In this document: piece after piece, positions 1 through 7,066 of the stretch | How positions within the stretch are numbered: the stretch's first letter is position 1 | How the letters are laid out: every line of letters starts with the position of its first letter | Source of the DNA: a virus | Taxonomy: Duplodnaviria; Heunggongvirae; Uroviricota; Caudoviricetes | DNA: 7,066 nucleotides | Direction: 5' to 3' (one strand) | Virus record (IMG/VR): IMGVR_UViG_2531839098_000010 | Made by a program: the position numbers and the translations under genes | The notes under the pieces: generated by a model | Told to the model about the DNA's origin: nothing | Seen by the model: the letters and a program-made list of their open reading frames with translations, nothing else | Database searches by the model: none

Positions 1-62
1 GTCATCCTGTTTACCTCTTTCTCAGGGAGTTTAGTCTCCAGGATTCCCGGGGCGGTTCAGCT
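1..62. repeat. Left copy of a perfect 62-bp inverted repeat; its partner is at 7005-7066
   Basis: Reverse complement of 1-62 is identical to 7005-7066. Identity ends at position 63 (g) versus 7004 (g), which are not complementary. The repeat lies inside the open frame that continues into tfa. Confidence 0.9.
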
Positions 63-588
63 GGCCGGAACTAATGAATTTATTGGTGAAGGTGACGCAT
101 ACATTCCGCCTCATACAGGTCTGCCAGCAAACAGTACCGATATTGCACCGCCAGATATTCCGGCTGGCTTCGTGGCTGTTTTCAACAGTAATGAGGCATC
201 GTGGCATCTCGTTGAAGATCATCGGGGTAAAACGGTTTATGACGTGGCTTCCGGCGACGCGTTATTTATTTCTGAACTCGGTCCGTTACCGGAAAATGTT
301 ACCTGGTTGTCGCCGGATGGAGAGTGTCAGAAGTGGAACGGCACATCCTGGGCGAAAGATGCAGAAGCAGAAAAACTGTTTCGGGTACGGGAGGCAGAAG
401 AAACAAAAAACAGCCTGATGCAGGTAGCCAGTGAGCATATTGCGCCACTTCAGGATGCCGTAGATTTGGATATTGCGACGGAGGAAGAGGCATCGTTACT
501 GGCTGCATGGAAGACATATCGGGTATTGTTGAATCGTGTTGATACAACAGTAGCAGCGGATGTTGAGTGGCCAGTCGCCCCACAATAA
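1..588 (+). CDS. tfa: Tail fibre assembly protein, lambda Tfa type; 5' end lies outside the window
   Basis: Frame 1 is open from base 1 to TAA at 586-588. Residues from [31 protein letters not shown] to the C-terminal [15 protein letters not shown]...EWP motif closely resemble lambda Tfa as I recall it. There is no in-frame start before the conserved region (first ATG at 172 would cut it), so the start must be upstream of the window. Confidence 0.85.
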
Positions 589-594
589 AAAGAA

Positions 595-624
595 AAAGCC
601 ATCGACAGAAATATCGATGGCTTT
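595..624. terminator. Bidirectional intrinsic terminator between convergent tfa and acetyltransferase genes
   Basis: Stem 595-605 (aaagccatcga) pairs with 614-624 (tcgatggcttt) around an 8-nt loop. On the minus strand it is followed by a T-rich tract (tttttcttttta). It sits 6 nt after the tfa stop and 7 nt after the acetyltransferase stop. Confidence 0.6.
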
Positions 625-631
625 ATGTACT

Positions 632-1204
632 CTATTTATACAATACAACACCACTCTTTTTAGTTATATATGTGCAGTTTGATGGTATATCTTTATTTAT
701 AAAAGACATTGCACCTATTTTTACATTATCCCCAATTTTACGTGATAATCCAATGATGCAACAATTAGCTCCGATATCAACGTTACTACCAATTTTTACT
801 CTTGAACTAGGCATATCACCATCTATCTGTCCAATGGTAGTATTCTGTCGTAATACCAGATTTTCACCCGCATCAACAGCAAAATGAACAACAATTCCAG
901 CATGATGGGGAATTGTCAACCCTTTTCCAATATTTGCGCCCAATCCTATTTCACAACCAAACTTGTTAATTATTTTACTGTTTAACTTTTTGGCTGCTTT
1001 CTTATGTAATTTATTACCATTAATATACATTTCGTTAGCCAACCGCCACCAGAAAAGGAAATTCCGGTTACGCTGCTTTTTCTCTCTTAAAAGCCTCCAG
1101 ATATCCATACGTTTCCGCCGAATTACTTCATGTTTCCAGAAGTTTTTTAAATTAGTAGAGTTTCCAAATAAAACAAAGTGAATTGCCATTAAGTAAGATA
1201 GCAC
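632..1204 (-). CDS. Hexapeptide-repeat acetyltransferase, WcaB / serine O-acetyltransferase (CysE) family; AT-rich cargo gene
   Basis: The track ORF is 632..1237. The probable start is GTG at 1204-1202, preceded by an AAGGAG ribosome-binding site 6 nt upstream. The C-terminal half has tandem hexapeptide motifs (GCEIGLGANIGKGLTIPHHAGIVVH..., IGSNVDIGANCCIIG, IGDNVKIGAMSFI) typical of left-handed beta-helix acyltransferases. GC content by eye is about one third, against mid-50s in the flanking tail genes. Confidence 0.75.
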   Translation of the reverse strand: MLSYLMAIHFVLFGNSTNLKNFWKHEVIRRKRMDIWRLLREKKQRNRNFLFWWRLANEMYINGNKLHKKAAKKLNSKIINKFGCEIGLGANIGKGLTIPHHAGIVVHFAVDAGENLVLRQNTTIGQIDGDMPSSRVKIGSNVDIGANCCIIGLSRKIGDNVKIGAMSFINKDIPSNCTYITKKSGVVLYK

Positions 1205-1255
1205 GATAATCTCCTTAATTATTATTTCAGACCACACATGTTATAAGGTTAAGAG

Positions 1256-1284
1256 ATTATAAAATCCTGTTATTTGTTATTCAA
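1256..1284 (-). promoter_or_regulatory. Putative sigma70 promoter for the acetyltransferase gene
   Basis: Minus strand reads TTGAAT (-35, 1284-1279), a 17-nt spacer, then TATAAT (-10, 1261-1256). This lies about 50 nt upstream of the GTG start, with an A/T-rich tract upstream of the -35. Confidence 0.5.
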
Positions 1285-1317
1285 AAACAATTTTCTGAGA
1301 AGGACATACAACAGCAA

Positions 1318-1350
1318 GTCGCCAGTCACCTTCATCAGGAAATTGGCGAC
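1318..1350 (-). terminator. Possible weak terminator hairpin after tail gene U
   Basis: GTCGCCA (1318-1324) pairs with TGGCGAC (1344-1350), a 7-bp GC-rich stem with a large loop, about 10 nt after the U stop. The following minus-strand tract is only moderately U-rich. Confidence 0.3.
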
Positions 1351-1360
1351 ATACGTTAAA

Positions 1361-1855
1361 TCAGAGCAGCCCCTTAACTGAGCTGGCCGCGCTATTAAGG
1401 GATGATGTCACCTTATCTTTGAAGCCGGACAGCATATCGCTGAACGATGAGGATTGCAGGCGCTCCCGCAAATCCTCATCACAGCGTTCAAGAGTCAGTG
1501 AAAATTCTATCTTTTTCGCCTTACCGTAGCGATCAAACTCGGAGCGGGTCGTATTCGTTCCGGTCAGGACATACATGCCGTAAATCTGCCCGACGCCATC
1601 AATCAAAGGCCAAGGACGTCCTGTATATGCCTGCGTGGTCAACAACGACAGCGACACTTCGCCACCAGTAATCTCAGGATAAAGAACACCAGAAAGAACG
1701 ATGCGATCATCACCTGCACCGATATACTGCCAGCTTGCTGAACGGTTAACGCGTTCATTTTTCACATGTCGCCAGCTTTTGTTTTGCTGTAACTGCTGAT
1801 GCGGCAACGTGCGCAGCTCAAAAACAAACATGCCGTAGATCATCATCATGGCCAT
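1361..1855 (-). CDS. U: Phage tail protein U (P2 gpU family)
   Basis: The 164-aa ORF directly follows the tape-measure stop. Its N-terminal MAMMMIYGMFVFELRT...SWRH and EITGG motifs are as I recall for P2 gpU-like proteins. A GGAG ribosome-binding site overlaps the T stop, so the true start is probably ATG at 1849 rather than 1855. Confidence 0.85.
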   Translation of the reverse strand: MAMMMIYGMFVFELRTLPHQQLQQNKSWRHVKNERVNRSASWQYIGAGDDRIVLSGVLYPEITGGEVSLSLLTTQAYTGRPWPLIDGVGQIYGMYVLTGTNTTRSEFDRYGKAKKIEFSLTLERCDEDLRERLQSSSFSDMLSGFKDKVTSSLNSAASSVKGLL

Positions 1856-1861
1856 GACTCC

Positions 1862-2698
1862 TCAATCTTTATCGTAAAAACTGCCACGCCTGGCACGGGC
1901 GCGCCGTTCCATTTCTGCCCTGACCATTTCGCCGACCAGTTTCGCCAGTTCGCGGGGATTCTGCGTAACAACGTTATGCAGATGAACATGAATTTCACCG
2001 CCAAATCCGGAGGCAACAGGCTCCCGGTTACGGGAAGTTGCAGGAACTGATGCCACTGGCGATCGTATGGCCTCCACCACCGGGCGGGAGCTGGCCGCAA
2101 CAACAGGGACCAGCGCCGGAGGCAGCGGAGCCGGGACCACGGGTGTGATATTAATTGCGGGGGCAGGCTTACTGACCTGCGCAATCTTCCGCTCCTGCCA
2201 CTCCCCACGAACAGCAAGTGCGCGGGGCAGGTTCTTAAAGACAATATCGCCGGGGCCAATGCGTTTTTTTGTCTCATCAACCAGCTTACCTGTGTTATCA
2301 GCAATTTTGCTGAGTCTGCGTAGCGTGCCGGTATTGCTGTCTGTGAGAGGTTTGTTGTCTTTGGGTTTATCATCTCCGGTGCCATTGCTATTTCCCGCAG
2401 ACTTCGGCGGATTGATTTTCGCAATGTCTCCCTGAAACAGAGCAACCTTGTCCTGAAGAATGGCCGCACGTTGTGCGTCTTCGATTTTCTTGCGCGCCCT
2501 TTCCGCTTCATCCGGAAGCACACCGAGTTTTTCAAGTATCCACGCCAGCGTATCCAGCAACATTTTTGCAGGCGTCAGAACAAGCTGTAACGCACCACCA
2601 AGAACGTTACCGAATACCTCGCCAGCACTGGTACATTTATCCAGCGTTTCCTTGCTGGACTCCATCGGTGACAGCAGCGATTTAAACCAGTTAAACAC
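1862..2698 (-). CDS. T: Tail tape-measure protein T, C-terminal portion, in a frame shifted by one relative to the N-terminal portion
   Basis: The 278-aa frame is contiguous in sense with the upstream tape-measure frame. It has tape-measure-like low-complexity and Pro/Ala-rich composition and ends immediately before U. It has an in-frame stop just upstream (2723-2725), so it cannot start independently except at a GTG. Confidence 0.75.
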   Translation of the reverse strand: MFNWFKSLLSPMESSKETLDKCTSAGEVFGNVLGGALQLVLTPAKMLLDTLAWILEKLGVLPDEAERARKKIEDAQRAAILQDKVALFQGDIAKINPPKSAGNSNGTGDDKPKDNKPLTDSNTGTLRRLSKIADNTGKLVDETKKRIGPGDIVFKNLPRALAVRGEWQERKIAQVSKPAPAINITPVVPAPLPPALVPVVAASSRPVVEAIRSPVASVPATSRNREPVASGFGGEIHVHLHNVVTQNPRELAKLVGEMVRAEMERRARARRGSFYDKD

Positions 2699-4701
2699 CT
2701 GGCTGAACCGCTTCCGATTACGTCAAAAACAGGGCCAAACCGTTCAAAGGTGTCGCGCAACGGGGTCAGCCTTTCCATAATCCCGCTGAACACCCCGGCA
2801 AAGAAAGCCCTGATAGGATCCCAGTATTTCCAGATAAGAACGGCAGCTCCGGCAAGCGCAGCCACGATAAGACCAACCGGACTGAACAACGCCCCGATAA
2901 CGCCTCCCAGTAAAGAAACGGAACCCGTCACCATTCCCCATAGCGCAGGTAACACCCTGACGACATTCATTGACCGGGTAAGAATGTCAAAACCAAGACG
3001 CAGGGTGGCCAGCTTCCCGTAAAGCACCCCAATAACCAGCGACAACGAGCCAATCGTTGCAGTCATTGCCAGCAACGCACCGCCTGCTATCAGTAGCTGG
3101 CGCGTCAGTACCGGATGGGCCTGCGCCAGCGAGGTGATTTTTTCAAGCACCCGCGTGAGCCACTGCGTGACAGAACGCAGCGGACCGTCAACCAGATCAC
3201 TGATGCGAATACGAAGACCTTCCCATGCGCTGTCGAGATTTTTCAGGTCCCCATCAAGATTATCAGCCATTACTTTTGCGACGCGATCGGCCTCTCCCCT
3301 TGCCCCCTGCAATTCTCTGGTCAGTTTTTGCAGCTCTCCTGAACCAGCCGCCGCAACAAGCGTCTGCAAACCAACGAACGCCTCTTCTCCGGCGATGTCC
3401 TTGAAGAAGGAGACCTGGTCCACCTGTCCGTATTTTTGTGTCGCCTTATAGAGATCAAGCAGCACATCCTCCATCGGGCGCATTTTGCCTCTGGCGTCAG
3501 CAACTGACACCCCCAGCTCTTTCAGTGCATCAGCCGCAGCTTTTGGCGGTGATGCAAGGCGGGACAGACTTGCGCGCATGGCCGTGCCAGCATCGCTTCC
3601 GCGAAGACCATTATTGGCAAGCATCCCGGCCATGGCCGCCGCTTCTTCAAGACTGATACCAAGTTTTGCGGCAACCGGACCGGTATACTTCATGGTTTCG
3701 CCCAGCGCGCGTAAATCAGTATTGGTCCGGGTAAATGCTGCTGTCAGCGTATCGCCCACCCGGTCCATTTGATCGGCTGTCAGGTTGAACTGTGTGAGGA
3801 TATTGGAGCCTATATCAGCCGTCTCGCCGAGTTCGACGCCACCTGCCAGCGCCATATTAAGAACACCGGGCAATGCGGCCTGAATGGCCTGCGGAGTAAA
3901 ACCAGCCATTGCCAGAAAGCTCTGCCCACTGGCGGCATCACTCGCAGTAAACTGTGTTTCAGCAAGTTTTAACGCCTGCTCACGCAGCGCCTTAAACTGC
4001 GGGCTGTTTTTGTCGATTCGCGTCAGTGCCTGAACGCGGGACATCTCTTTGCCGAACCCGATCGCAGGCTGCAAAAAACGCCCGGCAGCATAGCCGCCCG
4101 CCGCTGCCGCACCAATTGCCAGCGCACCACCTGTTTTCAGTTTTCCCGCGGTTTCCTGCGCGTGCGAATACCGCTCACGCGCCTGCGTTACACGCGCAAG
4201 CGCCTGCCGTTCGCGTTCAAGCTGGTTGTTGTATTGTTCGGTGCGTCTGATGGCCTGCTGAATGGTGTTATCGCTGCCTGTCAGGGAAATGCCGTGGCGT
4301 TTCAGCTCTCCGCCAAGTTCCCTCATTTTCTGAATTTCCCGTGTGCGCGATTCATTCAGGCGTTCAAGCCGGGTGCTTAACTGCTGCATCAGCTTTTGTT
4401 GTTTTTCGCTGAGCACTGTACCCGTGCGTTGTAACTGATTAAGGGCGTTAAGCTGGCGTCGTGCTTTCACGATGCCAGCATCCGCTTTACTGACAGCGTC
4501 GCGGGCGCGCTCAAATGATCGCGCCTGACGCTCGAGATTTTTGATCGCCCCCTGCGTTCGCTGGATGGAGTCACCAAACTGCCCCATCAGGCGGCGTGCG
4601 TTTTCGGCAGGTCGGGTCAGCCTGTCAACGGCGCTGAAAGCGACCCGGATATCAAGAGTCTTCATTGTCTGCATTCCCGCTGCGAAGTGCCGCCCGCTCA
4701 C
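2575..4701 (-). CDS. T: Tail tape-measure protein T, N-terminal portion; the last ~44 codons before the stop at 2575 are out of frame
   Basis: Long ORF between E' and U with coiled-coil-like, Ala/Leu/Arg/Gln-rich sequence followed by hydrophobic segments. The track start at 4701 is GTG; a more likely start is ATG at 4674 or 4665, overlapping the end of E'. Sequence after ...FDVIGSG (about 2707) looks like out-of-frame read-through (Cys/Arg/Trp-rich). Confidence 0.85.
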   Translation of the reverse strand: MSGRHFAAGMQTMKTLDIRVAFSAVDRLTRPAENARRLMGQFGDSIQRTQGAIKNLERQARSFERARDAVSKADAGIVKARRQLNALNQLQRTGTVLSEKQQKLMQQLSTRLERLNESRTREIQKMRELGGELKRHGISLTGSDNTIQQAIRRTEQYNNQLERERQALARVTQARERYSHAQETAGKLKTGGALAIGAAAAGGYAAGRFLQPAIGFGKEMSRVQALTRIDKNSPQFKALREQALKLAETQFTASDAASGQSFLAMAGFTPQAIQAALPGVLNMALAGGVELGETADIGSNILTQFNLTADQMDRVGDTLTAAFTRTNTDLRALGETMKYTGPVAAKLGISLEEAAAMAGMLANNGLRGSDAGTAMRASLSRLASPPKAAADALKELGVSVADARGKMRPMEDVLLDLYKATQKYGQVDQVSFFKDIAGEEAFVGLQTLVAAAGSGELQKLTRELQGARGEADRVAKVMADNLDGDLKNLDSAWEGLRIRISDLVDGPLRSVTQWLTRVLEKITSLAQAHPVLTRQLLIAGGALLAMTATIGSLSLVIGVLYGKLATLRLGFDILTRSMNVVRVLPALWGMVTGSVSLLGGVIGALFSPVGLIVAALAGAAVLIWKYWDPIRAFFAGVFSGIMERLTPLRDTFERFGPVFDVIGSGSARCLTGLNRCCHRWSPARKRWINVPVLARYSVTFLVVRYSLF

Positions 4702-5181
4702 GCCAGCTAACCACTTCGCCGGGCGTCATCATGAAGATTTCGGCGGGCGACCAGTTAAAAATAACGGCAATATCTGCCACAAAGTCTTCTATGTGCTCAA
4801 AGCACACAACCGTGATCAGGCTTCCGTCGCCTGTTCGTTCTTCCCGCCAGAGTCCGCACCGCTCAAAAAATTTACGGCAACCACACATAACTGAATAAAG
4901 TCACGGGATGCCATTTTTTTGATCGTCACTTCATCCAGTCGCGGTGATGTCACGCGTGACAGCAGCGTAAACATGGATTCCGCTTTCAGATTCAGCACAT
5001 CAGACAGCGACAAATCTCGCAGAGATCCAGCCTGCTCAATAGCCCCGGTGATCTCCACATACGTGATTTTTTCGCCGCCTCGCTCAATTGGTTGGGTAAG
5101 TTTTACACCACGCTCACTGGTTTCTTTCACAGTGTCAGTAACTACCGTGTTTTCGGTATCGATGTTTTTCGTCTCTTTCAT
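4652..5181 (-). CDS. E+E': E+E' fusion chaperone produced by programmed -1 translational frameshift
   Basis: A -1 frame opens exactly at the slippery site (FFERCGLWREER...NADNEDS) and ends at TGA 4654-4652, overlapping the start of T. This is the arrangement described for the P2 tail operon. Confidence 0.7.
4816..5181 (-). CDS. E: Tail assembly chaperone E (P2 gpE family)
   Basis: The 121-aa ORF sits between the tube gene and tape measure, with an AAGGAG-like ribosome-binding site 7 nt upstream of ATG 5181. It contains the slippery heptamer near its 3' end. The position and frameshift architecture match the P2 E/E' and lambda G/GT pattern. Confidence 0.8.
   Translation of the reverse strand: MKETKNIDTENTVVTDTVKETSERGVKLTQPIERGGEKITYVEITGAIEQAGSLRDLSLSDVLNLKAESMFTLLSRVTSPRLDEVTIKKMASRDFIQLCVVAVNFLSGADSGGKNEQATEA
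4864..4870 (-). other. Slippery heptamer T TTT TTG for the E to E' -1 frameshift
   Basis: Minus strand reads aaT TTT TTG with codons aat|ttt|ttg in the E frame, the X XXY YYZ pattern. The -1 frame from ttt ttt gag is open for a further ~70 codons. Confidence 0.7.
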
Positions 5182-5203
5182 CAGGAAACTCCTTTCAGTC
5201 AGA

Positions 5204-5222
5204 GGCGACGCACTGCGCCGCC
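5204..5222 (-). other. GC-rich RNA hairpin in the FII-E intergenic region
   Basis: In the minus-strand transcript, GGCGGCGC pairs with GCGUCGCC (8 bp including one G-U pair) around a 3-nt loop. There is no U-tract after it, so it is not a canonical terminator. Confidence 0.35.
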
Positions 5223-5235
5223 TGCATATTACTTA

Positions 5236-5748
5236 TCAGCCAAGCCCAAGCGCGGAACGGATGCGATCGGGCACAATGTCCTTGCCGTCCTTCCGGTAAA
5301 TGAAGTTCAGCAGGTCAATCTCCCACAACGGGCGATCGTTAACACTCAGCTTGTAGTAGGTGTTTTTAATGGCGTAAGTGTGTGATGTGGCTTCTCCCTG
5401 TTTGGCTTCCCCCATATCAATTTCCGTCACACGTCCGCGCATTTCGACTTCATACAGGTCGCTTTCATCATCGGTGTAGTATTCCCCCGCAAAACGCAGT
5501 AGCGTGCCGTCAATCGTGCCGCCATACTTCAGGAACAGCTCACGAACTGCGCCCCCCATGACAAAGCTCGCATCAAGCGCGGAGTCGTCCAGGCCGAGGT
5601 CAATACTTACCGCACCCATCATGCCACCACCCCGGTAGCTGTCGGTTTTGCGCGTCAGTTTAGGCAGGGTGACGGACGTCACCTTACCCACTTCGTTTTC
5701 ACCATCCACAAACAGCGTAAAAAAGCGAAGATGTTTTGGTACAGCCAT
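5236..5748 (-). CDS. FII: Tail tube protein FII (P2 gpFII family)
   Basis: The 170-aa ORF has motifs SVTLPKLTRK, YRGGGM, DLGLDD and EMRGR as I recall for P2 FII-like tube proteins. Its ATG overlaps the FI stop by 1 nt (TGATG), with a GGGAGGTG ribosome-binding site upstream. Confidence 0.9.
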   Translation of the reverse strand: MAVPKHLRFFTLFVDGENEVGKVTSVTLPKLTRKTDSYRGGGMMGAVSIDLGLDDSALDASFVMGGAVRELFLKYGGTIDGTLLRFAGEYYTDDESDLYEVEMRGRVTEIDMGEAKQGEATSHTYAIKNTYYKLSVNDRPLWEIDLLNFIYRKDGKDIVPDRIRSALGLG

Positions 5749-6932
5749 CAGGCACCTCCCAGCACCGCAAATGCGGGACCAAAGAATTCATCAGTAAACG
5801 ACTGGTAAAGCTCCATGTCTTCCAGCGGAGGAACGGGCGTATATTTGTAGCGAATACGCACACGCCCCTGACGTAAATTCGTGGTGCTGTTATCCTCGAT
5901 GTCATACCAGCACTCCGCGCCAATCAGTTTCCCGGCAGTAACCAGTGAATCCAGTTTTGCCCTGATGGCACTGATAACATCCTTCACGTTCGCAGGTGTC
6001 AGTGGACTGTCGATGGTTTCAAACTGCGCTTCCGCAATTGAATCAGCCAGCACCTGTGCGGTTCGGGTATACACCTCAAAGATGTAGGCGTTCGTTTCCG
6101 GTGTGCGGTTGCCCCAGAAGCGGAACCCGTTGCGACGAATAATGGTCGTGATTTCTTTGTTGTTGAGGCTGTTGGCATCACTGTCTTCGGCCTGCAACGA
6201 CCAGAACACATGCCTCGACATCCCAAGCACATTTTTAACCGGAACGTTGGACAGCGATTTGTGCCAGCCCTGCTCATGGTCAATGTACGCACGAAGGCCG
6301 CACGCATAAGCAGGCGCGGGGAACGTTTCGTTTTTGCCACTTTTCAGGTTGTAGGCGATGAAGTCAGGCCATAAGAGCATCACCTCACGTTCGTTGAATT
6401 TCTGGCGGTAGGTAATCGCCTCAGCCATCGTGTTACAACCATGACATGTGGCATACACAAACGCGCGCAGTTTACCCGCAATCACGCACAGGGATTTTGT
6501 TACCGCCTCCGTGTCCAGCTCCGGCGCGGCCAGAATACGCGGACGGTATCCGATGCTTTCATCCTGCTCTGCAACAAGCAGCGCATACATCCCCGTATAG
6601 CTGCCGTCAGATTCAGAACCACCGATAACCAGTTGATCCTGCGTCTTACCGCCTTCTTCTTTGTGTTCAGCCACGCGAACGACGATCACTTTTGTGCTCA
6701 CCTGGTCTGCGATAGCCTTAAGCGCACGATAAAGCGTCCCCGTAGTCCCGCATTTTCCCAGCACGTCATTGACGCGGGTCAGCAGTGTGGGCTTGTTCAG
6801 CGGGAACAGCTCCGCGTCCGCATCATCTGCCGTTGCCACGATACCGATAACACTGGAATCAACATCATTAATCGCTGTTACCAGGTCGGTACTTTCCGTA
6901 ACACGGGCACCATGAAAACGAGTTTCACTCAT
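5748..6932 (-). CDS. FI: Contractile tail sheath protein FI (P2 gpFI family)
   Basis: The 394-aa ORF has motifs FPLNKP, KLRAF, WPDF, EQGWHKSLSNV, RRNGFRFWGNRT, YTRTAQV and YTPVPPLE characteristic of P2-type sheath proteins. Gene order FI-FII-E-T-U matches P2. Confidence 0.9.
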   Translation of the reverse strand: MSETRFHGARVTESTDLVTAINDVDSSVIGIVATADDADAELFPLNKPTLLTRVNDVLGKCGTTGTLYRALKAIADQVSTKVIVVRVAEHKEEGGKTQDQLVIGGSESDGSYTGMYALLVAEQDESIGYRPRILAAPELDTEAVTKSLCVIAGKLRAFVYATCHGCNTMAEAITYRQKFNEREVMLLWPDFIAYNLKSGKNETFPAPAYACGLRAYIDHEQGWHKSLSNVPVKNVLGMSRHVFWSLQAEDSDANSLNNKEITTIIRRNGFRFWGNRTPETNAYIFEVYTRTAQVLADSIAEAQFETIDSPLTPANVKDVISAIRAKLDSLVTAGKLIGAECWYDIEDNSTTNLRQGRVRIRYKYTPVPPLEDMELYQSFTDEFFGPAFAVLGGA

Positions 6933-6994
6933 AGCTTCAGCCCCTTGTATCCGTTAAATGATTCGGCAACAATCATCACCCACCACGCGCGTAA

Positions 6995-7066
6995 TCACCG
7001 TAAGAGCTGAACCGCCCCGGGAATCCTGGAGACTAAACTCCCTGAGAAAGAGGTAAACAGGATGAC
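6995..7066 (-). other. 3' end of a minus-strand reading frame entering from outside the window; ends three codons after the right inverted repeat
   Basis: On the minus strand the inverted repeat encodes the same peptide as at the left end (...[20 protein letters not shown]), but here it continues LLR and stops at TGA 6997-6995, 62 nt upstream of the FI start. It is either the C-terminus of an upstream gene or a truncated copy of the tfa 5' end. Confidence 0.35.
7005..7066. repeat. Right copy of the perfect 62-bp inverted repeat
   Basis: Exact reverse complement of 1-62. Confidence 0.9.

What the first reader, a model, noticed from the sequence alone, without database searches (positions are those of the whole stretch)
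1..7066. Perfect 62-bp inverted repeats bound the entire tail module
Positions 1-62 and 7005-7066 are exact reverse complements and sit at the very ends of the window. The left copy is in-frame coding sequence feeding into tfa; the right copy sits 72 nt upstream of FI on the other strand. Recombination between the copies would flip the whole 6.9-kb block (tfa, acetyltransferase, U, T, E, FII, FI), swapping which flanking sequence is fused to the tfa C-terminal domain and which lies upstream of the FI operon. This resembles tail-fibre inversion switches (Mu G, P1 C, e14 P, Fels-2), but the segment is unusually large and contains structural tail genes rather than only fibre genes. No invertase is inside the window. 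An alternative is technical: 62 = k-1 for k=63, so the window may be a complete assembly-graph edge whose ends both join a longer inverted-repeat node; the true repeat would then be longer and the orientation unresolved.
Basis: partly seen in the sequence, partly recalled or inferred. Interest (0 to 1): 0.65.

Follow-up and report, generated by a model that had tools for sequence, protein, structure and literature searches.

The report
IS629 ends at contig edges
The 62-base inverted repeat is the first 59 bases of two oppositely oriented copies of the common insertion sequence IS629 that flank a dead P2-like prophage tail-gene block in E. coli O157:H7, trimmed to 62 bases by a k=63 assembler; it is not a tail-fibre inversion switch, and it is ordinary.

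Summary
The repeat is real: 1-62 and 7005-7066 are perfect reverse complements. It is not an inversion site. Each arm is 3 flanking bases plus the first 59 bases of the left end of IS629/IS1203 (IS3 family), up to the orfA ATG. The window is 100% identical to eight closed E. coli O157:H7 genomes. There it lies between two full 1310-bp IS629 copies in inverted orientation, of two subtypes 95.7% identical. A k=63 de Bruijn unitig simulated on that locus returns exactly window 1-7066; no other k tested does. The block is the tail end of prophage Sp13, a defective P88-like (Xuanwuvirus) remnant. Intact relatives and IS-free ancestral O157 strains have the same order: tfa forward, then acetyltransferase, U, T, E, FII, FI on the reverse strand. 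The observed orientation is therefore native. Two chimeric-junction searches found the flipped arrangement in 0 of 5426 complete genomes. No invertase lies within 12 kb. The tail-fibre gene H is absent, tfa lacks 18 codons and T is frameshifted. IS629 sites in Sp13 are published. Verdict: already known, low interest.

The parts
1..59 (-). First 59 nt (IRL through the orfA start codon; ATG = complement of 3-5) of the left-flanking IS629/IS1203 copy, whose body lies outside the window to the left
   Evidence: Identical to IS positions 1-59 of both flanking copies in O157:H7 strain 9234. RefSeq annotates 'IS3-like element IS1203 family transposase, programmed frameshift' here. The 62-mer hits about 38 places in that chromosome, all under IS3-family transposase features.
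60..62 (+). GCT, native tfa sequence (part of codons 17-18, ..CTG CTG..) abutting the IS end; extends the inverted repeat by 3 nt
   Evidence: The intact tfa of strain 493/89 reads ...AATCTGCTGGCCGGA....
63..588 (+). 5'-truncated tail fibre assembly gene tfa (lacks its first 18 codons; no native start)
   Evidence: Pfam Caudo_TAP, E 7e-40. Compared with the full-length 192-aa tfa of 493/89. Annotated with three different artificial starts in different genomes.
632..1204 (-). AT-rich hexapeptide-repeat (serine O-acetyltransferase-like) accessory ('moron') gene
   Evidence: Annotation. Weak Hexapep Pfam hit, below the curated cut-off. GC 33-36% against about 50-60% around it. It occupies the slot where phage P88 carries its invertase and alternate fibre segment.
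1361..1849 (-). Tail gene U
   Evidence: Pfam Phage_P2_GpU, E 1.5e-38; annotation.
1862..4665 (-). Tape measure gene T, a pseudogene (1-nt deletion near 2706/2707; 3-nt in-frame deletion at 3963)
   Evidence: Annotated 'frameshifted'. Pfam PhageMin_Tail. Alignment to the intact T of 493/89.
4652..5181 (-). Tail chaperone genes E (4816-5181) and E' (GpE family, 4652-4807)
   Evidence: Annotation.
5236..5748 (-). Tail tube gene FII
   Evidence: Pfam Phage_tube, E 1.3e-47.
5748..6932 (-). Tail sheath gene FI
   Evidence: Pfam Phage_sheath_1, Gp18_domIII_N and Phage_sheath_1C.
6933..6996 (.). Native FI/D divergent intergenic sequence, cut short after ...GCGCGTAATC
   Evidence: Colinear with 493/89, Sakai, TUM10008 and P88 up to GTAATC, then diverges.
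6997..7007 (+). ACCGTAAGAGC, an 11-nt remnant of the interior of another IS629 copy (IS positions about 1105-1115); its last 3 nt (AGC) extend the inverted repeat
   Evidence: The 12-mer CACCGTAAGAGC occurs at position 1104 of both IS subtypes. GTAAT microhomology lies at the junction with native DNA.
7008..7066 (+). First 59 nt (IRL through orfA ATG at 7062-7064) of the right-flanking IS629 copy, whose body lies outside the window to the right
   Evidence: annotation 'IS3 family transposase, programmed frameshift'.

Best explanation
The window is a k=63 de Bruijn-graph unitig or contig from a short-read assembly of an E. coli O157:H7 strain of the 9234/2159/NE92 type. It covers the unique DNA between two full-length IS629/IS1203 (IS3 family) copies in inverted orientation with their left ends facing inward. 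Because IS629 is multi-copy, the assembler stops k-1 = 62 nt past the point where the two junctions become identical. That point is 3 flanking bases plus 59 IS bases, which produces a 'perfect 62-bp terminal inverted repeat'. The enclosed DNA is the surviving tail end of prophage Sp13, a defective P88-like (Xuanwuvirus, P2 relative) prophage. IS629-associated deletions removed the head, lysis, baseplate and fibre genes plus 18 codons of tfa on the left, and the D-gene fragment and IS30 remnant still present in other O157:H7 strains on the right. The gene order (tfa forward; acetyltransferase, U, T, E, FII, FI reverse) is native to this phage family. No programmed inversion is involved. Shown: IS identity, flanking structure, the k=63 reproduction, ancestral orientation, and absence of the flipped form. 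Inferred: the mechanism of the deletions (transposase/IEE-type microhomology joining), and that the source was a k=63 assembly.
For: The window is 100% identical in one piece to eight closed O157:H7 genomes. In strain 9234 it is flanked by IS1203-family transposase genes on opposite strands. The two copies are 1310 bp and align over 1313 nt (3 of them flank) at 95.7%, with 25-nt terminal IRs. The IS starts at window 7008 and ends at window 59. A unitig simulated on L001 gives exactly 1-7066 for k=63; k=21-61 give shorter unitigs and k=65-77 longer ones. The 62-mer occurs about 38 times in that chromosome and in 3486 of 5426 genomes. Sakai annotates the locus as 'prophage Sp13, P2-like phage' with a partial IS1203 at the same tfa junction. 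Intact relatives TUM10008 and phage P88, and IS-free ancestral O157 493/89, have the same order and orientation. Window 57-6996 aligns to 493/89 at 99.885%. The flipped junction occurs in 0 of 5426 genomes, against 264 for the observed junction. Rump et al. 2011 (PMC3271280) list two IS629 sites in Sp13 and describe IS629 sub-types about 4-5% apart, with O157:H7 carrying types I and III. IS629-adjacent deletions and IEE microhomology joining are described in PMC9943667.
Against: I cannot see the source assembly or its graph, so 'k=63 contig' rests on the exact numerical fit. Neither IS copy has the 3-bp target duplication expected of a simple insertion (ACA/GCT and AGC/ATA), so extra events (deletions) must be assumed. 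The repeat extends 3 nt beyond the IS ends, which I read as coincidence (1 in 64). The IS subtypes at the two positions are swapped relative to other O157 strains, and I cannot fully explain this.
Confidence: 0.95

Rival explanations
1. A programmed site-specific inversion switch of the Gin/Cin/Pin/Hin kind flips the 6.9-kb block, swapping what is fused to tfa and what lies upstream of FI.
For: A perfect inverted repeat bounds a block that begins inside a tail fibre assembly gene. The related phage P88 does carry a real invertase and an invertible fibre segment next to U.
Against: The arms are IS629 termini. No invertase lies in the window or within 12 kb either side in the closed genome. No gix/hix-like core occurs in the window (the only two hits at up to 2 mismatches lie inside T). 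There is no H gene and no second fibre/tfa set. tfa and T are pseudogenes. The flipped form occurs in 0 of 5426 genomes. The orientation equals that of IS-free ancestors.
Confidence: 0.01
2. Unprogrammed RecA-dependent homologous recombination between the two inverted IS629 copies occasionally flips the block, so that minor flipped subpopulations or lineages exist.
For: 1.3-kb inverted repeats are a substrate for such inversions, and repeat-mediated inversions are documented in O157 (PMC7430833). The IS subtypes at the two positions are exchanged between lineages, which shows that some IS-level exchange happened here.
Against: The copies are only 95.7% identical, with a longest identical run of 125 bp. 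From general knowledge of mismatch-repair anti-recombination, this should depress recombination strongly. No flipped genome was found among 5426. The subtype swap would need crossovers in the last 13 bp of the IS to be explained by two inversions.
Confidence: 0.1
3. The two IS629 copies and the enclosed block form a composite transposon that moved here as a unit.
For: The block is bracketed by two inverted copies of one IS family, as in Tn5 or Tn10.
Against: The block sits at its ancestral position within the prophage, colinear with IS-free 493/89 on the inside of both junctions. The outer flanks (ACA, ATA) are not a target duplication. Sakai has the same block with only one IS.
Confidence: 0.01

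Closest known systems
IS629 / IS1203 (IS3 family) of enterohaemorrhagic E. coli
   Same: The repeat arms are identical to the first 59 nt of the element. The complete flanking copies are 1310 bp, with TGAACCGCCCCGGG... terminal repeats and orfA/orfB joined by a programmed frameshift. One copy matches the IS1203-type and the other a 4.3%-diverged type, in line with the published IS629 sub-types that differ by about 4-5% (PMC3271280).
   Different: Neither copy here keeps a 3-bp target duplication. The right copy abuts an 11-nt remnant of another IS629.
Prophage Sp13 of E. coli O157:H7 Sakai (P2-like remnant next to leuZ)
   Same: Same integrase, same chromosomal site, same tfa-acetyltransferase-U-T-E-FII-FI block, same IS629 junction inside tfa, and same frameshifted T.
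   Different: Sakai has only the left IS629 (partial, 1057 bp, the other subtype) and keeps a D-gene fragment and IS30 on the right. The window's strain type has a second IS629 72 nt upstream of FI.
Escherichia phage P88 (Xuanwuvirus, Peduoviridae)
   Same: The U-T-E-FII-FI block is 94% identical and has the same reverse orientation relative to H-tfa, with D diverging from FI.
   Different: Between tfa and U, P88 carries a second tfa, an alternate fibre C-terminus and a DNA invertase (a true invertible fibre segment). The window has an AT-rich acetyltransferase gene there and no invertase.
Tail-fibre inversion systems Mu G/Gin, P1 C/Cin, e14 P/Pin
   Same: Only the superficial picture: an inverted repeat next to a tfa gene.
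   Different: Those systems have a serine invertase, short crossover sites of about 26 bp inside the fibre gene, and two alternative fibre-end/tfa sets in segments of a few kb (from general knowledge). None of these is present here.
Repeat-collapsed contig ends in de Bruijn-graph assemblies
   Same: Both ends carry k-1 bases of a multi-copy repeat, and the simulated k=63 unitig equals the window.
   Different: Nothing differs; this is the standard behaviour.

Membership tests
IS629/IS1203 (IS3 family) | Terminal sequence identical to the element's left end (IRL through the orfA start) | tested here: met
   Window 7008-7066 and the complement of 1-59 equal positions 1-59 of both full copies in L001 and of the Sakai copy annotated IS629/IS1203.
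IS629/IS1203 (IS3 family) | Element of about 1.3 kb with imperfect terminal inverted repeats and orfA-orfB joined by a programmed -1 frameshift | tested here: met
   Seen in the closed genome outside the window: 1310 bp, 25-nt terminal IR at 92%, CDS flagged 'programmed frameshift' with a pseudoknot feature.
IS629/IS1203 (IS3 family) | 3-bp target-site duplication flanking each insertion | tested here: not met
   Flanks are ACA/GCT and AGC/ATA. This describes the insertion history, not the identity of the element. A control copy in O145 RM9872 shows AGC/AGC. Adjacent deletions explain the loss.
Serine-invertase tail-fibre switch (Gin/Cin/Pin/Hin) | Invertase gene adjacent to the invertible segment | tested here: not met
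   None in the window or within 12 kb either side in strain 9234. Relative P88 has one.
Serine-invertase tail-fibre switch (Gin/Cin/Pin/Hin) | Short crossover sites with the AAACC-NN-GGTTT-type core inside the repeat arms | tested here: not met
   A pattern scan with up to 2 mismatches found nothing in the arms. The arms are IS629 ends.
Serine-invertase tail-fibre switch (Gin/Cin/Pin/Hin) | Two alternative fibre C-termini and tfa genes in opposite orientation inside the segment | tested here: not met
   There is one truncated tfa, no H gene and no second set.
Serine-invertase tail-fibre switch (Gin/Cin/Pin/Hin) | Both orientations present among isolates or within a population | tested here: not met
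   Flipped junction in 0 of 5426 complete genomes, observed junction in 264. Heterogeneity within a culture is not testable with these tools.
Xuanwuvirus (P88-like) prophage / Sp13 | Colinear, highly similar tail operon with FI-U transcribed opposite to H-tfa | tested here: met
   81% of the window at 91-97% identity to Xuanwuvirus-type phages. The order is confirmed in P88, TUM10008 and 493/89. Sakai carries the Sp13 annotation.
Composite transposon | The unit is found in a new context flanked by a target duplication | tested here: not met
   The block is in its ancestral prophage position and the outer flanks differ.
de Bruijn unitig end (assembly artefact) | Terminal overlap into the repeat equals k-1 | tested here: met
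   The k=63 simulation on L001 returns 12001-19066, which is window 1-7066; the other k values do not. The actual assembler settings are not available.

The most novel reading that the evidence does not exclude
The two IS629 positions carry swapped subtypes in the window's lineage. The IS1203-type sits at tfa and the diverged type upstream of FI, the reverse of strains such as FDAARGOS_293 and 06-3462, yet the tfa junction is identical to the nucleotide. This could record either past recombination between the two inverted copies (the block having flipped and flipped back) or replacement of a resident IS by another copy inserting exactly at its end. Either would make this locus a natural record of IS-IS interaction in O157:H7.
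Probability: 0.12. Interest if true: 0.25.

Novelty: already known. Interest (0 to 1): 0.07.

Why it matters
It matters mainly as a caution. Perfect inverted repeats of length k-1 at both ends of a contig mark a unique segment bracketed by inverted copies of a collapsed repeat. They are not evidence of a DNA switch. Biologically it is one more example of IS629 eroding a prophage in E. coli O157:H7, which is already used for strain typing. It has no bearing on phage host-range switching, because the prophage lacks head, baseplate and fibre genes and has a broken tape measure gene.

Tried and rejected
(1) I searched for a nested 'IS629 interior to IS629 left end' junction in complete genomes, to trace the 11-nt remnant at 6997-7007. 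All 25 listed hits were two separate IS pieces joined by the tool. No one-piece junction was listed, but only 25 of 257 records were shown. (2) I looked up the edge ORF (window 1-588) by exact product, to find the source contig. Nothing is on record. (3) Ooka et al. 2009 (PMC2765283) is not held. (4) I tested a double-inversion model for the IS subtype swap. I rejected it because both copies keep their own alleles up to position 1297 of 1310, which would force a crossover into the last 13 bp. (5) I tested simple homologous inversion against the flanking triplets. The expected reverse-complement relation between outer and inner flanks is absent. (6) I rejected the composite-transposon reading on synteny and flanks. 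(7) A scan for a gix/hix-like core found nothing relevant. (8) The exact 62-mer, with its AGC flank, also occurs in unrelated contexts: a katP-bearing plasmid and the O145 chromosome, the latter with a proper AGC/AGC duplication. So the AGC flank recurs and is not special to this locus.
Full report
OBSERVATION. The repeat exists as described. Arms 1-62 and 7005-7066 are 62 nt, 100% complementary and 6942 nt apart. The next inner bases do not pair. The gene content is also as described. A tail fibre assembly gene lies on the plus strand (Caudo_TAP, E 7e-40). On the minus strand lie a hexapeptide acetyltransferase, U (Phage_P2_GpU), the tape measure gene T, E/E', the tube gene FII and the sheath gene FI. 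FI starts at 6932, 72 nt from the right arm.

WHAT THE ARMS ARE. The 62-mer matches 22,329 places in 3486 of 5426 complete E. coli genomes, about 38 of them in one O157:H7 chromosome. In every listed hit it lies under an 'IS3 family transposase' feature.

The whole window is 100% identical, in one piece, to eight closed O157:H7 genomes: strains 9234, 2159, 2149, 1130, Gim1-1, NE92, NCCP 13918 and 4276. In strain 9234 (L001, window = 12001-19066) it lies between two IS1203-family transposase genes on opposite strands. Aligning the flanks shows two 1310-bp elements, 95.7% identical (56 mismatches), with 25-nt terminal inverted repeats and their left ends facing the window.

The IS proper starts at window 7008 (TGAACCGCCCCGGG...) and runs to the orfA ATG at 7062-7064. 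The mirror image occupies 1-59. Each arm is therefore 59 nt of IS629/IS1203 left end plus 3 flanking nt. On the left those 3 nt (GCT) are native tfa sequence. On the right (AGC) they are the end of an 11-nt remnant, ACCGTAAGAGC, of the interior of another IS629 copy, positions about 1105-1115. That these triplets are complementary looks coincidental. The exact 62-mer, AGC included, also occurs in unrelated contexts, and one of those copies carries a proper AGC/AGC target duplication.

WHY 62. In the closed genome the perfect repeat is 71 nt and the imperfect one 1313 nt, so 62 is not a genomic boundary. I simulated de Bruijn unitigs on L001. For k=63 the unitig through the middle of the block is 12001-19066, which is exactly window 1-7066. 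Values k=21 to 61 give shorter unitigs, and k=65 to 77 give longer ones. The contig stops k-1 bases past the point where the two junction sequences become identical. I could not see the source assembly. A look-up of the edge ORF found nothing.

WHAT THE BLOCK IS. Sakai annotates the locus as 'prophage Sp13, P2-like phage'. It has the same tfa-acetyltransferase-U-T-E-FII-FI block and a partial IS1203 at the same tfa junction, but no right-hand IS629.

The closest phages are Xuanwuvirus-type members of the Peduoviridae: 500465-2 (96.8%), P88 (94%) and others. In P88 the order is H, tfa, then an inverted tfa'/H' pair and a DNA invertase. Next come U, T, E, FII and FI on the opposite strand, and then D on the forward strand. 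An intact prophage in E. coli TUM10008 has H, tfa, an LbetaH acetyltransferase (reverse), U-T-E-FII-FI (reverse), then D and ogr (forward).

The early-branching O157 strains 493/89 and LSU61 carry the same prophage, with the same integrase and the same site next to leuZ. In them it still has its head, lysis and baseplate genes and H, and there is no IS629 in the region examined. Window 57-6996 aligns to 493/89 at 99.885%, in the same orientation relative to both flanks. The arrangement 'tfa forward, tail operon reverse' is therefore native to this phage family and ancestral in O157. It is not the product of an inversion.

In the window's lineage, about 17 kb (head to fibre genes plus tfa codons 1-18) has been replaced by the left IS629. 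On the right, the D fragment and IS30 remnant that other O157:H7 strains retain have been lost beside the right IS629. Other O157 strains have the right IS at about 211 bp or about 530 bp from FI instead of 72. Neither IS keeps a target duplication. The native/remnant junction shows GTAAT microhomology. These features fit the IS629-adjacent deletions and IEE microhomology-mediated joining described for O157 (PMC9943667). That mechanism is inferred here, not shown.

DOES IT FLIP? I built chimeric queries that join the ParM-side flank to the reverse complement of the FI end, which is the junction a flipped block would create. No genome of 5426 contains it. The first query was 2.4 kb and the second 4 kb, with a join tolerance of about 2.5 kb. 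The control query for the observed junction is present in 264 genomes.

No serine invertase lies within 12 kb either side. The only recombinases there are the IS transposases and the prophage integrase 11 kb away. No gix/hix-type core occurs in the window. The remnant could not build a tail fibre anyway. H is absent, tfa lacks its start and 18 codons, and T is frameshifted by a 1-nt deletion near 2706/2707.

RecA-dependent inversion between the two IS copies is possible in principle. However, they are 4.3% diverged and their longest identical run is 125 bp. Any such event would be rare and unprogrammed.

COMPARISON WITH KNOWN SYSTEMS. The arms belong to IS629/IS1203; the membership features were tested and met, except for the lost target duplications. 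The block belongs to Sp13, a P88-like prophage. The structure fails every defining feature of the Gin/Cin/Pin/Hin switches and of a composite transposon. Rump et al. 2011 (PMC3271280) list two IS629 sites in Sp13, one widespread and one in EC4115/TW14359. They also describe IS629 sub-types that differ by about 4-5%, with O157:H7 carrying sub-types I (IS1203-like) and III. This is in line with the two types seen here.

LOOSE END. In strain 9234 the tfa-side IS is the IS1203 type and full length, and the FI-side IS is the diverged type. In Sakai, FDAARGOS_293 and 06-3462 the tfa-side IS is the diverged type. There it is truncated at 1057 bp and is 100% identical to the 9234 right copy. Where a right copy exists, it is the IS1203 type. 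The tfa junction is identical in all. Two successive inversions would need a crossover in the last 13 bp of the IS, so I do not favour that model. I leave this unexplained.

VERDICT. The feature is an IS629-bounded contig of a known defective prophage: already known, low interest.

Noticed in passing
window 6997-7007: An 11-nt fragment (ACCGTAAGAGC) identical to IS629 positions about 1105-1115 lies between the native FI-upstream sequence and the left end of the right IS629. GTAAT microhomology marks the native junction. This suggests that the right IS once sat inside another IS629 copy, which was later almost wholly deleted by microhomology-mediated joining.
   Followed up: partly
L001 10750-12059 and 19008-20317, versus L002, L003 and L007: The IS629 subtypes at the two Sp13 positions are swapped between lineages. 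In the 9234 type the order is IS1203-type (left) and diverged type (right). In other O157 strains it is a truncated diverged type (left) and IS1203-type (right). All share a nucleotide-identical junction with tfa. No simple recombination model fits.
   Followed up: partly
window 1862-4665 (minus strand): The tape measure gene T is a pseudogene. It has a 1-nt deletion near 2706/2707 and a 3-nt in-frame deletion at 3963 relative to the intact gene of strain 493/89. The same frameshift annotation appears in Sakai and other O157:H7 strains.
   Followed up: yes
window 632-1204 (minus strand), AT-rich region about 600-1350: A hexapeptide-repeat (serine O-acetyltransferase-like) gene at 33-36% GC occupies the slot between tfa and U, where phage P88 has its invertase and alternate fibre segment. 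The tfa-acetyltransferase pair is also found at 91-93% identity in unrelated large phages (JL22, vB_EcoM-Ro157c2YLVW), so it appears to travel as a cassette.
   Followed up: no
window 1-588: The truncated tfa is annotated with three different starts in different RefSeq genomes: window 43 (codon ATT), window 61 (codon CTG) and window 172 (codon GTG). The reading frame stays open into the antisense IS end back to window -29 without any canonical start codon.
   Followed up: yes
L010 2779-3681 (strain 493/89, outside the window): In the intact ancestral prophage a macro domain-containing protein gene sits between the tail fibre gene H and tfa. This is an unusual passenger at that position.
   Followed up: no
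L005, L006 and L010 (relatives): In P88-like (Xuanwuvirus) phages the FI-FII-E-T-U operon is transcribed opposite to H-tfa and diverges from D-ogr. From memory, P2 itself has FI to D in one co-oriented operon. This is a family-level rearrangement that separates U from D.
   Followed up: partly

Follow-up and report, generated by a model that had tools for sequence, protein, structure and literature searches.

An IS629/IS1203 end abuts a 5'-truncated lambda-type tfa gene in a P2-like prophage of Escherichia coli O157:H7

The window, a stretch of 7,066 nucleotides of viral DNA, begins and ends with the two arms of a perfect 62-nucleotide inverted repeat (positions 1-62 and 7005-7066). From position 60, just within the left arm, the plus strand carries a lambda-type tail fibre assembly gene (tfa, 60-588), recognized by its identity to lambda tfa and a match to the Pfam family Caudo_TAP, that is without its first 50 nucleotides and constitutes a pseudogene remnant. 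Sequence scanning revealed a strong hairpin with a 13-bp stem followed by a run of T residues at positions 595-624 (no strand assigned), between tfa and the acetyltransferase gene that converges on it; this hairpin is probably a terminator. The acetyltransferase gene itself (632-1204, minus strand) was classed as a left-handed beta-helix (hexapeptide) acetyltransferase "moron" and is named "serine O-acetyltransferase" in RefSeq. Its match to Hexapep and weak matches to EpsC, CysE and WcaB all fell below their cut-offs, including every NCBIfam equivalog cut-off, and the RefSeq name is therefore to be taken as nominal only; the gene may be a surface-polysaccharide-modifying moron. Positions 61-1203 showed 91.5% identity to the tail-fibre region of the P1-like phages vB_EcoM-Ro157c2YLVW and JL22, and tfa and the convergent acetyltransferase gene are one cassette whose members travel together.

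The greater part of the window (1355-6996, minus strand) is occupied by a P2-type tail module with 93.9% identity to positions 27,594-33,239 of phage P88, and this assignment was supported by Pfam matches for GpU, the tail tube and the sheath as well as by RefSeq annotation. All genes of the module lie on the minus strand and comprise gpU (1361-1849), the tape measure gene (1862-4665, frameshifted according to RefSeq), gpE+E' (4652-4807), gpE (4816-5181), the tube gene FII (5236-5748) and the sheath gene FI (5748-6932), together with 64 nucleotides upstream of FI. Two overlapping open reading frames (2575-4701 and 1862-2698) make up the split tape measure gene, and its frameshift is a further sign of prophage decay. 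Between the module and the right-hand repeat lies an 11-nucleotide filler, ACCGTAAGAGC (6997-7007, plus strand), that is absent from P88 and from other O157 strains, including those with the form of the locus that is common in O157.

Alignment of the whole window to the complete genome of E. coli O157:H7 strain 4276 revealed one mismatch in 7,066 positions, and the source of the window is probably a sister strain. In the complete genome the perfect repeat runs on for 9 nucleotides past each end of the window to give a perfect tip of 71 nucleotides, beyond which the inverted repeat extends over 1,313 nucleotides at 95.7% identity. The 62-nucleotide repeat is the mere visible tip of two 1,310-bp repeats, and in strain 4276 (locus L001) two full-length 1,310-bp elements in inverted orientation bracket the window. 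What the window shows at 1-59 and at 7008-7066 is in each case the left end (IRL) of an IS629/IS1203 element, clipped by the window edge.

The left-hand 59 nucleotides (minus strand) belong to a full-length IS3-family element of the IS1203/IS629 type, as established from the complete genome and from domain matches, and this tfa-side copy is named IS1203 in RefSeq. Its orfA starts at the codon complementary to bases 3-5, and the transposase gene reads leftwards and out of the window. One base of this IRL differs from one other IS1203 copy, yet matches the usual GGGAATCC. The right-hand 59 nucleotides (plus strand) were identified from the complete genome as the IRL of a second full-length copy, inverted, of the IS629 type and of a different subtype, with its orfA ATG at 7062; the final five bases of the window, ATGAC, are the start of orfA. 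The two copies differ from one another at 56-57 positions (4.3%), which fits the published IS629 subtypes of O157:H7, these being ~4% apart, with IS1203 as subtype I (PMC3271280).

Both copies have the ends TGAACCGCCCCGGG... and ...CCCGGGGCGGTTCA and are thus elements of ~1.3 kb with the imperfect TG...CA terminal inverted repeats of the IS3 family. Each carries overlapping orfA and orfB reading frames with a programmed -1 frameshift, annotated in RefSeq as "programmed frameshift" with an AL1L pseudoknot. OrfA matched HTH_Tnp_1, and OrfB matched rve, HTH_21 and the NCBIfam IS3 family transposase model NF033516, the last at 316 bits against a cut-off of 160. The element is also dispersed in many copies joined to unrelated sequence. 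The original prediction had proposed looking for the 62-bp sequence in other genomes; a survey of 5,426 complete E. coli genomes placed it in 3,486 of them, both chromosomally and on plasmids, at 22,329 sites in all (per genome, median 3 and maximum 50). In every case it lay under the annotation "IS3 family transposase", and it adjoined many unrelated genes, among them yeeJ, glsB, a portal gene, rclB and plasmid genes. In size, ends, frameshift, DDE (rve) transposase, copy number, location in a prophage and association with truncation and deletion, the window elements share the properties of IS629/IS1203 in O157:H7, and nothing essential differs between them.

One feature of the IS3 family, a 3-bp target-site duplication, was absent at both copies, the flanking trinucleotides being AGC and TGT at the left copy and AGC and ATA at the right. 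Nearby simple insertions of the same IS do have such duplications, namely TCC in strain NCCP 13914 (locus L008) and CAG in strain TW14359 (locus L009). Loss of the target duplication is expected if deletion or rearrangement came after insertion, and the identity of the elements is unaffected.

The position of the joint could be read directly from comparison with lambda. Nucleotide identity to lambda tfa (90.3%) starts at window base 60; the joint, which falls between positions 59 and 60, reads ...TATAATCT/GCTGGCCGGAAC in lambda and ...GGCGGTTCA/GCTGGCCGGAAC in the window. At codon level, lambda tfa runs ATG GCA TTC ... TAT AAT CT/G CTG GCC GGA ACT, compared with ...GGCGGTTCA/GCTGGCCGGAACT in the window, the IS end standing in place of the first 50 nucleotides of tfa (16 codons and 2 nucleotides). 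The GCT at 60-62 belongs to tfa itself and matches the 3 nucleotides beside the other IS by chance. The perfect inverted repeat at the window ends and the break in homology near its inner edge, both of which had been noticed beforehand, were confirmed. Resemblance to lambda had been placed exactly at the inner edge of the repeat; this holds for the protein, where it begins with the leucine encoded at nucleotides 61-63, but at the DNA level identity starts at nucleotide 60 rather than 62/63, and the foreign segment is 1-59. It had also been claimed that the boundary of the repeat marks a recombination joint inside a tfa coding sequence, and this is borne out, the upstream segment being unrelated to any tfa.

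Frame 1 is open from base 1 to a stop at 586-588. From codon 21 (nucleotide 61) its product shares 83% identity with lambda Tfa and 88% with the Tfa of a P1-like phage, and the Caudo_TAP domain (PF02413) is complete (136.6 bits, E = 7e-40, residues 75-195 of the translation). The remnant therefore has the domain and the high identity expected of the lambda Tfa type, with likeness extending from lambda codon 18 to near the C terminus at 90% nucleotide and 83% amino acid identity; the last residues differ from lambda and follow the variant of the P1-like phages. It is not a complete gene with its own start directly 3' of a fibre gene. In contrast to lambda tfa, it is without the first 16 codons and 2 nucleotides, the ribosome-binding site and the upstream stf gene, and its context is P2-like whereas that of lambda tfa is lambdoid. 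As had been predicted, the first 20 codons of frame 1 do not match lambda Tfa; nor do they match the Tfa of the P1-like phage. These 20 repeat-encoded "codons" are fortuitous read-through of an IS end and represent no protein segment.

When the frame was extended through the IS into the complete genome, it met a stop after only 30 open codons, none of them ATG, GTG or TTG. Downstream, a canonical start codon first appears in frame at position 172 (GTG), without a Shine-Dalgarno sequence. The statement that the window holds no in-frame start is thus correct for the region upstream of the homology, although the GTG lies further in. An ordinary tfa start a few codons upstream, which would have argued against a joint, was not seen; what lies upstream is the IS transposase gene. 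The "mosaic tfa" of the original prediction is a 5'-truncated tfa pseudogene and not a mosaic coding sequence. In RefSeq the remnant is nonetheless presented as an intact "tail fiber assembly protein" of 181 amino acids (window positions 43-588) with an ATT start inside the IS end, and in the common O157 form it is given a CTG start. A coding-sequence start within the IS is probably an annotation artefact that has been propagated over hundreds of genomes.

The genomic setting of the window was established from its flanks in the complete genome, which on one side consist of uvrC, pgsA and the tRNA genes for Gly, Cys and Leu and on the other of P2-type early genes encoding a replication endonuclease, ParM and a partition protein. 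The host element is a defective P2-like prophage of E. coli O157:H7 (P88-like; Sp13/CP-933T-type), the name Sp13 being based on a published description (PMC2669165). O157 Sakai has no P2-like prophage other than Sp13, in which most morphogenetic genes are missing (PMC2669165). The present element resembles it in combining a P2-like early region with a remnant tail module, in the loss of most morphogenetic genes and in its interruption by IS. By contrast, only a minority of genomes (8 of 5,426) have the form in which the module is flanked by IS copies left and right.

Comparison with intact P88, a P2-like Xuanwuvirus, indicated what has been retained and what has been lost. In P88 the gene order is baseplate - H - tfa -> <- tfa' <- Hv' -> DNA invertase <- U <- T <- E' <- E <- FII <- FI -> D. 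The O157 element agrees with it in the U-T-E'-E-FII-FI order convergent with tfa, with D divergent. The invertible segment of P88 takes up the same genomic position as the tfa region of the window, between the baseplate/fibre genes and the U-T-E-FII-FI operon, and likewise contains a tfa that converges on U. The P88 layout implies that convergence of tfa on a P2-type tail operon is native to the genus and not a hybrid feature. The proposal that a lambda-type tfa beside a P2-type operon is itself a hybrid arrangement therefore stands for the type of tfa, which is foreign, but not for the layout, which is normal in P88-like phages. The Tfa of P88 itself shares only its C-terminal 66 residues with the window Tfa, at 44% identity. 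The fibre segment of P88 is truly invertible and resembles Mu G, P1 C and e14 P in type, with 65-nucleotide imperfect repeats inside fibre gene H (3280-3344 and 6320-6384 of locus L006) that contain a core of the AAACCNNGGTTT type (AAACC..GGTTT), two opposed Hv-tfa cassettes, and a Resolvase/HTH_7 invertase gene at 6435-7022 of the same locus. In the O157 element, by contrast, the invertible segment and the invertase gene are replaced by a single lambda-type tfa and the acetyltransferase gene.

The complete head, lysis, baseplate and fibre gene set of a P88-like phage is not present in the O157 element. On its outer side, the IS at tfa borders sequence that matches P88 only as far as position ~9,965, and tfa would fall at ~24,860; across this IS, ~15 kb of late genes are without counterpart, comprising the portal, terminase, capsid, lysis and baseplate genes and fibre gene H. 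A gap of ~15 kb at this point agrees with the description of Sp13 (PMC2669165). A search of the phage collection yielded no intact phage with the tfa-acetyltransferase cassette beside gene U, and the 15-kb figure accordingly uses P88 as a proxy for the ancestral prophage. Gene D is truncated or absent, the common O157 form retaining its first 267 nucleotides. With a frameshifted tape measure gene, a truncated D and the loss of its fibre gene, the prophage is decaying.

Examination of the locus across complete genomes showed that the inner and outer junctions on both sides of the module are present as single pieces with 100% identity in the same 8 of 5,426 genomes. In most O157 genomes, a truncated IS629-type copy stands at tfa, and on the opposite side FI is followed by the D remnant and by an IS30 that carries another IS. 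Relative to this common form, the window form has a full IS1203-type element at tfa, with 7 more nucleotides of outer flank and 4 fewer nucleotides of tfa. The IS-tfa junction at 59/60, TTCA/GCTGG, is accordingly offset by 4 nucleotides from that of most O157 genomes, TTCA/ATCTGCTGG (9060/9061 of locus L002 and 2873/2874 of locus L005). The IS there meets tfa 4 nucleotides further upstream, at ...GGTTCA/ATCTGCTGGCC, and the IS-derived peptide SPGFPGRFN precedes LLAGTNEF. On the sheath side, the window lineage has a full-length, inverted copy 75 nucleotides upstream of the sheath gene, which is 100% identical over 1,057 nucleotides to the truncated tfa-side copy of other strains. The IS subtypes are thus swapped between the two sides in the window lineage compared with most O157 genomes.

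The filler beside the sheath-side copy corresponds to nucleotides 1105-1115 of IS629/IS1203 and shows microhomologies, GTAAT on one side and TG on the other; in sequence, it resembles a templated filler or end-joining scar. The absence of a target duplication together with this 11-nucleotide filler points to secondary deletion and end-joining rather than plain transposition. Three origins were considered and rejected. The filler does not appear to be flanking sequence brought from another IS site, as no other genome has the junction and the sequence is found inside the IS. An insertion of IS into IS30 of the type seen in TW14359/EC4115 is not the precursor of the right junction, given that its flanks differ, that it has its own CAG duplication and that there are 8 mismatches. 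A single homologous inversion between the IS copies does not explain the arrangement either, the orientation of the module relative to the outer flanks being the same as in the common form and the IS copies being non-chimeric. The configuration of the 8 genomes needs at least three events, and one event starting from the common form is insufficient.

No other IS is as abundant in O157 as IS629, which inactivates genes and gives rise to deletions; those that depend on IEE and adjoin the IS can be as short as a few nucleotides or exceed 40 kb (PMC9943667). Taken together, the joint at 59/60 is almost certainly the left terminal inverted repeat of IS629/IS1203 set against a 5'-truncated lambda-type tfa in a P2-like prophage of O157:H7, and would have arisen by an IS-associated deletion and later IS-linked events. 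In the sequence of events that we propose, an IS would have inserted in or near the start of tfa, and an IS-associated deletion would then have taken the first ~50 nucleotides of tfa along with ~15 kb of late genes, joining the IS to the ParM/partition region of the prophage. In the sub-lineage represented by 8 of the 5,426 genomes, further IS-linked events may have moved the tfa junction by 4 nucleotides and left an IS1203-type copy at that junction; they may also have brought in a second copy, of the IS629 type and inverted, 75 nucleotides upstream of the sheath gene through a 3-kb deletion and a microhomology/filler scar. The outcome would be a 6.9-kb tail module between inverted IS copies, of which the window comprises the module and 59 nucleotides of each IS. 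Adjacent deletions of the transposase/IEE type, with gene conversion or re-insertion, would be a plausible means of accomplishing these steps in this order.

It is possible, although we regard it as doubtful, that the filler, the 4-nucleotide shift of the tfa junction and the missing target duplications are natural footprints of a transposase/IEE pathway (PrimPol-type, with microhomology-mediated end-joining). This pathway has so far been characterized mainly in vitro and in laboratory excision assays. Were the footprints of this kind, the locus and its O157 variants would provide a natural series from which IEE-type reshaping of prophages could be reconstructed, and the series could include the swap of IS subtypes across the module without inversion.

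The joint had originally been attributed to an invertible tail-fibre system, in which the 62-nucleotide repeats would be crossover sites of the Gin/Cin/Pin type that join a constant part to alternative variable parts. That a perfect inverted repeat brackets the segment, that the edge of the repeat coincides with the break in tfa homology and that the intact relative P88 has an invertible fibre segment and invertase at the equivalent position would all suit such a system. The repeat, however, is the end of a 1,310-bp IS present thousands of times elsewhere, and no invertase gene was found in the window or in its flanks (~6.6 kb to the right and ~7.3 kb to the left in locus L001). A search for the gix/cix-type AAACCNNGGTTT core gave 2 matches, each with 2 mismatches (positions 2520 and 3656), against 3.7 expected by chance, and none of these lay in the repeat; in P88, which served as a positive control, the same search gave matches with 0 and 1 mismatch inside the 65-nucleotide repeat arms. 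In real invertible systems the repeats lie within the fibre gene and not within tfa, whereas those of the window are at tfa codon 17 and 75 nucleotides upstream of the sheath gene. The window has a single tfa, with neither a fibre gene nor a second cassette, and comparison between genomes showed the same orientation in 8 of 8, with no orientation polymorphism. Every defining component being absent, the invertible-switch reading is refuted and is left with practically no probability. The inverted 1.3-kb IS copies might instead flip the 6.9-kb tail module by RecA recombination, or act as the ends of a composite transposon. The arms are of ample length and similarity for the former (1,313 nucleotides at 95.7% identity, with a 71-nucleotide perfect tip), and prophage- and repeat-mediated inversions in O157 are on record (PMC8743559, PMC7430833). 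Nevertheless, the module has the same orientation and the IS copies are non-chimeric in 8 of 8 genomes, and the configuration occurs at a single locus only. No functional change would be expected from flipping, because the genes at the module ends are already cut off from their partners. Flipping or transposition of the module is consequently improbable.

The location of both window ends inside a high-copy repeat, which is typical of short-read contigs, could also suggest that the terminal repeat and the joint are assembly artefacts, arising from a contig folded back or made chimeric at a repeated k-mer. Set against this, the inner and outer junctions are 100% identical in 8 independent complete genomes from several laboratories, and a single base of 7,066 separates the window from strain 4276; the chance of an artefact is negligible. 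Given an authentic junction, the question arises of whether it yields a functional, altered or shortened Tfa, expressed by IS-borne or read-through transcription and acting as a chaperone for the fibres of O157 lambdoid prophages. The remnant keeps the whole Caudo_TAP domain (residues 75-195), is carried in RefSeq as a non-pseudo coding sequence, albeit with a non-canonical start (ATT, or CTG in the common form), and is conserved in hundreds of O157 genomes. Ahead of the homology, however, neither a canonical start nor a Shine-Dalgarno sequence is present, and the frame is interrupted by a stop at a distance of 30 codons. A promoter scan of positions 1-1400 returned 4 sites against 3.7 expected by chance, none of them upstream of tfa within 1-172, and transcription of the IS transposase points away from tfa. 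The IS frame that precedes tfa differs between the two lineages, and the resulting difference in junction peptides argues against a selected fusion. The rest of the prophage is decaying as well, with a frameshifted tape measure gene, a truncated D and a lost fibre gene. A functional Tfa is therefore very unlikely, and truncation by an IS629/IS1203 element with loss of function remains the preferred reading.

Truncation of tfa by IS629/IS1203 in an O157:H7 prophage is ordinary biology that has already been annotated. Truncations and deletions driven by IS629 in O157:H7 prophages are well documented and are used for strain typing, and the locus is one more example of an IS629 truncation, one whose remnant public annotation labels as intact. 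It also carries a caution, in that a terminal inverted repeat located at a break in protein homology can mimic a programmed DNA switch, when here it consists of two clipped IS ends beside a dead gene. Only two by-products are mildly informative, namely the microhomology/filler scar beside the second IS and the fact that P1-like phages share the tfa-acetyltransferase cassette.

Two further observations concern the sheath side of the module. The region from the sheath gene to the tRNA-Leu side is an IS hot spot across O157 lineages (9750-12880 of locus L005, 9818-11127 of locus L008 and 10457-11766 of locus L009), where gene D contains an IS30, which in turn can hold IS1203 in one orientation or the other, and where a further IS1203, flanked by a TCC duplication, occurs between FI and D. 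Within the sheath gene, window position 6133 is C and the corresponding base of strain 4276 is A, this being the sole difference between the two sequences; strain 4276 has a sheath protein accession of its own, and another accession is common to most O157 strains.

Follow-up and report, generated by a model that had tools for sequence, protein, structure and literature searches.

The window analysed here, a 7,066-nt stretch of DNA, belongs to a decayed P2-like prophage of Escherichia coli O157:H7, which carries an acetyltransferase gene between two genes of its tail module. As the first-pass annotation had it, a gene for a protein of ~190 amino acids lies between U and tfa, and the interval singled out there, 595-1284, runs exactly from the stem of the terminator to the -35 hexamer of the promoter candidate. 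The following features were identified at this locus, with coordinates given in window positions:

1-588, plus strand: tfa, tail-fibre assembly gene equivalent to P2 G (Pfam Caudo_TAP, 2.6e-40, and annotation), converging on the acetyltransferase gene
595-624, in the gap where the acetyltransferase and tfa genes converge: intrinsic terminator hairpin with a 13-bp stem and a 4-nt loop (terminator scan and RNA folding)
632-1204, minus strand: acetyltransferase CDS, 190 aa, GTG start at 1204 and TAG stop at 632-634 (ORF list and PGAP)
1211-1216, minus strand: Shine-Dalgarno sequence AAGGAG, 6 nt 5' of the GTG (read from the sequence)
1256-1284, minus strand: sigma-70-like promoter candidate, TTGAAT (1284-1279), 17-nt spacer and TATAAT (1261-1256), matching the consensus at 10 of 12 positions
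1319-1351, minus strand: GUCGCCA...UGGCGAC, an imperfect hairpin with U-rich sequence after it, just past the gpU stop (RNA folding of 1240-1395)
1361-1855, minus strand: tail gene U (Pfam Phage_P2_GpU, 1.5e-38, and annotation), last gene of an inverted FI-FII-E-T-U block

The 190-aa product is identical to RefSeq WP_000954203.1, and the PGAP CDS has the same coordinates. The outermost GTG of the ORF extends the frame to 632-1237 on the minus strand, and the GTG at 1204 is the likely start codon. With a GC content of 0.340 (0.284 at third codon positions), the CDS is the core of an AT-rich island, in which GC averages 0.330 (595-1300) against 0.534 in the rest of the window. Intact ORFs of 190 aa are kept across loci, with dN/dS values of 0.11-0.17 indicating purifying selection. 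Two plus-strand ORFs within the region (567-887 and 963-1181) were judged to be antisense noise because all homology sits in the minus-strand acetyltransferase ORF. An Rfam search of 595-1284 returned no RNA element, and the junction between U and the promoter candidate (1285-1362) yielded nothing informative when matched elsewhere. In the present strain, the 5' end of tfa is cut by IS1203, so that PGAP places its start at window position 43.

The first-pass annotation had also credited this gene with its own promoter, ribosome-binding site, and terminator. The AAGGAG motif is conserved in all close homologues found in P2-type contexts and in contexts typified by loci L056, L064, and L065. The terminator is strongly predicted as well: its folding energy of -18.1 kcal/mol (z = -6.47) was equalled by none of 200 shuffled sequences, on the minus strand, UUUUUCUUUUU comes after its stem, and it is kept in close homologues, with different hairpins occupying the same place in the distant homologues L067, L070, and L073. 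Given the U-run on the minus strand and the A/T runs flanking the stem on both sides, this terminator is probably bidirectional. For the promoter, the near-consensus hexamers are present and would start transcription ~45 nt 5' of the start codon, but promoter-like sites in the AT-rich stretch (4 observed, 3.7 +/- 1.5 in shuffled sequences) are no rarer than chance, so that the match alone is weak evidence. The hexamers are also not kept in every context: they are conserved in L012, L047, and L066 (the latter a P2-type context with a diverged CDS), weakened to TTAAAT/TACACT in L056, L064, and L065, and absent from P1-like loci, where unrelated sequence takes their place. Position and conservation in P2-type contexts nevertheless lend the promoter candidate some support.

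Whereas the first-pass annotation had the gene expressed independently of the late operon, transcription may also arrive from the tail genes. Compared to P2, this phage lineage has its FI-U late operon in inverted orientation, hence the acetyltransferase gene is co-oriented with it and begins 156 nt downstream of U, with only the non-canonical hairpin at 1319-1351 in between. This hairpin was not called by the terminator scan, and one of its arms (1325-1344) can also pair with positions 77-96. It is possibly a weak terminator of the inverted operon, and whether late transcripts run on into the acetyltransferase gene would depend on it. Late read-through from U may occur.

Putative function was approached through profiles of the protein family and a structural model. 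The family profile matched structures of CysE (9.4e-24), LacA, LpxD, and GlmU with E-values from 9e-24 to 1e-11, and the 190-aa protein itself matched PHROG 2154 (phrog_2154, 2.9e-87), which is listed without function, and Pfam Hexapep at a score of 24.1, below the gathering score of 27. An AlphaFold2 model based on an alignment of 105 sequences (pLDDT 96.3, pTM 0.89) superseded an earlier one based on 30 sequences, in which the beta-helix was unreliable (pLDDT 50-65), and shows a five-helix N-terminal domain (residues 1-82) followed by a left-handed beta-helix at about residues 85-180, within which a loop (126-135) is hypervariable as measured by column entropy. The best 50 Foldseek matches were all CysE-type structures (TM 0.67-0.76). 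Judged by profile and predicted fold, the protein is a left-handed beta-helix acetyltransferase of the CysE/WcaB type, the class to which the first-pass annotation had assigned it. It is a member of this class that reaches no curated family cut-off. Identity to WcaB is 35% over 109 aa and to CysE 29%, and a family HMM scores seven members at 227-296 bits, WcaB at 97, and CysE at 74. Two WcaB models gave 54.1 and 55.2 bits against cut-offs of 194.65 and 196, so that the protein does not qualify as a WcaB equivalog, and the gene sits in a prophage, not beside wcaA/wcaC. The top NCBIfam matches (EpsC, WcaB, NeuD, WbbJ, and WcaF) are exopolysaccharide-type enzymes, with none of the curated polysaccharide-enzyme cut-offs reached, and the protein gave no Acyl_transf_3 match in Pfam.

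RefSeq and UniProt both name this protein a serine O-acetyltransferase, and a genuine enzyme of this kind could raise the synthesis of O-acetylserine and cysteine, to the benefit of phage or lysogen. The best PDB matches by sequence and by structure are indeed CysE enzymes, and the catalytic pair is kept, with Glu85 and His100 equivalent to the CysE Asp143/His158 dyad; His100 is near-invariant (entropy 0.08), and position 85 is Asp or Glu throughout the family. The residues that hold serine are a different matter. Relative to the catalytic and serine/cysteine-pocket residues described for CysE (PMC9547175), Asp157 is replaced by Pro99 and Arg192/His193 by Ser134/Arg135, Asp92 has no equivalent, and the positions aligned to the serine pocket vary across the family. 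The helical domain has ~82 residues as compared to ~140 in E. coli CysE (~60 fewer), and the protein ends 10 residues past the beta-helix (...VVLYK), where CysE runs on for ~35 residues. The scores also fall far short, with 62.3 bits for TIGR01172 (cysE; cut-off 210.65) and 36.4 for PRK11132 (cut-off 397), and CysE itself scores low against the family HMM. True CysE identity was rejected on these active-site residues and curated cut-offs, and a role in cysteine supply thus appears highly improbable. With the serine-binding residues absent and no curated cut-off reached, the database name is probably wrong, and the missing pocket suggests an acceptor other than L-serine, most likely the hydroxyl of a sugar. 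The first-pass annotation had named both sugars and serine as substrates within the family, and of these the sugar is retained.

The genomic setting of the gene is wider than a single prophage. A ~1.9-kb cassette, made up of the final ~610 bp of the tail-fibre gene (encoding the C-terminus), tfa, and the acetyltransferase gene, occurs at 87-94% identity in a P2-like prophage, in the P1-like phage JL22, and in a third myovirus, with unrelated flanks; for instance, positions 12809-14606/14696 of the P2-like L005 are 93.7% identical to the P1-like L002 and 87.5% identical to the myovirus L006. In P1-like phage-plasmids, the cassette lies within the cin-invertible segment. A convergent tfa was found within 150 bp of the acetyltransferase gene in 65 of the 80 viral loci, and relatives of only 45-67% identity still adjoin a tfa, which is itself only 39-51% identical. 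Across 22 further, distant viral clusters, in a summary of families matched at least twice, Caudo_TAP was the most common neighbouring Pfam family, alongside other tail and baseplate families, while some family members adjoin integrases or replication genes instead of fibre genes. The gene is present in 530 of 5,426 complete E. coli genomes (about a tenth), and its hosts include E. coli O157, O26, O111, O22, and other O-serogroups, as well as several genera. A literature search by accession and topic retrieved no study of the gene, which is mentioned only in a table of a C. rodentium prophage and in the JL22 paper, each time as a "serine acetyltransferase" without explanation, the latter leaving its presence unexplained (PMC9603915). 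What is new here is the structure of this cassette and its apparent travel between unrelated phages.

Some family members lie next to genes of lipopolysaccharide (LPS) core synthesis. In Leminorella, one sits inside a waa operon (waaB-waaI-waaY-waaZ-[family member]-waaL); it scores 234 bits against the family HMM, compared to 97 for WcaB and 74 for CysE, and shares the low GC content of its neighbours waaY, waaZ, and waaL. Three prophage lineages pair the family gene with an LPS-type gene, namely a GT9 heptosyltransferase-like gene in Morganella (a weak match of 40 bits), a GT25 gene in Xenorhabdus, and HtrL/YibB in a Salmonella-type prophage. The copy in the window has no LPS-type neighbour gene. 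One-by-one scans of upstream and other neighbours across the 22 further viral clusters added no glycosyltransferase and turned up genes for tail fibres, baseplates, and integrases alone. Many of the copies on chromosomes stand alone, beside genes that give no clue. Among the matches listed in the profile search of genome contigs, most were remote superfamily members, L095-L100 being the useful ones. Of the family members examined, none was located in a cluster for O-antigen, capsule, or colanic acid. As weak hints of the LPS link, family copies were also seen beside ugd/arn and beside a gene with DUF3413 and Sulfatase domains, which we take to be yejM.

Several characteristics of the gene are those of phage cargo: a foreign GC content, a predicted promoter-like site, a strong terminator, the insertion of a non-structural gene between phage modules, in the slot and orientation of P2 fun(Z), and a cassette that is present or absent depending on the phage backbone. 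Our preferred reading, to which we would give about an even chance, is that it encodes an O-acetyltransferase for lysogenic conversion, which would modify a glycan of the cell envelope (probably the LPS core) and so mask a phage receptor. We infer that the product of this cargo ("moron") gene is a cytoplasmic, probably trimeric, acetyl-CoA-dependent enzyme of the CysE/WcaB branch, in which His100, paired with Glu85, would act as general base, most likely on the hydroxyl of a sugar. Among candidate acceptors, the core oligosaccharide of LPS has the best support; its assembly takes place at the cytoplasmic side of the inner membrane. Repeat units of O-antigen, enterobacterial common antigen (ECA), or colanic acid are the fallback acceptors. 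The gene would be transcribed in the lysogen from its own sigma-70-type promoter up to the strong terminator common to it and the convergent tfa, and late read-through from gpU may reach it as well. Inheritance and exchange would concern the gene together with the receptor-binding fibre tip and the chaperone of the fibre, as a single unit, and the proposed pay-off is receptor masking: once acetylated, a lysogen or a dying host would poorly adsorb phages using the same receptor, including the phage's own kin.

Also in favour of the LPS core, it is what tail fibres of the P1, P2, and Mu types bind. A bolder version of this reading can be built on the cassette. The gene would then be the first phage-encoded LPS-core O-acetyltransferase and the "masking" partner in a portable recognise-and-mask cassette, in which fibre tip and chaperone recognise a core epitope and the enzyme acetylates the same epitope in the lysogen, so that host range and self-exclusion are swapped as a unit among P2-like, P1-like, and other myoviruses, with loop 126-135 and mosaic alleles tracking receptor diversification. 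We regard this extended version as speculative and, as a whole, unlikely. Against the preferred reading itself, the ends of tail-fibre operons and of prophages are generic cargo hotspots, hence the adjacency may reflect insertion opportunity and co-transfer instead of function. Two considerations also weigh against the LPS core as acceptor: the proposed link is drawn from a single operon on a chromosome and from pairings in three prophages, and the closest relative with a characterised function, WcaB, has a lipid-linked intermediate of colanic acid as its substrate, not LPS core.

The enzyme could also acetylate a different lipid- or nucleotide-linked glycan (an O-antigen unit, ECA, colanic acid, or capsule), in a classic seroconversion that leaves the LPS core aside. 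The 35% identity to WcaB and the exopolysaccharide-type NCBIfam matches fit such a role, O-antigen clusters typically have a low GC content too, and a precedent exists in NeuO, a soluble left-handed beta-helix O-acetyltransferase carried by prophage CUS-3, which acetylates the polysialic acid capsule of E. coli K1, a surface glycan used as phage receptor, and thereby raises phage resistance (PMC3046976, PMC13001214). However, the gene is carried by many O-serogroups and several genera, which argues for a conserved acceptor and not one O-unit; every curated polysaccharide-enzyme cut-off is missed; and of the family members examined, one is in a waa core operon and none in an O-antigen, capsule, or colanic-acid cluster. 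We therefore see this alternative as rather unlikely, if the more serious of those considered. Less probable still, and in our view doubtful, is that the gene is a hitch-hiker with no relation to the fibre, involved in small-molecule acetylation (of a xenobiotic, antibiotic, or metabolite) or in an intracellular anti-phage or counter-defence role. Tail-operon and integrase-proximal ends are moron hotspots where some members occur without fibre genes, solitary chromosomal copies exist, and xenobiotic acetyltransferases are found among beta-helix enzymes. The equivalent slot of P2, right after the tail-fibre assembly gene and in the same orientation opposite G, holds fun(Z), a non-essential, conversion-type gene that blocks T5; its protein is unrelated to the present one, and the inversion of the FI-U operon means that the other neighbour here is U, not FI as in P2. 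Against a hitch-hiker stand the persistence of the cassette across three phage backbones, the parallel divergence of the acetyltransferase and tfa, the Leminorella waa operon, and an architecture of the CysE/WcaB and not the xenobiotic-acetyltransferase type. In addition, the PADLOC-DB 2.0 defence models gave no family match to the acetyltransferase at E <= 1.

The preferred reading, an envelope-glycan O-acetyltransferase that masks a phage receptor, finds parallels and differences in known systems. The role proposed here is that of NeuO. NeuO was absent both from the PDB sequence matches at E <= 0.001 and from the best 60 of 64 profile-search matches, which suggests no close homology; unlike for NeuO, the host strains are not K1, and the N-terminal domain is CysE-like. 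NeuO is phase-variable through 5' repeats, and Tandem Repeats Finder detected no arrays in 560-1400, so that NeuO-type phase-variation repeats are absent there. WcaB of E. coli K-12 shows the E...HH pattern in its active site as well, has no equivalent of the CysE Arg-His pair either, and uses a lipid-linked sugar at the inner membrane as its substrate, whereas the present protein has a longer N-terminal helical domain, is phage-borne, and is encoded outside the wca cluster. CysE shares the two-domain fold and the His/acidic dyad, but the present protein is without its serine-binding residues, ~60 N-terminal residues, and C-terminal tail. The same logic of converting the phage's own LPS receptor in the lysogen applies to Oac of Sf6, the O157 acetylase of phiV10, and Gtr modules, which are integral-membrane Acyl_transf_3 or Gtr proteins acting on O-antigen in the periplasm, whereas the enzyme modelled here appears to be of the soluble, cytoplasmic beta-helix type.

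Overall, the interpretation offered in the first-pass annotation is partly supported, and its caution that the substrate could not be read from one sequence was fair. What it missed, as genome comparison suggests, is that the gene accounts for a third of a mobile cassette that three phage backbones have in common and belongs to a family with LPS-core associations. This matters because a widespread gene is probably mis-named as an enzyme of the cysteine pathway, and because its carriers include many sequenced O157:H7 strains, other Shiga toxin-producing E. coli (STEC) serogroups, and P1-like phage-plasmids through which resistance genes spread. If LPS core or another conserved glycan is acetylated, phage susceptibility would be altered, with consequences for phage typing, therapy, and STEC biocontrol, and recognition of the core by antibodies or innate immunity might change too. 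Co-movement with a receptor-binding domain provides a concrete, testable case in which functions in host range and exclusion change hands together, and looking just beyond tfa may offer a cheap rule for spotting receptor-modifying genes.

The 7,066 bases match, at 100%, a stretch of DNA in a decayed P2-like prophage beside yecA/tRNA-Leu in E. coli O157:H7, and contain the following genes:

3' part of tfa, + strand: tail-fibre assembly gene (equivalent of P2 G), Pfam Caudo_TAP 2.6e-40
632-1204, - strand: acetyltransferase gene, between tfa and gpU
gpU, - strand: P2-type tail gene, Phage_P2_GpU 1.5e-38
1862-4701, - strand: frameshifted tape-measure gene (T), after gpU
E/E', FII (tube) and FI (sheath), - strand: in that order after T

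Because of the frameshift, T reads as two ORFs that overlap (2575-4701 and 1862-2698), and PGAP flags it ("frameshifted"); the homologue in another P2-like prophage, L005, is intact (2,808 bp). Two inverted IS1203/IS629 copies flank the segment in strain 9234; in the source strain, such a pair lies at the window edges (1-43 and 7062-7066; positions 18792-20005 and 27062-28275 of its locus, L003), and has removed the 5' end of tfa along with the genes for head, lysis and baseplate. The frameshift and the IS elements mark the prophage as defective, and other O157 strains carry it with different IS629/IS30-mediated deletions. A match to Rfam IS009 (RF02111) at 353-551 (+; 191 bits vs a gathering score of 117) falls wholly within the tfa coding sequence; the model behind it was probably itself derived from conserved tfa DNA, and the hit is less likely to be a separate RNA gene.

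The first-pass annotation had described, at 595-1284, a low-GC acetyltransferase gene of about 190 codons with its own promoter, ribosome-binding site and rho-independent terminator, and this observation is confirmed as a whole. The span ends exactly at the terminator stem (595) and the -35 hexamer (1284). The ORF lies on the minus strand, where the ribosome-binding site, AAGGAG (1211-1216), precedes by six nucleotides a GTG at 1204 that is likely the start codon, and the 190-aa product has the same sequence as RefSeq WP_000954203.1. GC content is 0.340 in the coding sequence (GC3 0.284) vs 0.534 in the rest of the window; U and FI have GC3 values of 0.56-0.59. The terminator is clearly non-random (13-bp stem, -18.1 kcal/mol, z = -6.5) and is followed by UUUUUCUUUUU on the gene's strand. 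The promoter, TTGAAT-17-TATAAT, is present at 1284-1256, but the match alone proves little, because a scan of the AT-rich kilobase found 4 promoter-like sites vs 3.7 +/- 1.5 in shuffles. P2-type contexts keep its hexamers, including an allele with a 71% mosaic coding region; a further context has weaker versions of them, and P1-like phages have other sequence in their place. A hairpin terminator between the convergent genes recurs across contexts, its sequence differing. With dN/dS of 0.11-0.17 (vs five relatives at 85-95% protein identity and the 71% mosaic allele), the gene is under purifying selection. Compared with window 632-1204, the mosaic allele (L066 6001-6570, protein P0007) has almost the same first ~25 and last ~35 codons and promoter and terminator flanks, and a centre, active-site loop included, from a lineage only ~57% identical, which indicates that alleles recombined within conserved flanks.

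The product scores slightly below threshold for Pfam Hexapep and far short of every curated cut-off of its top-ranking NCBIfam models, EpsC, CysE and WcaB (76, 62 and 55 vs 150, 211 and 196). Its PHROGs assignment is phrog_2154 (2.9e-87), a family of phage proteins without assigned function, and a PADLOC search for defence proteins gave no match. The proposed WcaB/CysE-type hexapeptide fold was nonetheless recovered by two other approaches: a 30-homologue profile matched CysE crystal structures at 9.4e-24, and an AlphaFold model from a 105-sequence alignment (pLDDT 96.3, pTM 0.89), used in place of a first model whose shallow alignment made it unreliable across the repeat region, predicts an N-terminal part of five helices and, after it, a beta-helix. 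The best PDB matches of this model are CysE-type enzymes throughout (TM 0.67-0.76), so the left-handed beta-helix on which the annotation depended stands. Within a superfamily of >37,000, a library-wide HMM search at E <= 1e-30 returned no more than 74 representative clusters, so the family is small and distinct. One protein, P0135 (944 aa), aligns to the family profile over six distinct stretches (273 bits); it could be several acetyltransferase units fused in tandem, or else an artefact of assembly.

The same gene is found in other backbones, at 85-93% protein identity. In P1-like phage-plasmids (JL22) it lies midway within the cin-invertible segment, between the two alternative fibre/chaperone sets, and in an unrelated myovirus with a DUF3383-type tail protein it lies at the prophage end. 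By blastn, the shared DNA forms one block, comprising the tail-fibre gene's final ~610 bp, tfa and the acetyltransferase gene, at 94% identity in the P1-like phages, where it stops at the gene's start, and 87.5% in the third myovirus, where it stops just beyond the -35 hexamer; flanks are unrelated. A convergent tfa lies within 150 bp in 65 of the 80 IMG/VR loci; of the rest, most are contig ends or have tfa close by but differently arranged, and fibre genes are missing from just two. This adjacency is kept in relatives at 45-67% identity, whose tfa are just 39-51% identical, and its retention despite the divergence of both genes favours a long shared inheritance over repeated insertion. Across 22 further, more distant clusters, Caudo_TAP is still the commonest neighbour family, alongside other tail and baseplate families, and a minority adjoin integrases. 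Outside the window, the same prophage in other O157 strains has a gene for a macro-domain protein between H, the tail-fibre gene, and tfa (L001 16540-17442), a second unusual cargo gene of the fibre module.

In slot and orientation relative to tfa, the gene corresponds to fun(Z), the lysogenic-conversion gene of phage P2, which is flanked by G and FI and runs opposite to the two of them. The FI-FII-E/E'-T-U block (1361-6932, -) is inverted compared with P2 (L094), with D and ogr remaining on the tfa strand. This order also occurs in other O157 strains and in L005 (14771-21926), apparently intact and at a different attachment site, so the inversion characterises the lineage and is no artefact of IS elements. 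D and ogr are thereby cut off from the F operon, and U is followed at once by the cargo gene, co-oriented and 156 nt downstream. Since the interval holds just an imperfect hairpin with U-rich sequence after it (1319-1351), the gene may not be independent of late transcription. A 20-nt inverted repeat (77-96 and 1325-1344, 85% complementary), marginally above chance by a rough estimate, brackets tfa and the acetyltransferase gene, its second arm belonging to the hairpin after the gpU stop codon, and could be an old recombination joint or coincidence.

Of the acceptors first suggested, sugars or serine, the latter does not hold up. When aligned with E. coli CysE and WcaB, the protein retains the catalytic pair (CysE His158 = H100, Asp143 = E85), conserved family-wide, but the residues with which CysE holds serine or cysteine are missing: Asp92 is without counterpart, Asp157 becomes P99, Arg192/His193 become S134/R135 (residue roles from PMC9547175), and the corresponding positions all vary within the family. 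CysE also has an N-terminal domain ~60 residues longer and a C-terminal tail that the phage protein lacks. WcaB shows the same pattern as the phage protein and, at 35% identity vs 29% for CysE, is the closer relative. The counterpart of the CysE substrate loop (residues 126-135) is the family's most variable stretch and adjoins an invariant RQNTTIG motif. On the missing residues, the shorter N-terminus, the lost tail and the scores far below the CysE cut-off, we rejected a serine acetyltransferase identity; despite the intact catalytic pair, real activity of this kind is highly improbable.

Genomic neighbours of some relatives offer clues towards lipopolysaccharide. In Leminorella grimontii, a genuine family member (234 bits to the family HMM, vs 97 for WcaB and 74 for CysE) follows waaB, waaI, waaY and waaZ in the LPS-core operon and precedes the convergent ligase gene waaL; waaB, waaI, waaZ and waaL exceed NCBIfam cut-offs and waaY its Pfam gathering score, and the member's low GC matches that of waaY, waaZ and waaL. 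A GT9 gene (heptosyltransferase-like, weak match) follows the acetyltransferase gene in a Morganella prophage, facing the tail fibre, a GT25 gene takes this position in Xenorhabdus prophages, and Salmonella-type lambdoid prophages have an HtrL/YibB equivalog separating tfa from the acetyltransferase gene. The cargo region of these Salmonella-type prophages, with its HtrL genes (L071, L072), also holds PipA- and PipB2-like type III effector genes (L072 1-1778). Other chromosomal copies are solitary, some beside ugd/arn and some beside a DUF3413+Sulfatase gene, which we take to be yejM; these neighbours are weak acceptor clues at best. P1-, P2- and Mu-type fibres bind LPS core, which is built on the cytoplasmic side, within reach of a soluble enzyme. 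Together with the genomic associations, this makes core oligosaccharide the best single candidate acceptor, if a tentative one, falling somewhat short of an even chance.

We propose that the protein would O-acetylate an envelope glycan, probably LPS core, using acetyl-CoA, that it would be expressed in the lysogen from its own promoter, possibly with late read-through too, and that it would thereby mask the receptor recognised by the co-travelling fibre tip, a reading that we hold to be about evenly balanced as a whole. O-antigen, ECA or colanic-acid units as the acetylated target are unlikely though worth keeping in view. An unrelated small-molecule or intracellular defence role, with mere hitch-hiking, is more doubtful again.

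The closest functional analogue, although not a close homologue, is NeuO: this beta-helix O-acetyltransferase, the product of a cargo gene in prophage CUS-3, alters the K1 capsule and increases resistance to phages (PMC3046976, PMC13001214). The present gene carries no phase-variation repeats, and WcaB is the closest homologue of the catalytic domain. That the module is a recognise-and-mask cassette with the first phage LPS-core O-acetyltransferase is speculative, and improbable on present weighing. The gene is not new as a sequence, being widely annotated and already remarked on by the authors describing JL22, for whom the reason for its presence was still unexplained (PMC9603915), and its known class is that of phage lysogenic-conversion acetyltransferases. 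What is new is its reassignment away from serine, the structure of the cassette, and the association with LPS core.

Follow-up and report, generated by a model that had tools for sequence, protein, structure and literature searches.

Gene T, which encodes the tape-measure protein of a P2-like tail operon, has very probably been inactivated by a small inherited mutation in the decaying Sp13 prophage of Escherichia coli O157:H7, in a case of ordinary prophage decay. The window, that is, the whole stretch of 7066 nucleotides analysed here, appears to be the surviving tail-gene segment of this defective P2-like element, which we take to be the one called CP-933T in strain EDL933. The frameshift in T is already known from RefSeq/PGAP annotation and fits the published description of Sp13. 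The altered site is shared by a large set of complete E. coli genomes, its ancestral state is preserved in an orthologous prophage at the same chromosomal position, and the reading frame that remains is truncated.

The reading frame of gene T is broken at a single site

The genes on the minus strand of the window follow the order sheath, tube, E, E', T, U (Table 1); in this contractile-tail operon, T comes directly after E/E' and precedes U. The assignment of T as the tape-measure gene of a P2-like tail module, made in the first-pass annotation from the letters of the sequence, is borne out by two profiles with scores above the curated cutoffs: the intact orthologue reaches 289.9 bits against TIGR01760 (tape_meas_TP901; cutoff 28.8) and 191.9 bits against PF10145 (PhageMin_Tail; cutoff 33.2), and the N-terminal product encoded in the window still reaches 186.3 bits against the latter. 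NCBIfam searches with the gpE-like and gpU-like proteins yielded no match, and the identities of these two proteins rest on deposited annotations and synteny.

Table 1. Features of the window and their coordinates
Feature	Position	Strand	Details
IS629/IS1203 copy end	1..62	-	In place of ~16.4 kb of prophage with the head, lysis, baseplate and tail-fibre genes, as well as ~47 nt at the start of the tail-fibre-assembly gene
gpU-like tail protein gene, intact	1361..1849	-	Downstream of T; annotation and synteny
Tape-measure gene T, now a pseudogene	1862..4665	-	2804 nt, compared with 2808 nt (935 aa) in intact orthologues; PGAP 'frameshifted'; PF10145, TIGR01760
C-terminal T remnant, untranslated	1862..2707	-	Ancestral residues 655-935 (281 aa), in the -1 frame relative to the start
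Out-of-frame tail of the T product	2575..2706	-	43 codons (SARCLTGLNRCCHRWSPARKRWINVPVLARYSVTFLVVRYSLF) and stop 2577-2575, ending the 696-aa product
Frame-breaking lesion	2707..2708	-	Coding strand GGGATC -> GGTTC (GA>T, net -1); plus strand TC -> A; BLAST against 493/89 and phage alignments agree
In-frame 3-bp deletion	3962..3963	-	CTT GGC TCT GAA -> CTT GCT GAA; Gly235-Ser236 -> Ala; inside the PhageMin_Tail domain
E' extension	4652..4870	-	Slippery T TTT TTG at 4870-4864; -1 frame open to stop 4652-4654; overlaps the T start
gpE-like tail assembly chaperone gene, intact	4816..5181	-	121 aa; 'tail protein', same protein accession as 493/89
Major tail tube gene (FII-like), intact	5236..5748	-	ORF list and deposited annotation
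Tail sheath gene (FI-like), intact	5748..6932	-	One nonsynonymous SNP relative to 493/89, hence a different protein accession
Second IS629-type copy end	6997..7066	+	Inverted relative to the first copy and 96% identical to it; in place of ~5.1 kb with D, the IS30 remnant, the YecA-family gene, ogr and hok

The annotated start of T is ATG 4665, which gives a protein of 935 aa in intact relatives, but the window contains no single continuous full-length T frame, the frame being switched at 2707/2708. Direct inspection of the minus strand around 2724..2696 (...GAC GTA ATC GGA AGC GGT TCA GCC AGG TGT...) confirmed that the switch falls between the codons for Gly (2709-2707) and Phe (TTC, 2707-2705), exactly where it was first noticed, and retranslation reproduced the peptides originally read on both sides of the joint. 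The upstream frame runs through ...FGPVFDVIGSG into SARCLTGLNRCCH... and, after 43 aberrant codons, ends at stop 2577-2575, whereas the downstream frame reads (F)SQVFNWFKSLLSPMES..., also written RNRKRFSQVFNWFKSLLSPMES..., and is open until stop 1864-1862, its nearest upstream stop (2725-2723) lying six codons ahead of the joint. Two long minus-strand ORFs in different frames, 4701..2575 (708 codons) and 2698..1862 (278 codons), overlap at the joint. Because both together align full length, end to end, to single 935-aa homologues, a chance pattern is excluded.

The product of the start frame is a 696-aa protein composed of 653 native and 43 out-of-frame residues; it retains the PF10145/TIGR01760 core (residues ~190-537) and lacks the C-terminal 281 residues. 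The length of the tape measure sets the length of the tail, and its C-terminal end sits at, and is needed at, the baseplate end; the truncated product should therefore not support normal tail assembly, and tape-measure function is presumably lost.

Ancestral state of the site and distribution of the altered allele

The sorbitol-fermenting O157 strain 493/89 carries an orthologous prophage at the same chromosomal site, in which T is an intact 2808-nt ORF encoding 935 aa. Positions 57-6996 of the window match this prophage with 99.885% identity over 6944 nt, the differences amounting to four SNPs and two indels. The likeness extends to the prophage of strain LSU61 (the same integration site and 99.9% identity over the same interval), and the U, E, E' and tube proteins of these elements share their accessions with those of the window. 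Unlike the window, however, both 493/89 and LSU61 have an intact T, with GGGATC at the joint and GGC TCT at residues 235-236. Within T, the window departs from 493/89 only at 2707/2708, where BLAST places a mismatch at 2707 and an absent base before 2708, and by the 3-bp deletion at 3963. The lesion is thus a 1-bp deletion plus an adjacent substitution (ancestral GGG ATC to GG(T) TC) rather than a pure single-base deletion. When one G is inserted, a 934-aa T frame is restored, and I655F and the replacement of GS by A at residues 235-236 are then the sole differences from the protein of 493/89.

More distant relatives agree on the position of the loss. The tail operons of phages 500465-2 (Gemsvirus) and P88 (Xuanwuvirus), both members of the Peduoviridae, are 94-97% identical to the window over 1355-6996: 500465-2 is 97% and P88 94% identical at the DNA level across U-T-E-tube-sheath, with the same gene order and a T of 935 aa. 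The two genomes belong to functional phages and encode T in a single frame, against which the window is short of 1 + 3 bases, and alignment to these intact P2-like tape-measure genes, the check proposed in the first-pass annotation, places a net loss of one base exactly at the joint. Accordingly, the early description of the shift as equivalent to a 1-bp deletion holds as a net change of -1 relative to 500465-2, P88 and 493/89, with the refinement that a substitution accompanies it. The remark that the site is not at a homopolymer stands only in part: the event was GA>T, and the ancestral site abuts a G3 run as well as a GATC, the latter being destroyed by the change. The anticipated length of the intact protein, about 935 aa, is that of the orthologues in 500465-2, P88, 493/89 and LSU61; of the proposed extent of the intact frame, from about 4674 to 1862, the length was sound but the start was not, since the annotated ATG is at 4665 and the repaired window gene encodes 934 aa.

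Exact matches to a 61-nt probe centred on the joint came from 264 complete E. coli genomes, such as those of EDL933, TW14359, FRIK944, 180-PT54, DEC4E and ATCC 43888 as well as isolates from the UK (bovine isolates among them), the US, Argentina, Japan and Australasia, so that the allele is fixed and is reproduced across independent genomes of the lineage. A further 26 genomes carry one base more than the window at the probe site. The matches fall into these two classes, 264 with at least 99% identity and 26 in the 95-99% band, and among the matches listed the identity is always either 100% or 96.8%. The lower band agrees in number and in listed accessions with the 26 genomes that contain the exact intact 62-mer, among them the O157 strains 493/89, LSU61, PV15-279 and F3113; with SNPs, the intact 62-mer is present in ~1,200 genomes of other serotypes. 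Neither of the conceivable intermediate alleles, GGGTTC or GGATC, was found in the 61-mer search, within the 28-nt word limit of megablast.

The tail operon is a prophage remnant with deletions on both sides

Several E. coli O157:H7 chromosomes match the window with 100% identity over its entire length. The copy in strain 9234 is found inside a prophage adjoining the leuZ-cysT-glyW tRNA cluster, in which a tyrosine integrase, regulators, a replication endonuclease and ParM are followed by an IS629/IS1203 copy and then by the window genes; the annotation of this strain adds to the latter a truncated tail-fibre-assembly gene and a serine O-acetyltransferase gene, and assigns the second IS copy to the IS3 family. 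The element appears to be Sp13 itself: it is a P2-like prophage beside leuZ that comprises an integrase, a replication endonuclease, ParM, IS629 copies and what is left of the tail operon. EDL933 and TW14359 share the exact frameshift allele, and for strain Sakai the comparison was made through the published description. Sakai has a single P2-like prophage, Sp13, which is devoid of most morphogenetic genes and whose minor-tail function was scored as 'D, defective' (Asadulghani et al., 2009; PMC2669165). Nearly all of the O157 strains examined by long-read sequencing are reported to carry SP13, which is tightly clustered among them (PMC5359411). Literature searches on Sp13 together with IS629 yielded passing mentions only.

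Apart from the frameshift, the same element has suffered two IS629-flanked deletions of ~16.4 kb and ~5.1 kb (Table 1). The native ogr is gone, and of the native sequence that preceded the sheath gene only 64 nt are left. Even with T repaired, this prophage would presumably be unable to build a tail. Because so much of the element is gone beside the IS629 copies, the consequence of losing T is moot for it, and the initial suggestion that a truncated tape measure probably renders the tail module defective is right about the defect but not about its main cause, which is the larger IS629-associated loss of the baseplate and tail-fibre genes, D and ogr.

Related O157 strains show how differently the same prophage has fared. 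The prophage of 493/89 is near-complete: its portal, terminase, capsid, lysis, baseplate, tail-fibre, ogr and hok genes remain, the sole interruption being that of D by IS30. In LSU61, which likewise retains head, lysis, baseplate, tail-fibre, ogr and hok genes, T is intact and part of D has been lost. In PV15-279 and F3113, an IS629-associated deletion has taken the 5' end of T along with the E, tube and sheath genes, and the T of F3113 contains an internal stop as well. Strains of the TW14359 type have the T frameshift and still keep a 5' fragment of D and the IS30 remnant, whereas in the type represented by the window and strain 9234 the right-end deletion is slightly larger and both are missing. 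Since TW14359 has the frameshift yet retains the D fragment and the IS30 remnant, the frameshift is older than that last deletion.

Alternative explanations of the frame break

A frame broken by a single base invites the suspicion of a sequencing or assembly error, in which case the true genome would have one extra base and an intact T. Indels of this size are a common type of error and the ancestral site includes a short run of G, but the lesion combines a deletion with an adjacent substitution and is no simple homopolymer miscount, and PGAP reports the same T gene as 'phage tail tape measure protein, frameshifted' in the separate assemblies of strains 9234 and TW14359. Above all, the identical 61-nt allele recurs in 264 complete genomes, which were sequenced independently by many laboratories and on many platforms; an error, the option initially left open, is thereby excluded, and we consider the chance of it negligible. 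Just as improbable is the reading that a programmed -1 slip at 2707, or some other form of recoding, joins the two frames into a full-length tape measure. A programmed -1 frameshift is indeed a feature of P2-like tail operons, although in E/E', ~2.1 kb upstream of the joint, and the window retains the P2-type slippery sequence T TTT TTG at 4870-4864 in E together with an open -1 frame directly upstream of T (PGAP names 4652-4807 'GpE family phage tail protein'); judged by this motif, the genuine programmed frameshift of the operon is the one in E. By contrast, inspection of the T joint (AGC GGT TCA GCC) revealed neither an X XXY YYZ slippery heptamer nor a known +1 motif, the local sequence being C GGT TCA. 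The 103 nt of RNA from the joint downstream fold slightly better than shuffled sequences (minimum free energy -34.4 kcal/mol, z = -1.75), but 8 of the 200 shuffles are equally stable, the first stem begins at the site itself with no spacer, and the same downstream sequence is found in the in-frame alleles. Furthermore, unlike the conserved E/E' event, the two-frame arrangement of T is limited to one clonal lineage: 500465-2, P88, LSU61 and 493/89, the last a 99.9%-identical orthologue, all encode T in one frame. The early judgement that a programmed event is unlikely, for want of a slippery heptamer, is upheld by both the sequence of the joint and the in-frame relatives.

Somewhat less remote, but still very improbable, is that the break created a split or neofunctionalised gene, with either the 696-aa N-terminal fragment or a separately initiated C-terminal fragment (GTG 2698, 278 codons) kept for a benefit to the host, for example, interference with the tail assembly of incoming P2-like phages. 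In line with such a role, the allele and its intact sheath, tube, E and U neighbours are conserved in 264 genomes, Sp13 genes, especially those of the early regions, are transcriptionally induced by mitomycin C, and an ogr homologue is present on Sp2 (PMC2669165). The clone, however, shares a very recent common ancestor, differing from 493/89 by 4 SNPs in 6.9 kb, and this accounts for the conservation; sister lineages destroy T by other means, which speaks against its being kept by selection; the native ogr and nearly all of the sequence upstream of the sheath gene have been deleted; and the C-terminal ORF has no match to a Pfam family. A more specific version, to which we give a still slimmer chance, would have the 696-aa fragment and the intact sheath, tube, E/E' and U proteins expressed upon Sp13 induction, perhaps through the Sp2 Ogr homologue acting in trans, and serving as a dominant-negative decoy that poisons the tail assembly of superinfecting or co-resident P2-like phages. 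If so, the frameshift allele would persist in O157:H7 because it is maintained, and not simply because it has yet to be lost.

Inheritance of the lesion and its significance

Ordinary decay of the prophage is very probably the explanation, and no observation spoke against it. In this scenario, one small mutation on the coding strand, GGGATC to GGTTC, would have inactivated T; ribosomes starting at ATG 4665 would translate 653 native codons and 43 junk codons before reaching the stop, leaving the 281 C-terminal residues unmade. The mutation would have arisen in an ancestor of typical O157:H7 after the lineages of 493/89 and LSU61 had split off, the branching order of the O157 sublineages being taken here as background, and the allele would have been passed on vertically ever since. 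The frameshift would then represent one step of a continuing decay, alongside the IS629-associated loss of most of the morphogenesis genes.

Beyond bookkeeping, the result is of little importance: it confirms a true, lineage-defining pseudogenising mutation and fixes the exact ancestral sequence. The combination of GGTTC versus GGGATC at 2705-2709 with the 3-bp deletion at 3963 is a possible small phylogenetic marker, which would separate typical O157:H7 from the lineages of 493/89, LSU61 and PV15-279/F3113. More generally, the locus illustrates clearly how one prophage has decayed along different paths in sister lineages.

Lesions and parallel inactivation of the tape-measure gene

The tape-measure gene T of the defective prophage Sp13 carries two lesions in the window, namely the frameshift and, within the PhageMin_Tail domain, an in-frame 3-bp deletion. 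The mutation at the joint, where the reading frame breaks, abolished a GATC (Dam) site and, combining a deletion with an adjacent substitution, looks like one complex event. Among Escherichia coli genomes, one of the 290 matches to the joint probe, a 61-nt sequence centred on the frame break, falls in a plasmid-labelled record. Because all 26 records with the intact allele are chromosome-sized, this match must carry the frameshift allele, and the record probably represents a mislabelled or misassembled replicon.

T has also been inactivated in the atypical O157:H7 strains PV15-279 and F3113. In their copies of the same prophage (loci L006 and L007, respectively; 8548-9761 in both), E, the tube and sheath genes and the 5' portion of T have been lost beside a distinct IS629 insertion. 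Both strains retain the ancestral sequence at the frameshift site, and the T remnant of F3113 additionally contains an internal stop. Inactivation of T in these two strains is independent of, and parallel to, the frameshift in the window.

Features of the tail-gene segment (window positions unless stated otherwise)
Feature	Position	Strand	Remark
Two inverted IS629/IS1203-type copies	1-62 and 6997-7066; 13750-15062 and 22005-23317 in L003 (matching O157:H7 chromosomal prophage locus)		
Tail-fibre-assembly gene	43-588	+	5' end cut by IS629 junction
Serine O-acetyltransferase (LbetaH-domain) cargo gene	632-1204	-	Between tail-fibre-assembly gene and gpU-like gene U
Frame-breaking change in T	2705-2709	-	Ancestral GGGATCAG to GGTTCAG
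In-frame 3-bp deletion in T	3962-3963	-	Gly235-Ser236 to Ala, versus O157 strain 493/89 and phages 500465-2 and P88
E' extension, -1 frame	4652-4870	-	From slippery site to E' stop
Slippery T TTT TTG	4864-4870	-	Canonical P2-type -1 programmed frameshift site, inside gpE-like chaperone gene

Organization of the tail segment

Immediately upstream of T, the -1 frame entered at the slippery site is open for 72 codons, up to the stop of E', which overlaps the start of T; in the PGAP annotation, E' is not fused to E but forms a CDS of its own, 51 aa long (4652-4807). The entire 6.9-kb tail segment is flanked by the two IS copies, which are 95.7% identical to each other and are each bordered by a multi-kb deletion relative to 493/89. 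This layout resembles a composite transposon; we found no evidence for mobility of the bracketed segment. At the left IS629 junction, ~47 nt are missing from the 5' end of the tail-fibre-assembly gene (window position 57 corresponds to 17378 of L004, the 493/89 prophage locus, where the gene starts at 17331), and PGAP still predicts a full CDS by placing the start inside the IS end. The neighbouring serine O-acetyltransferase gene, which also adjoins tail-fibre-assembly genes in the unrelated phages JL22 and vB_EcoM-Ro157c2YLVW, occupies the position held in P88 and 500465-2 by an invertible fibre segment and a DNA invertase.

In P2, the sheath, tube, E, T, U, D, ogr, baseplate and fibre genes all lie on one strand, whereas in P88, 500465-2 and Sp13 the sheath-tube-E-T-U block (window 1355-6996) is opposite in strand to D, ogr and the baseplate and fibre genes. 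Given its conservation across this group, the opposite-strand block is a feature of the lineage and not a rearrangement of the window.
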